Source of the DNA: Longimicrobiales bacterium
GTDB lineage: Bacteria > Gemmatimonadota > Gemmatimonadetes > Longimicrobiales > Gaopeijiaceae
Assembly (NCBI GenBank): GCA_965238005.1
Contig: OZ250165.1
Coordinates: 4,352,001-4,416,000 of the forward strand
DNA length: 64,000 nucleotides
Reading direction: 5' to 3'
Shown: one piece after another, positions 1 through 64,000 of the stretch
How the letters are laid out: every line of letters begins with the position of its first letter
How positions within the stretch are numbered: the stretch's first letter is position 1
Program-made: the position numbers and the translations under genes
The notes under the pieces: generated by a model
The model's database searches: none
What the model was told of the DNA's origin: nothing
The model's input: the letters and a program-made list of their open reading frames with translations, nothing else

Positions 1-439
1 CGAGGAGGTCCATTCGGACGCCGATGTGTCCGATGCTCACTCCGTAGTTGACGATCTGCCCTCCCTCAAGCGCGGCATACCACGCGCCCACGTCCGGCGT
101 GCCGACCTCCAGCTCGAGCGCCGAGGTGACTCCGTCCCTCACCATCAGAGCGTAGGCCTCCTCGAACTGCCCATGTTCGTGCAGATCGATGAAGCCCGGC
201 GCGACGACCAGCCCGCTCGCGTTGATGGTCTGTGCGCCATCGATCTCCCCGTCGACGATCGCGGCGATGCTTCCGCCCCGGATTCCGATGCTGCGGACGG
301 CGTCGAGACCCGATTCGGGATCCACGACCCGGCCATTCGCGATGACCAGGTCGAAGTCACCGCCACCCTCCTCTGCGGGAACGCAGCCCAGCAGCGTCCC
401 GGTGAGCAGGGCGATTCCGATCGCGAGTGTGCGTTTCAT
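1..439 (-). CDS. Amidohydrolase (N-acyl-D-amino-acid/D-glutamate deacylase-like) lipoprotein, 5' part; runs off the window
   Basis: Manual translation, not in ORF track: [19 protein letters not shown]...[26 protein letters not shown]...[15 protein letters not shown]...[13 protein letters not shown]; lipobox and HxH metal motif. The + strand ORF 26..457 is its antisense shadow. Confidence 0.85.
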
Positions 440-570
440 CCCTCGGGCCTCCTGTAGATCACGCCATCCTTCATCACGAAGACGGCTCGTCTCAGCGCGT
501 TGATGTCTCTCAGCGGATCCCCGTCCGCGGCGATGATGTCCGCAATCTTGCCCGCCGCGAGGTCACCGGC
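436..570 (-). pseudogene. C-terminal remnant of an amidohydrolase gene
   Basis: Translates [43 protein letters not shown], closely matching the domain ends of the 9808-12237 protein; its stop overlaps the next ATG (ATGA); no 5' part present. Confidence 0.8.
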
Positions 571-1022
571 TGTCCTTAGAGGACGGGGGTCCCGCGACAG
601 GAATGCGTGCCTCTACGATTCGGCGGAGCGCCTCCGGTAGGTCCACGACGAGTCCGAGGCGGGCACGCAGCTCAACAGGGTCGACGACACCCATTTCGAG
701 CAGCGCGAGGCAGAACTCGATGTCCTTCTGGCGGTTTGCGATGGCCTTCGAGATCAAGAGATCGTGGAGTTCGAGGCAGAGTGCGACGACGCCGTTGGTG
801 GAACATGGATGCCTCTCCGATCGAGCCATCGATCAGATCGGCCTGGTGGCCATCCTCGTCTCCGAGCACGGCCACGTCCACCTCGATCGAACGAAGAGCC
901 TCCTCGGGGAGCGGCTCGTCAAGAGACGCATGAACGGCTTGGCTTCCAATCACGAGCACCTCGTCAACGCCAAGGACCGCGGCGGCGGCTCGGACCGCGT
1001 GCTCGAAGGCATCACGAGTCAC
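563..1022 (-). pseudogene. DUF6036-like nucleotidyltransferase (putative TA toxin) with internal deletion/frameshift
   Basis: N-part MTRDAFEHAVRAAA..VIGSQA..RSIEVDV..IDGSIGEASMFHQ and C-part TNGVVALCLELHDLLISKAIANRQKD are in different frames, joined at ~796-801; GS and ExD NTase motifs. Confidence 0.7.
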
Positions 1023-1530
1023 TGCGCCTCCTCTTCCTCTCCTCCTCGGCGAAGGCTCGGTACTCCGTTGCACGCTCCTTGGCCGAGAGCACTCCGGCGA
1101 ACGGCGTGACCTGCCGGAGTTCTCGTGCGCGCGCACCGGGATCGGTGAGTACCGGGATCAACTCGGGAATCGACCTCTTCAGAAGTACGCCCCACTCGTC
1201 GAGCAACTGTCGGGCTCCGGGGTTGGCGTGACGCATCTTCTTCAGAGTCTCTCGGGCCCGTTTCAACACCCAGCTGGGCCGCTCTTCCAGCCGCAGCGCG
1301 ATCGACCGATGGAGCGAGATGCTACGGCGATCCTCCCTCGTCAGCGGAGGATGGAACTGCACGCTCATTGCGAGCCCGACTGACTCCGCCAGCCGTCTGA
1401 CGGTGCCGAGCGTGGGGCTCTTTCGCCCCGTTTCGTAGGCTGCGATGGTCGGCTGTGACGTCCCGGCCGCATCCGCCAGCGCGGCCTGGGTTACCCCGAC
1501 TGTCCTCCGTAACGTCCGAATTTCGCTCAT
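1012..1530 (-). CDS. XRE-family HTH protein (putative antitoxin/regulator)
   Basis: MSEIRTLRRTVGVTQAALADAAGTSQPTIAAYETGRKSPTL is a classic HTH_3; C-terminal RELRQVTPFAGVL; overlaps the start of the DUF6036-like gene. Confidence 0.85.
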   Translation of the reverse strand: MSEIRTLRRTVGVTQAALADAAGTSQPTIAAYETGRKSPTLGTVRRLAESVGLAMSVQFHPPLTREDRRSISLHRSIALRLEERPSWVLKRARETLKKMRHANPGARQLLDEWGVLLKRSIPELIPVLTDPGARARELRQVTPFAGVLSAKERATEYRAFAEEERKRRRSDS

Positions 1531-1532
1531 AC

Positions 1533-1554
1533 GATATAATATCCGAACGGATAT
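1533..1554 (-). promoter_or_regulatory. Palindromic operator overlapping a -10-like box of a probably leaderless HTH gene
   Basis: ATATCCG-AA-CGGATAT at 1539-1554; TATTAT ends 5 nt before the ATG at 1530; no Shine-Dalgarno. Confidence 0.55.
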
Positions 1555-1652
1555 GTTTTCGCAATCCGGTTGCGGGCTCTGCGAGGGTTCAGGGGGTCGC
1601 CGGCTCGAGCCGAGGCACAAGGCGATCTGAACGCGCGGTCCTACCCTTGCGC

Positions 1653-1916
1653 TTATGCCGCCTCTACAGAGGTCGTGTGCTCGCAGCAGTCCACGAACTG
1701 CTCGAGTCGTTCGGGGCTGAACCCGGTTATGAAGTCGTTGCCGTGGGCGATCACGGGAACTCCGACCCCACCGCTCAGAGAGCGCCACTCTCTCAGGGCT
1801 TCAACGTCCTGTGTGATGTCGAGCTCCTCGAACTCACAACCGTGTTCCTTGAGCCAATCCTTGGCATCTCTGCAATAGGGTCACGTAGGGGTGGTGTAAA
1901 CTCTGATCTTGGCCAT
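1653..1916 (-). CDS. Glutaredoxin-like selenoprotein (UPYC motif, TGA read as Sec)
   Basis: MAKIRVYTTPT-[TGA 1883-1881]-PYCRDAKDWLKEHGCEFEELDITQDVEALREWRSLSGGVGVPVIAHGNDFITGFSPERLEQFVDCCEHTTSVEAA*; AGGAGG RBS 5 nt upstream; Grx cis-Pro VP motif; frame stays open for 75 codons after the TGA. Confidence 0.85.
1851..1868 (-). promoter_or_regulatory. Candidate bacterial SECIS element
   Basis: mRNA GA-U-GCCAA-GGA-UUGGC-UC: stem with bulged U and G-first apical loop starting 21 nt after the UGA. Confidence 0.6.
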
Positions 1917-2160
1917 AGGGGCCTCCTGGAGGGTGTGGACGTCGGACTTCTGATACCAAGAGAAGATGCGGCCGAATACAGGTCGTCGCGAGCCTTGTCC
2001 CCCCACTCCCTCCCTCCTACTCTCCAACCCACCGACCCGCCCGGCCGCATGCGCGGCCGACTCCCGCGGATCGCATGATGCCGACTCGAGGGGGCTGTGA
2101 TGCGGCGGTAGCGAGCACCAGTGTACGACAGCTCGGGAACGCCCGAGCAGGAGGAGCGAC

Positions 2161-4371
2161 ATGAGGGCCTGGACGATAGCACAGCTTTTCGGTGCCGGCG
2201 GCCGCTTCGCGCCGGGGGCGGTCGCCGCCTTGATGGCGCTCGCCACCCTGACGACGCTCGCCGCCCTGATCGCCATGACCGCCTGTCAGCCCGGCACCGA
2301 CACACTGAGCATCGACGACGACGACATCGGAGGCGTCGTGACGGGGCCAGGCGGGCCGGAGGCCGCCGTCTGGGTGATCGCGGAGACGACCGACCTTCCG
2401 ACGCGCTTCGCCCGGATCGTGGTGACGGACGACCGGGGTCGTTACTTGATCCCCGACCTTCCCGAGGCGAGCTACGACGTGTGGGTGCGCGGCTACGGCC
2501 TGGTGGATTCGGAGAAGCTTCACGCCTCGCCCGGCAGGGTCCGGAACCTGACCGCGGTGCCGGCACCGGACGCCCGGACGGCGGCGGAGTATTATCCGGC
2601 GGGCTATTGGCTGTCGCTCCTCCACATGCCCGAAGCGGACCAGTTCCCGGGGACCGGAGAGGGGGGGAACGGTATCTCGCCGAACATCCGGAACCAGGCC
2701 CAGCTCCTCAGGCTCGTGAAGTCGGGGAACTGCACCGCCTGCCATCAGCTCGGCACCATCGGCACCCGGCATATCCCCGAGGAACTGGGCGACTTCGAGT
2801 CCTCCGTGGACGCATGGGACCGGCGGATTCAGTCGGGCCAGGCCGGAGCGGGGATGAGCGCCGGTTTCGACCGGATGGGCCGGCAAGTGATGCTGGAGAT
2901 GTTCGCGGACTGGACCGACCGTATCGCCGCGGGCGAAGTGCCGCCGGCACCTCCCCGGCCGCAGGGCGTGGAGCGCAACGTGGTCGTCACGGTGTGGGAC
3001 TGGGCCGATCCGAAGGCGTACCTCCACGACGAGGCCTCCACGGATAGGCGGAATCCCACGGTCAACGCAAACGGGCCCATCTACGGGGCGCTGGAGGCCA
3101 GCGCGGATTACGTGCCCGTTCTGGATCCGGTGAGCCACACGGCGAGCCAGGTCGGTCTGACCGTCCGCGATCCGAGCACGCGGCCAGCCTCGGGTCCGGG
3201 CATGCCTCAACCGTCGCCGTATTGGGGCGACGAGCCCATCTGGATGAGCAAGAACAACGTCCACAACCCGATGTTGGACGAGAGGGGCCGGGTCTGGCTC
3301 ACATCCACCGTGCGCCCCCCGGACAATCCGGAATTCTGCCGGGAGGGGTCGGACCACCCGTCGGCGAAGCTCTTCCCCACTGCTCGCGCTCGGCGCCACC
3401 TTGCGATGTACGATCCGGAGACGGAGGAGCTCACCCACATCAGCACCTGTTTCAGCACGCACCACCTCATGTTCGCCGAGGACGAGGACAACACGCTCTG
3501 GACGAGCGGCGGCGGGCAGGTCGTGGGCTGGCTGAACACGAGGATGTTCGAGGAGACCGGCGACGAGGAGGCCTCGCAGGGCTGGACGGCGCTCGTCCTC
3601 GATACCAACGGCAACGGGACGCGGGACGACTACGTGGAGCCCAACCAGCCGGTCGACCCCACGAAGGACAAGAGAATCGTAGCCGGCTTCTACTCCGTGG
3701 CGCCCGCCCCCGACGGTTCCGTGTGGGCGACGTCACTGGGCTATCCGGGCGCGGTCGTCCGGTTGGATCCGGGCTCGAACCCGCCGGAGACGGCGCTGGC
3801 CGAACTATACGAGCTGCCGCTGGACGCCTCAGGGGCGCCCATTGAGGGGTTTTCACCGCGCGGCGGAGACATCGACCGGAACGGGGTGATGTGGGCGGCG
3901 CTCGCCAGCGGGCACATGGCCAGCTTCGACCGGAGCAAGTGCACGGGACCGCTCAACGGACCGTCAGCCACGGGCCGGCACTGTCCCGAGGGCTGGACCT
4001 TCTGGGAGGAGCCGCTGCCACAGATCCAGGGCGTGACCACCTCGGGAAGCGCCGAGGCGAGCTACTACACGTGGATCGATCAGTTCAACACGCTCGGCCT
4101 CGGCGAGAACGTGCCGATCAACACCGGCAACGCGTCCGAAGGGCTCTTGGCCCTCGTAAACGGGGCTTGGGTGGTTCTGCGGGTCCCCTATCCGCTCGGC
4201 TTCTACACCAAGTGGATGGACGGCCGCATCGACGATCCGGAGGGGGGCTGGAAGGGGAGGGGTCTGTGGGCGACCGTGAGCACGCGGGCGCCGTTCCACA
4301 TGGAAGGCGGCAAGGGCACGCCCAGCAAGGTCATGAAGTTCCAGTTGCGGCCCGACCCGCTGGCCAGGTGA
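2161..4371 (+). CDS. Exported protein: carboxypeptidase-regulatory-like domain, CxxCH heme motif, beta-propeller-like region
   Basis: 736 aa; hydrophobic leader ending in TAC lipobox; VVTDDRGRYLIPDLP..YDVWVRGYG; CTACH; AGGAGGAG RBS. Confidence 0.75.
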   Translation: MRAWTIAQLFGAGGRFAPGAVAALMALATLTTLAALIAMTACQPGTDTLSIDDDDIGGVVTGPGGPEAAVWVIAETTDLPTRFARIVVTDDRGRYLIPDLPEASYDVWVRGYGLVDSEKLHASPGRVRNLTAVPAPDARTAAEYYPAGYWLSLLHMPEADQFPGTGEGGNGISPNIRNQAQLLRLVKSGNCTACHQLGTIGTRHIPEELGDFESSVDAWDRRIQSGQAGAGMSAGFDRMGRQVMLEMFADWTDRIAAGEVPPAPPRPQGVERNVVVTVWDWADPKAYLHDEASTDRRNPTVNANGPIYGALEASADYVPVLDPVSHTASQVGLTVRDPSTRPASGPGMPQPSPYWGDEPIWMSKNNVHNPMLDERGRVWLTSTVRPPDNPEFCREGSDHPSAKLFPTARARRHLAMYDPETEELTHISTCFSTHHLMFAEDEDNTLWTSGGGQVVGWLNTRMFEETGDEEASQGWTALVLDTNGNGTRDDYVEPNQPVDPTKDKRIVAGFYSVAPAPDGSVWATSLGYPGAVVRLDPGSNPPETALAELYELPLDASGAPIEGFSPRGGDIDRNGVMWAALASGHMASFDRSKCTGPLNGPSATGRHCPEGWTFWEEPLPQIQGVTTSGSAEASYYTWIDQFNTLGLGENVPINTGNASEGLLALVNGAWVVLRVPYPLGFYTKWMDGRIDDPEGGWKGRGLWATVSTRAPFHMEGGKGTPSKVMKFQLRPDPLAR

Positions 4372-4404
4372 GGCGGGCGCTCGTCCCCCTACGGGGCCTT
4401 TCCA

Positions 4405-5736
4405 TCAGCCACTCGCGACCTCGTAGCCCTGCTGCGCCCACGCCGTGGTTCCGCCATTGATGCTGCGCACATCCTGATAGCCCAAGGAAGCGAGGAACAG
4501 AGCGCCGGACAGAGACCGTACGCCCGAGCCGCAGACCACGAGGATGGGGGCCTCGCGATCCTCGGGCAGCATGTCGACGTACTCGCTCATCTCCTGCAGC
4601 GGCATCAGAAGCCCACCGGGAATACGCACGTTCACGTATTCATCGGGCTCACGTACGTCGACCACCAGAGGACTCACGGTCTCGATGAGCTCGTGGGCGA
4701 GCCCGACCTCGATGGTGAGGCCCGGCGTGCCCCTCGCGTTCTCGACGAGGGCGTCCATCATGTGCTCGCGTGGACTGGGGGCCGCGGTCGAGCCCAGGTG
4801 TGGGAGGTGCTTGGGCACGGACGAGGCGTACTTGAAGGCATTGTCCGGGAACAACACCACGGCGAGCACACCGGGCTCGTCCGGAACCAGGTCGAAGGCA
4901 CCGGCGAGAGCCATGCCGGAGCTCGGACCGGCTATGATGCTCTCCTCACGGTTGAGCCGGAGGCAGAGGTCGAAGGCCGCCTGGTTGGTCACCTCGACCA
5001 GGTCGTCATACTCGTCGGGCCGGAAGAGCTCGGTCTGCTGGAGCTGGCGAAGGCTCCGCACCCCCGGGATGTCGTGTCCCTCTTCCGGGTACACGCCATG
5101 AACCTTGATGGCGGGGCTCTTCTCCTTCAGGAACCGTCCCGTCCCCGTAATCGTCCCGCAGGTGCCCAGGCCGGCCACGAAGTGCGTCACGGCGCCGTCG
5201 GTCTGGAGCCAGATCTCCGGGCCCGTGGTCTTGTAGTGCGCCTCGGGATTGGCTTCGTTCCGATACTGATTGAGCATGTGGAAGTCGGGATCCTCGGCCA
5301 GCTCGTTGGCTTTGGCGATCGCTCCTTCGGGAGCGCCGGGAGCGGGGCAAAGGGTGTCCTCGAGCTCGATGACGTTCGCGCCGAAGAACCGCAGCATCGT
5401 GCGCTTCTCGAGTGGGATTTCCGATGACAGCGGGGTGGTGAGCGAATACCCCCTCGCATTGGACAACATGGCCAGGCCCATCCCGGTGTTCCCTGAGGTG
5501 GGCTCGACCAGCTTCTGCTCCGGGTCCAGAACTCCCCGCTTCTCGGCATCGACGATCATGTTGGCGGCGATGCGATCCTTGACCGCGCCGAACGGGTTGT
5601 ACCACTCGAGCTTTGCGTACACCTGTGCGTGCTCGAACGGAACCACGCGATCGAGCCGCACGAGAGGTGTGGGATTCTCCACGTCGCAGAGCAGGCCGAG
5701 TACCGAGTCGTATACGCGTCGTCGGTGATCTCGCAT
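4405..5736 (-). CDS. PLP-dependent cysteine synthase family protein fused to C-terminal rhodanese domain
   Basis: YAKLEWYNPFGAVKDR, EPTSGNTG, GLGTCGT, GPSSG; then VDVREPDEY..IPG..VCGSGVRS..SINGGTTAW; GGAGG RBS before ATG 5736. Confidence 0.9.
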   Translation of the reverse strand: MRDHRRRVYDSVLGLLCDVENPTPLVRLDRVVPFEHAQVYAKLEWYNPFGAVKDRIAANMIVDAEKRGVLDPEQKLVEPTSGNTGMGLAMLSNARGYSLTTPLSSEIPLEKRTMLRFFGANVIELEDTLCPAPGAPEGAIAKANELAEDPDFHMLNQYRNEANPEAHYKTTGPEIWLQTDGAVTHFVAGLGTCGTITGTGRFLKEKSPAIKVHGVYPEEGHDIPGVRSLRQLQQTELFRPDEYDDLVEVTNQAAFDLCLRLNREESIIAGPSSGMALAGAFDLVPDEPGVLAVVLFPDNAFKYASSVPKHLPHLGSTAAPSPREHMMDALVENARGTPGLTIEVGLAHELIETVSPLVVDVREPDEYVNVRIPGGLLMPLQEMSEYVDMLPEDREAPILVVCGSGVRSLSGALFLASLGYQDVRSINGGTTAWAQQGYEVASG

Positions 5737-5967
5737 GAGCCGTCCTCCGTGATGTCGACGATGGGGCCCGCCGGACTCTCGGTTCCCGGATTCGCGCCCC
5801 TCCCTGCATAGTGCTCCGGAAGCCCTCCGGAGTTCCCGCCGCTCTCGGCGCTCTCCGCGAAATCGGAACAGTAGTTCGCCACACACTTCCGAGGGTGACC
5901 TGCAGCATCTTGCTCCCGCCGGGCTCCACGGCGCATGTTTCCGCCGCCCAATTGCCGAAGGGAGACC

Positions 5968-7566
5968 ATGCGCCACACCGCCATCCTCGCCATCCTCGCC
6001 ATCGCCGCCGCCCTCGCCGCAGCCCCTGTCGACGCTCAGACGTACGACGTCCTGATCCGCGGTGGCACCGTCATCGACGGCACCGGCACGCCTGGCTTTG
6101 CCGCCGACGTCGCGGTCTCGGACGGCAGGATCGTTGCAATCTCCCGCGACGGGATCGACCCCTCCGAGGCGGAGACCGTCATCGACGCGACCGGACAGGT
6201 CGTCACACCGGGCTTCATCGACAACCACGCGCACGTCCAGCGGACGATCGCCGAGTATCCGCTGGCCGAGAATTTCCTCCGCCAGGGGATCGCTACCATC
6301 GTCGCTTCTCTGCACTCGGGCGCGCAGCCTTGGCCGCTCGAGGACTTCGCCTCGAGCCTCGAGATGGCGCCCAACGTGGGGTTCTTCGCGGGTCACTCGT
6401 GGACGCGCCGGCGTGTCATGGGCATGGACAACCGCGCCCCGACGCCCGAAGAGCTGGAAGAGATGAAGGCCCTCGTCGACCAGTCGATGCGGGAGGGGGC
6501 GCTGGGTCTCTCGACCGGCCTTCTCTACGTGCCCGCGAACTTCGCCGAGACGGAGGAAATCATAGAGCTGGCCAAGATCGCTGCGGCCCACGGCGGAATC
6601 TACGTGAGCCACATGCGGAACGAGGCGAGCGGGCTCCTCGAGTCGGTGGCCGAAGTCATCCGCATCGCGGACGAGGCCGGCATCCCGGCGCAGATCAACC
6701 ACCACAAAGCGACCGGATCCGCACAGTGGGGCTGGAGCGTAAGGACGCTGGCGATGATCGACTCCGCCAACGCGGCCGGGCTGACGGTCACGCACGACCT
6801 CTACCCGTACACCGCTTCAAGCACCGGGTCTTCGATCCTCTTCCCGCAGTGGGCGCTCGCGGACGGCTCAGCGGCGTTTGCGGAGCGCGTTGCCGACCCC
6901 GAGACGCGCGCGCGTCTGGAAGAGGGCATGCGCTTCATCTTCACCACGGACCGGACCGGGGGAGACATCTCCCGCATCCAGTTCCGCGTCTTGGGCTCGG
7001 ATCAGAGCTACAACGGAAAAACGCTAGCGGACTACGCCGCCGACCGCGGGCTTCCTAACGACCTGGAGACAGGGATCGACCTGGCGATCGAGCTCCAGCT
7101 ACGGGGCGGGTTCAGCGCGATCTACCACGCGATGGACGAGGACGACGTCATCCGGATCATGCAGCACCCGCTGGCCATGATCGAGACCGACGGGGACGCG
7201 GTGGGCTACGGGATCGGCTACCCCCACCCGCGCAGCTATGGAGCCTTCCCGCGCGTGCTCGCCCGCTACGTCCGCGAGCTCGGCGTCATCACGCTCGAGG
7301 AGGCCGTGAAGAAGATGACGTCGATGCCGGCCCAGTGGCTCGGACGCGAGGACATGGGCTTCATCGCAGAAGGGATGCGGGCCGACGTGGCGGTCTTCGA
7401 CCCGGACGTGATCGCGGACCGGGCGACGTACGCCGATCCCCACCAATTCTCGGTGGGAATCACCGATCTGCTGGTAAACGGCGTGCCGGTGATCCTCAAC
7501 GGCGGCATCACCGGCGAGAAGCCGGGAAGATGGATTCGCGGACCGGTGCGGAGGCCGATCAGCTAG
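5968..7566 (+). CDS. N-acyl-D-amino-acid deacylase family amidohydrolase, secreted
   Basis: Signal peptide; YDVLIRGGTVIDGTG, PGFIDNHAH, GALGLSTGLLY, SHMRNE, HPRSYGAFPRVL, KMTSMPA. Confidence 0.9.
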   Translation: MRHTAILAILAIAAALAAAPVDAQTYDVLIRGGTVIDGTGTPGFAADVAVSDGRIVAISRDGIDPSEAETVIDATGQVVTPGFIDNHAHVQRTIAEYPLAENFLRQGIATIVASLHSGAQPWPLEDFASSLEMAPNVGFFAGHSWTRRRVMGMDNRAPTPEELEEMKALVDQSMREGALGLSTGLLYVPANFAETEEIIELAKIAAAHGGIYVSHMRNEASGLLESVAEVIRIADEAGIPAQINHHKATGSAQWGWSVRTLAMIDSANAAGLTVTHDLYPYTASSTGSSILFPQWALADGSAAFAERVADPETRARLEEGMRFIFTTDRTGGDISRIQFRVLGSDQSYNGKTLADYAADRGLPNDLETGIDLAIELQLRGGFSAIYHAMDEDDVIRIMQHPLAMIETDGDAVGYGIGYPHPRSYGAFPRVLARYVRELGVITLEEAVKKMTSMPAQWLGREDMGFIAEGMRADVAVFDPDVIADRATYADPHQFSVGITDLLVNGVPVILNGGITGEKPGRWIRGPVRRPIS

Positions 7567-7659
7567 GATGGAGTCCGGGTCGTCCTGGAACGGCGATCGA
7601 GAAAACCGTGTGGTTCGGCTCTGGAGCGCTCGAGCGCTTCCGGTACGACTCCAACTACA

Positions 7660-7775
7660 ACAACCTGCCCCCGTTCGGGACAATTCAGCTGGCGTTCGAG
7701 CGGGGGGCCGCCGAGTTTGGTCAGGAATCGACGCAGGGTACCACGCTGTTCTTGAAGGTCTCGACCGTCCTATAG
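7660..7775 (+). pseudogene. Probable C-terminal fragment of an outer-membrane (DUF5916-like) protein
   Basis: PPFGTIQLAFERGAAEFGQESTQGTTLFLKVSTVL* resembles a beta-barrel C-terminus; no start. Confidence 0.35.
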
Positions 7776-7815
7776 CGTCAGCCTCTCCCACCAACTTGTC
7801 CACGCCCCCACCAGA

Positions 7816-7960
7816 TGGTACGGTGTAGCCAACGTGAAGTGGCTGAAGCGGATCGCGGTCAGGGACACGCGCTTCATGGGCCGGTTCATGGCTCGGGACT
7901 ACGTGACGCTTCGGGAGGAGCAGCGGAACGGCGAAACCGTGTGGACCGAGTCTTCCGTCG
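7816..7960 (+). pseudogene. Internal fragment of a sulfite oxidase-family molybdoenzyme
   Basis: WYGVANVKWLKRIAVRDTRFMGRFMARDYVTLR contains the (PG)WYG..xVKWL Moco-domain motif; no N- or C-terminal domains. Confidence 0.65.
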
Positions 7961-8042
7961 TACTGGGAGAGCAACGGGCAGGTGACGAGGCGGATCCTGA
8001 TCGACTGACGGCGAGCGCCAGCACCTGCCGAGAAGGAAGGTC

Positions 8043-8816
8043 GTGATGAAAGGACGCTGTCGCCACAGCATCAGTCGCGCCTCGGCATTCTCCGGCCTCG
8101 CGCTGCTCGTGCTCTTCGCGACAGCACCGTCACGGCCTGGTTTCGCAGCCCAGAGTGGACAGCCACAGGTAGCCGCTACGGGTGCGCTGGAAGGTTATGT
8201 GCGTCTAGCAGGTGAGTCCCGGCCCGCACCAACGCGTGTGCAGAACACAACGGATCCAGAGGTATGTGGCCTCGAACACAGCCTCGAGGACTTGATGCTG
8301 TCGGCGGAGACTCGAGGCGTTCAGCATGTGATCGGGACGCTGGTCGACGTCCCCACAGATCAGCTTCCTGCCGGACTTCCGCAACGGCTCGTCATCGACA
8401 ACCACGAATGTCGGTTCATTCCACACGTGGCGGTAGCGAGGGTAGGGGACACGATCGTGGCGAAGAACAGCGACCCGATTTTTCACACCACTCACTACTA
8501 CGGTCCCCTCACTTCCAACGTAGCTCTGCCGGTGGAGGGAATGACCGTCTCCCGAGTATTCCGGCGTTCAGGTATGATCAGCGTATTGTGTGATACCCAT
8601 GGCTGGATGCGGGCCTTTGTTCGAGTGGATGTCCACCCTTTTCACGCGGTTTCGGACGAGCTCGGCTTCCTCCGGATCTTCGGAATCCCGCCGGGGAGCT
8701 ACACGCTAGAGCTTTGGCACGAAACGCTGGGTACGCAGCAGGTTCGGGTTGAGATTCGATCAGGCGAGACGGCGCGGCTCGACCTCGAGTACGCGCTCAC
8801 TCACTCTCGACCCTAG
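8043..8816 (+). CDS. Exported cupredoxin-like/carboxypeptidase-regulatory domain protein
   Basis: Signal peptide; CRFIPHV, NSDPIFHTTH, LCDTHGWM, IPPGSYTLELWHE. Confidence 0.7.
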   Translation: MMKGRCRHSISRASAFSGLALLVLFATAPSRPGFAAQSGQPQVAATGALEGYVRLAGESRPAPTRVQNTTDPEVCGLEHSLEDLMLSAETRGVQHVIGTLVDVPTDQLPAGLPQRLVIDNHECRFIPHVAVARVGDTIVAKNSDPIFHTTHYYGPLTSNVALPVEGMTVSRVFRRSGMISVLCDTHGWMRAFVRVDVHPFHAVSDELGFLRIFGIPPGSYTLELWHETLGTQQVRVEIRSGETARLDLEYALTHSRP

Positions 8817-9023
8817 TGTGGTGTTACAGAAGTTCGCGAGCCACCGAGAGTGCCGAGGCGCCGGATCCGGGGTACCCGCGCCGTTAGGCGTGGGTCAGGC
8901 GCGACGACGAGGAATAGCAACGCGGGCACCGCGGCCGAAGGCCGTGGTCCGAGGAGGAGGAACGCCGCAGGGCCGGATGCATCGGTGCTCGAATGGCCGA
9001 GACACTTCTGTAACACCATACTA
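8814..9023. mobile_element. 210-bp MITE-like element with 20-bp terminal inverted repeats
   Basis: TAGTGTGGTGTTACAGAAGT (8814-8833) and ACTTCTGTAACACCATACTA (9004-9023) are 19/20 reverse complements; TA at both ends; internal GC hairpin; no transposase. Confidence 0.7.
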
Positions 9024-9052
9024 CACTCAGACGAAAAAATCGGAGGCGCGCT

Positions 9053-9781
9053 ATGAAAGGCACAGCTGCTCTCGTGCTCATGGGGACCGTTGGGGCCCTC
9101 CTTGGCGGGGCTGCCGAGGGCCAAGAGGCCACGCCGCGGATGCAGCCGGGGGCTGCCATGACCCTGTACGCGCCCGAACAGCACGATCTCTACGACGGTC
9201 GCTTCGTTCTCTCCGCTGGCCGCGTACACCAGGTCGGACGTCTCCGGGACGCGCCCGGGTGGGATCACATGGGCAACGACGGGGCAGGCGTGCACCCCGT
9301 CGGTGGCACGGTCGAGATAGACGTGAATGAGATCGACAACACCGGGCGGTTCGTAGCGCGGCTGGAGGTCCCGGAGGGAGATCTCTCCATTGAAATGGAT
9401 CGATTCAACGAATTCAGTCCGTGTCAGGACGGGGGAGTCGCGGCCTTCATCTTCGAGCACGGCGACTCAGGATGCGGTGATACCAACTGGCCCAAGACGC
9501 TTCTGTATGTGGCGGGTTGGGGTTTTGGTCACGCGACCCTGAACGGCGCGACGCTCTATGAGGACTACCAGATACATTTCATGGTGACGCAGGGCATGCG
9601 CGACCGGGAAACTCTAGAGGTGAACTATCCGCTTCTGAACAAGAGCTCCGCGGCGGGCGCCGTGAATCCCGCGGTCATCCAACTCGACTTCTTCATACGC
9701 AGCCCGGAGGGGGACGACAGAAACGACCCCACGCGTGCGGTCTTCGATCACTTCTTCGCAATGGAAGTGACTTGGAGGTAG
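9053..9781 (+). CDS. Secreted hypothetical protein
   Basis: 242 aa; GGAGG RBS; signal peptide ending AEG-Q. Confidence 0.75.
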   Translation: MKGTAALVLMGTVGALLGGAAEGQEATPRMQPGAAMTLYAPEQHDLYDGRFVLSAGRVHQVGRLRDAPGWDHMGNDGAGVHPVGGTVEIDVNEIDNTGRFVARLEVPEGDLSIEMDRFNEFSPCQDGGVAAFIFEHGDSGCGDTNWPKTLLYVAGWGFGHATLNGATLYEDYQIHFMVTQGMRDRETLEVNYPLLNKSSAAGAVNPAVIQLDFFIRSPEGDDRNDPTRAVFDHFFAMEVTWR

Positions 9782-9807
9782 ATACGGCCTCCTTTGAGCT
9801 TCGAGGC

Positions 9808-12237
9808 TCAGGGGTGCTTGTACACCTCCCCGTCCTTCATCACGAAGACGACGCGCCCCAGCGCGGAGATGTCTTCGAGTGGGTTGCCCTGGACCGCGAT
9901 CACGTCAGCCAGCAGTCCCCCGGCCAGGTTTCCCCGATCGGGTAGGTCGAACGCCTCCGCGGCCCGGGTCGTGGCGCTGACGATCGCGTCCTTGGTGGAT
10001 TGGCCCGCGACGACGCGACGCTCGAACTCGATGGCGTTCGTACCCTCCCAGAGCCAGCCACGGTTCGCGTCCGTGCCGAAGACGATCCGGACTCCCTTTT
10101 CGACGGCTTTGGTGAATACCCGGGTGCGCGGCGGTAGGAAGTCGATGGTGAATTGGAGTGCCGCACCGCTGTATCCCATCTGGTCCGCGTGCTCCACGTA
10201 GTACTCGCCGAGGTACAGGTTGGGCGAGTAATACGTGCCCCGCTCGGCCATCAGGTCCAGGGTCGCGTCGTCGAGCAAGGCGCCGTGCTCGATGGTACGG
10301 GCCCCGGCAAGGATCGCCCGTCGGGCACCTGCCGGTGCGTGGGCGTGTGCCGACACCGGCTTTCCGGCGCGCTGCGCTTCGTCCACGAGCCAGTCGAGCT
10401 GCTCCTGTGAGAACACCGGGGCCCCGCCGGACCGGCTGCTCAAGGTGGCCATGACCTTCACCCAGTCGACGCCCTGGGCCACACGGCCCCGTACCATGGC
10501 CCGGATGGTCCGCTCACCGGACGGCTGTTCGTAGGCGGTCCGACTGGCGTCCTCGGCACCCACCAGCTCATCCCAGCCGATCCAGCGGCCGGACACCACC
10601 ATCCGGGGGCCCGGGACCAATCGCTCCTCTATTGCGTCTCGAAGAGCGACGGCGGCGGGGGTCAGGCTGCCCAGGCTGCGAACGGTCGTGAACCCGCTCA
10701 TCAAGACGCTCTCGGCATTACGCGCGCCGTAGAGCGCCTCCTTCGGCTCGCTCGCACCGGGCTCGAAGTTGGCCGTGATGTGCACGTGACCATCGATGAG
10801 TCCCGGCAAGATCGTGTAGCCCGTCAGATCGATGACGCGGTCCCCGGTGGGACGTTGCGTGGATGAGCGTACCGACCGGATCTGATCCCCCCGCACCACG
10901 ATCACCGGATTCTGGACGACATTCCCGTCTCCATCGATCGCCATGTCCGAGAGCAGGACGATCCCCTCCTCCTGACCAGCGGCCGGTGTCGCGAGCGGGA
11001 GGTGCGGTCGCTTGCAGACCTCGCCGTCCTTCATCACGAACACGGACCGGCCCAGCGCTTTGATGTCCTCCAGAGGGTTGCCGTCCACGGCGATGATGTC
11101 TGCGAGCATGCCCTCCTCCAGGTTGCCGACATCATCCATGAACAGAGCTTCCGCGGCCCGAGTCGTCGCACTTACGATCGCGTCCTTGGTGGTCTGGCCC
11201 GCTGCGTGACGGCGCTCGAACTCGAGGGCGGTGGTGCCGGACCAGATCCAACCCGAGTTGGAGTCCGTGCTGAAGACGATCTTCACACCCTTTCGGACCG
11301 CGTTCGAGAATACCTCGGTGCGGATGGAGAGAAACTCCTTCGTGAATCGGATGGCCTCTCCTGAATAACCGAACTCGTCGGCGTGCTCGACGTAGTACTC
11401 ACCCAGGTAGAGGTTGGGCGCGTAGTAGGTCCCCCGCTCCACCATCAGATCCAGGGTCTCGTCGTCCAGCAGAGCGCCGTGCTCGATGGTGCGCGCTCCC
11501 GCCACGATGGCCCGCCGGGCGCCCTCGGGGGCGTGAGCGTGGGCCGAGACCGGCTTGTGCTGCGTCCTCGCCTCGTCCATGGCCCAGTCGAGCTGCTCCT
11601 GCGAGTAGGTCGGAGTACCGCCCTGACGGCTGCTCCGGGTGGCGAAGACCTTGATCCAGTCGACGTCGTCGTCGGAGCGATCCCTTACCCACTCGCGTAT
11701 GGCCCCTTCCCCGGCTGGCCCGTTTCCCTCTGTCAAGCGATCCCCCTCGGCGGCCGCAAGGACGGCGTCGGTCAACCCCTGGCCCGAAACCAACAGCCTC
11801 GGGCCCGGCGCGAGACCCTGGTCGATGGCGTCCCGAAGGGCCGTGGCCACCCCCGTCGGACTTCCAAGGCTGCGCACCGTCGTGAACCCGCTTTCGAACA
11901 ACACTCGCGCGTTGCGCGCCGCGTAGAGGGCCGTCAACGCGCGACCATCGCCCCGGCCGAAGCTCGCTCCGATGTGGGCATGTGCATCGATCATCCCCGG
12001 CAGCAACGTGTATCCCCGCAGGTCGATCACCTCCCCACCCTCTGGGGGAGTGGTCGACGATCGGATCATTCGAATTTGGTTCCCGCGGATCACGATCACG
12101 GGGTTCGGAATCGGGTTCCCGTATCCGTCGATCGCGAGATCCGCGACCAGGACGATATCTCGCCCCTGCCCCCGTGCGGGTGCGGCCCCCAGCACGACGA
12201 CGGCCGTCACAGCCAACAGCATTCGGATCGTTCCCAT
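9808..12237 (-). CDS. Tandem double amidohydrolase (Xaa-Pro dipeptidase-like), secreted
   Basis: Two full domains, each with LPGxIDxHxH, GFTTVRSLG, DWxKV, AHAH, TIEHG, ADxIAVxGNPLEDI..FVMKDG; start overlaps the GMC stop. Confidence 0.85.
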   Translation of the reverse strand: MGTIRMLLAVTAVVVLGAAPARGQGRDIVLVADLAIDGYGNPIPNPVIVIRGNQIRMIRSSTTPPEGGEVIDLRGYTLLPGMIDAHAHIGASFGRGDGRALTALYAARNARVLFESGFTTVRSLGSPTGVATALRDAIDQGLAPGPRLLVSGQGLTDAVLAAAEGDRLTEGNGPAGEGAIREWVRDRSDDDVDWIKVFATRSSRQGGTPTYSQEQLDWAMDEARTQHKPVSAHAHAPEGARRAIVAGARTIEHGALLDDETLDLMVERGTYYAPNLYLGEYYVEHADEFGYSGEAIRFTKEFLSIRTEVFSNAVRKGVKIVFSTDSNSGWIWSGTTALEFERRHAAGQTTKDAIVSATTRAAEALFMDDVGNLEEGMLADIIAVDGNPLEDIKALGRSVFVMKDGEVCKRPHLPLATPAAGQEEGIVLLSDMAIDGDGNVVQNPVIVVRGDQIRSVRSSTQRPTGDRVIDLTGYTILPGLIDGHVHITANFEPGASEPKEALYGARNAESVLMSGFTTVRSLGSLTPAAVALRDAIEERLVPGPRMVVSGRWIGWDELVGAEDASRTAYEQPSGERTIRAMVRGRVAQGVDWVKVMATLSSRSGGAPVFSQEQLDWLVDEAQRAGKPVSAHAHAPAGARRAILAGARTIEHGALLDDATLDLMAERGTYYSPNLYLGEYYVEHADQMGYSGAALQFTIDFLPPRTRVFTKAVEKGVRIVFGTDANRGWLWEGTNAIEFERRVVAGQSTKDAIVSATTRAAEAFDLPDRGNLAGGLLADVIAVQGNPLEDISALGRVVFVMKDGEVYKHP

Positions 12238-13868
12238 CACCCTACTCCTTGCTCCCGTGTAGGCGGGTGGTCGCGGGTGATCTCGGAGGCCGACCGGAGC
12301 GACAGCGCCGAGAAGGTCAGAGTGCCGTTGTTGCACCCGCCGGAAACCAGCGTCGGCGCCCCCACCACGAAGAGGTTCTCGTGATCGTGGCTCCGCCCCC
12401 AGGAGTCGACGACGGACGTGCCCGGGTCCGTGCCCATGCGGCACCCTCCCCCCGGGTGGTCCTGCGTGTCGTCCTCGGAGGTGCCCAGCACGCGGCCCCC
12501 TCCGGCGCGGGCGATGTCTGCGTGGATGCTGCGGATACGCTCCTCCGTGGCGCCGCGCACGCTTCGCGAGACCGGATCGTCCCGAAACTCGAGGCGCGGC
12601 AGCGGATCGTCGAAGCGGTTCGTCGCGGACGGGTCGAGAACGACGCTGCTGTCCCGGTCCGGCAGGACGTCGTAGTACGACCGCATGCGCGCCGTGCCCG
12701 TCTCGGTCCGGGCGCGCCAGTCCGCCATTGCGGCGTCACCGACGAGGAGGTTGCCGCCGCCGCCGCGCAGGCGGGGTCCCCGCTGGGTCGTCGACTCCCA
12801 CACGCGGAAGTCGTGCCGCACATACGGTAGGTCCCCCAGCCCCGGGCCCCCGGAGAGCGTGGGGCGCTGGAAGTACTTGGAGAGGAGCGAGTGCCCGTAG
12901 TTCATCCCCGGGATCAGTCGCATCGGCAGCTCAACGAACGCGCTCACGCTCCGGTGCCCGGTCATGTACCGGCCCAGCGTGCCGGACGAGTTCGCCAACC
13001 CGTCGGGGAAGCGGGGGCTCTGGGACAGCATCAGCAGCCACGGGCTCCACGTGTAGCCCGCCGCCAGCACGAAGGTCCGGGCCCGGAACACGATCTCGGT
13101 GTCCGGCTCGTCGTAGCTCCGCGCCAGCGCGGCGTGGATCCTGTCGCTCTCCTCCTCCAGCTCCAGGCGGCGCACCAGGGTGCGGGGCATCAGGCGGATG
13201 CGCCCGTCCGCCACGAGCTGCTGGAAGGTGAAGTCGGGCGTATACTTGGCGCCGGTGGGGCAGATGTTGCAGGTGTCGCAGCGCTGGCAGACGTTGCGCC
13301 CCCGCCACGGCCGCGTGTTCTTGGCGACCGGGTTCGTCCAGGCCGGGATGCCCGCGTCCCTCACCCAGGCCCGGAGGCGCTCCAAGGTCCAGGTGAGAGG
13401 GACCGCGGGCATGGGGTAGGAGGCCGAGCGGGGATCCAGCGCCTCCGGGCCCTGCTCCCCGGCCACGCCGATCCGCTCCTCCGCTTCCTGGTACCAGGGG
13501 TCCATCTCGTCGTAGTCGATGGGCCAGTCCTGAAAGACGCCGAACGTGGAGCGGATCCGGAAGTCCTCCGGGGAATACCGCGGGACGGTCCCACCCCAGT
13601 GCAGCGCCTGCCCTCCAACGACCATCGACCGCGACATGATCCCGGCCGCCCACTGGTCCTCGATATGGTCGTCCGTCCACGGGTTTTCGTCGTAGTCCAT
13701 GTAGCGGCGGCGCCGCTCGAAGCGCTCCTCCAGCGGCGCGGAGTGCCCCCCGGCCTCGACCACGAGGACGTCCAGGTCCCGCTCCTCCGTGAGCCGCTCG
13801 GCGACCATGGCGGCGCCGATCCCCCCACCGATGACGACGATGTCGGCCTCCTCGATGCGGCGCCTCAC
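12237..13868 (-). CDS. GMC family oxidoreductase (FAD)
   Basis: VIGGGIG, VGGQALHWGG, CQRCDTCNICP, GLANSSGTLGRY, HPGGGCRMG, NGTLT; GTG start overlaps the upstream stop. Confidence 0.9.
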   Translation of the reverse strand: MRRRIEEADIVVIGGGIGAAMVAERLTEERDLDVLVVEAGGHSAPLEERFERRRRYMDYDENPWTDDHIEDQWAAGIMSRSMVVGGQALHWGGTVPRYSPEDFRIRSTFGVFQDWPIDYDEMDPWYQEAEERIGVAGEQGPEALDPRSASYPMPAVPLTWTLERLRAWVRDAGIPAWTNPVAKNTRPWRGRNVCQRCDTCNICPTGAKYTPDFTFQQLVADGRIRLMPRTLVRRLELEEESDRIHAALARSYDEPDTEIVFRARTFVLAAGYTWSPWLLMLSQSPRFPDGLANSSGTLGRYMTGHRSVSAFVELPMRLIPGMNYGHSLLSKYFQRPTLSGGPGLGDLPYVRHDFRVWESTTQRGPRLRGGGGNLLVGDAAMADWRARTETGTARMRSYYDVLPDRDSSVVLDPSATNRFDDPLPRLEFRDDPVSRSVRGATEERIRSIHADIARAGGGRVLGTSEDDTQDHPGGGCRMGTDPGTSVVDSWGRSHDHENLFVVGAPTLVSGGCNNGTLTFSALSLRSASEITRDHPPTREQGVG

Positions 13869-14473
13869 GAGAGGGCCTCCGGCTCGTCGGACGACCGCTC
13901 CAGGTTGCGGCACGTGCGCGGCGAAACGCGCCGCCCGTAGCAAAGGTCCACCGCCTCCGGCGAGTCGAACCAGTGGGCCATGAGCGCCGTGGCCACGTGG
14001 CGGGCACGAAGGGGTGACGGGAGGCCGGTGCCGCGGTCGGCGGCCATCGCCGCGGTGACGAGGTCATGCCGTGCGGGGCCGTCCATCTCGGCGAAGGGCG
14101 CCCCATGGCGCCTGTGCGCCTCCAGATCCAGCGCGTCGAGCTGGGCCCGCCAGCCGGGGGCGGGGTCGGGCGGTCCGTAGCGGATCTCGTGGGTGCCGTA
14201 TCCGTGGTTCAGCTCCGGCACTGCCCTATAGTCCCGCACCCACGCGGCGAAGTCGGCCACCGCCTGCGCCCGCCCGTCGTCGCCGAGCTCCGCCGGCAGG
14301 ACGACCGCCCCCACCGCGTCGAGGAGCGGACCGGCCAGATCACGGCTGGGCTCGGCGGTCTCGCCGGTCTGGGCGGTATCGCTGGGCGGTGTGCCCGGCA
14401 CACACCCGGCGGCAGCCGCGGCGGAGAGAGCCGCGCCGGTGCGCTTGAGGAAGCTACGGCGATCGTGGGTCAT
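13865..14473 (-). CDS. Tat-exported gluconate 2-dehydrogenase subunit 3-like protein
   Basis: DRRSFLK twin-arginine signal; GAPFAEMDGPAR; directly upstream of the GMC gene. Confidence 0.75.
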   Translation of the reverse strand: MTHDRRSFLKRTGAALSAAAAAGCVPGTPPSDTAQTGETAEPSRDLAGPLLDAVGAVVLPAELGDDGRAQAVADFAAWVRDYRAVPELNHGYGTHEIRYGPPDPAPGWRAQLDALDLEAHRRHGAPFAEMDGPARHDLVTAAMAADRGTGLPSPLRARHVATALMAHWFDSPEAVDLCYGRRVSPRTCRNLERSSDEPEALS

Positions 14474-16470
14474 GGGTCGGGCAGCGCGAAGACCACCAGC
14501 GTTCCACCGTCAGCCCCGCCACCCGCGGCGATCGCCACGTACTGACGACCGTCCGACGTCCCGTACGACATCGGGTTGGCGTAGCCGCGGGCGGGCAGCT
14601 CGCCGCGCCACAGCTCCTCTCCGGTGGAGGCGTCGAAGGCCCAGAGCGCGTCGTCCCCTCCCGTAAGGAAGACGAGGCCGCCACGGGTGACGATGGGCCC
14701 TGGCGCTCCGGACACACCGAGTCGATCCGGGAGCGCCACCCCCGCGAGCGCCGGATTCGAGCGCACCCGCTCGTCGTCGCCCACCGGGACCTGCCAGGTG
14801 ATCTCCCCGCGGTTCATGTCGATGGCGGTGAGCGTGCCGTACGGCGGGTCGATGATCGGAATGCCGTCCACACGCGTCCGCCCCCGCTTCTCCCGGTCGA
14901 TGTTCCACTCCGCGACGACCCGCATGGTGTCGGCGGGGCCGAGGACAAACACCGCCGGACTCTCCGTGGACTTCACGTACAGCCAGCCGGTCTCCGGATC
15001 GACCGCCGAGCCGCCCCAGTTTCCCCCGCCGATGATCCCGGGCAGGCCGAGCGTCCCCTCGATCGAGGGCGGCGTGTAGAGCGCCCCGAAGCGCATCCCC
15101 CGGACGAGCTCCCGCGCCTTGCGATTGAGCTCGTCTGTGAGGCTCACAAGATCCGCCTCCATGAACCCCTGCCGCGCGAAGGGCGGCGGCCGGGTGGGGA
15201 AGGGCTGGGTTCGGGCAGCACGCTCGCCGGGCACGTCCGAGGCGGGAACCGGGCGGTCCTTGACGGGCCACACCGGCTCGCCGGTCACGCGGTCAAAGGC
15301 GAACACGAAGCCCGTTTTCGCGCTGATCGCCACCGCGTCGACACTGCGCCCGTCGACCTCCGCCGTGTACAGCACCGGCGCACCGGGCAGGTCGTAGTCC
15401 CAGAGGCCGTGGCGTACGGTCTGGAAGTGCCAGACCCGCTCGCCGGTGCGCGCGTCCAGGCAGAGGAGCGCCTCCGCGAACAAGTTGTCGCCCTTCCGGT
15501 CCCCGCCGTAGTAGTCTCCGCTTGGCGTGCCCATGGGCACATACAGGAGCCCGCGCTCCACGTCCACGGTCATGGGCGCCCACGCGTTGGTGTGGCCCTT
15601 CACACGCCACGACCCGTCCTCCCACGTCTCGTTGCCGAACTCGCCTTCCTGGGGGATCGGGTTGAAGCCCCAGACCTTCCGGCCGGTGTGGACGTCGAAG
15701 GCCTGGATGTCACCCGGGGGGTCGCGGGGGTAGACGAACCCGTCCCACACGCCGTTGCCCACGATCACGAGGTCCCCGAAGACCACCGGCGGGGAGGTCT
15801 GCGTGTAGTGCAGACGGTTCGTCGGCCACAGGAGCGTCTCCGTGAGGTCCACCTCGCCGTGGTGGCCGAAGTCCTCGACGGGCGTGCCGGTCGCCGCGTC
15901 CAGAGCGATGAGGCGCCAGCGGGTGTTGAGGAAGATCCTCCTGCCGTCGGGTCCGGTCCACAGCACGACCCCGCGGTGGACCAGGCCCGTCCCGTTGGGT
16001 GGGCGGCCCCACTCCACGGTGCGCGGATCGTAGGACCAGAGCTCGGCACCGGTGCGTGCATCGAGCGCCACCACGCGGTTGAAGGGCGTGGACAGGTACA
16101 TGGTGTCGCCCACCACGAGCGGTGTGACCTCGAAGTTGCCCGCTCTCACGTCCTGGCCCGGGATGGGGCGGAGCGGCGCGGAGATCGGCACGTCTCCTGT
16201 CTCCCAGCTCCACGCCACCTCCAGCGAGGCCACGTTGCTCCGGTCGATCGACGCGAGCGGCGAGTACTTCGTCCCGTCCGTGTTGCCTCCGTAGGTGGGC
16301 CAGTCGCCCTCGGCCGCTGTCCAGGAGCCGCCACCGTTCGAGCCCGGAGCGCAGGCGAGGGTGAGGAGGCCTCCCGCCACGAGGGCGCCGACCGTACGGA
16401 CGCCGGGCCGGCGTCCCGTGCGATAGCGGCCTTCCAGGGCTGCGTTCAGGCGGGTGATGAGATCGGTCAT
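14470..16470 (-). CDS. PQQ-dependent dehydrogenase (quinoprotein glucose dehydrogenase-like)
   Basis: DWPTYGG..KYSPL, FEVTPL, HRGV, RHGLWDYDLP, PYGTLTAID, ANPMSY..GRQYV; N-terminus chimeric (see findings). Confidence 0.9.
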   Translation of the reverse strand: MTDLITRLNAALEGRYRTGRRPGVRTVGALVAGGLLTLACAPGSNGGGSWTAAEGDWPTYGGNTDGTKYSPLASIDRSNVASLEVAWSWETGDVPISAPLRPIPGQDVRAGNFEVTPLVVGDTMYLSTPFNRVVALDARTGAELWSYDPRTVEWGRPPNGTGLVHRGVVLWTGPDGRRIFLNTRWRLIALDAATGTPVEDFGHHGEVDLTETLLWPTNRLHYTQTSPPVVFGDLVIVGNGVWDGFVYPRDPPGDIQAFDVHTGRKVWGFNPIPQEGEFGNETWEDGSWRVKGHTNAWAPMTVDVERGLLYVPMGTPSGDYYGGDRKGDNLFAEALLCLDARTGERVWHFQTVRHGLWDYDLPGAPVLYTAEVDGRSVDAVAISAKTGFVFAFDRVTGEPVWPVKDRPVPASDVPGERAARTQPFPTRPPPFARQGFMEADLVSLTDELNRKARELVRGMRFGALYTPPSIEGTLGLPGIIGGGNWGGSAVDPETGWLYVKSTESPAVFVLGPADTMRVVAEWNIDREKRGRTRVDGIPIIDPPYGTLTAIDMNRGEITWQVPVGDDERVRSNPALAGVALPDRLGVSGAPGPIVTRGGLVFLTGGDDALWAFDASTGEELWRGELPARGYANPMSYGTSDGRQYVAIAAGGGADGGTLVVFALPDP

Positions 16471-16564
16471 GGGCGCACTCCGGGATCAGACCGAGTCAAC
16501 ATCCCATGGGCACTGGAGGGTGCGCAAGCGGCGGTCGAAAGGGCCGAGGGAGAGGCGGCCGGAG

Positions 16565-17017
16565 TCATACAGCGCAAACCGGGTGGACCAACACCGGATC
16601 CACCGCACTCGCTCGACGTGCCGGGACGTAGCACGCCGCGGCCGTAACGAGTACGAGGATCACAGAGAGTCCAGCGATGAGGCTCGGATCCAGCGCGTTC
16701 ATTCCGTAGAGCAGAGCCTCGAGTACACGGACCGAGGCCAGGACACCCACGAGGCCCACGACGACTCCGAGGCCGACGGCCAACCCGCCGCGGACAACCA
16801 GGGCTCGGATGTCTTCCGTCCGCGCACCCAACGCGATCCGGACCCCGATCTCGTGCGTGCGTTGCGCCACGGTGTATGCGACCACTCCATACAAGCCTAC
16901 GAGGGCGAGCAGGAGCCCGATGGCGGCGAAGATACCGCCGATCAGCATGTGGAAGCGGGGACGCGCGAGTGAGTCATAGATCCGACTGTCCAACGTCGAT
17001 ACGTCGATGGTGGTCAC
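16565..17017 (-). pseudogene. C-terminal fragment of an ADOP/FtsX-type ABC permease
   Basis: LALVGLYGVVAYTVAQRTHEIGVRIALGA...ACYVPARRASAVDP; only ~150 aa. Confidence 0.8.
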
Positions 17018-17043
17018 GAGTCCTGGCGGGCCCCGTCAAGTCC

Positions 17044-17091
17044 TCACTCCCCCCTCAACGCCAGCAGCGGATCCACCTTGCCGGCCCGCCC
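17044..17091 (-). pseudogene. Extreme C-terminus of a second ADOP/FtsX-type permease
   Basis: GRAGKVDPLLALRGE* matches the RAxxVDPxxALRxE terminus. Confidence 0.6.
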
Positions 17092-17106
17092 GAGCGTCGG
17101 TTGGCC

Positions 17107-17431
17107 CTAGGCGCTGAACATCTCTTGGAGGATGGCAAGGACCTTCTTCAAGGTGGTACTGGACAGCCTACCCAATCGGCGGACGAGCCGAGCTCGATCC
17201 ACGGTGCGTAGTTGATCGAGCACGACGTACCCGTCCTTCTTCTTGAATCGGCATGAGATGCGAAACGGGTAGGTGTGTCCTCCTGTCGTCATCGGGGCGA
17301 CCAAAAACCGCTCAGGTGATCGTTGAGTTCGTCCGGAGAGAGAAGGACACACGGGCGTGTCCAGTGTATCTCCCGTCCTGGGGTGGGGCCGAGAGACACG
17401 AGTAGACGTCTCCTCGCCTGGGAGGCGTCAC
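17107..17431 (-). pseudogene. mazF: PemK/MazF toxin with two frameshifts
   Basis: MTPPRRGDVY / LVSLGPTPGREIHWTRPCVLLSPDELN / FLVAPMTTG...DQLRTVDRARL...LQEMFSA* read in three frames. Confidence 0.85.
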
Positions 17432-17679
17432 TCCCAAGTCCAGTCGGTCTCGTCGAACTCGGTCGTTGTCGGCTCGTCGAGCAGTCCGTCATCTCTCCGC
17501 TCATGAAGCAAGCGGGCCGCCTGGTTCCATCCGGCGTGTGGGCATGAGGTTCGCTCGATGAAGATGCCGGGGTCTACGACCCGCAACTCCACCTCTTCCC
17601 CGAGTCCGGCCTGCTCGATAAGCGGTTTCGGGATGCGGATCCCGCGGGACAAGCGTGCAACATCCGTACGTATACTCAC
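17428..17679 (-). CDS. mazE: AbrB/MazE antitoxin, N-terminus degenerate
   Basis: SRGIRIPKPLIEQAGL..EVEL...FDETDWTW; stop overlaps the toxin GTG. Confidence 0.8.
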   Translation of the reverse strand: MSIRTDVARLSRGIRIPKPLIEQAGLGEEVELRVVDPGIFIERTSCPHAGWNQAARLLHERRDDGLLDEPTTTEFDETDWTWE

Positions 17680-17717
17680 GATAAAAAGATACGTATCCCT
17701 CTCTCAGGGACACGGGC

Positions 17718-18053
17718 CTAGGCCTTCAGGTTGAGGACGGTCTCCACTGCCTTGGCCGACCTCCTCCACCGTGCCGTCTCCGTCTCGAGGCGCCTGAGGC
17801 CGACGGGCGTCAGAGCGTAGAACTTGGCACGGCGGCCGGTGTCATTTCGCCCCCACTCGGCCTCGAGACACCCCTCTTTCTCGAGACGGTGAAGCGCCGG
17901 GTACAGCACGCCCTCCTCAACGCGGAGCACCTCCTCCGTGAGCTCCCAGACCCACCTGCTGATCGCGTATCCGTGAAGCGGGCCCCAGGTCAACGACTTG
18001 AGGATGAGGACGTTGAGCGTGCCAGGAATGAGCTTGTCACGTGGTGCGGCCAT
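17718..18053 (-). CDS. PadR family regulator (acidobacterial type)
   Basis: GTLNVLILKSL..GPLHGYAI..VEEGVLYPALHRLE..GRRAKFY. Confidence 0.92.
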   Translation of the reverse strand: MAAPRDKLIPGTLNVLILKSLTWGPLHGYAISRWVWELTEEVLRVEEGVLYPALHRLEKEGCLEAEWGRNDTGRRAKFYALTPVGLRRLETETARWRRSAKAVETVLNLKA

Positions 18054-18070
18054 GCCCGAGTATACCTATG

Positions 18071-18082
18071 TTACATATGTAA
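18071..18082. promoter_or_regulatory. Putative PadR operator
   Basis: Perfect palindrome TTACATATGTAA 17 nt upstream of the padR start. Confidence 0.5.
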
Positions 18083-18091
18083 AGGCAAGTG

Positions 18092-18139
18092 CGGTGAGTG
18101 GACTAGACAGTGAGTGGACTGGACGGTGAGTGGACTGGC
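18092..18139. repeat. 3 x 16-bp tandem repeat
   Basis: cggtgagtggactaga / cagtgagtggactgga / cggtgagtggactggc. Confidence 0.8.
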
Positions 18140-18298
18140 GAACCGTGCGTTCGCGGGTTTCGCCTTGTTGACCTCTCTGCTCCTCCCCCTCACGTTATCC
18201 CGACCCGTGAAGGGGCTGTTGGCATGGTATCCTTGGCTCGTCTGGAGCCGGTGAGATAGTCACCGACGCGGCTCCCTGACGATCGGACATCCACCGCG

Positions 18299-19210
18299 AT
18301 GGGAGGTCCTGCCGTGTTCGCTCTCCGCAGGGGCGTGGTGCGCGCCCTCGCGTTGCTCGTTCTCGTATGCTGCACGGCCTGTGGCAGCGGCGAGGACGAT
18401 CCTTTCGATCCCCCTTCCGACACCGGAACCGCACCCGACACCGAGACCGACCCGGCGATCCCCCCCGTCACGTCCGGCACCTGGTATCGGCCGCCCGTGA
18501 CCACGACCTGGCAGTGGCAGCTCCAGGGGGACGTGAACATCGGGTACGACGTCGCGCTCTACGAGCTGGATCTGGTCGAGACGCCCGCCTCGGTCGTCGC
18601 AGCCCTGAAGGCCTCCGGACGCCGGCTGCTCTGCTACTTCTCGGCCGGTTCCTGGGAGGACTTCCGGCCTGACGCCGGGCAGTTTCCCTCGTCCGCTCTC
18701 GGCTCGGTGTGTTCGGGGTTTGAGGACGAACGCTGGCTGGACGTGCGTTCCCCGGAGGTCATGACGCTCATGAAGGCTCGCCTGGACCTCGCCGTCCAAC
18801 GCGGCTGTGACGGGGTCGAGGCAGACAATGTGGACGGTTTCGAGAACGCGACGGGATTCCCCCTGACGGCAGCCGACCAACTGGCGTTCAACCGTACGCT
18901 GTACAACGAAGCCCATGGCCGCGGGCTCGCGGTCGCGATGAAGAACGACGTGGGCCAGGTCGCCGATCTCCTCGAGTACGTGGATCTGCACGTGAGCGAG
19001 CGGTGCCACGAGTTAGACGAGTGCGGTCTCCTCGATCCGTTCATCGCCCAGGGCAAGCCCGTGCTCAACGCGGAGTATCTCCAGCAGTACGTGGCGGACG
19101 CAGCGGCACGGGACGCGATGTGCGCCTCGGCGCGGGGACGCGGACTTCGCACGCTCGTCTTACCTGAGGACTTGGACGATGCCTTCCGCTTCAGCTGCGA
19201 TTCCACCTGA
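18299..19210 (+). CDS. GH114 endo-alpha-1,4-polygalactosaminidase-like lipoprotein
   Basis: TAC lipobox; WQWQL, CYFSAGSWEDFRPD, GCDGVEADNVDG, KND, GKPVLNAEY. Confidence 0.88.
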   Translation: MGGPAVFALRRGVVRALALLVLVCCTACGSGEDDPFDPPSDTGTAPDTETDPAIPPVTSGTWYRPPVTTTWQWQLQGDVNIGYDVALYELDLVETPASVVAALKASGRRLLCYFSAGSWEDFRPDAGQFPSSALGSVCSGFEDERWLDVRSPEVMTLMKARLDLAVQRGCDGVEADNVDGFENATGFPLTAADQLAFNRTLYNEAHGRGLAVAMKNDVGQVADLLEYVDLHVSERCHELDECGLLDPFIAQGKPVLNAEYLQQYVADAAARDAMCASARGRGLRTLVLPEDLDDAFRFSCDST

Positions 19211-19235
19211 AGCGTCGCTTCGCTCCGCAGGGCAG

Positions 19236-19781
19236 CTACCGTCGCCTCTCCAGATCGCCTCGACCCTCGCCTGCGCTTCTGCCACCACGGGCTGCACTTC
19301 CGGATCCGCGTCCGTGAGCGCTTTTCGTATGACGACCGAACGGTGGCAGCTGGCACTCACGCGCGACCTCGTCCACCTCGCCTATACTCGATCTCGAGGG
19401 AGACTCGAGCCAGAGGTCGATGGCGTGATCGGCGTCGGGAACCGTCAGGTCAGGCCGCCGGGAGAGACCCAGCGTCACCTCCAGAACCTCTCCCTCGCCT
19501 CTTTCCTTCAGCTCGAGGTGGACGATCTCATGAGCGAGGTCCCGCCCGCCGATCGTGGGCTGGTTCGCACTTCGTCGAGAGTTTCGGACGCCCACGAGGT
19601 CGCGGCCGTCCTGCTGGTCACCGTAGAACTCGAAACCGAGCTCGACGAATCTTTCCTTCGCGCACGATATGGACTCGAGGTCGCCGTTCGCCCGCGTCGT
19701 GTACGGCACGGGGACATTGAGCCCGCGAGGATAGCAGGCTGTCATCATCGGGACGGCCGTGGCCAGGAGGACCCATCGCAT
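19236..19781 (-). CDS. Hypothetical lipoprotein
   Basis: 181 aa; MRWVLLATAVPMMTAC lipobox. Confidence 0.55.
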   Translation of the reverse strand: MRWVLLATAVPMMTACYPRGLNVPVPYTTRANGDLESISCAKERFVELGFEFYGDQQDGRDLVGVRNSRRSANQPTIGGRDLAHEIVHLELKERGEGEVLEVTLGLSRRPDLTVPDADHAIDLWLESPSRSSIGEVDEVARECQLPPFGRHTKSAHGRGSGSAARGGRSAGEGRGDLERRR

Positions 19782-19881
19782 CGGTAGCTGCTCGCTCGTC
19801 GAGGCGCCGTCTACCGACCCCGCCCTGCCGGCGGATCGTAGAGGTCACCGTATCGCTCTACACGAGGCCGGCGTTGGGGTT

Positions 19882-20568
19882 CTATCGCTCCGGTGTTCGA
19901 GCGATCCAGATGACGTGGCGAGCACCTTTCCCACCGTGCGCCCGAACCCGGACCTCGTCTACCGCGAAACCGGCCTTGCGCAGGCGTTTGCCGAACGCGC
20001 GGTCCGGACCGGCCGACCACACCGCGAGCATGCTCTTTGGCCGGAGTGCCTCGTAGGACGCGTTCAGCCCTGCCCTCGAGTAGAGCCAATCATTGCCCTC
20101 CTGGGTCAATCCGTCCGGGCCGTTGTCGACGTCCAACAAGATGGCGTCGAAGGACCGCGCCTCCGCCGTCAGCATGATGGCGACGTCGACCTCGTGAACG
20201 GTGACCCGTTCATCCCGGAGAGGATGACCGGCGTGCTCCCCGACGGGGCCTCGGTTCCACTCGACCACCGCCGGCACCAACTCGGCCACCAACACCTCGG
20301 CGTCGTGCCCGAGGTGGCGCAGCGCAGAAGCAAGCGTGAATCCCATGCCCAAACCGCCGATCAGCACGCGGGGCCGCTCGCGGCCGGCGACCTCGGTGCA
20401 CGCGATCTCGGCCAGCGCGTCCGCGGACCCGTGGGTTCGAGTGCTCATCAGGTCCTGGCCGCCCACGACCCTGATCAAGAAGTCCTCGCCGTGCTGGTAG
20501 AGACCGAGCTCACCGCCGTCGCCCGGTATCGGTGCAGTATCGAGCAATGTCACGCGGTTTCTCAACAT
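19882..20568 (-). CDS. Spermidine synthase-like class I SAM-binding protein
   Basis: VLIGGLGMGFT, AELVP, FDAILLDVDNGP, LAVWS. Confidence 0.85.
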   Translation of the reverse strand: MLRNRVTLLDTAPIPGDGGELGLYQHGEDFLIRVVGGQDLMSTRTHGSADALAEIACTEVAGRERPRVLIGGLGMGFTLASALRHLGHDAEVLVAELVPAVVEWNRGPVGEHAGHPLRDERVTVHEVDVAIMLTAEARSFDAILLDVDNGPDGLTQEGNDWLYSRAGLNASYEALRPKSMLAVWSAGPDRAFGKRLRKAGFAVDEVRVRAHGGKGARHVIWIARTPER

Positions 20569-20650
20569 GTCACGGGGAGCCCGGCCAACGAGGATGGACG
20601 ACTTCGCTTCACTCCACTGCAGCTACTAAGGTAGTCATGCGAGGCCTGCT

Positions 20651-20742
20651 GTTGCGAATCGTAGCTCGTATACGCTGCATATTGTAGTTCAAGATTGTTG
20701 TATATTGAAGTGTGATATCGTTGCGAATTGGAGTATAAGAGC
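20651..20742 (+). repeat. 4 x 23-bp degenerate tandem repeat, AT-rich
   Basis: gttgcgaatcgtagctcgtatac / gctgcatattgtagttcaagatt / gttgtatattgaagtgtgatatc / gttgcgaattggagtataagagc, followed by gtt. Confidence 0.65.
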
Positions 20743-20805
20743 GTTATCCTCCTTTATATACCTAACCTGGACGCCCCGGGAATCTTACCAGTCGAGGCAT
20801 CCATA

Positions 20806-22056
20806 ATGGTCTACCATCCCCGCATCGTGGACCGGGAACTGCAACGGCGCCTCGCTTCGATGGGGGCCGTTGTCATCGAAGGTCCGAAGGCGTGCGGGAA
20901 GACAGCTACCGCCCGGCAGGTGTCCAGGAGCGAAGTGTTGCTGGACGTCGACCAGAACGCACGCCGAGCCGCGTCGGTGGATCCTGCCCTCGTGCTGGAC
21001 GGGGAGGTGCCTCGCCTCATTGACGAGTGGCAGATCGAACCGGAGATCTGGAACCACATCCGCCGTGTTGTCGACGACCGGGACGAGCCCGGACAGTTCG
21101 TTCTCACAGGGTCTGCCGTCCCCGCCGACGACGTGATCCGCCATACCGGGGCCGGGCGCTTGACCCGGTTGCGGATGCGGCCGATGAGCCTCTTCGAGAC
21201 CGGCGACGCCACTGGCGAGGTTTCGCTCCGACAGCTTCTTGACGGCGTGCCAGCCCGGGCCGCGGACCCCGGGATGACCGTTGCCACCCTCGTGAACAAG
21301 GCTGCCGTCGGTGGATGGCCTGGCCACCTGGGGCGCGGCGTCGATGAGGGACTCGAAGCGGTGCGCTCCTACTTGGACGAAGTCCGAAGGGTAGACATCG
21401 GCCGGGTCGATCAGACCCAGCGAGACCCACGGAGCGTCGGCCTGCTGCTGGCATCCTTGGGGCGCAATGTAGCCACGTATGTCAGCATATCGACCCTGGC
21501 GGCCGATGCGGGCGGCGCGGACGGGCCACTAGCCCGGACCACGGTGCGGGACTACCTGGCGGCACTGGCGCGGCTCATGATCACCGAGGACCAACCGACA
21601 TGGGCCCCGCACCTGCGCTCGAGATCCAGGCTGAGGAAGGCATCGAAGCGCCATTTCGTGGATCCGTCCCTGGCCGTGGCCGCAATCGGCGCCTCACCGG
21701 ACACCCTGCTGGACGACCTGGACTTGTTCGGCTTCGTCTTCGAGTCCCTCGTCGTCCGTGACCTGAGGGTCTATGCTCAGGCGGCGGACGCCGAGGTCCT
21801 TCAGTACCGGGACAACACGGGACTGGAGGTGGATGCCATCATCCGGGCGAGGGACGGCCGTTGGGCCGCCTTCGAGGTCAAGCTGGGCCACCGGCGGGTG
21901 GACGAAGGAGCAAGGAATCTCTTGAAGTTCCGCGATCGAGTGGACGCACACCGATTGGGCCAGCCCGGGGCACTGGCCGTCATCGTCCCCACCGGGTACA
22001 GCTACGCACGGGACGACGGAGTGGCGGTGCTATCCATGGGGACGCTGGGGCCCTAG
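20806..22056 (+). CDS. AAA_14 ATPase with DUF4143 (PD-(D/E)XK-like) C-terminus
   Basis: GPKACGKT Walker A, LIDEWQ Walker B, LTGSA, KRHFVDPSLA, GFVFESLV, YRD..GLEVD...FEVKLG. Confidence 0.9.
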   Translation: MVYHPRIVDRELQRRLASMGAVVIEGPKACGKTATARQVSRSEVLLDVDQNARRAASVDPALVLDGEVPRLIDEWQIEPEIWNHIRRVVDDRDEPGQFVLTGSAVPADDVIRHTGAGRLTRLRMRPMSLFETGDATGEVSLRQLLDGVPARAADPGMTVATLVNKAAVGGWPGHLGRGVDEGLEAVRSYLDEVRRVDIGRVDQTQRDPRSVGLLLASLGRNVATYVSISTLAADAGGADGPLARTTVRDYLAALARLMITEDQPTWAPHLRSRSRLRKASKRHFVDPSLAVAAIGASPDTLLDDLDLFGFVFESLVVRDLRVYAQAADAEVLQYRDNTGLEVDAIIRARDGRWAAFEVKLGHRRVDEGARNLLKFRDRVDAHRLGQPGALAVIVPTGYSYARDDGVAVLSMGTLGP

Positions 22057-22187
22057 TCGATTACAACCGCGGTGCACCGCACCAGTCGCCGCGTCATATA
22101 GCTGGAATCAGCCGGACGGGTTAGTCTGCCCGTCCAACCATTTGCAAAGGAAGTGGATCGTGCGGAGAGGATGGATGTGCGGGACCA

Positions 22188-22288
22188 CTAAAACGATCGA
22201 GTACCTAGTGCGCGGTCGTGGAGAGATGACCGTGACGTACTCGGCGCTGAAGGGTGGGACGGTGACGGCGACGTTGCAGGTCCGGTAG
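22188..22288 (+). pseudogene. Orphan C-terminal fragment, similar to M14 peptidase ends
   Basis: TKTIEYLVRGRGEMTVTYSALKGGTVTATLQVR* resembles the AEKAGTVRRTLEL end of the 28366-29676 peptidase. Confidence 0.4.
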
Positions 22289-22296
22289 GCTGTCGC

Positions 22297-24024
22297 ATGT
22301 TCGGAAGTCCAGTGGGCTGGCGCGTTAGGCTGCTGTTTCCGCTCCTGCTCGGCACGTCCTCGGTCCTGCAGGCCCAGGTCGACGAGGAGCTCGTGCGCGC
22401 CTACCTATGGCCGCACAACACCGCCGAGTTCGAGCGGGCCGAAGCCGTCCTTCGCACCGCCACGTGGACGACGGCAGCGAGCCGCGCAGACATACGCGAC
22501 CTCGCTGAGATCATGCGCTCGGGACCACCGGTTACGCCGGGCCAGACACCGACCCTGGGAGACTCCCTGAACGCAATCATCGTTTCGACCCGTGGCGGCC
22601 GGAGCGTGCCCGTCTGGGTTCGCCTCCCCGGCGACTACACGCCCGATCGCCAGTGGCCGCTGATGTTCGCCATGCACGGTGGACCGCCGGGAAGCGTGGA
22701 AGGCGCCATTGGTAGCGCCCTGCTCATGATCCAGGTGTGGGGCGAGGCAGCCGAGACCGCCGGCTGGATCGTAGCTTCGCCGGCCATGGTCGACGTCGTC
22801 TCACGAGACGGGCGCACGCAGGAACGGTTCCCCTACGAGATCTTCCAGCCTGAGGAAGCGCGGGCGGTCATCGATGCGGTGCGCGCCCGATCCAGCATCA
22901 ACCCGGATCGGATCGTCTCCACTGGGATCTCTCTCGGCTCGAACTTCTCCATCGCATACGCCGCCGCGCACCCGGATTGGTTCTCCGCGATCGTCCCGGT
23001 CTCCACGGAGGGCGAGTCCCGCGAGCACTTGCTGCGCAATGTCGTGCCGGTGCCCGTCTACGTCCTGGAGGGCTCGCAGGATCGCAACATCCGGGGCGTG
23101 GGCGGCCCACGCGCGATGAACGACATCCTCACCGCCTTGGGGAGCGACCTGGTCTATCGTGAGTTCAGCGACCGGGCCCATGAGGGGTTCCGAGAGCACT
23201 ATCCCGCCGTGCTGCAGTGGCTGGACAGCCGCCCTCGCCGGACGGACCCGCAGGAAGTGCTGCGCGTGCCGCATGCCGGGATCACAGGCACGAGCCGGCG
23301 GGTGCACTGGGTCGAATCCCGGGACCGGCGGGGGCTCGTACGCGCGCGTGTCACGAGCCCGACCGAGATCCAGATCACGGCCCGTTGGACCGGCGCGGTC
23401 CGCCTTCACCTCAACGACCGGCTCGTCGATCTGGACCGAGCGATCACGGTCCTCGTGAACGGGCAGAGGGTGTTCGAGGGAAGACTCGAGCGCTCGATCC
23501 TCACGGCGCTCGAAGGAGCGCGTGAGCTGAAGGACGAACGTCGGGTCTATCCGGTCCGGCTGGACGTAGAAGTCCCGCGCACGGCTGCCTCGATCGAGGC
23601 GGGGACCGCGCTCTGGACGGAGCTCGAGCCTACTCACGGCGAGGGTATTCTCTCCTTCTGGGAGATGTACGCCGTGCGAGCGCTCGAGGAACGGTTCGAG
23701 AGCGTGGGGTTCAGCGGGGAGGAGGCACCACTTCCGAGAGGCCTCGAGCCCACCGCGCCCGAACAACTCGCGATCCGGGTCACGGATGTGGACGGTGGGA
23801 GTGGCGCTGCCCAGGCCGGTTTGCGATCCGGGGACGTGCTGGTCGGCTTTGGGGACGAGCCCTTTTTCAGCGGCCGAGGTGGCGTGGCGGGCCTCCATCA
23901 CTGGCTCGTGCGCGAGCTGAGAACGCACGCCCGGGAGTACGAGCTGCTCGTGTGGCGCGAGGGCCGTCCCGTGACGCTCTTGGGCGGATTCGCACTGGGG
24001 CCCTACCGGCCACCCACCAACTGA
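22297..24024 (+). CDS. Secreted alpha/beta-hydrolase with C-terminal PDZ-like domain
   Basis: Signal peptide; PLMFAMHGG, GISLG nucleophile elbow, GSQD, HEG; VDGGSGAAQAGLRSGDVL. Confidence 0.8.
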   Translation: MFGSPVGWRVRLLFPLLLGTSSVLQAQVDEELVRAYLWPHNTAEFERAEAVLRTATWTTAASRADIRDLAEIMRSGPPVTPGQTPTLGDSLNAIIVSTRGGRSVPVWVRLPGDYTPDRQWPLMFAMHGGPPGSVEGAIGSALLMIQVWGEAAETAGWIVASPAMVDVVSRDGRTQERFPYEIFQPEEARAVIDAVRARSSINPDRIVSTGISLGSNFSIAYAAAHPDWFSAIVPVSTEGESREHLLRNVVPVPVYVLEGSQDRNIRGVGGPRAMNDILTALGSDLVYREFSDRAHEGFREHYPAVLQWLDSRPRRTDPQEVLRVPHAGITGTSRRVHWVESRDRRGLVRARVTSPTEIQITARWTGAVRLHLNDRLVDLDRAITVLVNGQRVFEGRLERSILTALEGARELKDERRVYPVRLDVEVPRTAASIEAGTALWTELEPTHGEGILSFWEMYAVRALEERFESVGFSGEEAPLPRGLEPTAPEQLAIRVTDVDGGSGAAQAGLRSGDVLVGFGDEPFFSGRGGVAGLHHWLVRELRTHAREYELLVWREGRPVTLLGGFALGPYRPPTN

Positions 24025-24246
24025 CGCCACGCTTCATGCGATGCTCCTGGTGGTGGCGGAGACACCGCCCCCCTGAGGCGTTGCGCCGAAAGCGCGGGGC
24101 GGGGTCTATTCCCACCATTGCATCGATCCAGCCACCCATTCGGGGATCCGTCTCCTGGGTGACACCCTCACGGGCTGGGCCACCCAGTGGACCGCCTTCG
24201 GCTTCATCGCAGCAGACGCCGAGCTGGAAAACAACAGGGAACAAAC

Positions 24247-24279
24247 TTGACAGAAGGCTCGTTATGTTGTATATACATC
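24247..24279 (+). promoter_or_regulatory. sigma70-like promoter with overlapping MarR operator
   Basis: TTGACA (24247-24252), 17 nt, TATATA; TGTTGTATATACATC box at 24265-24279, repeated exactly at 24831-24845. Confidence 0.65.
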
Positions 24280-24352
24280 TTACAACGACAATAATACTGC
24301 AAATGGGGCACATCCACGCACCAGCTGCCAACGCCGAGAGCGGACGGACGAA

Positions 24353-24811
24353 ATGACCGAAGCAACACGCCGAGCCGAAGAAGCCGTCGCCGACATGGCC
24401 GCGGAGTGCCTCGCGATGCGAACCCGTCTCATCGGCCGCACCGTTACGGGGATCTACGACGAGGCTCTTCGGCCCGTGGGCGTCACGGCCGGCCAACTGA
24501 ACATTCTCGCCGTCGTGGTGCGCCGCGGTCCGGTTTCCCCCGGCGAGGTGGCCCGACGGCTCAACATTGAGAAGTCGACGATGAGCCGTAACGTGGAGCG
24601 TATGAAGCGGAACGGCTGGCTGGCGATTCGTCCCGGCGCGTCGGCCCGCTCTCAGGAGCTCCGAGTCACGGAGTCGGGCCGGCGGATCCTCGTGGAGGCG
24701 GAGCCCCTGTGGCGTGAAGCCCAACGCCGCTCCCGCGAGATCCTCGGGGCCGGCGGGACGGAAGCGATTCACCAGTTGGACGACGCGATTCGGAATCGAA
24801 GCGCTGTGTAG
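24353..24811 (+). CDS. MarR family regulator
   Basis: CLAMRTR..YDEALRPVGVTAGQLNIL..EKSTMSRNVERMKRNGWL. Confidence 0.9.
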   Translation: MTEATRRAEEAVADMAAECLAMRTRLIGRTVTGIYDEALRPVGVTAGQLNILAVVVRRGPVSPGEVARRLNIEKSTMSRNVERMKRNGWLAIRPGASARSQELRVTESGRRILVEAEPLWREAQRRSREILGAGGTEAIHQLDDAIRNRSAV

Positions 24812-24830
24812 GGAGTTTTTTTCACACAAG

Positions 24831-24845
24831 TGTTGTATATACATC
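24831..24845. promoter_or_regulatory. Second MarR operator, upstream of NmrA gene
   Basis: Exact copy of TGTTGTATATACATC (core palindrome TGTATATACA). Confidence 0.65.
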
Positions 24846-24862
24846 ACCTAATGGAGGACATC

Positions 24863-25759
24863 ATGTCGAAGTCTCTGATTCTCGTTACCGGAGCGACGGG
24901 CAAGACCGGAAGCGCCGTGGTTCGTCAGCTGTTGGACCGCGGGTATCCAGTGAGGGCGACCGTGAGGAAGCGCGACGAGCGTGCCGACGAGTTGGAGTCG
25001 CTGGGCGCCGAGGTGGTCGTGGCGGACTTCCACGATCTGCGCTCCATGCGGGACGCCCTGGAAGGCGTAGGGCGAGTGTATTTCGTCTATCCCCCGCAGG
25101 GCGGCCGGCTCGTCGAGGCGACCGCGATCGCCGCGACCGCCGCGCAGGATGCCGGAGTCGGGGGATTCGTGAACATGTCCCAGATCTCCGCACGTGAGTA
25201 TTCGGACAGTCCCCTCGCGCGTCATCACTGGCTCTCCGAGAAGATCCTGGACTGGGCCGACGTGGGTGCGATCCACATTCGGCCGACCTTCTTCGCCGAA
25301 ATGCTCCCCATCCTCGGCGCCCAGACCATCGCCGCTCAGGGCAAGCTGTACCTGCCCTACGGCAACGAGCGCCACGCCCCCGTGGCGGCTAACGATATCG
25401 CCCGAGTCGTGGTCGGACTCCTGACAGACCCCGAGCCGCACGTCGGCGAGCGTTACGTCCTCACCGGACCGAAGAACCTGACGGTTGCCGAGATGGCCTC
25501 GGTGCTCAGCGAGGAGTTGGGCACGACGGTGGAGTACGTGGATCTCCCGGTGGACGTGTGGGGAGACGTCATTTCGGGGGTGGACGGGCTGAACGAGTTC
25601 GCCGTGACGCACCTCAAGGCCGTCGCCGTGGACCACCAGAAGGGGATCTTCAGCGGCGAGACGGACGTCGTGGAGCGGATCGGCGGACAGCCCCCGCAGT
25701 CGCTGCCGCAGTTCATTCGCGAGAACATCGACGCCTTTGGAGTGGTGAGCCATGCGTAG
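24863..25759 (+). CDS. NmrA-like NAD(P)-binding protein
   Basis: ILVTGATGKTG, IRPTFF, DIARV, LTGP; GGAGG RBS. Confidence 0.9.
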   Translation: MSKSLILVTGATGKTGSAVVRQLLDRGYPVRATVRKRDERADELESLGAEVVVADFHDLRSMRDALEGVGRVYFVYPPQGGRLVEATAIAATAAQDAGVGGFVNMSQISAREYSDSPLARHHWLSEKILDWADVGAIHIRPTFFAEMLPILGAQTIAAQGKLYLPYGNERHAPVAANDIARVVVGLLTDPEPHVGERYVLTGPKNLTVAEMASVLSEELGTTVEYVDLPVDVWGDVISGVDGLNEFAVTHLKAVAVDHQKGIFSGETDVVERIGGQPPQSLPQFIRENIDAFGVVSHA

Positions 25760-26358
25760 CCTGGCGGCGGACCCGGGCACGGTCCTGGTGACCGGCGGAT
25801 CGAGGTGACCATGCGCCCCTCGTCGAGGCCGACCCGGAGCGCCTCGAGCGAATGCTGCAACTGAACGTGCTCGGGCTGACTGGTCTGACCCGACGGCTCC
25901 TGCCGGACATGCTGTCCCGTGGCCGGGGCCGGATCCTGAACGTGGCGTCGCTGGTGGCCTATTTCCAGGGCGGGCCGAACTGGACTACGTACGTGGCGTC
26001 GAAGGCCTACGTGCTCTCCTTCACGAGGGGCCTCGCCATGGAGCTGCGGGGGACGGGCGTCTCGGCGACCGCCCTCGCCCCCGGCGCAACGGATACCGAA
26101 TTCGTCGGCCGTTCGGGACTTGGAGACGTGCGAGCGTACCGGTGGCTCCCCAAGGCGTCACCCGAACGGATCGCACACGCCGCCTACGTCGGGACGATTG
26201 CGGGCCGGGCCACGGTGATACCCGGACTGCTGAACCGCCTCCTGGCGTTCCTGGGCGAGTTGCATCCGCGGGGCGTCGCTCAGGCGGCGTTCACCTTGCT
26301 GTCCGGCTCGTCCCGTGCTCACCCTTCCGCTCTGGGCGTAGGCGGTCTAGGGTTGTAG
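25752..26358 (+). pseudogene. SDR oxidoreductase with internal deletion
   Basis: MRSLAADPGTVLVTGGSR* then, in another frame, LERMLQLNV..ILNVAS..YVASK..LAPGATDTEF; most of the Rossmann fold is missing. Confidence 0.75.
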
Positions 26359-26501
26359 TCTCCACCTGTTGAGGCGCGTTCGGATTCCTTATCCTTTGCG
26401 CCACGCCCTCCTGAGTCTTCTGCCGACGCCAGGCACACTTGATCGGGGAGGCGCGGAGCGCTCTCGCCGCTCACGGGACCGTCGCGCCCGGGGGACCACG
26501 G

Positions 26502-26582
26502 ATGAACGACGCTCGGCTTACCTACGATGTCTTCCTGAGCTACAACTGGCGGGATCACGGGGCGGTGGTTGACGGGCTGTAG
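26502..26582 (+). pseudogene. N-terminal stub of a TIR-domain protein
   Basis: MNDARLTYDVFLSYNWRDHGAVVDGL*; YDVFLSY is TIR box 1. Confidence 0.6.
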
Positions 26583-26646
26583 GCACGTGTCGAGCTAGTC
26601 TTGATCTCTCCGGGCCGCAAGCGACGTCGTACATGGGTCCCAAAAC

Positions 26647-28341
26647 ATGGGGCCCGCGCACAACACGCGTGACCCGAACGGGGGTCTCGCGACCCGGCCA
26701 CCCCTCTCCTCGCCCCATGCATTCGTGTACCTTGGGGCTCGCGCCCGTTACCCGGACATCGAGCCTCCGATCGCCCCCGACCCGACAGTCACGCCCCTCG
26801 CCGTTCTTCGCGGCGTATTCGGTTACGAGGACTTCCGCCCCGGCCAGCTAAAGGTCATCGAAGCCGTGCTCGCGGGCCGCGACTGCATCGCACTCATGCC
26901 CACCGGGGCGGGCAAGTCACTGACCTTTCAGGTGCCGGCCCGCATGTTGGACGGAACGGTGCTTGTAGTGTCTCCGCTGATCTCCCTCATGAAGGACCAG
27001 GTCGATGCGCTCGGTGATCTGGGCTTTCGGGCTGCTGCGATCAACTCGTCGCTTGAGCCGGGCGAGCGAGAGCGGAGACTCCAGGCGCTCAGAGCCGGAG
27101 AGTACGAGCTCGTCTATCTGGCCCCGGAGGGGCTCGACGGCCGCTTGAGCAGGGAGGCGGGAAACTGGCCGCTCTCGCTGCTCGTGGTGGACGAGGCCCA
27201 TTGCATCAGCCAGTGGGGCCACGATTTCCGGCCGTCGTACCGGCGGCTGCAGCGGCTCCGAGAGGCGCTGCCGGACGTGCCCGTGCTAGCGCTCACGGCA
27301 ACCGCCACGAACGCCGTGGCCCGCGACATCATCCGGCAGCTCGACATGAGCAAGCCCGCCGGTTTCAAGGGCTCGTTCTTCCGCCCCAACCTGAACATCT
27401 ACTGCAGGAAGAAGGGCACCGGACCTACGCGCCGCGAGATTTCAGGGCTGATCAAGGCGCGGTCGGGGCAGAGCGGCATCCTGTATTGCGCCTCGCGGAA
27501 GGCGGTCGATCAGATGGCCGACTTCCTCTGTGATCAGGGGGTGCGGGCGTTGCCGTATCACGCGGGAATGCAGGACGTCGATCGGGCGGCGAACCAGGAT
27601 GCTTTCGCGAGGGACGACGCCGACGTGATCGTCGCGACCATCGCCTTCGGCATGGGTATCGACAAGTCGAATGTGCGCTTCGTCATCCATCGGGATATGC
27701 CCAAGGACGTAGAGTCCTGGTATCAGGAGATGGGACGCGCGGGTCGGGACGGTCTGGATAGCGACTGCTTCCTCTTCTACTCGTGGGCCGACGTGAAGCA
27801 GCATGAGCGGTTCCTGAGCGACATCGACGACCCCGATCTCTACTGGGCGAAGATCGAGGCGGCCAAGTCCCTGTTCCGATTGGTGGAGAACGGCGGGTGC
27901 CGGCACAAGAAGATCCTCGGCCACTTCGGCGAGGAGATCGCAGCGTGCGGCACCTCGTGTGATTGGTGCACGGGTGTGAAGGCGGAGGACCTGGCGGCGG
28001 AGGGGATGATGGCCGTGGAGGTGGCAGGCCCCCGACAACGATCACCGAGGTCCTACGATCGAATCGCGGAGCCCGGGCCGCTCTCGGATGAAGGGGAGGC
28101 CCTGTTTCAGTGTCTGCGAGAGCTTCGCAAGTCGATTGCGGACCAGCAAGGTGCGCCAGCCTACATCGTGTTCAGCGACAAGACCCTTCATGCCATGGCC
28201 GAGGCACGTCCGTCCACACCGGAGGAGCTCCTGGCCGTCTCGGGTGTTGGGCCGATGAAGCTCGACCGGTACGGAGAGGCGTTCCTGGAGGTGGTGAACC
28301 GGGCCCCAACGAGGCCGGTGACGGCTGACGCCGAGGGGTAA
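26647..28341 (+). CDS. recQ: RecQ DNA helicase with HRDC domain (true start uncertain)
   Basis: [55 protein letters not shown], Zn cysteines, [11 protein letters not shown]. Confidence 0.92.
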
Positions 28342-28365
28342 GACAGCGAAAAAGGCACTGTGAAC

Positions 28366-29676
28366 CTACCGGCCACCCACTCCCTGACGCGGCGTCCCAT
28401 CCGTCGGCAGCTCGAGCGTCCGCCGCACCGTCCCGGCCTTTTCGGCTTCCACCACGATCGTCACACGAGCGGGTTGAGCGCCGTCGCGGATGCGCACCGC
28501 CCAGCCGACGATATGAGGCTCGGGAGTCCCTCCTCGAGCCCCGGGCAGCACACCTAACGAGACGACCGAATCACCCGAGACCGACTCGGCGTTCACCAGC
28601 TCCAGCCTGACGCGCACGGGTTCGGCGATGCCGAGCACTTCGGCGGCGTGAACCGTCGTAGGCGAAGTTCGTGTAGCCGGTGATCGCCACACCGTCTTTG
28701 GCGATCGCGCCGTAGGCCTCGAGGTCCGCGCGCGGGAAGTCCCCGTCCTGATCGGCGAGCGTCGGGAAGCGCAGGATCAGACCGCCACTGGTATGGAAGG
28801 TGTGGATGGCCGCCATGTTCGGCGCTCGGTGATATACGTCACCAGGGCATGCGTCTCGGGCTCCGACAGCGGAAACGGGCCGGACGCGAACTGCGCCGGA
28901 CTCCAGTTGGCGGGGAAATTCCGGTTCAGATCGACCCCGCCCACGCGGTCTTCGTTGAAGCGACCGTCACCATCGTTGTCGATCCCCTCTCCCATCAGCC
29001 GATAGCGGGGACCTTCGGGAGCGACGCCCTGAGCGCGGACCATGCGACGCGAGTCCGCGCTGTGCACCGTCCACTCGCCCTCGGGGTCCGGCACCCGCAT
29101 TTGAAGGATCCGCCCGTCACCGTCCAGGTCCTCCGGCGGGTCCTCGTCGACGAGACCGTCCCCATCTTCGTCGACGGGCCGCACGTTCCAGCGGTGGTTC
29201 TCGGGCGTGTCCACCGAAATCGCGCGTCCGTCCGGGTTCACGATGGGAACGACGTAGAAGACCCGTCCGTTCACCAGCTCGGTGATCGCCTGATCGTTCC
29301 CGTGAGCTCCCACGATCCGATCGAGAAAGGCCAGCGCGCCCTCGCCCCCCAGCACTTCGCCACCGTGGATGTTGCCGTCCACGTAGAACCCTGGCTTTTC
29401 GGTCCCGGGGCCCGTGGCGGGGTTGTTCACGTCCACGGCCCAGATCGGTCGTCCTTCGCGGCTCCGGCCGATCACGTCGAGCGTGACGAGCTGAGGGTAC
29501 CGGGCGGCCAAGGTCTCGAGGTAGGTGCCGATCTCATCCAGGGTGTGGTAGTGCTCGAACTGGATCAGCCCGGTGCCTTGGGCGGCGGAAGCCGCTGGGA
29601 GACGTAGTCCGGCGGACGCCGCCGGAAGAAGGAGTGTGGCGGCGAAAGGGATTGGAAAGCACGGGAAACGGAGCAT
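28366..29676 (-). pseudogene. M14 metallocarboxypeptidase, frameshifted and internally deleted
   Basis: GNIHGGE, VNPDG, DLNRNFP, SEPET; frameshift ~28820 before AIHTFHTSGG; second junction ~28660 jumps to the C-terminal domain. Confidence 0.8.
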
Positions 29677-29703
29677 GATGCCTCGACTTCGTCCGAAGAG
29701 CGG

Positions 29704-30195
29704 TCAGTGCCCCGGCCCCTGATCGTCGGCGGACGGGCCGTAGATCGCCGGGACTTTGCTCCCCATCGGTCGTAGGTACGTGCTGAGCTGTCCGCGATGG
29801 TGTACCGAGTCCAGGAGCATGATCCAGGCCAGCTGCATCCGCGGCGCCTCCATGATCATGTCCTCCCCGGCGAAGAACTTCGCCGGGCTCATCCAGGTCT
29901 CCTCGTTCATACGGCCGAGTCGCTCGATCACCTCCCCGAACGTCTGGTCCAGTGTCGCAACCGCGTCCTCGACGGTGTCGAAGGGCACCTGGTTTCGATG
30001 ATGGATCACGCCGTCGTCGAGAAGCTCGATCAGGTCCTGGTTGTGCCCGATCAAGTGTTCGATGAGATCTGTGGCGCAGCGGGCCTTGGGGTCGGGGCGG
30101 TGCCCTCGGCCCTCCTCGGGGACCGCGCCTACGACATTGCGAAAGAGTCCGCGCTCGTGCTCCAGGATCCCTTGCAGAAAAGCGGGCGTGCTCAT
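29704..30195 (-). CDS. DinB family protein
   Basis: HRPDPKAR..HL; DSVHHRGQLSTYLRPMGSKVPAIYGPSAD. Confidence 0.9.
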   Translation of the reverse strand: MSTPAFLQGILEHERGLFRNVVGAVPEEGRGHRPDPKARCATDLIEHLIGHNQDLIELLDDGVIHHRNQVPFDTVEDAVATLDQTFGEVIERLGRMNEETWMSPAKFFAGEDMIMEAPRMQLAWIMLLDSVHHRGQLSTYLRPMGSKVPAIYGPSADDQGPGH

Positions 30196-30378
30196 GGAGA
30201 TTCTCCTTATCGAAAAAGAGGTGAGGGTTCGAAGACGGATAATCTTGCCCCTCCGGAGCGGCGGGGCCACCCCCGACCGGGCGCCTGCACAACCTCGTTG
30301 CCCCTGGCTCGCTCACAAGCTACTCTGCGACTGGGGCGCGTCCCAGCGAACGGCCAACCTCGGGGGGTTGCAGTGGAC

Positions 30379-31179
30379 ATGCACGTCGATCGAAGGGCGT
30401 TTCTCGCGACGATCGGTGTCGGAGCCCTCGGAGCCATGTCGCCCGAGGACAGGGCCGAAGAGCTTGAGCACTACATGATCAACAAGCTCGACGACAGCGT
30501 GACGCCCGAGCCGGATCCCGCCGAGATCGAGTATCTGCAAGAGCGGGAGCAAGAGGTGCGGCCGCCTCGCGGAACAGGGAGACTGTTCACACCGACACCG
30601 GGCGGGCGCACCTTCGAGCCGCTTCCGAGCAACCCGACCTTGATGGACTTCTTCAAGCTGCGCTTCGCGCCGGCGACCCACGTGCTGCAGAGCGCCACGC
30701 ACGCGTTCGAGACCGACCAGCCCGAGCGGACCATCATGGCGTGCCTGCTGCACGACGTCATCCAGAACCTCATCAAGGTCGATCACGGATATTGGGGATC
30801 CCAGCTGTTCGCGCCCTACGTAGACGAACGGATCGCCTGGGGCATCAAGTATCACCAGGCGCTGCGGTTTTATCCGGACGAGTCGGTGGGATACGAGTAC
30901 CCCGAGATGTACAACCGCATCTTCGGCGAGGACTACGTCCCCGAGGACTACATCAAGCGGGACTACGAGTTCGCCCGGAACCACAGCTGGTACATGGAGG
31001 CGCGCCTGATCACGGTGAACGACACCTATGGGTTCCAGGAAGGCATGCAGGTCGACCTGGAGGCGTTCACTGACATCATCGGGCGACACTTCAAGCAGCC
31101 GAAAGAGGGGTTGGGCTACGACGGCAGCCCGGTGGCCCACATGTTCCGGTCGATCCAGTTCCCGAACCACCCCCTGTAG
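30379..31179 (+). CDS. HD-domain metalloprotein with twin-arginine-like leader
   Basis: DRRAFL; HVLQSAT, CLLHD, DHG, KYHQ, VND. Confidence 0.75.
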   Translation: MHVDRRAFLATIGVGALGAMSPEDRAEELEHYMINKLDDSVTPEPDPAEIEYLQEREQEVRPPRGTGRLFTPTPGGRTFEPLPSNPTLMDFFKLRFAPATHVLQSATHAFETDQPERTIMACLLHDVIQNLIKVDHGYWGSQLFAPYVDERIAWGIKYHQALRFYPDESVGYEYPEMYNRIFGEDYVPEDYIKRDYEFARNHSWYMEARLITVNDTYGFQEGMQVDLEAFTDIIGRHFKQPKEGLGYDGSPVAHMFRSIQFPNHPL

Positions 31180-31219
31180 CCGGCCGTCGGGATATGATCC
31201 CGACCGGAGGCACTCCCCG

Positions 31220-31918
31220 ATGTTCGGCCGCCCTCGGACAGCGCTGCTGCTCTACGCCGTCGCGATGGGCTATGTCGAAGCCGCGGTCGTCGTCTATCTT
31301 CGCGCCATCTACTACCCCGAGGGATTCTCCTTCCCGCTGAAGCCCATGGACGCCGGGATCCTAGCCGTGGAGATCGGCCGGGAGGCCGCGACCGTCGTCA
31401 TGATCTTCACCGTTGCGTGGGCGGCGGCTCGCTCCGGCTGGCAGACGCTGACCGGCTTCGCGCTCGTCTTCGGCGTGTGGGACATCGCGTATTACGCCGG
31501 ACTGCGGATTCTGCTGGGCTGGCCGGCGTCTCTCTTCGAGCCGGATGTGCTCTTCCTCATCCCCGCTGTCTGGGTCGGGCCGGTGTTGGCCCCATCCCTG
31601 ATCGCCCTCTCCATGTCGGCGGCGGCCTGGGCGCTCTGGCCGATGGATCACGGAGCCATCTCGCCGCGTGCGTGGGAGTGGTCGCTCATGGTAGCGGCGG
31701 GCTGCATGTTGCTCGCGACGTTCATCGTGCCCGCTGCGCTAGCCGGGGTGACGGGATTGGGGGAGGGAGTCTCACTGCCGGCGGTGAGCTACCCGTGGTG
31801 GGGATGGATCGCAGGAGAGTCCGCAGCCCTTTTCGTAGCGGTGCGATGGTGGATGAGAGGACGGAGGAATTCGACTCCTTTACCATTGGCTTCTGCTCCT
31901 TCAGGAGGTGAAGGATGA
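31220..31918 (+). CDS. Integral membrane protein
   Basis: Several TM segments; EAAVVVYLR, EIGREAAT, FGVWDIAYY; GGAGG RBS. Confidence 0.75.
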   Translation: MFGRPRTALLLYAVAMGYVEAAVVVYLRAIYYPEGFSFPLKPMDAGILAVEIGREAATVVMIFTVAWAAARSGWQTLTGFALVFGVWDIAYYAGLRILLGWPASLFEPDVLFLIPAVWVGPVLAPSLIALSMSAAAWALWPMDHGAISPRAWEWSLMVAAGCMLLATFIVPAALAGVTGLGEGVSLPAVSYPWWGWIAGESAALFVAVRWWMRGRRNSTPLPLASAPSGGEG

Positions 31919-33583
31919 GCAAGCGACGCGTGCGCCACGCGATACTCGGAGCAGCGCTACTCCCTTGGCTCGCGGCCGGTTGTGGGGGTAGCGACAGCGG
32001 GCGGGATACCATGGTGGACGGCGACGTCCAGGAGCGCCTGAATCAATACACGACCGTCCGCCTGTCGGCCGATATTGGCGCGCTGTCCGACGCGGATCGG
32101 GACGTGGTCCGGCACCTTCTCGGAGCCATGGACGCCATGGACGACATCTACTGGCAGCAGGCGTATGGTGACCGTGAGGCCCTGCTCCATGAGGTGGAGG
32201 GTGAAGCGGCGCGACAGCTCGTCGAAATCAACTACGGGCCATGGGATCGCTTGGACGGCGACGCGCCCTTCATCGAGGGCGTGGGCACCAAGCCCGCTGG
32301 GGCGAACCTCTATCCGGCCGACATGACGGTCGAGGAGTTCGAGGTCGCCGCGACCGCGGCGGCCGACGGCGGTGATGCGCTGCGCGACCTGTACACGCTG
32401 GTGCGACGCGTGGGTGATGGCTCGCTGACGACCGTTCCCTACCACGAGGCCTTTTCCGAACAGCACCAGACGGCCGCTGCGGCGCGCGTCCGAGGCTGCG
32501 GATGAGCCAGGGCTGAAGCGTTACCTGAGCCTGCGCGCCGACGCCCTCCTCGACGACGAATACCAGGCCAGCGACATGGCCTGGCTCGACATGAAGGACA
32601 ACGCCGTAGACGTCGTCATCGGTCCGATCGAGACCTACGAGGATCTGCTCTTCGGCTACAAGGCGGCCCACGAGGCCTACATCCTCATCAAAGATGAGGC
32701 GTGGAGCGAGAGGCTGGCGCGTTTCGCGTCGCTGCTCCCCGGGCTCCAGCGCGGGCTGCCGGTGCCCGCCGCCTACAAGCGCGAGATGGTGGGATCGGAC
32801 TCTGACCTGAACGCCTACGACGTGGTCTATTATGCTGGGCAGGCGAACGCCGGCTCCAAGACGATCGCCATCAACCTGCCCAACGACGAGGAGGTCCAGC
32901 TCGCCAAGGGCACGCGGAGGCTGCAGCTCAAAAACGCGATGCGCGCAAAGTTCGACCGGATCCTAGCGCCCATCGCGGGAGAGCTCATCGCCGAGGACCA
33001 ACGCCAACACGTCACGTTCGACGCGTTCTTCTCGAACACGATGTTCCACGAGGTGGCGCACGGCCTGGGCATCAAGAACGCCATCAACGGCACAGGCACC
33101 GTCCGGGAAGCACTCCTCGAGACCGCGTCGTCCATGGAAGAAGGCAAGGCCGACGTCCTGGGCCTGTTCATGACCACGAGCCTGTTGGAGAGCGGCGAGA
33201 TCACCGAGGGCACTCTCGAGGACTACTACGTCACGTTCATCGCCAGCATCTTCCGCTCCGTACGCTTCGGCGCCACCAGCGCCCACGGGCGAGCCAACAT
33301 GGTGCGCTTCAACTACTTCCAGGAGCGGGGCGCCTTCACTCGCGACGACGCTTCGGGAACCTACCGGGTCGACTTCGACGCGATGCGCGAGGCCATGAAC
33401 GGGCTCTCCGAGCTGATCCTCACGCTCCAGGGTGACGGCGACCACGATGGCGCGGCCGCTCTCCTGGCCGAGAAGGGCGTGGTAGGCCCGGCGCTCCAAG
33501 CCGATCTGGATCGTCTGGGCTCGGCGGGCATCCCGGTAGACATCATCTTCGAACAGGGCGAGTCGGTGCTGTTTCCCGGGTAG
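31915..33583 (+). pseudogene. Dipeptidyl-peptidase III (M49)-like Zn hydrolase lipoprotein, one frameshift at ~32490
   Basis: INYGPWDRL..GANLYP, then GPIETYED, AINLPNDE, FHEVAHGLG, EEGKAD; two ORFs in different frames with continuous homology. Confidence 0.8.
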
Positions 33584-33589
33584 GTACCG

Positions 33590-33645
33590 CGGTCCAGCCT
33601 CTGGCGCAGGCTCTTACCTTCGACATACGGCATCACATAGAAGAT
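33590..33645 (-). pseudogene. Ser/Thr protein kinase fragment
   Basis: FYVMPYVEGKSLRQRLDR is a kinase subdomain V hinge sequence. Confidence 0.6.
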
Positions 33646-33802
33646 TTACGGCGCCTTGAGGGACTCGCGTCTCATGATGGCCTCCTCGAGGGTCGGCGCG
33701 GAGGTGATGCGGCCGTGGTAGCGAACCGCGAAAAGCTTGAGCTGCGGCAGGTCGTTGTCCACATGGTGACCTGTTGGTGGACCGAACGGTCGTTCGCGCT
33801 TC

Positions 33803-33850
33803 GGAGAGGGGTATACGTATCTTTACGTCGTGAGCATACGTACACAGGTC
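33803..33850 (+). repeat. Second copy of the mazE promoter and first codons
   Basis: GGAGAGGGGTATACGTATCTTTACGTCGTGAGCATACGTAC aligns with the reverse complement of 17666-17706; encodes MSIRTQV versus MSIRTDV. Confidence 0.7.
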
Positions 33851-34805
33851 AACTATCGCGACTCCCCCCGTTGTGCGCGTGGGCGAGGACCTCCACGACG
33901 CCGGAGACGCCCATGACGACCCGTGCAAATCGGTCGTAGTCGATCCGGTCCGGCGTGTCCTGAGGCGTGTGGTAGTGGGGGTACCGGAAGGGCGCGGTAT
34001 CGGTGATCATGACGCCCGGGTACCCCTCCCGCCAAAAGGACCACTGGTCGGACCAGCCGATCCCGGGGATCCACCGCGGGGCGGCTATGCCTTCCGAAGG
34101 AAACTCCGTCGACTCACGGAACGCGCGAATGGCTCGGCGAGTCAGGCTGCGTGACCCCAGGTTCCCGACGAACCCGACGAAGTTGCCTTTGTCCGGATAG
34201 AAGAGGCTGAACGGGAACGGGTATTTCTGGCTTCCCGGTTCGTCCGCATAGAACCCGATCGTCTCCAGGGAGAGCATCGCTACAACGTTCTCGTCACGCT
34301 CCCTGCACCTTCGTGCATACACGCGACTCCCCATCAGGTCAGTTTGGAAGAAGGGGGGTTCTTCGTTCACGAAGGCCACGAGCCGGACAGTCCGGTCCAT
34401 CGTCCGTGCGGGCAGCAGCCGGGCCAATTCAAGGACGGCGGCCGTTCCGGTCGTGTTGTCGTTGGCCCCGGCACAACCGGGCACGGTATCGTAGTGTGCG
34501 CCAACGATCACAATGTCACCGGGTGAGGCGGTCCCGGAGATCTCCACCTCGATATTGCGGACGGTCAGGGAAGGGTCGAGATGGATGTCGTAGGTCTGCT
34601 CGGCGACCTGGTATCCGGATCCATCGAACGCGCGGCGGATGTACTCCTCTGCCCTCGCCAGAGCGTTCGGCGTGAGCACGTTGCGCTCCCCGATGTCGCC
34701 TGCGAGAGCCCGGACATGGGACTCGAGCCGGCCTCGCAGCTCGGTCTCGTCCTCGGTCAGTTCCGGTAAGGGGCCGTGAAAGGACCGGCCCGGCATGCCG
34801 AACAT
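33849..34805 (-). CDS. M28 family peptidase (possibly N-terminally truncated)
   Basis: VGAHYD, GANDNTTG, FVNEEPP, SDQ, YHTPQDT. Confidence 0.88.
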   Translation of the reverse strand: MFGMPGRSFHGPLPELTEDETELRGRLESHVRALAGDIGERNVLTPNALARAEEYIRRAFDGSGYQVAEQTYDIHLDPSLTVRNIEVEISGTASPGDIVIVGAHYDTVPGCAGANDNTTGTAAVLELARLLPARTMDRTVRLVAFVNEEPPFFQTDLMGSRVYARRCRERDENVVAMLSLETIGFYADEPGSQKYPFPFSLFYPDKGNFVGFVGNLGSRSLTRRAIRAFRESTEFPSEGIAAPRWIPGIGWSDQWSFWREGYPGVMITDTAPFRYPHYHTPQDTPDRIDYDRFARVVMGVSGVVEVLAHAHNGGSRDS

Positions 34806-34810
34806 TCAGC

Positions 34811-36208
34811 TCAATCCTCCGGACGCTCGCCTGCCGGAGCCATCTTCACGATACTCGGCTGGAACCGCGCTAAACTCTCCACGAGGTCCGCCTGGGCCGC
34901 CATGACCTCGTCGATATCCTTGTAGACCATCGGGGCCTCATCGATCCCGGCCGAAAGCAAGGTGACTCCCCGCTCATCGAGATACTTCTGAACGTCCGAC
35001 CACTTGAACATCTTTTTGGCCCGCGTCCGACTCATGACTCGTCCGGCTCCATGAGCGGCAGAGTTCAAAGACTCAGGGTGCCCCTTGCCGCGCACGACAT
35101 ACGTCGTACTGGCCATGGAGCCCAGGATGATACCAAACACTCCTTTGTCCGCCGGCGTGGCTCCCTTGCGGTGCACGATCACTGCCTCGCCATCGTGCTC
35201 CTCCTTCCAGGCGAAGTTGTGATGGTTCTCGAGGTCGAGCATCACCTGAGCGCCGAGATGTTCGGCGATGTGCCGGTGGATGCAGGCATGATTCGCCGCG
35301 GCATATCTGCCCATCAGTTCCATCGCCTCCCAGTATTCCTGGCCCTCCTCAGAGTCGAGGTCCAGCCACGACAGATGGGAAAGCTCATCCGGCAGCTCCG
35401 AATGTTGGCTCATGGCGATCTTGCTGTAGTGACCCGCGACGGTCGCGCCCGCGCCACGGCTCCCGCTGTGGCTCAGCAGGGCGAGATACTGGCCCCGCGC
35501 AAGGCCCAGATCGTCGTTGTCGACATCGAAAGTGCCGAACTCGACGAAGTGATTCCCACTGCCGGAGCTTCCCAACTGAGACCACGCCTTGTCCTTGACC
35601 TTGCTGGTAACCGCGGTAACCCTCCAGTCGTCGTCCATGACGGCGTGCTCTCGACGACGCTGGAAGTTTGCTCCGATTCCGAACCGCGTCTCCTTGTCGA
35701 TGGCCCCTTTGAGCCGGTCCGCATCGTCCTCGAGCATCGACGTTGGGAGATCGAGGACGGACATCTTCATCCGGCAGGCGATGTCCACGCCGACGGCATA
35801 GGGGATAACCGCGTTGCGAGTGGCCAGTACACCGCCGATCGGCAGCCCGTACCCCAGGTGCGCATCCGGCATGAGCGCCCCTCGCACGGCCACCGGAAGC
35901 TTGCACGCGTTCTCGAGTTGTCGCACCGACTCAGGCTCGATGTCTTGGCCCCACTGGCGGTAGGGCGCCGAGTCGACCCGGGGAACGTAGGACCTTCGCG
36001 CCTCCACCTTCGACAGCACAGCGGCTGCCAACTCGCCGAAGGTCCCGCTATCGCGAAACGCCTCGGGATCGGCCGCCAGGTCGCGAATCCGATCGCGAAT
36101 CGTGGCCATGTCGAGGCCGGCCCCTCTTGCCAGTCCGATCGCCTTTAGCGCAACCTGAACTGGTTCGCCCGAAGGAATGCCGAGGTCCCTCACTTCTCTA
36201 GCCTTCAT
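34811..36208 (-). CDS. rtcB: RtcB RNA ligase
   Basis: MPDAHLGYGLPIG, VGVDIAC, GSGNHFVE, HSGSRG, NHHN, HRKGATPA, HGAGR, DEAPMVYK; GGGAGG RBS. Confidence 0.95.
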   Translation of the reverse strand: MKAREVRDLGIPSGEPVQVALKAIGLARGAGLDMATIRDRIRDLAADPEAFRDSGTFGELAAAVLSKVEARRSYVPRVDSAPYRQWGQDIEPESVRQLENACKLPVAVRGALMPDAHLGYGLPIGGVLATRNAVIPYAVGVDIACRMKMSVLDLPTSMLEDDADRLKGAIDKETRFGIGANFQRRREHAVMDDDWRVTAVTSKVKDKAWSQLGSSGSGNHFVEFGTFDVDNDDLGLARGQYLALLSHSGSRGAGATVAGHYSKIAMSQHSELPDELSHLSWLDLDSEEGQEYWEAMELMGRYAAANHACIHRHIAEHLGAQVMLDLENHHNFAWKEEHDGEAVIVHRKGATPADKGVFGIILGSMASTTYVVRGKGHPESLNSAAHGAGRVMSRTRAKKMFKWSDVQKYLDERGVTLLSAGIDEAPMVYKDIDEVMAAQADLVESLARFQPSIVKMAPAGERPED

Positions 36209-36325
36209 CGTCGACCTCCCGCTTCGTGGTGCGATCGATTGCGATGGTCCAAGGGGAATTGAATTAAGCTCAGTCTGCTTCATCGGACACCGTGCGGATC
36301 GAGTAACCGCATATCACGAGGCATA

Positions 36326-37046
36326 TCACGAGGCCGAGTTGCGGATCTGCTGCACGAAGAACCGCACGATCTCGAAGTAGTTCTCGATCGAGATCCGCTC
36401 GTCGACGCCGTGAAGCCTGGTCAGATCCTCGTCCGTCATCCGCACGGGGATGAACCGGAAGATGTTCTCGGCGATCTCTTGGTAGCGCGGTGAGTCGGTC
36501 GTGCCCGTCGTCAGACCCGGAGCCACCACAACGTCCGGAAAGACCTGGTGGATCGTCCGCCGCAGCGTCTGGAAGGCGGGCGAGCTCGGGTCGGAGACGC
36601 GGGGCGGCTCGCCTGTGACCCCGCCATCTCCATAGGTAATGGAGTCGTCGTTCACCGTGGTGCGGACATGCTTGCGCACCTCGGCCGCAGTGTGGCCCGG
36701 AAGGATCCGGAAGTTCACCATCGCCGACGCACTGGTCGGTAGCACGTAGCGTCATCTTCCCGATCGCTTCCATGAGGGTGAGAGTGCCCGACTCCCTCTC
36801 GAAGTAGTTACGCAGGGCGAGGAACGGCTCAGGATCGAAGGCCTCCGGGTTCGCGTACGAGACCGTCCTGAACCTCAAGGCCTGGCTCAATCGCTCGATC
36901 GCGCCCGCCTCGTCCAGGCGGGCCGCGTCGATGGGCGCGACCTGGAGCTGCCTGCTCGTAAAGCGCGCGGTGTTCACCACCAGGATCGCGATCGTGCCGA
37001 TCAGGACCAGAGAGATCCCCAGAATCATCTTCATTACTCGGCTCAT
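36326..37046 (-). pseudogene. M20 peptidase (carboxypeptidase S/PM20D1-like) lacking its catalytic middle
   Basis: N-term TM and RLSQALRFRTVS; C-term VNFRILPG, GTTDS, RLHGVDERI; most of the metal-binding region is absent. Confidence 0.75.
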
Positions 37047-37440
37047 CGGTTCCCGCTCCCCGTGCCGGACCCGCCGGGATGTCCAGAGGCTACGATGGGC
37101 TCGCCGGGATACACCCCTCGAACGAGCTCCCCATCACGCACGACCAACCTTCCGGCGACCAGGACGTACTCGATCCCATCCGAGCCCCGGTGAGAAGCGT
37201 CGTACGTCCCAGGCTCACGCTGACGCGGGCGGGCATGTGCCCTGCCGAAACACCGTAGTTCACGATTGCCTTCCCTGCACGGTTCGCGATGAGATCTCCC
37301 ACGGGATAGGCTCCCAGCTCGAGATCCAGGGCCGTGGTCACTCCATCTCTGGCCTGAAGCGCGTTACTCGCGTTGTCCTGGCCGTGGGCATGGAGATCGA
37401 TGAAGCCCGGCGCGACCACGAGGCCGCTCACGTGGAGCGA
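37043..37440 (-). pseudogene. D-aminoacylase-like amidohydrolase remnant
   Basis: [36 protein letters not shown], then other frame TYDASHRGSDGIEYVLVAGRLVVRDG..PG..*; paralog of the gene at 1-439. Confidence 0.75.
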
Positions 37441-37740
37441 TGCCTCGAGCGTTCCCGCAGCCATCAACGCCCCCATCACGAGCTGCAGCCTCCACTGATC
37501 GGCAGTGGGCAGCCAAAGTACCACGCCCGGCAGCTCGCCCACCACCACAAACGTCAGAACCGTTACGGGCAGGAGACCAGCGACCGCGAGCCTCCACTGC
37601 ATCAGCTTGTGGTACTCGTGCTCCGTGAAGAGCGTCTTCATCCTCCAGGCGATGACTGCGAAGACGGCCAGGATGAGCGCCGGATAGCCGACGTAGGTGA
37701 AGGCCTTCCGCAGCACGTCGAACACCTCCGTCTCGTACAT
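37441..37740 (-). pseudogene. Membrane protein N-terminus fused to the amidohydrolase remnant
   Basis: AGGAGAG RBS, MYETEVFDVLRKAFTYVGYPALILAVFAVIAW; TM segments run in frame into amidohydrolase sequence. Confidence 0.45.
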
Positions 37741-37788
37741 GATGTCTCTCCTTGCGTGAGTCGCGTCACGAGCCAGAGAAGGCAACCG

Positions 37789-39105
37789 GTGTGCCAGGAA
37801 GGGTCTTCCTCGCGGGCGGTCGCCGCAGCGGCCCCGGTGGTGCGGCTGGTGAATCATGTCCTGCACCAGGCGGCCGCGCTGGGCGCGAGCGACATCCATC
37901 TGGAACCGTCGGAAGGACAGGTCCTGGTTCGCTGGCGGATCGACGGAGTCCTCCGCCGCTCCCTTACGCTCCCCGGATCGAGCCTCGGCCCAGTGGCCTC
38001 ACGTATCAAGGTGATATCGGGAATGGATATCTCCGTGAAGCGTCGACCGCAGGACGGAGGCCTCGCGTTCCAACACGCTGGCAGCTCCCTGCGAGTGCGG
38101 GTCTCCACTTTGCCCACGGTCGAGGGAGAGAAGATCGTGCTGCGACTCCTCGACCCCCTCCAGGCTCCCCGTAATCTCGACGCGCTGGGTATGGCCCACA
38201 GGGACCTCAACTTGGTACGGAGACTGGGAGCATGCGGCCAGGGAGTGATCCTCGCAGCCGGACCCACCGGCAGCGGGAAGAGCAGTAGCCTTTTCGCTGC
38301 GCTGGCGGAGCTCAATCAGGAGGGCCTGAACGTGGTTACGGTGCAGGACCCGGTGGAGTACCGGATCCCCGGCATCAATCAGGTTCAGGTCAAGCCGCTG
38401 GCGGGCCTGACCTTTCCCGCTGCCCTACGGGCGATTCTTAGGCAGGACCCCGACATCGTGATGATCGGAGAGATCCGTGACCGCGAGACGGCGGAGATCG
38501 CCATGGCAGCAGCAGTGACTGGTCACCTCGTCCTGTCCACGATCCACACCACCGACGCCCCCGGGGCCATAACCCGGCTGCTCCACATGGGAGTACCTGC
38601 CTACCTGGTGGCCGGAGGACTCACGGGGGTCGTGGCCCAGCGCCTGGTCCGAACCCTCTGCCCCGTCTGTCGCGGACGTAGCGCCGAGGGGTGCGGGAGA
38701 TGCCCGGACGGCTATTCAGGGCGAACCGCCGTCTTTCAGGTGCTCGCGATCAACGACAGCATGCGAGACGAGATCATTCGAGGTGCGTCCACCGCCACGC
38801 TGCGACGCCTGGCTGTGGACAGCGGAATGGCCTCTCTCTCGGAAGACGCCCGCCGCAAGGTGGCCGAAGGCCTCACCACGCCACACGAAGTCGCCCGGGT
38901 CATTCAGACCGACGCCGGGGCCGTGGAGCCCTGCCCCCGGTGTGGGGGGGGGGAGATCCCGACAGAGGCCCTGGGGTGCCCCTACTGCGGCCTGACCGTG
39001 AGGCGGCTCTGCCGGTGCGGCTCCCAACTTCGACGAGGGTGGCGCTTCTGCCCTCTGTGCCTCCGCGCCATCATGGGCCCACCGCCGATGTCCGAGCCAC
39101 GATGA
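37789..39105 (+). CDS. GspE/PilB family ATPase with C-terminal double zinc ribbon; N-terminal domain absent, start uncertain
   Basis: ASDIHLEP, RRPQDG, GPTGSGKS, LRQDPDIVMIGEIRD, TGHLVLSTIH; CPRC..CPYC..CRC..CPLC. Confidence 0.88.
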   Translation: MCQEGSSSRAVAAAAPVVRLVNHVLHQAAALGASDIHLEPSEGQVLVRWRIDGVLRRSLTLPGSSLGPVASRIKVISGMDISVKRRPQDGGLAFQHAGSSLRVRVSTLPTVEGEKIVLRLLDPLQAPRNLDALGMAHRDLNLVRRLGACGQGVILAAGPTGSGKSSSLFAALAELNQEGLNVVTVQDPVEYRIPGINQVQVKPLAGLTFPAALRAILRQDPDIVMIGEIRDRETAEIAMAAAVTGHLVLSTIHTTDAPGAITRLLHMGVPAYLVAGGLTGVVAQRLVRTLCPVCRGRSAEGCGRCPDGYSGRTAVFQVLAINDSMRDEIIRGASTATLRRLAVDSGMASLSEDARRKVAEGLTTPHEVARVIQTDAGAVEPCPRCGGGEIPTEALGCPYCGLTVRRLCRCGSQLRRGWRFCPLCLRAIMGPPPMSEPR

Positions 39106-39122
39106 CGGCTTCCGCCGGGGCC

Positions 39123-39842
39123 TCAGCCTCCGAAGTGGCCCGAGACCTCTCGTAACAGGCGGCTGACCGGATCGTCTCCCTGGGGCCAGAAGTGGCGATC
39201 GGAGATCCGGTTGAGCGCCACACGTACCCCGCTGAAGTTGTCGGCGACGTCCCTGAGAAGGGCGTTCATGCCGAGCTCCTCCGCCTCCCGGCTCTTGGAC
39301 GCCAGCCGGTAGCCGTCGGCGCCCAGCTCCTCGAAATAGGCGATAGGTGGAGCGCCCCGGCGTCGGGTCCGCGCCTCCAGGTAGTCTGGGAACAGCCCCG
39401 ACATCCAGAGAGCGAAGTCTCCCATGTGCATCCGTAGGAGGAACTGCCGTCGTCCGCCCGCAGTCCGCATCTCCGAGACAATATCCACGAGGTAATGGAA
39501 TTCGCCGTCGTCCTGGGCGGAGATCCGATACGCCCGCCTGGCGCGTCCGAACGCAGCGATGAGCGAGGCGACGTAGTCGGCCGTGCCACGATCGTCGATG
39601 CCGCCTTCCAGGAGTGCCTGCCGAACCAGAACGTAAAAGACGATGGGGGGAGGCACGGAAACTTCGGGATCGCTGAGGAGTCCGTTCAGGACTCTGGGAT
39701 CATCCAAGAGGCTGTCGATCCCGTCCTCGTCGAGACGAAGTCGAGCAGCCTCCCATATTTCCGGATCGTCACGGGCTATGAGCGCTACCAGCTGCCGTGC
39801 GTCACGGCGGCTCAGCGAGGCCCGAATCGTGGGCATTATCAT
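39123..39842 (-). CDS. Conserved hypothetical protein
   Basis: 239 aa; AGGAGG RBS; HMGDFALWMSGLFPD. Confidence 0.75.
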   Translation of the reverse strand: MIMPTIRASLSRRDARQLVALIARDDPEIWEAARLRLDEDGIDSLLDDPRVLNGLLSDPEVSVPPPIVFYVLVRQALLEGGIDDRGTADYVASLIAAFGRARRAYRISAQDDGEFHYLVDIVSEMRTAGGRRQFLLRMHMGDFALWMSGLFPDYLEARTRRRGAPPIAYFEELGADGYRLASKSREAEELGMNALLRDVADNFSGVRVALNRISDRHFWPQGDDPVSRLLREVSGHFGG

Positions 39843-40102
39843 GGATCCCTCCTTTCCCGGCCGCAGGCTTCCTTGCCACCGGCTTCCGGCCGCCTCCACC
39901 GGTCACACCGACCGAGGTGGAAGCATCCGGAAGTGCCGGGATCGCGAAACGCCTCGAGCACCACTGCGCTCGCATGCGTTCCTGGTGCTATGCATGGTTG
40001 TCGGCCTGTTGGCGGCAAAACTCAAGCCGGCGGCCACACGCCCTCCTCTCCATAATACGTACATGGGCGATCCGGGGTCCGCCGGGAGATGCCCGCGCGT
40101 TT

Positions 40103-41203
40103 TCAGAATACCTCCTTTCGGACCGTTCGCTCCTCGATGAGATCCGTCCTGAGCTCCACCCCGATTCCCAGCCCCGGGGGAACGTGCATCTCGCCGTCCA
40201 CCACGACGAACTCGGGGTCTACGATGTCCTCGTGCCAGTAACGCCGGCTGGCCGAGATGTCCCCCGGCAGGGTGAAGCCGGGCAGCGTGGCCAGGGCCAC
40301 GTTGTGGGCTCTTCCGACGCCCGACTCGAGCATACCGCCGCACCAAACGGGAACGTCGTTTGCCACGCAGAGGTCGTGGATCGCCTTGGATGATTCGAAG
40401 CCGCCCACCCTCCCGGGCTTGATGTTGATGATGCGGCAGGCGCCGAGCTCGATGGCCAGCTCGGCATCGCCCAGCGACCGGATCGACTCGTCGAGGCAGA
40501 CCGGAGTCTCGAGCGTCTCCTGCAGGCGAGCGTGATCCAGATAGTCGTCGTAGGCGAGTGGCTGCTCGAGCATCATGAGGTCGAGGCCGTCCAGCGCCTT
40601 CAACTTGGGAGCGTCCTCCAACGTGTACGCCGAGTTGGCGTCGGCCATCATGGGAACGTCGGGGAATCGCTCACGGAGCCTCGTCAACATCTCGACGTCC
40701 CGGCCGGGCTTGATCTTGATCTTGATGCGCGAATATCCCTGCTCGACGAAGTCTCCGACCTTCCGATGCAGCTCGTCGTCCGTGGGCTGAAGACCGATGC
40801 TCACCCCGACTCTCACGGCGTCGCGGACCCCGCTGACGTGATCCGCCAGGCGCACGCCCTCGAGCTTGGCCTCTAGGTCGTATGCGGCCATCTCCACGGC
40901 TGCCCTGGCCATGCGGTGCCCACGGATCCAGCTCAACGGATCGAGCACCCGGGATGCCGTCGACGCCTCCGTCCCCACTACGCTCGGAAGGATGAACTCC
41001 GTGAGGATGTGCCAAGCGGTCTCCGTCGTCTCGTAGGAGTATCCGGGGGTCTCCCCCGCCACGCACTCACTCCAACCCGCCACGCCGTCGGAGAACAACG
41101 TCAGGAGCATGACGCGGCGGTCGTAGGCGACCCCACTCGAGATCTCGAACGGCTCCCTGAGCTGCATGCGCACTTCTCGTAACTCGATACGATCGATCTT
41201 CAC
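40103..41203 (-). CDS. menC: o-succinylbenzoate synthase / N-succinylamino acid racemase (enolase superfamily)
   Basis: KIK, DANSAY, EQP, LDES, NIKPGRVGG, WCGGMLE, PGDISAS. Confidence 0.92.
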   Translation of the reverse strand: MKIDRIELREVRMQLREPFEISSGVAYDRRVMLLTLFSDGVAGWSECVAGETPGYSYETTETAWHILTEFILPSVVGTEASTASRVLDPLSWIRGHRMARAAVEMAAYDLEAKLEGVRLADHVSGVRDAVRVGVSIGLQPTDDELHRKVGDFVEQGYSRIKIKIKPGRDVEMLTRLRERFPDVPMMADANSAYTLEDAPKLKALDGLDLMMLEQPLAYDDYLDHARLQETLETPVCLDESIRSLGDAELAIELGACRIINIKPGRVGGFESSKAIHDLCVANDVPVWCGGMLESGVGRAHNVALATLPGFTLPGDISASRRYWHEDIVDPEFVVVDGEMHVPPGLGIGVELRTDLIEERTVRKEVF

Positions 41204-41215
41204 GGGGCTCCTCTC

Positions 41216-42037
41216 TCAGTGCACCAGAAGATATTCTGAGTGCTGCCCACGACGGTACAGCTCCCGCACCTCGTAGCCCCTGGCCAGGTAGGAGGACAAC
41301 GCGGCACGAGTGGCGTGACGCCACCGTAGGGCCGCCTCGAGCGACTCGCTCTTGAGCTCCTGTATGGATCGCGGGATCGGGACGAGGATCCGCGACGCCT
41401 CCAGCGACAGGTCTGGTTCGCTGGGAAGGATCAGGCCTCCCTCGCCGACGATGTCGAAGGCGCGCACGGCCCCCTCATCCGCACCCGCCTCGGGTCCCGA
41501 CCGGCCCTCGACCAGGCGTTGGACCACCCTCTCGGAGTCCAACATCCACGTCGGCACGAAACGATCGGTACCGATTCCCCGGTGTAGAGGCGAGTCGGTC
41601 TGGCCGTACATGTCCTGCACGTACTCCCTCGCCACCGCGCCAAGCTTGTTCAGGTTCAGGTGCGCGTTCGTGGACTCCAGGGGATCGAATGTCCAGTGCA
41701 CCCGGGTGATCCCCATCGCCAGGAGCCTCTCCCGCTGATAGGCCTTGAGACGAGCGCCCAGGCCCGCGTTCTGGAGCCCCGGGCGCACCGCCAGCATGTC
41801 GGACCAGTGGACGACCTCGCCGCCCTCCACACCGGTCATCCCATAGACGAACCCGGCCAACTCGCCGCTCTCGTCGTAGGCTCCGGCCGCGATGCCCCCC
41901 AGGCGTTGGCTGACCTTGAGGATGGCCACCGCCACCCGCTCCGAGAAGCCGGTCCCCCAGATCTCCTCCTGAAAGCGGACGCAGTCCTGAAACTCCTCGA
42001 TGGTCTCGAAGGGGCGGATCGTGAGGTCGGACCCCAT
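41216..42037 (-). CDS. GNAT acyltransferase (putative D-amino acid N-succinyltransferase)
   Basis: HWSDMLAV, LKAYQR, WTFDPL..NAHLN.KLG, YG, TDRF; directly upstream of OSBS/NSAR. Confidence 0.85.
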   Translation of the reverse strand: MGSDLTIRPFETIEEFQDCVRFQEEIWGTGFSERVAVAILKVSQRLGGIAAGAYDESGELAGFVYGMTGVEGGEVVHWSDMLAVRPGLQNAGLGARLKAYQRERLLAMGITRVHWTFDPLESTNAHLNLNKLGAVAREYVQDMYGQTDSPLHRGIGTDRFVPTWMLDSERVVQRLVEGRSGPEAGADEGAVRAFDIVGEGGLILPSEPDLSLEASRILVPIPRSIQELKSESLEAALRWRHATRAALSSYLARGYEVRELYRRGQHSEYLLVH

Positions 42038-42375
42038 CCCGGCCGGCTCCTGGAATGACGATGTGAGTGTGACGCTCCGCCGGAGAACTTGCGGCGGTCG
42101 GGGGCCGGAGACCAGCTTGGCCACCGACCCGGCACATCCCGTCTCAGAGGAGGATCCGTGGGAACGTCACTGAAGAGAGGTGCCCGTAGAGGAGGACGCC
42201 GAAGATGCACCCATGGAGGCCACCACCGCCCTTCTCCCTGTTGGGCACGGCCGATCGCGAGTGGGTCGTCGTTCCGGGAGGCGACCATGCCGCCTTCCTC
42301 GAGACGCCGCGCGCCTATTTTCTACAGGCGATGGTGAGCTTCCTGGAACGTCCTCGTTGATTCGGACTCGGACCC

Positions 42376-42936
42376 CTATGCTCGGGCCCGGCGGATAAGG
42401 AACGCATCCGCGGCACACCGGAGGGTCTCGACGCTCGTCTCGCCGAGCAGATGCTCGGCCTCCTCGCCGGCCTGCCTCCAATGGGGCATCGCACGACTCA
42501 GAATGCTCGAGCCCTCGCGGGTGAGGGCCAGCGTCTTGGGTCCCCGGGCTGCCAACCGCCCTTCTTCCAGCCAGCCCTTCTCCCGGAGCAGCGCCAGTCC
42601 ACGACTCACCGTGGACTTGTCCATCTCGAGGTAGCGACTCACGTCCACGGCCCGCAGTCCATCCATGGACGCGACAAGGGAGACCACGGTGAGCTGATTG
42701 GCCCGTAGCCCGATCGGGGCCAGGGCGTCGTCGTAAAGTTGTGTCAGAAGACGGTCCAACATGCGGGTGCGGCTGCAGACGCAAGACCGGAGGACCTCCC
42801 GCGCCGCTGCCACGTCCATCCATGCGGACGCGTCCGTGTGCTGGTCCGCGTCCTGGTCCACGCTCGTGTCCGCCTCCGTATTGACCTCGGCGCCGCCGAC
42901 ACCGGGCCTTTCGCTGGAGCCCTCATCGGACATCAT
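42376..42936 (-). CDS. MarR family regulator, paralog of 24353-24811
   Basis: CVCSRTR..YDDALAPIGLRANQL..MDKSTVSRGL..GWL. Confidence 0.88.
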   Translation of the reverse strand: MMSDEGSSERPGVGGAEVNTEADTSVDQDADQHTDASAWMDVAAAREVLRSCVCSRTRMLDRLLTQLYDDALAPIGLRANQLTVVSLVASMDGLRAVDVSRYLEMDKSTVSRGLALLREKGWLEEGRLAARGPKTLALTREGSSILSRAMPHWRQAGEEAEHLLGETSVETLRCAADAFLIRRARA

Positions 42937-42945
42937 GGTCGCTGT

Positions 42946-43040
42946 GTTGCATTAGCAACTTATAAAGTTGTAGTGACAACTCCACATCGACGTCGGGTGA
43001 GGGCAGTTGCAGTACCAATATAGGTCGTTGCAGCACCAAC
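42946..43040. promoter_or_regulatory. Four GTTG-N6-CAAC operator boxes
   Basis: GTTGCATTAGCAAC 42946, GTTGTAGTGACAAC 42967, GTTGCAGTACCAAT 43006, GTTGCAGCACCAAC 43027. Confidence 0.7.
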
Positions 43041-43179
43041 ATCAAGCCCAGATTCCTCGGGCCATCCAAGGGTTGCAATGCTCTTCGCGCAGGGGGGCGC
43101 GATTCTCCAGCCTAGGCCATGACGCTCGTAGCGAGGCCCCCCAGACTTGTGCAGAGCCTCCCGAGAAGCCTGTCCGAGC

Positions 43180-44352
43180 CTATCCGTCCGCCTGGGGAAG
43201 CATGAGGATGAGGGCCAGCAGAGCCGTCCTCTCCAGCAGCTTGTCGATTCTCACGTACTCGTGATGGGCGTGGGCGCCGTCGCCCACGACACCCAGGCCA
43301 TCCACCGTCGCGGCATACAGGCTCGTGATGTTCCCGTCGGAGGCGCCTCCCGAGAGTCCTTCGGCCAGCTCGAGCCCCATTCTCAGCCCGCACTCGCGCA
43401 CGGCCCTCCACAGGGCCTGGTTGCGAGGCGTCGCCTCCATGGGAGCCCGATCGACCGCCCCCTCGATCTCCAGGCGTGTCCCGGGAGTGGTCGCTTCGAG
43501 GCCCAGGATTTCCTCCTCCACGGCGCGGGCGTCGGCGAGGGTGGTGACCCGGACGTCAACCAGCGCACGACACTCCGCAGCCACGACATTGGCCCGTGTG
43601 CCTCCCGACACCGTCCCCACGTTCACACCGATTCCCCGGTCCACATCGGTGAGGCCGTGAAGGACCTGCACTACATGGGACATCTCCTGGATGGCGCTGG
43701 CACCCTCCTCGGGGGCGAGCCCTGAGTGAGACGCCTTGCCCACCACCCGGACCTCGAACTCCCCGCCACCCCGACGGGTCGTCTTGATCTTGCCCTCGGG
43801 GCTGAGAGCGGGCTCCAGAACAAGCACGCGGCTCGCACTCTTGGCCAGGCGCTCCACGTGGGGGTGGGACTCCGGACTGCCGAGCTCCTCGTCCGAGTTC
43901 AGGAACACGACCGGTGTGACTTCGGGCTGCAGGCCCAGCTCAGCCAGCGCACGGAGGGCGAACACGATCTGCACGATGCCGCCCTTCATGTCGAAGACCC
44001 CGGGCCCGCGCACCACGCCCCTCCCTTCGTCGACTTCTACCGGCATCCGGTCCAGGGTACCCAGAGGCCACACCGTGTCGGTGTGACCGAGCAGGAGCTG
44101 AATCGGGGCCTGGCTCACCTCGTGGCCCCTCGGAGACAGTTGGATGTGTCCCCCCGTCTTCTCCCCGGGGATTCGGTTGGCCTCGAACCCGAGCTCCTCG
44201 AGTGAGCGTCGCACGAGATCCTGCACCGGCAACTGGGTCTCGGGCACGAGGGAGGGAGACTCCAGGCTGGCCAGGTCGGTCAACAGCTTCACGATCGCGT
44301 CCCTACGATCGGACAAGAACTCGACGATCCGCCCGGCGACCGGATCCGTCAC
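43180..44352 (-). CDS. M20 family metallopeptidase (glutamate carboxypeptidase-like)
   Basis: GHTDTV, GPGVFDMKGG, DEE, LEP, SHSG, GGASDGN, GAHAHHE. Confidence 0.92.
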   Translation of the reverse strand: MTDPVAGRIVEFLSDRRDAIVKLLTDLASLESPSLVPETQLPVQDLVRRSLEELGFEANRIPGEKTGGHIQLSPRGHEVSQAPIQLLLGHTDTVWPLGTLDRMPVEVDEGRGVVRGPGVFDMKGGIVQIVFALRALAELGLQPEVTPVVFLNSDEELGSPESHPHVERLAKSASRVLVLEPALSPEGKIKTTRRGGGEFEVRVVGKASHSGLAPEEGASAIQEMSHVVQVLHGLTDVDRGIGVNVGTVSGGTRANVVAAECRALVDVRVTTLADARAVEEEILGLEATTPGTRLEIEGAVDRAPMEATPRNQALWRAVRECGLRMGLELAEGLSGGASDGNITSLYAATVDGLGVVGDGAHAHHEYVRIDKLLERTALLALILMLPQADG

Positions 44353-44383
44353 GCGGACCTCCAGCTACTCGGTGATGTTCCCC

Positions 44384-45763
44384 TCATCGATAGAAGCCGG
44401 CTCGCTTGTAGCTCTCGTCCAACAGCTCTACCGGATGATGTGCCTTGATCGGAGAGCCCCGAAGGAGGAGGCCGGCACCAATCTGCATGATACAGCCTGG
44501 ATTGGCGGTCACCACCGCCGCCGCTCCCGTGCCGATCACCGAAGCCACTTTGTCCGAGCCGATACGTCCACCGAGCTCGGGGTGGGTCATGCCGTAGATG
44601 CCCGCTCCCCCACAGCACTCCTCCTCGTCCGGAAGAGGCACGAGATCCAGGTCCGGAATCGCCTCGAGCATCGCCCGTGGCGCCTCCTTCAGGCGCTGAG
44701 CGTGGCAGAGGTGGCACGCTGCGTCGTACGTGACCCGAAGGGGGACCGGCGCTCCACGTCGCACTCCGGCCTCGGCCAACAGCTCCGAGACGTCGCGGGT
44801 GGCATCGGCGAGCCGGGCCGCCGTCTCGGCGTACTTCGAGTCGCCGACCAGAAGGTGGCCGTACTCCTTCAGCGTCGCGCCACACCCCGCCGCGTTGACG
44901 GCGACGAAGTCGACCTTCGACTTCTCGAAAGCGGCTACGTTCGCTCGAGCGAGCCTGCGGGCGCCTTCGGCATCGCCGGCATGTACGTGCAAGGCTCCAC
45001 AGCACTTCTGGCCCGCCACCCGCACCATCTCGAACCCGTTCGCGCTGAGAACCCTCTCAGTCGCGTCGTTCACACGGGCAAAGAGCCCCGCCTGGACGCA
45101 CCCGGTGAGGAGGGCGACCCGCAGTGGTGCTTCCCCGGCATCGCTCTCACCTGCTGCCGCAACGTCCCCGGCGTCGGCCGCTCCTGGTGCGTCCCCGGCA
45201 GGGACAGCCACAGGCGAGGAAGCCGATCCCACAGGAGCGGTCGAGAGCAGTCGCGAGCCTCGGCTCGCCGCGAGCATGGCGAGCCCGAAGCGCACGGGAT
45301 GGAGCGACCGGAACCCTGGAGTAAGCTTCGCCCCGAGCCACGCCAGCCCCAGGCCGCGAGCCAACCTCGCGAGGCCCATACTCCAGCGCAGCCAGACGCC
45401 TCGCCTGAACACGGACAGGAGAGCCCGGACCGACATCCTGGGCTTCCGCGCCCGGAAGGCCACCTCCCGCGCACTCTCCAGCAGGAGACCGTACTCCACA
45501 CCCGAGGGGCACACCGGCTCGCAAGCCCTGCACCCCAGGCACCGGTCCATGTGTGTCTGGAACGCGTCCGACGCGGCGGGAAGCCTCCCCTCCACCACGG
45601 CGCGCATGAGATGAAGTCTCCCACGCGGCGAGTCGTTCTCGTCCCCCAGCCGGACGTAGGTGGGACACGCCGGAAGGCAGAAGCCGCAGTGGACGCAAGG
45701 AAGTAGGCGTTCCTTCTGTGCCTCCAGGGCGGCGGCCAGCGCCGTGCCTCGTTGGGCGCTCAC
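44384..45763 (-). CDS. glcF: Glycolate oxidase Fe-S subunit
   Basis: CVHCGFCLPACP, CLGCRACEPVCP, CCG domains. Confidence 0.88.
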   Translation of the reverse strand: MSAQRGTALAAALEAQKERLLPCVHCGFCLPACPTYVRLGDENDSPRGRLHLMRAVVEGRLPAASDAFQTHMDRCLGCRACEPVCPSGVEYGLLLESAREVAFRARKPRMSVRALLSVFRRGVWLRWSMGLARLARGLGLAWLGAKLTPGFRSLHPVRFGLAMLAASRGSRLLSTAPVGSASSPVAVPAGDAPGAADAGDVAAAGESDAGEAPLRVALLTGCVQAGLFARVNDATERVLSANGFEMVRVAGQKCCGALHVHAGDAEGARRLARANVAAFEKSKVDFVAVNAAGCGATLKEYGHLLVGDSKYAETAARLADATRDVSELLAEAGVRRGAPVPLRVTYDAACHLCHAQRLKEAPRAMLEAIPDLDLVPLPDEEECCGGAGIYGMTHPELGGRIGSDKVASVIGTGAAAVVTANPGCIMQIGAGLLLRGSPIKAHHPVELLDESYKRAGFYR

Positions 45764-47073
45764 GATGCGACCCTCCCGGGCGTCAGAATCGATGCCGGAT
45801 CGAACTCCCTCTGAAGGTCGCGCATGAGACCCCTCGCAGAGCCCACCTCTCCCCACGCTCCCATGGTCCCCACGACTTCCGGTGGCCCCTGCGAGATGAC
45901 CATGCTCCCGCCCTCCGATTCCAGCGAAAGCCTGAGGTCGGCCAGAGAGGACACGGCGCTCTCCAGCCATCCCTCCCGCCGGTGCACGCGGGCGATCATG
46001 ACGCGCAGCACTCCTGTCTGGGCATGACCCGCCATCCGGGCGCCCCACCCCACATCCGGATCGGCCAGCACCGCGAGGCCCACCGCCATCTCGACCACGT
46101 CGGACATCCTGGACGGAAGGAGGCTCAACCGGAGCACCAGCTCGGCACCGTCCTCCATGCCTCTAACGTTCTCGAAGATGGCCTGGGAGTCCTGCCCGTC
46201 CATGCGCCTGAACGGGGCGCTGTCCGCCCGCTCGGTCACAACGCGCTCGACCTCCTCGGCCGCCGGCGGCGACTCCAGGATCCGAACTGCCACCAGGGGC
46301 GCGCTGCTCCGATCCCTCCCCTCTCGCTCCCCGGGCGCCAACAGCTCGACGGCCGCAAGCGAGACCGGGGACCCGGCGATGGCACGGGCCAGTCGCGCCG
46401 CCGAGTGCACGTCGGGGCTCTCGAACAGCAGGGTCCGGTCGAGCTCCGGCACCGGGTGCAGCCGGACCGTCACCGACGTGATCACGCCCAGCGTGCCCCA
46501 GCTCCCCAGGACAAGCTTGAGAAGGTCGAACCCGGCCACGTTCTTCACCACCTTGCCGCCCAGGTGCAGCAGGCGGCCGTCGCCCGTGGCGAGCGTGGCC
46601 CCCAGGACGTGATCCCTCGGCGTGCCGAAGCCGGCCTGGAGCGGTCCGGCGGATGCCGTGCTCACCGTCGCCCCGAGGCTCCCGCGAACGGCACCGGGCG
46701 GGTCGAGAGGAAGCCACTGCCTTCCATCCAGGACGCGCCGGGCCAAGAGATCCAGGCCGATCCCCGCCTCGGCGCTGATGAAGAGGTCGTCGGGCGCATA
46801 GGCCAGCACCCGATCCATCCGGCTCGTGCTGAGCACCACGTCCACGGCCTGCGGGGGCTGCCCGCCCCTCAGCCAGGTGCCCTTGCCGCTCGGCACACAG
46901 CGCCAACCCTCGGCGCTGGCCATGGTCAGGACTTGCGCCACCTCGGACTCGCTCTCCGGAAAGACGACCGCGAGGGGAACTCCATCGCACACGGCCCAGG
47001 CCTCCGCACGGAAGCCGTCCACGACCTGTCCTTCAGGCAGCTGGCTGGCCAGGAGAGCCGCTATCGTGTTCAC
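45760..47073 (-). CDS. glcE: Glycolate oxidase FAD-binding subunit
   Basis: LPLDPP, GGKVVKNVAGFDL, GSWGTLGVIT, FDP..PGR. Confidence 0.85.
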   Translation of the reverse strand: MNTIAALLASQLPEGQVVDGFRAEAWAVCDGVPLAVVFPESESEVAQVLTMASAEGWRCVPSGKGTWLRGGQPPQAVDVVLSTSRMDRVLAYAPDDLFISAEAGIGLDLLARRVLDGRQWLPLDPPGAVRGSLGATVSTASAGPLQAGFGTPRDHVLGATLATGDGRLLHLGGKVVKNVAGFDLLKLVLGSWGTLGVITSVTVRLHPVPELDRTLLFESPDVHSAARLARAIAGSPVSLAAVELLAPGEREGRDRSSAPLVAVRILESPPAAEEVERVVTERADSAPFRRMDGQDSQAIFENVRGMEDGAELVLRLSLLPSRMSDVVEMAVGLAVLADPDVGWGARMAGHAQTGVLRVMIARVHRREGWLESAVSSLADLRLSLESEGGSMVISQGPPEVVGTMGAWGEVGSARGLMRDLQREFDPASILTPGRVAS

Positions 47074-48479
47074 GGCGCTGCTTCGAGCTGATCGGGGAGC
47101 ACCTTTCCCGGGTTCATGCCCCCACTGGGGTCGAACACGGCCTGGACCCGACGCATGGCCTCCAGCTCGTCCGGGCTGTGCACCAGCGACATGTATGAGC
47201 GCTTGTCCAGGCCCACACCATGCTCTCCGGTGATGGTGCCCCCCATCTCGACGCACACGGCCATGATCTCCTTCGACGCCTGCTCCACGCGCTCGAGCTC
47301 GTCGGGATCGCCTCGGTCAAAGAGGATGTTCGGATGGAGATTGCCGTCCCCGGCGTGGAAGACGTTCGCCACGGTCAGATCGTATCGCTTCCCGATCTCT
47401 GAGATCCGTCCCAGGACGTCGGGCAGGACGCTCCGGGGGACGGTGGCGTCCTGAACGAGCAGATCCGGGGCGATGCGGCCCATGGCACCGAAGGCCTTCT
47501 TGCGCCCCTGCCACAGCGCCAGCCGCTCCTGGTCCGACTCCGCCGTACGGACGTCCCGTGCGCCGGCCTCCCGGCAGTGGACGACGGCCCGCTCGACGTC
47601 GGCGTCCAGCCCTGCCTCGATCCCGTCGAACTCGATGACGAGTGCCGCCTCGGCGTCGGTCGGGAACCCTCCGGCGTAGACGCTGGCCTCCACCGCCCGG
47701 ATGGTCGGACCGTCGATGATCTCCAGTGCGGCCGGCAGAAGGCCGTCGGCCATGATGGTGGTCACGGCTCGGCCGGCGTCCTCGAGCTCGTCGAAGATCC
47801 CCAGTAGCGTCCGGACTCCCTCCGGCTTCGGGAGGAGCCGCATCTCGATCTCCGTGGCGATGCCGAAGCACCCCTCGGATCCCACGAAGAGCCCCACCAG
47901 GTCGTAGCCCCCCGGCTCCCGCCCGAAACCACCCAGACGCGACACCTGCCCTCCGTACGTCACCATGGTGAGGCCCGTGACGTAGCGTGAGGTGACCCCG
48001 TACTTGAGGCAGTGGGGCCCTCCCGAGTTCTCGGCCACGTTGCCTCCCAGCGTGCAGGCGCTCTGAGAGGACGGGTCGGGGGCGTAGTAGAGCCCGAACG
48101 GGGAAGCCGCATCCGTGAGATCCGCGTTGATCACGCCCGGCTGAACCAGAGCCAGGCGGTTCTCCGGATCGACCTCGAGGATCCGGTTCATGCGTGCCGT
48201 CCCTACCACGATGCACCCCTCACCCGCGAGGGCTCCTCCGGAAAGCCCCGTTCCCGCCCCGCGGGGCACGACCGGCACGCCTTCCTTCGAGAGGAGCTCG
48301 AGGACCCGGCTGACCTCGTCGGTGTCCTTGGGAAGCACCACGGCCATCGGCAGCATCCGGTACGCCGTCAGCCCGTCGGACTCGTACGCCAGGAGCCGAT
48401 GCGGGTCCGAGATGACCCAGGCATCACCGACGACGCCTTTCAGCTTCTTTGCGAGTGACTGCGCTAGAGGGTCCGGCAA
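47070..48479 (-). CDS. glcD: Glycolate oxidase subunit GlcD
   Basis: RGAGTGLSGG, APDPSS, NSGGPHCLKYG, HAGDGNLHP, GEHGVG, NPGK. Confidence 0.9.
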   Translation of the reverse strand: MPDPLAQSLAKKLKGVVGDAWVISDPHRLLAYESDGLTAYRMLPMAVVLPKDTDEVSRVLELLSKEGVPVVPRGAGTGLSGGALAGEGCIVVGTARMNRILEVDPENRLALVQPGVINADLTDAASPFGLYYAPDPSSQSACTLGGNVAENSGGPHCLKYGVTSRYVTGLTMVTYGGQVSRLGGFGREPGGYDLVGLFVGSEGCFGIATEIEMRLLPKPEGVRTLLGIFDELEDAGRAVTTIMADGLLPAALEIIDGPTIRAVEASVYAGGFPTDAEAALVIEFDGIEAGLDADVERAVVHCREAGARDVRTAESDQERLALWQGRKKAFGAMGRIAPDLLVQDATVPRSVLPDVLGRISEIGKRYDLTVANVFHAGDGNLHPNILFDRGDPDELERVEQASKEIMAVCVEMGGTITGEHGVGLDKRSYMSLVHSPDELEAMRRVQAVFDPSGGMNPGKVLPDQLEAAP

Positions 48480-48527
48480 CTGTGCTCCTTCTCAGGACAC
48501 TAGTGTACTGCTGCGGAAATCCGGTAG

Positions 48528-49253
48528 CTATACCAGGAAGTCCCGAATGGCCTCCACGCTCTTCCCCGCCGCGGACTCGAGACCCTCGGGGATCGTGGTT
48601 CCGTACACTTCCGCCAGCAGCTCGTCCGTGGTGGCCTCGGGACGGGCCGCCAGAGTCTCCTGCACCTGCCGGATCCTCTCGCGGCGGTGTGCTTCGAAGG
48701 CGTCCAGCGTCCTGTCCGGATCCTCCAGGGGGGGTCCGTGGGCCGGGTACAGCACGCTGCACCGCAGGGCGCGAACCCGCTCGAGTGAATCCAGGTAGTC
48801 GGCGACGCATCCCTCGTACTCGCCGACCCATGTGGTCTCGCCACGGCCCAGGACGAGGTCCCCGGGAAAGCCCGCACCGGCCTCGATCCAGTGGAACGCC
48901 ACGTGTTCTCGGCTGTGGCCGGGGGTTTCGACGCTCACGAGACGACCCTGGTCCGTCTCCACTGGCTCACAGTCACCGAGCACCCTGGCGGCCGGTATTC
49001 CGACCCCCAGGATCTCCGCCCCCGCCGCGCCGGCCACAGCCTGCGCCGCATCGGCGTGATCGGCGTGGCCATGAGTCAGGAGTACCCAGACGCGCTCGGC
49101 CTCGGCCACCGCATGCGCGACAGCCCGCACGTGGCTCTCCTCGTCCGGGCCGGGATCGATGATGGCCACCCGTCTGTGGCCTATCAGGTATGTCCGGGTC
49201 CCGTCGAGCGTGAATGGGCCCGGATTGTCAGCTACGATGCAGCGGGGCCTCAC
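48528..49253 (-). CDS. Metallo-beta-lactamase fold hydrolase
   Basis: NPGPFTLDGT, THGHADH, TPGH, GD, PAHG. Confidence 0.9.
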   Translation of the reverse strand: MRPRCIVADNPGPFTLDGTRTYLIGHRRVAIIDPGPDEESHVRAVAHAVAEAERVWVLLTHGHADHADAAQAVAGAAGAEILGVGIPAARVLGDCEPVETDQGRLVSVETPGHSREHVAFHWIEAGAGFPGDLVLGRGETTWVGEYEGCVADYLDSLERVRALRCSVLYPAHGPPLEDPDRTLDAFEAHRRERIRQVQETLAARPEATTDELLAEVYGTTIPEGLESAAGKSVEAIRDFLV

Positions 49254-49263
49254 CTGGCGAGCG

Positions 49264-49734
49264 TCAGCGGCGCTCCGCCACCAACTGGTCGGCCAGCTTA
49301 TCCGCCACCGACTGTATGGCCAGGTCGTCGTCATCGGTGAACGCCGCGGCAGTCCTGCTGTCGAGGTCGATCTGCCCGAAGATGTCGTCGCCGGCGCGGA
49401 TGAGCACGATCATCTCCGACTTCACCCTCGGGTCACACGCGAGGTAGTTGTCCACCGCGCTGACGTCGGGGACGTTGATGTTCTCGCCGCGGGTGACCGC
49501 GGTGCCACACACACCCTCGCCCACCGGAATCTTGGCGTGGGTGGTCGTCTTTCCCACGTAGTTGTGCAACCAGAGCACGTTCTCGTCGGAGTTGAGGAGA
49601 TATATGCCCACCCAGTCGAATCGATCGTCGGACGAGCTGATGCCCCTCACGGCATGGCGGAGCAGCGCATCCGAGAGGAATCCGTCGTCCCTCAGGGTCT
49701 GCAGCTCGCTCACCAGTGCGTTGACTTCTAGCAT
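49264..49734 (-). CDS. GAF domain protein (fRMsr/MsrC-like)
   Basis: DWVGIY, GEGVCG, YLAC, SEMIV, DLDS..FTDDD. Confidence 0.85.
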   Translation of the reverse strand: MLEVNALVSELQTLRDDGFLSDALLRHAVRGISSSDDRFDWVGIYLLNSDENVLWLHNYVGKTTTHAKIPVGEGVCGTAVTRGENINVPDVSAVDNYLACDPRVKSEMIVLIRAGDDIFGQIDLDSRTAAAFTDDDDLAIQSVADKLADQLVAERR

Positions 49735-49845
49735 GCGGATCGGTTCCAGTTCTGTGAAAGTGGGGAAAATCCCCAGGTTCAGCGGCCTTGCCGAACGAAA
49801 GGGTAGAAGAGAGCCCTCTCAGGGTCAAGGCGCCAACGGGGGGCG

Positions 49846-50916
49846 CTAACGCGGGGTGAAGTCCGTGTCCTCCTGGAGACCCTGGACGAAGGCCGCCAGT
49901 AGGCGAGCCGTGTTCTCGAGATCCGCGAGACTCACGATCTCGTTGGGCGAGTGCATGTAGCGGTTCGGTACGGACACGAGACCCGTCGGGACCCCACCCC
50001 GACTCAGATAGATGGAGTCCGCATCCGTGCGCGTCGCCTTGGGCGCCGCTTGGATGGTGTGTGGAATGCCCTCGGCCTCGGCGACCTCCACGAGGCGATC
50101 GAACACCACGGGGTGGGCAGCCGATCCCCGGCTGAGCACGGGACCTCCACCGAGGCGGTGCTCCCCCAGCTCCTTCTTCTCGATGTCCGGGACGTCGGTG
50201 CTGAACGTCACGTCCACCACCAGCGCTACGTCAGGCTCGAGCGTGAAGGCGCTGCTTCGGGCCCCTCCCCCCCCACTGCTGCCGATCTCCTCCTGGACCG
50301 TTGCAACGGCCACCGCCGACGCTGTGGGAGACGACTCCGAGAGGAGTCGAAGTGCCTCGAGCACCACGAACGCCCCGATTCGGTTGTCGATGGCACGACT
50401 CGCCACACGATCCCCGGCCAGGCGCACGATCTGGGCGTCGATCACCAGGGGATCGCCCACGCGCAGCCCCAGCGCACCGGCCTCTTCGGCCGACGACACC
50501 CCGACGTCGACCCACAGCCCCCTGATCTCCGACGCCTTCGTGCGCTCCTCGTCCTTGATGAGGTGGATGGCCTTCTTTCCCACGACTCCCTGCACATCAC
50601 CCGACCTTCCCAGTATCCGGACCCGTTGGCCCACCAGCACCTGGGGATCCCATCCGCCGATGCCATCGACGTAGAGGAAGCCGTCCTCGTCGATGTGCGT
50701 AACCTGGAGCCCTATCTCGTCGATATGGCCCGCCATCATGACGCGCGGCCTGCCGTCGGGGTTCATCAGGGCGAAGGTGTTCCCACTCACGTCGGTGGTC
50801 ACCGAGTCTGCGAAGGTCTCGGCCTCTGCGCGCCATACGCGGGCCGGGCGGACCTCGAATCCCGAGGGCCCCGGCGCGTCAAGGAGGCTCTCGAGGAAGG
50901 CTGTGGGCTGGTTCAT
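49846..50916 (-). CDS. M42 family aminopeptidase
   Basis: PSGFE, GHIDEIG, DNRIG, QEEIG, DVT, RYMHS. Confidence 0.92.
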   Translation of the reverse strand: MNQPTAFLESLLDAPGPSGFEVRPARVWRAEAETFADSVTTDVSGNTFALMNPDGRPRVMMAGHIDEIGLQVTHIDEDGFLYVDGIGGWDPQVLVGQRVRILGRSGDVQGVVGKKAIHLIKDEERTKASEIRGLWVDVGVSSAEEAGALGLRVGDPLVIDAQIVRLAGDRVASRAIDNRIGAFVVLEALRLLSESSPTASAVAVATVQEEIGSSGGGGARSSAFTLEPDVALVVDVTFSTDVPDIEKKELGEHRLGGGPVLSRGSAAHPVVFDRLVEVAEAEGIPHTIQAAPKATRTDADSIYLSRGGVPTGLVSVPNRYMHSPNEIVSLADLENTARLLAAFVQGLQEDTDFTPR

Positions 50917-50947
50917 GAGTCGGAAACTACCGAACCGGGGAGCCCGC

Positions 50948-51418
50948 TCAAGGGGTAGAGTCGTCCCCCGAGTCCTGCAAGGGGGGGCCCTCCGGCGGAC
51001 GGGTCGCCCAGCCCCGACTGCCCAGGACCGTCATCTCGATGGCGCCGTCCTGGATGCGTCGCTCCAGGTTCTCTCTTACGCGGCGCTGTATGGCGCGGCG
51101 CGTCGGGGGCAGGAGAAGGCTGAATCCGACGAGGTCGGTGAGGATACCGGGCGTGAGGAGAAGCGCACCACCCACGAGGATGCTCATTCCGTCCATGATC
51201 GCCTGACCGGGCAGCTGCCCCCGGGCGAGATCGTCGCGGAGCCTCCACAGGGTCTTGAGACCCTCTAGACGGGCGAGCCAGGCACCCGTGACTCCGGTGA
51301 ACACCACGAGCGCCATCGTGGGTAGAAACCCCACCACCTGCCCGATCTCGATGAGAAGAGCGAGCTCGAGCAGCGGGACGATGACGAACAGGAGGGCCAG
51401 TCTGGCCAGAACGCTCAT
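50948..51418 (-). CDS. fxsA: FxsA family membrane protein
   Basis: PLLEL, GALLLTPGILTD. Confidence 0.9.
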   Translation of the reverse strand: MSVLARLALLFVIVPLLELALLIEIGQVVGFLPTMALVVFTGVTGAWLARLEGLKTLWRLRDDLARGQLPGQAIMDGMSILVGGALLLTPGILTDLVGFSLLLPPTRRAIQRRVRENLERRIQDGAIEMTVLGSRGWATRPPEGPPLQDSGDDSTP

Positions 51419-51598
51419 GACCGGTGCTTACACCGCGCCTTCCGCGCTGGATCCTGGGTCCGCGAGGGCGGAGACCCGCGGAGGGTGCGCAGACCGATCG
51501 AGGGCGTCTTTCTTCGCTTGAATCACCTGGACGATTAGCTTTGAGGCGTGGGGGGCGCGCCGCGATGCTCCCGCCGGCGCTCCCGGAGTTGGAGGCTC

Positions 51599-52837
51599 AT
51601 GGAGGAGACGTATTTTCGTAAGGGGTTCGGCCTCAAGTCCGAGGTTCAGCCCCTCATCGACTCCGAGTACCACTCGGCACTGGTACAGAGCATCCGCAGC
51701 CAGGGGCACGAGCAGGTATTGGGAGATGTGACGGTCCGTCTGGCCGAGGAGTTCGGCTTCTGCTACGGAGTCGACCGGGCCATCGACTACGCCTACGAGA
51801 CCCGTCACAAGTTCCCGGACAGGCGCATCTATCTGGTCGGGGAGATCATCCACAACCCGCACGTGAACCAGCGGATCCGCGACATGGGCATGGACTTCAT
51901 CCGACCCGACGACACCGGGACTTTCGACTTCTCACATGTGACGGCCCCGGACGTCGCGATCATGCCGGCCTTCGGCGTGACCCTGAGCGACTTCAGTACT
52001 CTAAAGGACATCGGTTGCATCCTCGTCGACACCACGTGCGGATCGGTGCTGCTGGTGTGGAAGCGAGTCGAGAGCTACGCGCGGGACGGGTTTACGGCCG
52101 CGATCCACGGCAAGCACTACCACGAAGAAACAAGGGCGACGGCCTCGCAGGTCCGCAAGCACGAGGGCGGCATGTACATCATCGTGCGAGACATGGACGA
52201 GGCGGAGATCCTCTGCGACTACATCGCCGGTCGGCCGCAGCGCCTGTCCAGGGCCGGCTTCATGGAGCACTTCCGCGAGAAGATCTCCGCCGGCTTCGAT
52301 CCGGACGTGGACCTCGGCAAGATCGGAGTCGCGAACCAGACGACCATGCTCGCCAACGAGTCGCTGGCCATCGGCCTCAGGATCCGGGAGGCGATGGTCG
52401 AGGGGCTCGGGGAGGCGTACACCCAGGAGAACTTCCGCTCCTTCGGGACGATCTGCTCCGCGACGCAGGAGCGGCAGGATGCCGTCGAGAAGATGATGGA
52501 GGACCGGCCACCCGACGTCATGATCGTCATCGGCGGATACAACTCCTCCAACACCGACCACCTGGCGCACCTGTGCAGGAAGTTCACCGCGACCTATCAC
52601 ATCGAGGACGCGGCATGCATCGACGTAGACGAGGGCACCATACGCCACAAGCCGGACCTGGGTGGCGACACCCCTGAGCGGGTGGAGACGGACTGGCTGC
52701 CGGACGGGCCCTTCGAGCTGGGAATAACGGCAGGAGCGTCGACGCCGAACAACAAGATGGGCGAAGCCCTCGTGCGGATCATGCAGCTCCGCGGTATGGA
52801 GTCCGCGCTGTCCGAGGGAGGGGTCGAGCTGGTCTAG
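51599..52837 (+). CDS. ispH: 4-hydroxy-3-methylbut-2-enyl diphosphate reductase
   Basis: FGFCYGV, IIHNP, DTTC, HEET, NQTT, TICSATQERQ, SSNT, GASTP. Confidence 0.95.
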   Translation: MEETYFRKGFGLKSEVQPLIDSEYHSALVQSIRSQGHEQVLGDVTVRLAEEFGFCYGVDRAIDYAYETRHKFPDRRIYLVGEIIHNPHVNQRIRDMGMDFIRPDDTGTFDFSHVTAPDVAIMPAFGVTLSDFSTLKDIGCILVDTTCGSVLLVWKRVESYARDGFTAAIHGKHYHEETRATASQVRKHEGGMYIIVRDMDEAEILCDYIAGRPQRLSRAGFMEHFREKISAGFDPDVDLGKIGVANQTTMLANESLAIGLRIREAMVEGLGEAYTQENFRSFGTICSATQERQDAVEKMMEDRPPDVMIVIGGYNSSNTDHLAHLCRKFTATYHIEDAACIDVDEGTIRHKPDLGGDTPERVETDWLPDGPFELGITAGASTPNNKMGEALVRIMQLRGMESALSEGGVELV

Positions 52838-52887
52838 GAGCCTGGTCTAGTGTCTTTGCGCGGGCTCCGGTTCGGGCGCGGAGGCCT

Positions 52888-54291
52888 CTAGATGTGGATC
52901 GGCCGGCCCAGAGCCGCCAGTGCCCCTTCTGCAATGGCCTCGGAGAGGGTCGGGTGGGGGTGCATGGCCCGGTCCATCTCGTCGACGGTGGATTCCAGGT
53001 GACGCCCGACGACGAACTCTCCGATGAGCTCCGTCGCGTGCGGACCCACGATGTGGGCGCCCAGGATCTCCGAGTACTTCTTGTCTCGGATCACCTTCAC
53101 GAAGCCCTCTGTGTGCCCCGCGGTGATGGCGCGTCCATTGCCGACCCACAGGAACTTGCCCACTTCGATCTCGTGTCCCTCGTCGAGAGCCTCCTCCTCC
53201 GTGAGGCCGACGGAGGCCACCTCCGGATGGCAGTACGTGCAGTTGGGGACGTTCCGATAATCCACGGACCCGTGTCCCTGGCCGGCGATGGCCTCGACAC
53301 AGATCACTCCCTCGTGCATGGCCTTGTGCGCCAGGAGTTGGTTTCCGGCGCAGTCGCCCAGCGCATAGACGCCGGGGATGTTGGTCCGCATCAAGTCATC
53401 CACCGCGAAGAACCCGCCCTCGTCGAGCTCGACACCCGCCACCTCGAGACCGAGGTCCGAGGTGTTCGGCACGCGACCCACCGCCGAGAGGGCGTTCTGC
53501 ACGGCCAGGGTCCGCTCGGCGCCCTTCTTGTCCTTGAAGGTCAAGAGTACCGACTTCTCGCCGATCTCGGCCCCCTCCACCATGGCTCCGGTGAAGAAAT
53601 CCACGCCACGCTTCTTGAAGCTGCGCTCCACGGCGGCCGAAGAGTCCTTGTCCTCCAGCGGGAGGATGCGATCCAACGCCTCGATGACCGTGACCTTGGC
53701 GCCGAAGGCCTCGAAGACGTCAGCGAACTCCATGCCCACCGCGCCGGCGCCGACGACGGCCAGCGACTCCGGAGCCTCCGTCTGAAGGAGGGCGCCGGTG
53801 GACGACCATACGCGGTCCTCGTCGATGGGTAGGACCGGGATGTCCCTCGGCCGTGATCCGGTCGCGAGAATGATGTGTGCGGCCGAGTAGGACTCCTTGG
53901 AGCCGTCGGCGGCCTCCACTTCGACCTTGCCCTCGCCCAGAAGCCGGCCTCGGCCCTCGAGGTGGGTCACCTTGTTCTTCTTGAACAGGTGTCCCACGCC
54001 CTTGGCCAGCTGCCCGGCGATGGCCCTGCTGCGCTCCTGTGCCGGACCCAGGTCGGCCTTCACCTCGTCGAAGGTGATGCCATGGGAAGCCGCCGTTTTC
54101 AGCTCGTTCACGAGGGCGGCACTGGTGAGGAGGGCCTTGGTGGGAATACAGCCGATGTTCAGGCACACCCCCCCGAGCTCGTCCTCCTCGACGCACGCCG
54201 TGCTCAGCCCCAACTGAGCCGCCCGTATGGCCGCCACGTAACCGCCGGGGCCCCCACCGATGATGAGAACGTCGAAGTTCTTCTCTGACAC
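52888..54291 (-). CDS. lpdA: Dihydrolipoyl dehydrogenase
   Basis: GGGPGGY, GGVCLNIGCIPTK, LAHKA, HPHPTLSE. Confidence 0.96.
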   Translation of the reverse strand: MSEKNFDVLIIGGGPGGYVAAIRAAQLGLSTACVEEDELGGVCLNIGCIPTKALLTSAALVNELKTAASHGITFDEVKADLGPAQERSRAIAGQLAKGVGHLFKKNKVTHLEGRGRLLGEGKVEVEAADGSKESYSAAHIILATGSRPRDIPVLPIDEDRVWSSTGALLQTEAPESLAVVGAGAVGMEFADVFEAFGAKVTVIEALDRILPLEDKDSSAAVERSFKKRGVDFFTGAMVEGAEIGEKSVLLTFKDKKGAERTLAVQNALSAVGRVPNTSDLGLEVAGVELDEGGFFAVDDLMRTNIPGVYALGDCAGNQLLAHKAMHEGVICVEAIAGQGHGSVDYRNVPNCTYCHPEVASVGLTEEEALDEGHEIEVGKFLWVGNGRAITAGHTEGFVKVIRDKKYSEILGAHIVGPHATELIGEFVVGRHLESTVDEMDRAMHPHPTLSEAIAEGALAALGRPIHI

Positions 54292-54528
54292 GCCCTACTC
54301 TCCTTCGAAGAACGAGCTACAAATGTTTGCTCCCGGTTCCGGCCCCCTGGATCGACCCCGGGAGAATGGCTTTGGAAGTTAGATGGGGCGCATGGGCAGG
54401 TAAACCCTCTCCGGGAGCTCTCAGAAGAGAAGTCGAGCGGCAGGCGTATTCCTTTACAGTTCGAGGAGCCGGGACCTATTCTGGTACAGATTCCGCCCGT
54501 CCCCTCACTCGTCGGGTAGGAGGGTCAA

Positions 54529-55086
54529 ATGTGGGAATTGATCGTGGTTGCCGCCGTCGTTCTCGGCGGCGTCGGGCTGTACAACTCCCTCGTGAAGCTC
54601 AGGGAGCAGGCGGAGGCGGCTTGGGCGGACATCGACGTCCAGCTCAAGCGCAGATACGACCTGATCCCCAACGTCGTGGAGACCGTGAAGGGCTATGCGG
54701 CCCATGAGCAGAAGACCCTGGAGGCGGTGGTGCAGGCTCGATCCTCCGCCATGTCCGCCCAGGGGCCGGCGCAGAAGGGACAGGCCGAGGGCATGCTGGC
54801 GGGAGCCCTCAAGTCGTTGTTCGCTCTGGCCGAGGCGTATCCGGACCTGAAGGCCGCCGGAGGCTTCCAGGACCTTCAGGGTACCCTGGCAGACCTGGAG
54901 GACTCCGTTCAGAACGCCCGTCGTTACTACAATGCCGTGGTTCGGGACTACAACACGAAGATCCACTCGGTGCCATCGAACCTGGTCGCCAAGAGCTTCA
55001 ACTTCGCGGAGCGGGAGTTCTTCGAGATCCCGGAAGCCGAAAAGGCCGTGCCTAAGGTGAAGTTCACCGACGACGGCGACGAGTGA
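54529..55086 (+). CDS. lemA: LemA family protein
   Basis: IDVQLKRRYDLIPN, EAYPDLKA, ARRYYN. Confidence 0.95.
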   Translation: MWELIVVAAVVLGGVGLYNSLVKLREQAEAAWADIDVQLKRRYDLIPNVVETVKGYAAHEQKTLEAVVQARSSAMSAQGPAQKGQAEGMLAGALKSLFALAEAYPDLKAAGGFQDLQGTLADLEDSVQNARRYYNAVVRDYNTKIHSVPSNLVAKSFNFAEREFFEIPEAEKAVPKVKFTDDGDE

Positions 55087-56873
55087 TACGTCCGGACCCG
55101 ATCATGATGCGAACCGTCGGGCGGCGCCTCGGAGCCACCCTAGTGGCGGTGGTCGCGCTGGCGGCGGGCGGCGGCCCGCTCTCCGCGCAATCGAAGCAGC
55201 TCGAGATCGAGCGCTTCGACGCAGAGATCACCGTGGCGGAGAGCGGACGGGTCCACGTTTCCGAAGCGATCCGATTCCGATTCACGGGCTCCTGGAACGG
55301 GGTGTACCGGGATATCCCCGTGGTCTACGAGACCCCCAGCGGCTTCAATCTCCGACTCGCGCTGGACATACGCTCCGTCACGGCCGAGGACGGAACGGCT
55401 CTCCGATACGAGGAGAGCCGGGAACGCCATTCCAAAAGGATCAAGATCTGGGTGCCCGGCGCCAACAACGCCATCAGGACGGTCAACATCCAGTACTCCT
55501 CGCCGAACGCGCTTCGCTTCATCGACGCCGACGAGAGCGAGTTCGAGGCCGGCCACGACGAGCTCTACTGGAACGTGACCGGTGACGAGTGGGAGATCCC
55601 CATCCGCGCCGCCAGCGCTCGGATCGTGGTTCCACCGGAAGTGGCCGGCCTCAGGGCCCGCGTCTATACGGGTGGCTTCGGCTCGACGTCGGCAAACGCC
55701 CGGATGAGAGAAATAGAATCTGGCTTCTATTTTGAGACGACGAGCCCATTGGGTATGCGGGAGGGGATGACCGTCTCCCTGGCCTGGGATCCGGGCGTCA
55801 TCGCGCGACCCACGGGGGCCCAGGGGGTGAGCCGGTTTTTTTTGGCCAATTGGATCTTCCTCCTGCCCGTCGTGAGCTTCGTCTTCATGCTCCAGCTCTG
55901 GCGCACTCGCGGACGTGATCCGGCACGCCGGCCCATCCCGCCCCAGTACAAGCCACCCGAGGGCCTCACGCCCGCCGAGATGGGCACGCTCATCGACAAC
56001 AGTCCGGACATGCGGGACATCACCGCCTCCATGGTCGACCTGGCAGTCCGCGGTTACATCAAGATCGAGGAGCACGAGCGAACCGGTTTAGTGGCCATGT
56101 TCAAGGGCACTTCCTACTCGTTCCGGCTTCTCAAGGAGCTCGATGAGTGGTCGGAGCTGCAACCGCACGAGCGCTCTCTCATGAGCGGCCTGTTCAACGG
56201 GGGATACCTCAAGACCGTCGACCTCGACGACCTGGAGAACGACTTCTACAAGCACCTGGACAAGATCAAGGACGGGCTCTACTCGCGGCTCCTGGCTCTC
56301 GGATTCTACCACCGCCGTCCCGACCACGTCTCGAGAGCATACGTGGGCGGCGGCATCGCCCTCACGGTCTTCCTCATGTTGGGGTTGAGGTTCTTCAGCG
56401 ACGCCCTCTCCCTTTCCCTCGGAGCGAGCCTGCTTGCGGCCATCTTGAGCGCCGTTCCCGTCATCGGCTTCGGTCTCGTCATGCCCGCCCGAACGGTGAA
56501 GGGAACCCGGCAGCTCGAGCACATCCTCGGATTCCAGGAGTTTCTCGATCGGGTCGAGGCGGACCACTTCCGCCGCATGATCGACTCACCGGAGATGTTC
56601 GAGCGGTATCTGCCCCACGCCATGGCCCTGCAGGTGGAGAAGAAGTGGGCCCGAGCGTTCGAGGACATGTACAAGGAGCCCCCCGACTGGTACTCCGGCC
56701 CGGCCGGGCGTCACTTCCGGCCCACGATCTTCGTCTCGGACCTGGGGAGCATGACCGGGCGGGTGGGGAGTGCCATGACCTCCCAGCCGCGGAGCAGCGG
56801 CGGCTCGGGATTCGGCGGCGGGGGCGGCTTCAGCGGAGGTCGGTTCGGGGGCGGAGGCGGCGGCGGCTTCTAG
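55083..56873 (+). CDS. DUF2207 membrane protein
   Basis: ELYWN, DLAVRGYI, FERYLPHAMAL, Gly-rich tail; follows lemA. Confidence 0.9.
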   Translation: MIRPDPIMMRTVGRRLGATLVAVVALAAGGGPLSAQSKQLEIERFDAEITVAESGRVHVSEAIRFRFTGSWNGVYRDIPVVYETPSGFNLRLALDIRSVTAEDGTALRYEESRERHSKRIKIWVPGANNAIRTVNIQYSSPNALRFIDADESEFEAGHDELYWNVTGDEWEIPIRAASARIVVPPEVAGLRARVYTGGFGSTSANARMREIESGFYFETTSPLGMREGMTVSLAWDPGVIARPTGAQGVSRFFLANWIFLLPVVSFVFMLQLWRTRGRDPARRPIPPQYKPPEGLTPAEMGTLIDNSPDMRDITASMVDLAVRGYIKIEEHERTGLVAMFKGTSYSFRLLKELDEWSELQPHERSLMSGLFNGGYLKTVDLDDLENDFYKHLDKIKDGLYSRLLALGFYHRRPDHVSRAYVGGGIALTVFLMLGLRFFSDALSLSLGASLLAAILSAVPVIGFGLVMPARTVKGTRQLEHILGFQEFLDRVEADHFRRMIDSPEMFERYLPHAMALQVEKKWARAFEDMYKEPPDWYSGPAGRHFRPTIFVSDLGSMTGRVGSAMTSQPRSSGGSGFGGGGGFSGGRFGGGGGGGF

Positions 56874-56916
56874 TGTGTCCCCTTGCCACGGCGGCTGGTC
56901 CCTCGTGCGCCGGCCT

Positions 56917-58311
56917 TTAGCCGACTACCGACGGCTCAGGCTGCGCCTCGACCACTTGGTCGGTCTGAACCCTCCGCTGCTGCGCCCGCCCCAGGGCGAC
57001 ACAGAGCATGGCCCACATACCCGCCATCGGCACCGTGGCCGCCGCAACCCACGCTAGCGTCATTCCCATCGCCGCGAACAGCCCGTCCACGCCCACCCCG
57101 GCCACGTCCCCGCCGCGATAGAGGAATACGTCCACCACCGGCTTCGCCTTGTACTTCTCCGAGGGCGAGACCACGCTGAACAGGGTCTCCCGGGCGGGCC
57201 TGGACACCGCGTAGCGAGTCGCGCGGTGAACAGCCTGGAAGATGGCCATCACCCCGTAGAGGGTCCAAATGGAGAGGATGGCGAAGCCGGCCATGGTCAC
57301 GAGTGGGAGGATGGCGAGCGTCCAGCCGACTCCGATGCGCTTGATCACCTGCGTCGTCACGAAGATCTGGGTGAGCAGCGTAGCGACCTGAGCCAGCATG
57401 TCGAACCGCGCGAAGCCGGACACCCTCTGGCTGAAGGTGTCCGTGTTTTCGAGGATTACGTTCGCCTGGGTGAAGTAGATCAACGTGTTCGAGATCGCCA
57501 TCAGCACGATGTACGCGCCGATCCCCAGCAGGTACGGCGAAGTCGCGACGGCTTTCGCCCCCTCCCAGAACGTCCCCCCGATCTCCTCACGAGACGGAGC
57601 CTGACCCTCGGTCAGCGACGCCGCTGAGCCCTCTACCGTGAGTCGAGAGTGCTCGGAGGCGAGGGCGAGGCGGTCCAGCACGAGCATCACGACGATGGCG
57701 GCCCCGAAGAGAGCCGCGCCGGTCAGCATGAGGCCCGCGGGTAGATAGACCGACTCGGTCATGCGACTGATGGCATTCGTCACCGAGCCGCCGACGAGGG
57801 CTCCGAGGGTACCGCCGATGCCGACGAAGGCGAACAGCCTCTTGCCCTGGTCGATGTCGAAGATGTCGACCATGAAGGCCCAGAAGACGCTGGTCACGAA
57901 CAGGTTGATTGCGCTGAGCCAGACGAAGAAGACGTAGCCGACCACCCGAGCCACGGAGGTCTCGGCATCGGTCCCGATGAGCCCACCCCCGGCGGCGGCA
58001 TCCGCGATGAGCATCCCCGAGAACACGAACAGGCACAGGATCACGAAGAGGTAGGCCACCGGGATGAAGCGCCGGCGGTTCATGCTCGCCACGACCCCCC
58101 CGAACGCGAGCACCAGCACCAGGGACACCCCGGACGTTCCCACGAAGAGCCAACGGAGCTCGGCCATGCCCCGCGACACCCCCATGGCGTCTCGCACGGG
58201 GCGGAGAAAGTAGTAACCGCACAGCACGCAGAAGAAGAAGACCACCGACAGGAGGGCGAGCGGCAGCTCCTCCTTCCTGATGTTCAGAATGCGCGCAAAG
58301 GAATCGGCCAC
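56917..58311 (-). CDS. MFS transporter, NTP/NDP translocase (TLC/Npt)-like
   Basis: YYFLRPVRD, SVFW, KRLF, RPARETLF, EKYKAK..D..YRGGD. Confidence 0.85.
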   Translation of the reverse strand: MADSFARILNIRKEELPLALLSVVFFFCVLCGYYFLRPVRDAMGVSRGMAELRWLFVGTSGVSLVLVLAFGGVVASMNRRRFIPVAYLFVILCLFVFSGMLIADAAAGGGLIGTDAETSVARVVGYVFFVWLSAINLFVTSVFWAFMVDIFDIDQGKRLFAFVGIGGTLGALVGGSVTNAISRMTESVYLPAGLMLTGAALFGAAIVVMLVLDRLALASEHSRLTVEGSAASLTEGQAPSREEIGGTFWEGAKAVATSPYLLGIGAYIVLMAISNTLIYFTQANVILENTDTFSQRVSGFARFDMLAQVATLLTQIFVTTQVIKRIGVGWTLAILPLVTMAGFAILSIWTLYGVMAIFQAVHRATRYAVSRPARETLFSVVSPSEKYKAKPVVDVFLYRGGDVAGVGVDGLFAAMGMTLAWVAAATVPMAGMWAMLCVALGRAQQRRVQTDQVVEAQPEPSVVG

Positions 58312-58405
58312 GATTCTGTAACCCCGGAGTTCGTGAAAGGAACTCTTCAGGCGGCCGGAGCACGCCGAAGGCCCGAAAACCTAGGGATCCCCAGCCAGCG
58401 GCGCA

Positions 58406-59704
58406 TCAGAGCAGGATCGCGGCCGGCTCCTCCAACATCCCTTTGAGGGTGGCCAGAAAGCGCGCGCCGGTGGCGCCGTCGATCACCCGATGGTCGCAGC
58501 TCATTGTGATGCGCATGCGACTGCGGACCACCACCTCGCCGTCCTCCACCACCGGGATCTCCTCTACGCCCCCGATGGCCAGGATGCCGGCCTCGGGCGG
58601 ATTGATGACCGCCGTGAACTCGTGAATGCCGAACATGCCGAGATTGGAGATGGTAAACGTGGCCCCCATGTACTCCTCGGGCTGGAGCTTCCGCTCCCGG
58701 GCGCGGCCCACCATCTCCCTGACCTCCGCGGCGATCTGGGCCACACCCTTGGCGTCGGCGTCTCTCACGATGGGGGTGATGAGCCCGTCCTCCACCGTCA
58801 CCGCAACCCCGATGTGCACCCGGTTGAAGAGTCGGATGGAATCGCCGAGCCAGTGGGCGTTGCACGCGGGATGACGGCGCAGAGCCGCGGCAGTGGCCCG
58901 TATGATGAGGTCGTTCAGCGAGACCTTCTGCCCCTCGGGCTCCAACATGGCGTTGATGCTGCGGCGCGCCTCGACGGCCCGACCCATGTCCACGTCGATG
59001 GTGAGGAAGAAGTGTGGGATCGGACCGATGGACTCGCTGAGGCGTCGGGCGATCGTCTTCCTCATCTGGCTGAGGGAGACGTCCTCGTAGTCGGCGTCCG
59101 ACATGGGTCGCGACGGCACGGGTGCCGGGGCCGGCGCGGTGGCTACGCCCTCTGCAAGTGCGGCCTCGATGTCGCGTTTGACGATGCGGCCGGCGGGGCC
59201 AGATCCGGATACAGCCGCCAGGTCGAGACCCGAGTCGGCGGCCAGGCGCCTGGCGAGCGGAGACGCCTTGATCCGCCCTCCGTCGCCGGTCGCCGGGGCC
59301 GGAGCAACCTCGGTGGTGACGGCTTCGGCCGGGGCAGCCACCTCGGCCGTCGCTTCGGCAGGAGCGGGCCCGGCAGGGGCCGCCGCGGTACCTGCCGCCT
59401 CGCTCGTATCGGCTGTGGTCTCCGAGCTCGCCGCCACGCCCGCACCGAACTCGGAGATGTCTTCGTCGGCACCGGCGATCACCGCGATCACGTCCCCGAC
59501 AGGGGCCGTGCCGCCCTCCGCCACGAAGATGGCCCGCACAACTCCGTCCCCACGAGCCGACAGCTCCATGGTGGCCTTGTCCGTCTCGATCTCGGCGAGG
59601 ATGTCGCCGCTGGTGACTTCGTCCCCCTCGGACTTGAGCCACTTCACGACCTGTCCCTCCTCCATCGTGGGGGAGAGGGCTTCCATGTGAACCTTGGTCG
59701 CCAT
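58406..59704 (-). CDS. pdhC: Pyruvate dehydrogenase E2 acetyltransferase
   Basis: ETDKA lipoyl domain, ASPLARR, DHRVIDGA. Confidence 0.95.
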   Translation of the reverse strand: MATKVHMEALSPTMEEGQVVKWLKSEGDEVTSGDILAEIETDKATMELSARGDGVVRAIFVAEGGTAPVGDVIAVIAGADEDISEFGAGVAASSETTADTSEAAGTAAAPAGPAPAEATAEVAAPAEAVTTEVAPAPATGDGGRIKASPLARRLAADSGLDLAAVSGSGPAGRIVKRDIEAALAEGVATAPAPAPVPSRPMSDADYEDVSLSQMRKTIARRLSESIGPIPHFFLTIDVDMGRAVEARRSINAMLEPEGQKVSLNDLIIRATAAALRRHPACNAHWLGDSIRLFNRVHIGVAVTVEDGLITPIVRDADAKGVAQIAAEVREMVGRARERKLQPEEYMGATFTISNLGMFGIHEFTAVINPPEAGILAIGGVEEIPVVEDGEVVVRSRMRITMSCDHRVIDGATGARFLATLKGMLEEPAAILL

Positions 59705-59719
59705 GATCAGATGGGTCGC

Positions 59720-60700
59720 TTACACATAGAGCACCTTCTTGCACGCCTCGACGACGCGTCCGGCGCTGGGCTTGCTCCAGGCCTCCAGCTTCTTGTTGTA
59801 CGGCATGGGGATGTCGGCCTGGGTAACGCGCAGGACCGGCGCGTCGAGATCGTCGAAGGCCTCCTCCATGAGGATGGAGACGATCTGGGCGCCGATCCCT
59901 ACGTAGGGAAAGCCATCTTCAACGTAGACGGCCCGGTTCGTCCTTGCCACGGTCTCCAGAATGGCATCCACGTCGAGAGGACGGAGGGACCGAAGGTCCA
60001 GCACGTCGGCCTCGATCCCCTCCTTGGCCAGCTCGCCCGCCGCCTGCAGCGCTACGTGTACCATCCTGCCGTGGGTGATGATGGACACGTCGTCGCCCTG
60101 GCGCTTCCGGTCCGCCAGTCCCAGGGGAACGATGAAGTCTTCGTCGTCGGGAACCTCTCCCTTCACGTTGTAGAGGAGCTCACCCTCCATGACGGCCACG
60201 GGGTCGTTGTCGCGGATGGCGGCCTTGAGCAGTCCCTTCGCGTCCGCAGGCGTGGCAGGCGTGACGACCTTCACCCCGGGGGCATGCACGTACCAGGTCT
60301 CGCAGGCCTGGGAATGCTGCGCGCCGAGCTGGAGGGCGGCTCCCGTCGGACCTCGAAACACCATGGGAATCCCGATCTGCCCGCCACTCATGTGGAGCAT
60401 CTTGGAGGCGCTGTTGATGACCTGATCCAGGGCCAGGATGGAGAAGTTGAAGGTCATGAACTCGACGATGGGCCGGAGGCCCAGCATGGCCGCGCCCACT
60501 CCGAGCCCCGTGAAACCGAGCTCGCTGATGGGGGTGTCCACGACCCGCTTATCTCCGAAGCGCTCGAGCAGGCCCCGGGAGACCTTGTAGGCACCGTCGT
60601 ACTCGGCCACCTCCTCACCCAGGAGGAAAACGGAGTCGTCTCGCTCCATCTCCTCGGCGAGGGCGTCGTTAAGCGCGTCTCTATACGTCAGTTCTGCCAT
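59720..60700 (-). CDS. pdhB: Pyruvate dehydrogenase E1 beta
   Basis: GEEVAEYDGAYK, DTPISE, EFMTFNF, AQHSQ. Confidence 0.95.
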   Translation of the reverse strand: MAELTYRDALNDALAEEMERDDSVFLLGEEVAEYDGAYKVSRGLLERFGDKRVVDTPISELGFTGLGVGAAMLGLRPIVEFMTFNFSILALDQVINSASKMLHMSGGQIGIPMVFRGPTGAALQLGAQHSQACETWYVHAPGVKVVTPATPADAKGLLKAAIRDNDPVAVMEGELLYNVKGEVPDDEDFIVPLGLADRKRQGDDVSIITHGRMVHVALQAAGELAKEGIEADVLDLRSLRPLDVDAILETVARTNRAVYVEDGFPYVGIGAQIVSILMEEAFDDLDAPVLRVTQADIPMPYNKKLEAWSKPSAGRVVEACKKVLYV

Positions 60701-60711
60701 CGGTCCCTCGG

Positions 60712-61776
60712 CTACTGCCCTCGGCCGTCGAAGAAGAGACGGCCGTGCGGGTTGATCTCTGAGTAGACGTGATCGTGGAGGCTCGTCGGGTCGGGTTCTG
60801 GTGCCGCTTCGGCGAACTCCTGGGCGGCGTCGACGATCTCCCGGACCTCGGCGTCCATGGCCTCGAGCTCCTCCTGGCTGAGAAGGTCCGCAGCCAAGAG
60901 CCGATCCCGCAGGATCTTGATGGGGTCGGCGTTCTCGGTCCGGTCGTCCACCTCTTCCCTGGACCGGTACGTGCCGGACACCGGATCCGACATGGAGTGG
61001 CCCTTGAAGCGGTAGCACTGCACATCCACGAACTGGGGCCCACTTCCGCCGCGCACCTGCTGGACGATCTCTTCGAAGGCCTTGTAGGTGGTGATGACGT
61101 CCTGCCCGTCCACCACCGTGGCCGGAACGCCGTGGGCCGCGGACTTCGAAGCCATCTCGGTCTTCGAAACCCTGGAGAACTTGGTCCCCATGCCGTAGGA
61201 GTTGTTCTCCACCACGTAGATGACGGGCAGGTTCCAGATGGCCGCCATGTTCATGGATTCGTGGAACGCGCCCTGGTTCACGGCCGCGTCCCCCATGAAG
61301 CACATGCAGACTTGATCGCCGCCCCGGTAGTGGATGGCGAACGCAATCCCCAGTGCCAAGCCGGTCTGCGCGCCGACGATGGCGTGACCGCCCATGAACC
61401 CCACGTCGGCGCCGAACATGTGCATGGAGCCGCCCATCCCGCCGGAAGCGCCGGCGGCCTTCCCGTAGAGCTCTGCCATGACGGCGTCGGGTGACACGCC
61501 CTTGGCGAGCGCCTGCGTGTGGTCCCGGTATGCGGTGATTACGTAGTCGTCATCCCGAAGCGGAAGAATGCAACCGGCCGCCACCGCCTCCTGCCCGATG
61601 TGCAGGTGACAGAAGCCGCCGATCTTCCCGATCGCGTAGCCCTCATCGGCCTTCTCCTCGAAGCGCCGATAGAGCAGCATCTCGTGGAGAATCTGGTGGA
61701 GCCTGTCCTTGGAGAGGCCTTCCAGCTCCGGACCTCCGTTGGTCGCCTTCCTCCGCGACGTTTTGGCCTCGGTCAT
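60712..61776 (-). CDS. pdhA: Pyruvate dehydrogenase E1 alpha
   Basis: GGFCHLHIGQEA, YRDH, GDAAVNQG..ENN, GHSMSDP. Confidence 0.95.
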   Translation of the reverse strand: MTEAKTSRRKATNGGPELEGLSKDRLHQILHEMLLYRRFEEKADEGYAIGKIGGFCHLHIGQEAVAAGCILPLRDDDYVITAYRDHTQALAKGVSPDAVMAELYGKAAGASGGMGGSMHMFGADVGFMGGHAIVGAQTGLALGIAFAIHYRGGDQVCMCFMGDAAVNQGAFHESMNMAAIWNLPVIYVVENNSYGMGTKFSRVSKTEMASKSAAHGVPATVVDGQDVITTYKAFEEIVQQVRGGSGPQFVDVQCYRFKGHSMSDPVSGTYRSREEVDDRTENADPIKILRDRLLAADLLSQEELEAMDAEVREIVDAAQEFAEAAPEPDPTSLHDHVYSEINPHGRLFFDGRGQ

Positions 61777-62906
61777 CCGTTCGTCGCCTCCAGAAAACCG
61801 TACGTCCCCGTCGCACGCCGACCGGGGCGTCCCAGCTCCAGCTGGACGAGGTTGAGCCCCGGCAGCACCTCTCCGGGTGCGGGGAGGTCCGCCTCGAGAA
61901 CCTCCTGGATACGGCCGGCCGCACCGGCCTCGACCCCTCGCGCCTGCTCCTTCGCGTGATAGCTCGAACGAACCAGAGGGCCCGCCTCCACGTGCTTGAA
62001 TCCGTATGTCGCTTCCCCGATTCGCTTCCAATCGGCGAACTCGGCCGGCGTGACCCAGCGGGCCACCGGAATGTGCTGGAGCGACGGCCGCAGGTACTGA
62101 CCCAGCGTGAGGATGTCCACGGCCGCCTCGCGCAGGTCCTTCATCGCCTGGCTAATCTCCGGCGCCTCTTCCCCCATGCCGAGGATGATACCGGTCTTGG
62201 TCAGCATGGAGGCGTCGATTCGCTTGGCCGCCCCCAGAAAGGAGATCGAGCGCCAGTAGCGACCACCGGGGCGGACCTCGGGATGGATCCGCTCCACCGT
62301 CTCCAGGTTGTGTCCCAGGATCGCCGGTCCGGCCTCCTGGACGACCCGCAGGGCTTCCTCGTCGCCCTTGAAGTCGGGGATGAGCACCTCTACCGAGCAC
62401 CCCGGCACCGCAGCCTTGATCTGCCGGGTGGTCTCGGCGTAGATGCCGGCTCCTCCATCGGGCAGCTCGTCGCGGTTCACGCTGGTGATCACCACGTGCT
62501 CGAGCGACATGGCCCGAACCGACTCCGCCACGCGCCGCGGCTCGTCCAGGTCTAGCTCGGTAGGCAAGCCATGGGCCACCGCGCAGTACTTACACGCCCG
62601 GGTGCAGACGTCGCCCAGGATCATGAAGGTAGCGGTCCCCGCCTCCCAGCACTCCCCGATGTTCGGGCAGCCGGCCTCCTCGCAGACCGTGTGGAGGGAC
62701 TGGGTCCGCATGAGGCTCTTGAGCCGAAGGTATTCGGCGCCGCCGGGCGACCGAACCTTCAGCCACGCCGGCTTTCGCTCACGGATGGGGATCGTATTCA
62801 GCCCCTCGTGAGCCCGAATTCTCGAGTGGCCCTTGGGCTTTACGACCCCTGTGTCCTTGCCGCTTGGAGCATAGCCCCCAGGCGCTTCCGTGAGAGTTCT
62901 CGACAC
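61773..62906 (-). CDS. lipA: Lipoyl synthase
   Basis: CEEAGCPNIGEC, CTRACKYC, GQYLRP, RSSYHA. Confidence 0.96.
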   Translation of the reverse strand: MSRTLTEAPGGYAPSGKDTGVVKPKGHSRIRAHEGLNTIPIRERKPAWLKVRSPGGAEYLRLKSLMRTQSLHTVCEEAGCPNIGECWEAGTATFMILGDVCTRACKYCAVAHGLPTELDLDEPRRVAESVRAMSLEHVVITSVNRDELPDGGAGIYAETTRQIKAAVPGCSVEVLIPDFKGDEEALRVVQEAGPAILGHNLETVERIHPEVRPGGRYWRSISFLGAAKRIDASMLTKTGIILGMGEEAPEISQAMKDLREAAVDILTLGQYLRPSLQHIPVARWVTPAEFADWKRIGEATYGFKHVEAGPLVRSSYHAKEQARGVEAGAAGRIQEVLEADLPAPGEVLPGLNLVQLELGRPGRRATGTYGFLEATNG

Positions 62907-63104
62907 CTGCGACCTGTTTCTTGGGATGAAATCTGGAATCTGAGGCGCGGCCTTGGTGACCAGAGCCGGCCGAGCCTTTAAAGAAAGCGCCTCCCCGGAA
63001 ACCTCACAACCCTATTCCGAGGCTCCGCAGGGGGTAGGCAAGCCCGAAGCCCACGTAGTTCCTGATGGCATACCCCAGAAGGCCCACCGCGATACCCGGC
63101 GGGA

Positions 63105-63962
63105 TCAAGCACCCTCCCCGGCCGGCGAGCTCTCTCCAGCTTCCGATGCAGACTCGGGGGCGTCCCCCACACGTGTCACGTCGTCGTTATGGCCCCGGGG
63201 ATGCCCGACAGACGGCTTGGGCTGGCAGTCGACCACGTGGGCCACAGCGTCTGCGGGCGAATCGGTCACGAAGAGCAGATCGAGGTCATCCGGCGCGATC
63301 TTCTTCTCCCCCACCAGCCGCTCGCGCATCCAGGACAGAAGGCCCGACCAGTAGTCCGTCCCGAAGAGGACCACCGGAAAGTTCCTCACCTTTCCGGTCT
63401 GGATGAGAGTCAGGGCCTCGAAGAGCTCATCCAGAGTCCCGAATCCGCCCGGGAAGATCACGAAGGCCTGGCCATACTTCACGAACATGATCTTGCGGAC
63501 GAAGAAGTATCGGAAGTCGAGGCCCACGTCGACGAAGTCGTTGAGACCCTGCTCGAAGGGGAGCTCGATGTTGCACCCCACCGAAGACACCCCTGCGGCA
63601 CGAGCCCCCCGGTTGGCCGCCTCCATGATCCCCGGACCGCCTCCGGTGATGATCCCGAAGCCCGCCTCTCCCATGAGCCGTGCCGTATCGACGCACTGCC
63701 GGTATACGGGATCGGCCTCGGTCAGACGGGCGGATCCGAAGAACGAGACACACGGGCCCAGGCTGCTCAGCTCCTCGAATCCTTCGACGAACTCACCCAT
63801 GATCCTGAAGACGCGCCACGACTCCCGCCCACTGCGGAGAAGTCCCCGCTCCTCCAGCTCGTCCACCGTGGACTGAAGGAATCGCTCGTCCTCAGTCTCC
63901 TTGGAGTAGGGCGGAGGTGGAACGACCGTCTGATCGCTGGTGTCGTTGCTATTCTCGCTCAC
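63105..63962 (-). CDS. LOG family (TIGR00730) protein
   Basis: FGSAR, TGGGPGIMEA, YFFVRK, PGGFGTLDE. Confidence 0.92.
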   Translation of the reverse strand: MSENSNDTSDQTVVPPPPYSKETEDERFLQSTVDELEERGLLRSGRESWRVFRIMGEFVEGFEELSSLGPCVSFFGSARLTEADPVYRQCVDTARLMGEAGFGIITGGGPGIMEAANRGARAAGVSSVGCNIELPFEQGLNDFVDVGLDFRYFFVRKIMFVKYGQAFVIFPGGFGTLDELFEALTLIQTGKVRNFPVVLFGTDYWSGLLSWMRERLVGEKKIAPDDLDLLFVTDSPADAVAHVVDCQPKPSVGHPRGHNDDVTRVGDAPESASEAGESSPAGEGA

Positions 63963-64000
63963 GATGCCTTCACCTCAGTCGTTCCCGAGCAGTGCCTGGG

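Follow-up and report, generated by a model that had tools for sequence, protein, structure and literature searches.

The minus strand of the window, the whole 64,000-nucleotide stretch of Longimicrobiales DNA analyzed here, encodes at positions 1916 to 1653 an 87-codon reading frame whose twelfth codon is a TGA placed inside a UPYC active-site motif. This gene is very likely a real, unannotated selenoprotein gene of a known kind. The preferred overall reading, held at a probability of roughly 0.6, is an 87-residue selenoprotein of glutaredoxin fold that functions as a thioredoxin reductase-driven disulfide reductase of the NrdH/Cp9 type. Within that reading, recoding of the UGA at codon 12 as selenocysteine (Sec), predicted from comparative sequence analysis, is close to certain.

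The sequence contains the complete succession of elements described in the first-pass annotation. A Shine-Dalgarno AGGAGG (1922..1927, minus strand, as for every feature of this gene) lies 5 nt ahead of the start ATG (1916-1914), 11 codons lead to the TGA (1883-1881), predicted to encode Sec as the first residue of the U-P-Y-C active site, and 72 codons follow PYC up to the TAA stop (1655-1653). An SD-like word is found within 20 nt upstream in 66 of the 79 homologous genes (among the matches listed). The read-through protein (87 aa, 1653..1916) has a glutaredoxin fold of NrdH/Cp9/YruB-like character. It contains a predicted resolving cysteine, Cys15 (1872..1874), for which 79/79 genes listed have a Cys codon; the subfamily-specific Cys27 after helix 1 (1836..1838); Pro54 (1755..1757) at the cis-proline position of the thioredoxin fold, with the cis geometry expected from the family; and Cys77-Cys78 (1683..1688) at the end of the last helix. 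Pro54 and Gly65-Phe66 correspond to the cis-Pro and GF motifs reported earlier. No second TGA occurs near the C-terminus in the read-through frame.

Conventional annotation passes over this frame. The plain ORF listing has no frame for the whole gene, as had been pointed out, and its sole overlapping entry is an upstream frame that stops at the TGA. The broader claim that gene callers miss such genes is borne out by relatives deposited as 61-75 aa fragments without the active site, which their sources call hypothetical protein, glutaredoxin family protein or NrdH-redoxin. Of 17 N-truncated public proteins tested, 11 align with the part of TGA loci that lies 3' of the TGA, and 0/17 match Cys loci.

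Homologs show either TGA or a cysteine codon at codon 12, as would be expected if the TGA occupies the position of the first Cys of the motif. The protein search returned 141 matches, and in the alignment of the best 120 of these with the query, column 12 is Cys in 104/121 proteins, query row counted, while 14/121 rows are N-truncated. GTDB and metagenomes were also scanned at the DNA level; the best 80 loci from each supplied 45 and 42 loci, respectively, to a close-subfamily set of 90, with 3 more from a separate search; distant loci (≤51% identity) were left out. Four of the 90 loci have no usable frame, and the remaining 86 rows (59 TGA, 27 TGC/TGT) reduce after duplicate removal to 79 distinct homologous genes, with TGA in 53 and TGC/TGT in 26 (among the matches listed). 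Any sampling bias runs against TGA, since one scan pattern demanded Cys at the site. Close GTDB loci are titled Gemmatimonadota lineages in 44/45 cases and uncultured bacterium in one (among the best 80 loci), and the closest GTDB locus among the matches listed, at 97% identity, is titled Longimicrobiales. The subfamily is patchy, occurring in 8/301 phylum genomes, 6 of them with TGA; phylum tallies of 301 genomes include one unpublished genome (G208), which shifts them by at most 1. Distant GTDB loci, when translated, have CxxC in 35/35 cases (among the best 80 loci).

In a quick tree, which omits two out-of-register rows and, with few columns, leaves many forks unresolved, the Cys genes fall into three groups among the TGA genes, and a second tree likewise needs three TGA/Cys changes. 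The simplest reading is that Sec is ancestral and reverted to Cys three times, the root of the tree being unsure. All three Cys-version genomes tested (3/3) retain selA.

None of the three refuting outcomes named in the first-pass annotation was borne out. Neither an error nor a nonsense mutation confined to this genome explains the TGA, because 53 TGA and 26 Cys codons occupy this position among 79 genes, TGA being the majority state. The idea that a nonsense mutation or sequencing error interrupts a cysteine glutaredoxin gene is already refuted by this conservation, and only a very slight probability attaches to it. It would be favored by a downstream hairpin that is thermodynamically ordinary and by a genome that holds at least one other, lesion-like in-frame TGA, aligned with Tyr rather than Cys. 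Against it, 53 distinct genes keep the TGA with an intact frame behind it, down to ~60% identity (among the matches listed), and the silent sites of the hairpin are fixed. Contigs of three independent public runs also span the TGA with no difference listed at that position, although two of the three have short flanks on one side.

A hairpin lies downstream of the UGA (1868-1851), and its GGA loop begins at the 21st base after the UGA, with 20 nt between. The conserved core of this predicted bacterial SECIS element (1853..1865) is a 5-bp stem, GCCAA/UUGGC, closing the GGA loop; counted from the U of UGA, the stem occupies +19..23/+27..31 and the loop +24 to +26. The hairpin, the G-first loop and the 21-nt position thus stand as originally drawn. 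The lower GA/UC pairs of that drawing do not: each is found in only 21/53 TGA genes, and they were set aside as not conserved. All five core pairs are formed in 51/53 TGA genes versus 0/26 Cys genes, and the outer four pairs in 53/53 versus 8/26; the loop in TGA genes reads GGA in 51 and GGC in 2 (all among the matches listed). Codon choice at silent sites follows the stem. The Asp20 codon is GAT in 49/49 TGA genes (among the matches listed), versus 93/333 at the remaining Asp positions of those genes and 8939/33406 genome-wide. The Ala18 codon is GCC in 41/41 TGA genes, versus 103/302 at other Ala codons there, and the Val18 variants use GTC in 12/12, keeping the stem by a G-U pair (both among the matches listed). 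Judged by these codon patterns, the hairpin is under selection only in the TGA genes.

The support for the hairpin lies in this conservation, because its stability alone is no better than that of shuffled sequences and similar structures have a 4.3% background. The hairpin does form in folding calculations, at -8.6 kcal/mol for 54 nt and -6.0 kcal/mol for 39 nt, the energy varying with the window folded, but comparison with shuffles gives z-scores from -0.24 to +1.02 over four windows, no better than chance. By the criteria set here, a similar hairpin follows 5214 of 120428 TGA triplets in the genome. Stability as stand-alone evidence was therefore dropped. Averaged over the TGA genes, the apical helix has a pairing probability of 0.80, versus 0.19 in Cys genes; at 0.39, the hairpin of this gene is itself weak, which counts against the preferred reading. 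The published bSECIS model requires a 3-9 nt loop, a 4-16 bp stem, a G[G/U] loop start, a distance of 16-37 nt from the UGA and an energy of -7.5 kcal/mol or lower (PMC13188914). The element agrees with the loop, stem, pattern and spacing terms of that model (GGA loop, A-U closing pair, 5-bp stem, 20 nt) and is borderline against its energy limit, with the 54-nt and 39-nt values falling on either side. The TGA/Cys contrast amounts to only three changes on the tree, and its nominal significance is overstated because independent switches are few; an independent-pairs test of hairpin against Sec found one pair on well-supported branches and has no power. More weight falls on silent-site fixation, apparent over 53 genes to ~60% identity.

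The genome (4.84 Mb, one contig, 95.85% complete) encodes the complete Sec machinery, in agreement with the earlier suggestion that the organism encodes Sec. SelA (462.8 bits), SelB (327.6 bits) and SelD (370.9 bits) score over curated cut-offs, a tRNA-Sec with TCA anticodon (selC) was found, and selD carries an in-frame TGA of its own. While selA is present in 12/12 carrier genomes tested, this is uninformative because selA occurs in 243/301 Gemmatimonadota genomes sampled, and co-occurrence was dropped as evidence. From the same count, Sec use looks widespread across Gemmatimonadota. One relative (G024:C579) has its TGA gene and selB on one contig, ~3.3 kb apart, a link that does not recur among clustered flanks.

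Three de novo screens of the genome yielded 17 further TGA candidates, and a family model spans the TGA in 11/17 of them. Ten of these 11 are plausible selenoproteins: SelD, formate dehydrogenase alpha, two OsmC-like proteins, two DUF3179 proteins, a DsbA-like protein, an AhpC/TSA-like protein with UPYC, a UGSC-family protein and a methyltransferase with a CU pair (positions 578551, 3491535, 4721260, 3999067, 3212601, 296274, 3188566, 3231754, 3501471 and 1793377 of the genome contig). The TGA of the eleventh, a molybdopterin oxidoreductase (1701956), aligns with Tyr in 5/5 homologs and is probably a lesion. Both this TGA and an in-frame TGA at 3138369, in a large carboxypeptidase-regulatory-like-domain protein, are more likely nonsense changes or assembly errors than Sec. 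The candidates have G-led loops at +23 to +42 from the UGA, which are not independent evidence because the candidates were chosen partly by hairpins. The list is incomplete: the screens are noisy, and the Markov-model screen missed this very glutaredoxin-like gene.

Structurally, the read-through protein is modeled by AlphaFold2 as a four-strand, three-helix thioredoxin fold (pLDDT 91.8). It scores 59.5 bits against Pfam PF00462 (Glutaredoxin; gathering cut-off 22.9) and is the sole PF00462 match in the genome; with its thioredoxin fold, C/UxxC motif and cis-Pro-loop proline (Pro54 in 121/121 aligned proteins, the best 120 of 141 matches plus the query), it has the features of a glutaredoxin-domain protein. 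The Grx/NrdH-like fold proposed earlier is thereby supported, with the refinement that the protein resembles the NrdH/Cp9/BC3987 redoxins more than it does the glutathione-dependent glutaredoxins. The best structural matches, BC3987, E. coli NrdH and cGrx1, are tied (Z 12.6-12.8, rmsd 1.3-1.8), and E. coli Grx3 scores lower (Z 10.4-10.7). The NrdH/Cp9/BC3987 markers, which PMC3720550 gives as [IV]-x-[ILV]-[YF]-[ST] at 4-8, Pro54, Gly65, Phe66 and Leu/Ile71, are all present with identical numbering (I4-R-V-Y-T8, P54, G65, F66, L71).

Assignment to an existing subfamily is less direct, as none of the 20 models listed in the NCBIfam profile scan reaches its cut-off. The best model, YruB (TIGR02196), gives 76.5 bits against 88.55, and the protein has no TrxR-Prx operon of the YruB/Cp9 kind. 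NrdH (TIGR02194) gives 49.9 bits against 85.75; the active site is UPYC, not C-[VMI]-Q-C, and there are no nrd neighbors. These scores under the YruB and NrdH cut-offs count against the preferred reading. The Grx3-type model (TIGR02181) gives 46.1 bits against 90, and neither gshB nor GshAB, which a glutathione-dependent Grx3-type protein would call for, was found. Comparison with selenoprotein models, proposed as a check on the first reading, had a mixed outcome: the Uxx-star model NF041212 matches residues 4-66 with 60.3 bits, under its 66-bit cut-off, with model positions 65-70 unmatched and no C-terminal TGA. The same model matches all 102 aligned members at E ≤ 1e-10, and the best member (E 3.8e-19) may pass the cut-off. 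No fused forms were found at E ≤ 1e-15 among 38 longer candidates, which is weak evidence.

UxxC selenoprotein glutaredoxins are established, and this gene, for which the comparative evidence is exceptionally clean, adds a member in an unmodeled Gemmatimonadota subfamily. Glutaredoxin (PF00462, UxxC) appears among the characterized bacterial selenoproteins in PMC13188914. The closest characterized relative is cGrx1 of Clostridium (Alkaliphilus) oremlandii (PDB 7C10/7C12), described in PMC7642778 as a native selenoprotein with a catalytic Sec in U-P-x-C, the motif shared with the present protein. It is the best PDB sequence match (E 1.2e-12) and aligns structurally with Z 12.6 and rmsd 1.3 over 75 residues at 33% identity. 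However, cGrx1 comes from a different phylum and has neither Cys27, nor the LREWR helix, nor the Cys77/78 tail, all three of which are present here. NrdH, Cp9 and BC3987 (TIGR02194, TIGR02196) share the fold (Z 12.7-12.8) and the conserved positions, but they lack the roughly ten extra C-terminal residues with cysteines found here; NrdH and Cp9 belong to nrdHIEF or trxR-prx operons, whereas this gene is in neither, and the prevalent Cp9 motif, C-P-[YW]-C, has here its first Cys replaced by Sec. Uxx-star proteins (NF041212, NF041114, NF041211) are likewise glutaredoxin-like selenoproteins and carry Sec three residues before the stop; unlike them, this protein has no second TGA near its C-terminus. 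Classical glutaredoxin (E. coli Grx3, TIGR02181) shares the CPYC-type motif and PF00462, but the present protein has GF(S/N/D)PER where Grx3 has its GGxD turn, which binds glutathione. No literature on this subfamily was found in the searches made, and 'Gemmat' is absent from the main text of the selenoprotein review and of the BSepDB paper; the subfamily could still be catalogued in BSepDB itself or in the papers' supplements.

From established chemistry, the preferred reading proposes that SelB recognizes the GG loop and brings Sec-tRNA to the UGA, that the Sec12 selenolate would attack a target disulfide, that Cys15 would resolve the mixed bond, and that NADPH and thioredoxin reductase would re-reduce the U12-C15 bond. 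The likeliest role would be general protein-disulfide reduction or the recycling of peroxidases or repair enzymes, because no conserved operon is found. The thioredoxin-reductase route is predicted as the probable one. A thioredoxin reductase gene (3978301-3979230 of the genome contig) is present over cut-off, and neither gshB nor GshAB was found in this one-contig, 95.85% complete genome; a strong glutathione-synthetase-domain match occurs in 1/12 carriers. With no glutathione synthetase found, thioredoxin reductase is more probable as the reductant, with bacillithiol as its rival. Cp9 is described as carrying electrons from thioredoxin reductase to a peroxiredoxin (PMC3720550). Counting against the preferred reading, trxR, peroxiredoxin and nrd genes are all missing from the immediate surroundings of the gene, and cGrx1, the closest characterized selenoprotein, is described with glutathione as its general reductant (PMC7642778). 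cGrx1 is also the proposed reductant of a selenoprotein MsrA; that pairing is not directly transferable because no neighbor marks a target here and the MsrA of this genome is a Cys enzyme with no stop in its gene, and an MsrA partner of the cGrx1 style was accordingly rejected.

Recycling of the same selenoprotein by bacillithiol and YpdA, with bacillithiolated proteins as targets, would make it a stand-in for glutaredoxin in a cell without glutathione. This alternative is unlikely, though it is the strongest of the competing readings. The lack of gshB and GshAB hits, bshC and ypdA over cut-offs in this genome, the UPYC motif of glutaredoxin type and the absence of any other PF00462 match would all suit it, as would the presence of bshC in 12/12 and of ypdA in 10/12 carriers. 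The bshC co-occurrence is, however, uninformative because bshC is near-universal (91/101 phylum genomes) and the subfamily is rare (8/301). Canonical BrxA/B bacilliredoxin is encoded in this genome and in 11/12 carriers, which disposes of the idea of a missing bacilliredoxin, and no bacillithiol neighbor is common to the carrier loci. BrxC/YtxJ was not found in this genome and is present in 2/12 carriers. In this genome ypdA (571827-572789) lies ~5.7 kb upstream of selD (571827-579441 for the two together), probably by chance. Thioredoxin reductase is favored because the protein carries the class markers and another redoxin already serves the bacillithiol route.

Beyond the active site, the subfamily is distinguished by additional cysteines. 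The C-terminal CC pair first noted, with metal binding or disulfide resolution as its suggested role, is present in this protein, and at least one Cys occurs at these positions in 174/174 sequences, but the pair itself in only 55/174; a vicinal CC site is unsupported as such, and the requirement is for one cysteine at 77 or 78. Among 174 distinct sequences, both cysteines occur in 55, only Cys78 in 94, only Cys77 in 25 and neither in 0, whereas independence would leave ~13/174 with neither, an expectation that is overstated because kin are not independent. The two positions show 15 and 11 changes on the tree. Cys27 is found in 171/174 sequences and is absent from 35 distant YruB-like proteins translated (among the best 80 loci). 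In sequence terms, the either-or pattern would most simply fit one partner needing one cysteine, the simplest candidate being Cys27. Three sequences without Cys27 keep CC, which argues against a strict requirement. Most likely, Cys27 and Cys77 or Cys78 would form a stabilizing link on the far side of the fold from the active site, a location that follows from the fold topology of the model.

The same residues could instead form a second centre for metal binding or electron relay, made up of Cys27, Cys77/78 and perhaps His58. The near-invariance of Cys27 and of one cysteine at 77/78 despite 15 and 11 changes, the presence of His58 in 152/174 sequences and the lack of these residues in distant YruB-like proteins are in keeping with such a centre. 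It is nevertheless improbable: the CC pair is a minority state, His25 (110/174), His80 (107/174) and His58 vary, CC persists in the three sequences without Cys27, and no metal-resistance neighbors recur. A composite of these proposals, a Gemmatimonadota-specific, selenium-based bacilliredoxin of glutaredoxin fold with a second cysteine centre for metal or relay and recycled by bacillithiol, is slightly less probable again. The stabilizing link remains the preferred role for these cysteines.

Genomic neighborhood analysis of 433 flanking ORFs from 79 loci reveals no neighbor common across the subfamily. The largest real flank cluster is a divergent gene of ~1000 aa at 19 loci, mostly of one TGA clade, labeled helicase-like from a reading of its Walker A motif. 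No promoter or terminator for the gene itself was found within 1500-2200, and the only promoter-like site, a sigma-70-like one (1564-1536), is downstream of the gene. Just downstream of the gene is an HTH protein (1530-1012), and the minus-strand region 563-1564 also contains two overlapping ORFs (672-1136 and 563-829) with no Pfam match, which by eye may be pieces of one gene. In a same-genus genome, a different pair with a NikA-like domain occupies the spot just downstream of the gene, so this spot looks like a variable slot, possibly, as a guess, one for toxin-antitoxin-like pairs. With regard to expression, positions 1654-1844 are represented in one RNA run by the gene of a relative (90-95% identity), and the TGA is spanned in a run whose RNA origin is a guess; in both cases contigs cannot show transcription.

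The gene corrects an annotation blind spot, since relatives stand in public databases as fragments without their active site. The coexistence of Sec and Cys versions in one phylum is a natural experiment suited to tests of what Sec adds, and the hairpin, which decays in the Cys versions, suits tests of the minimal needs of a SECIS element. The finding would matter more if bacillithiol proved to be the reductant, or if the distal cysteines were catalytic.
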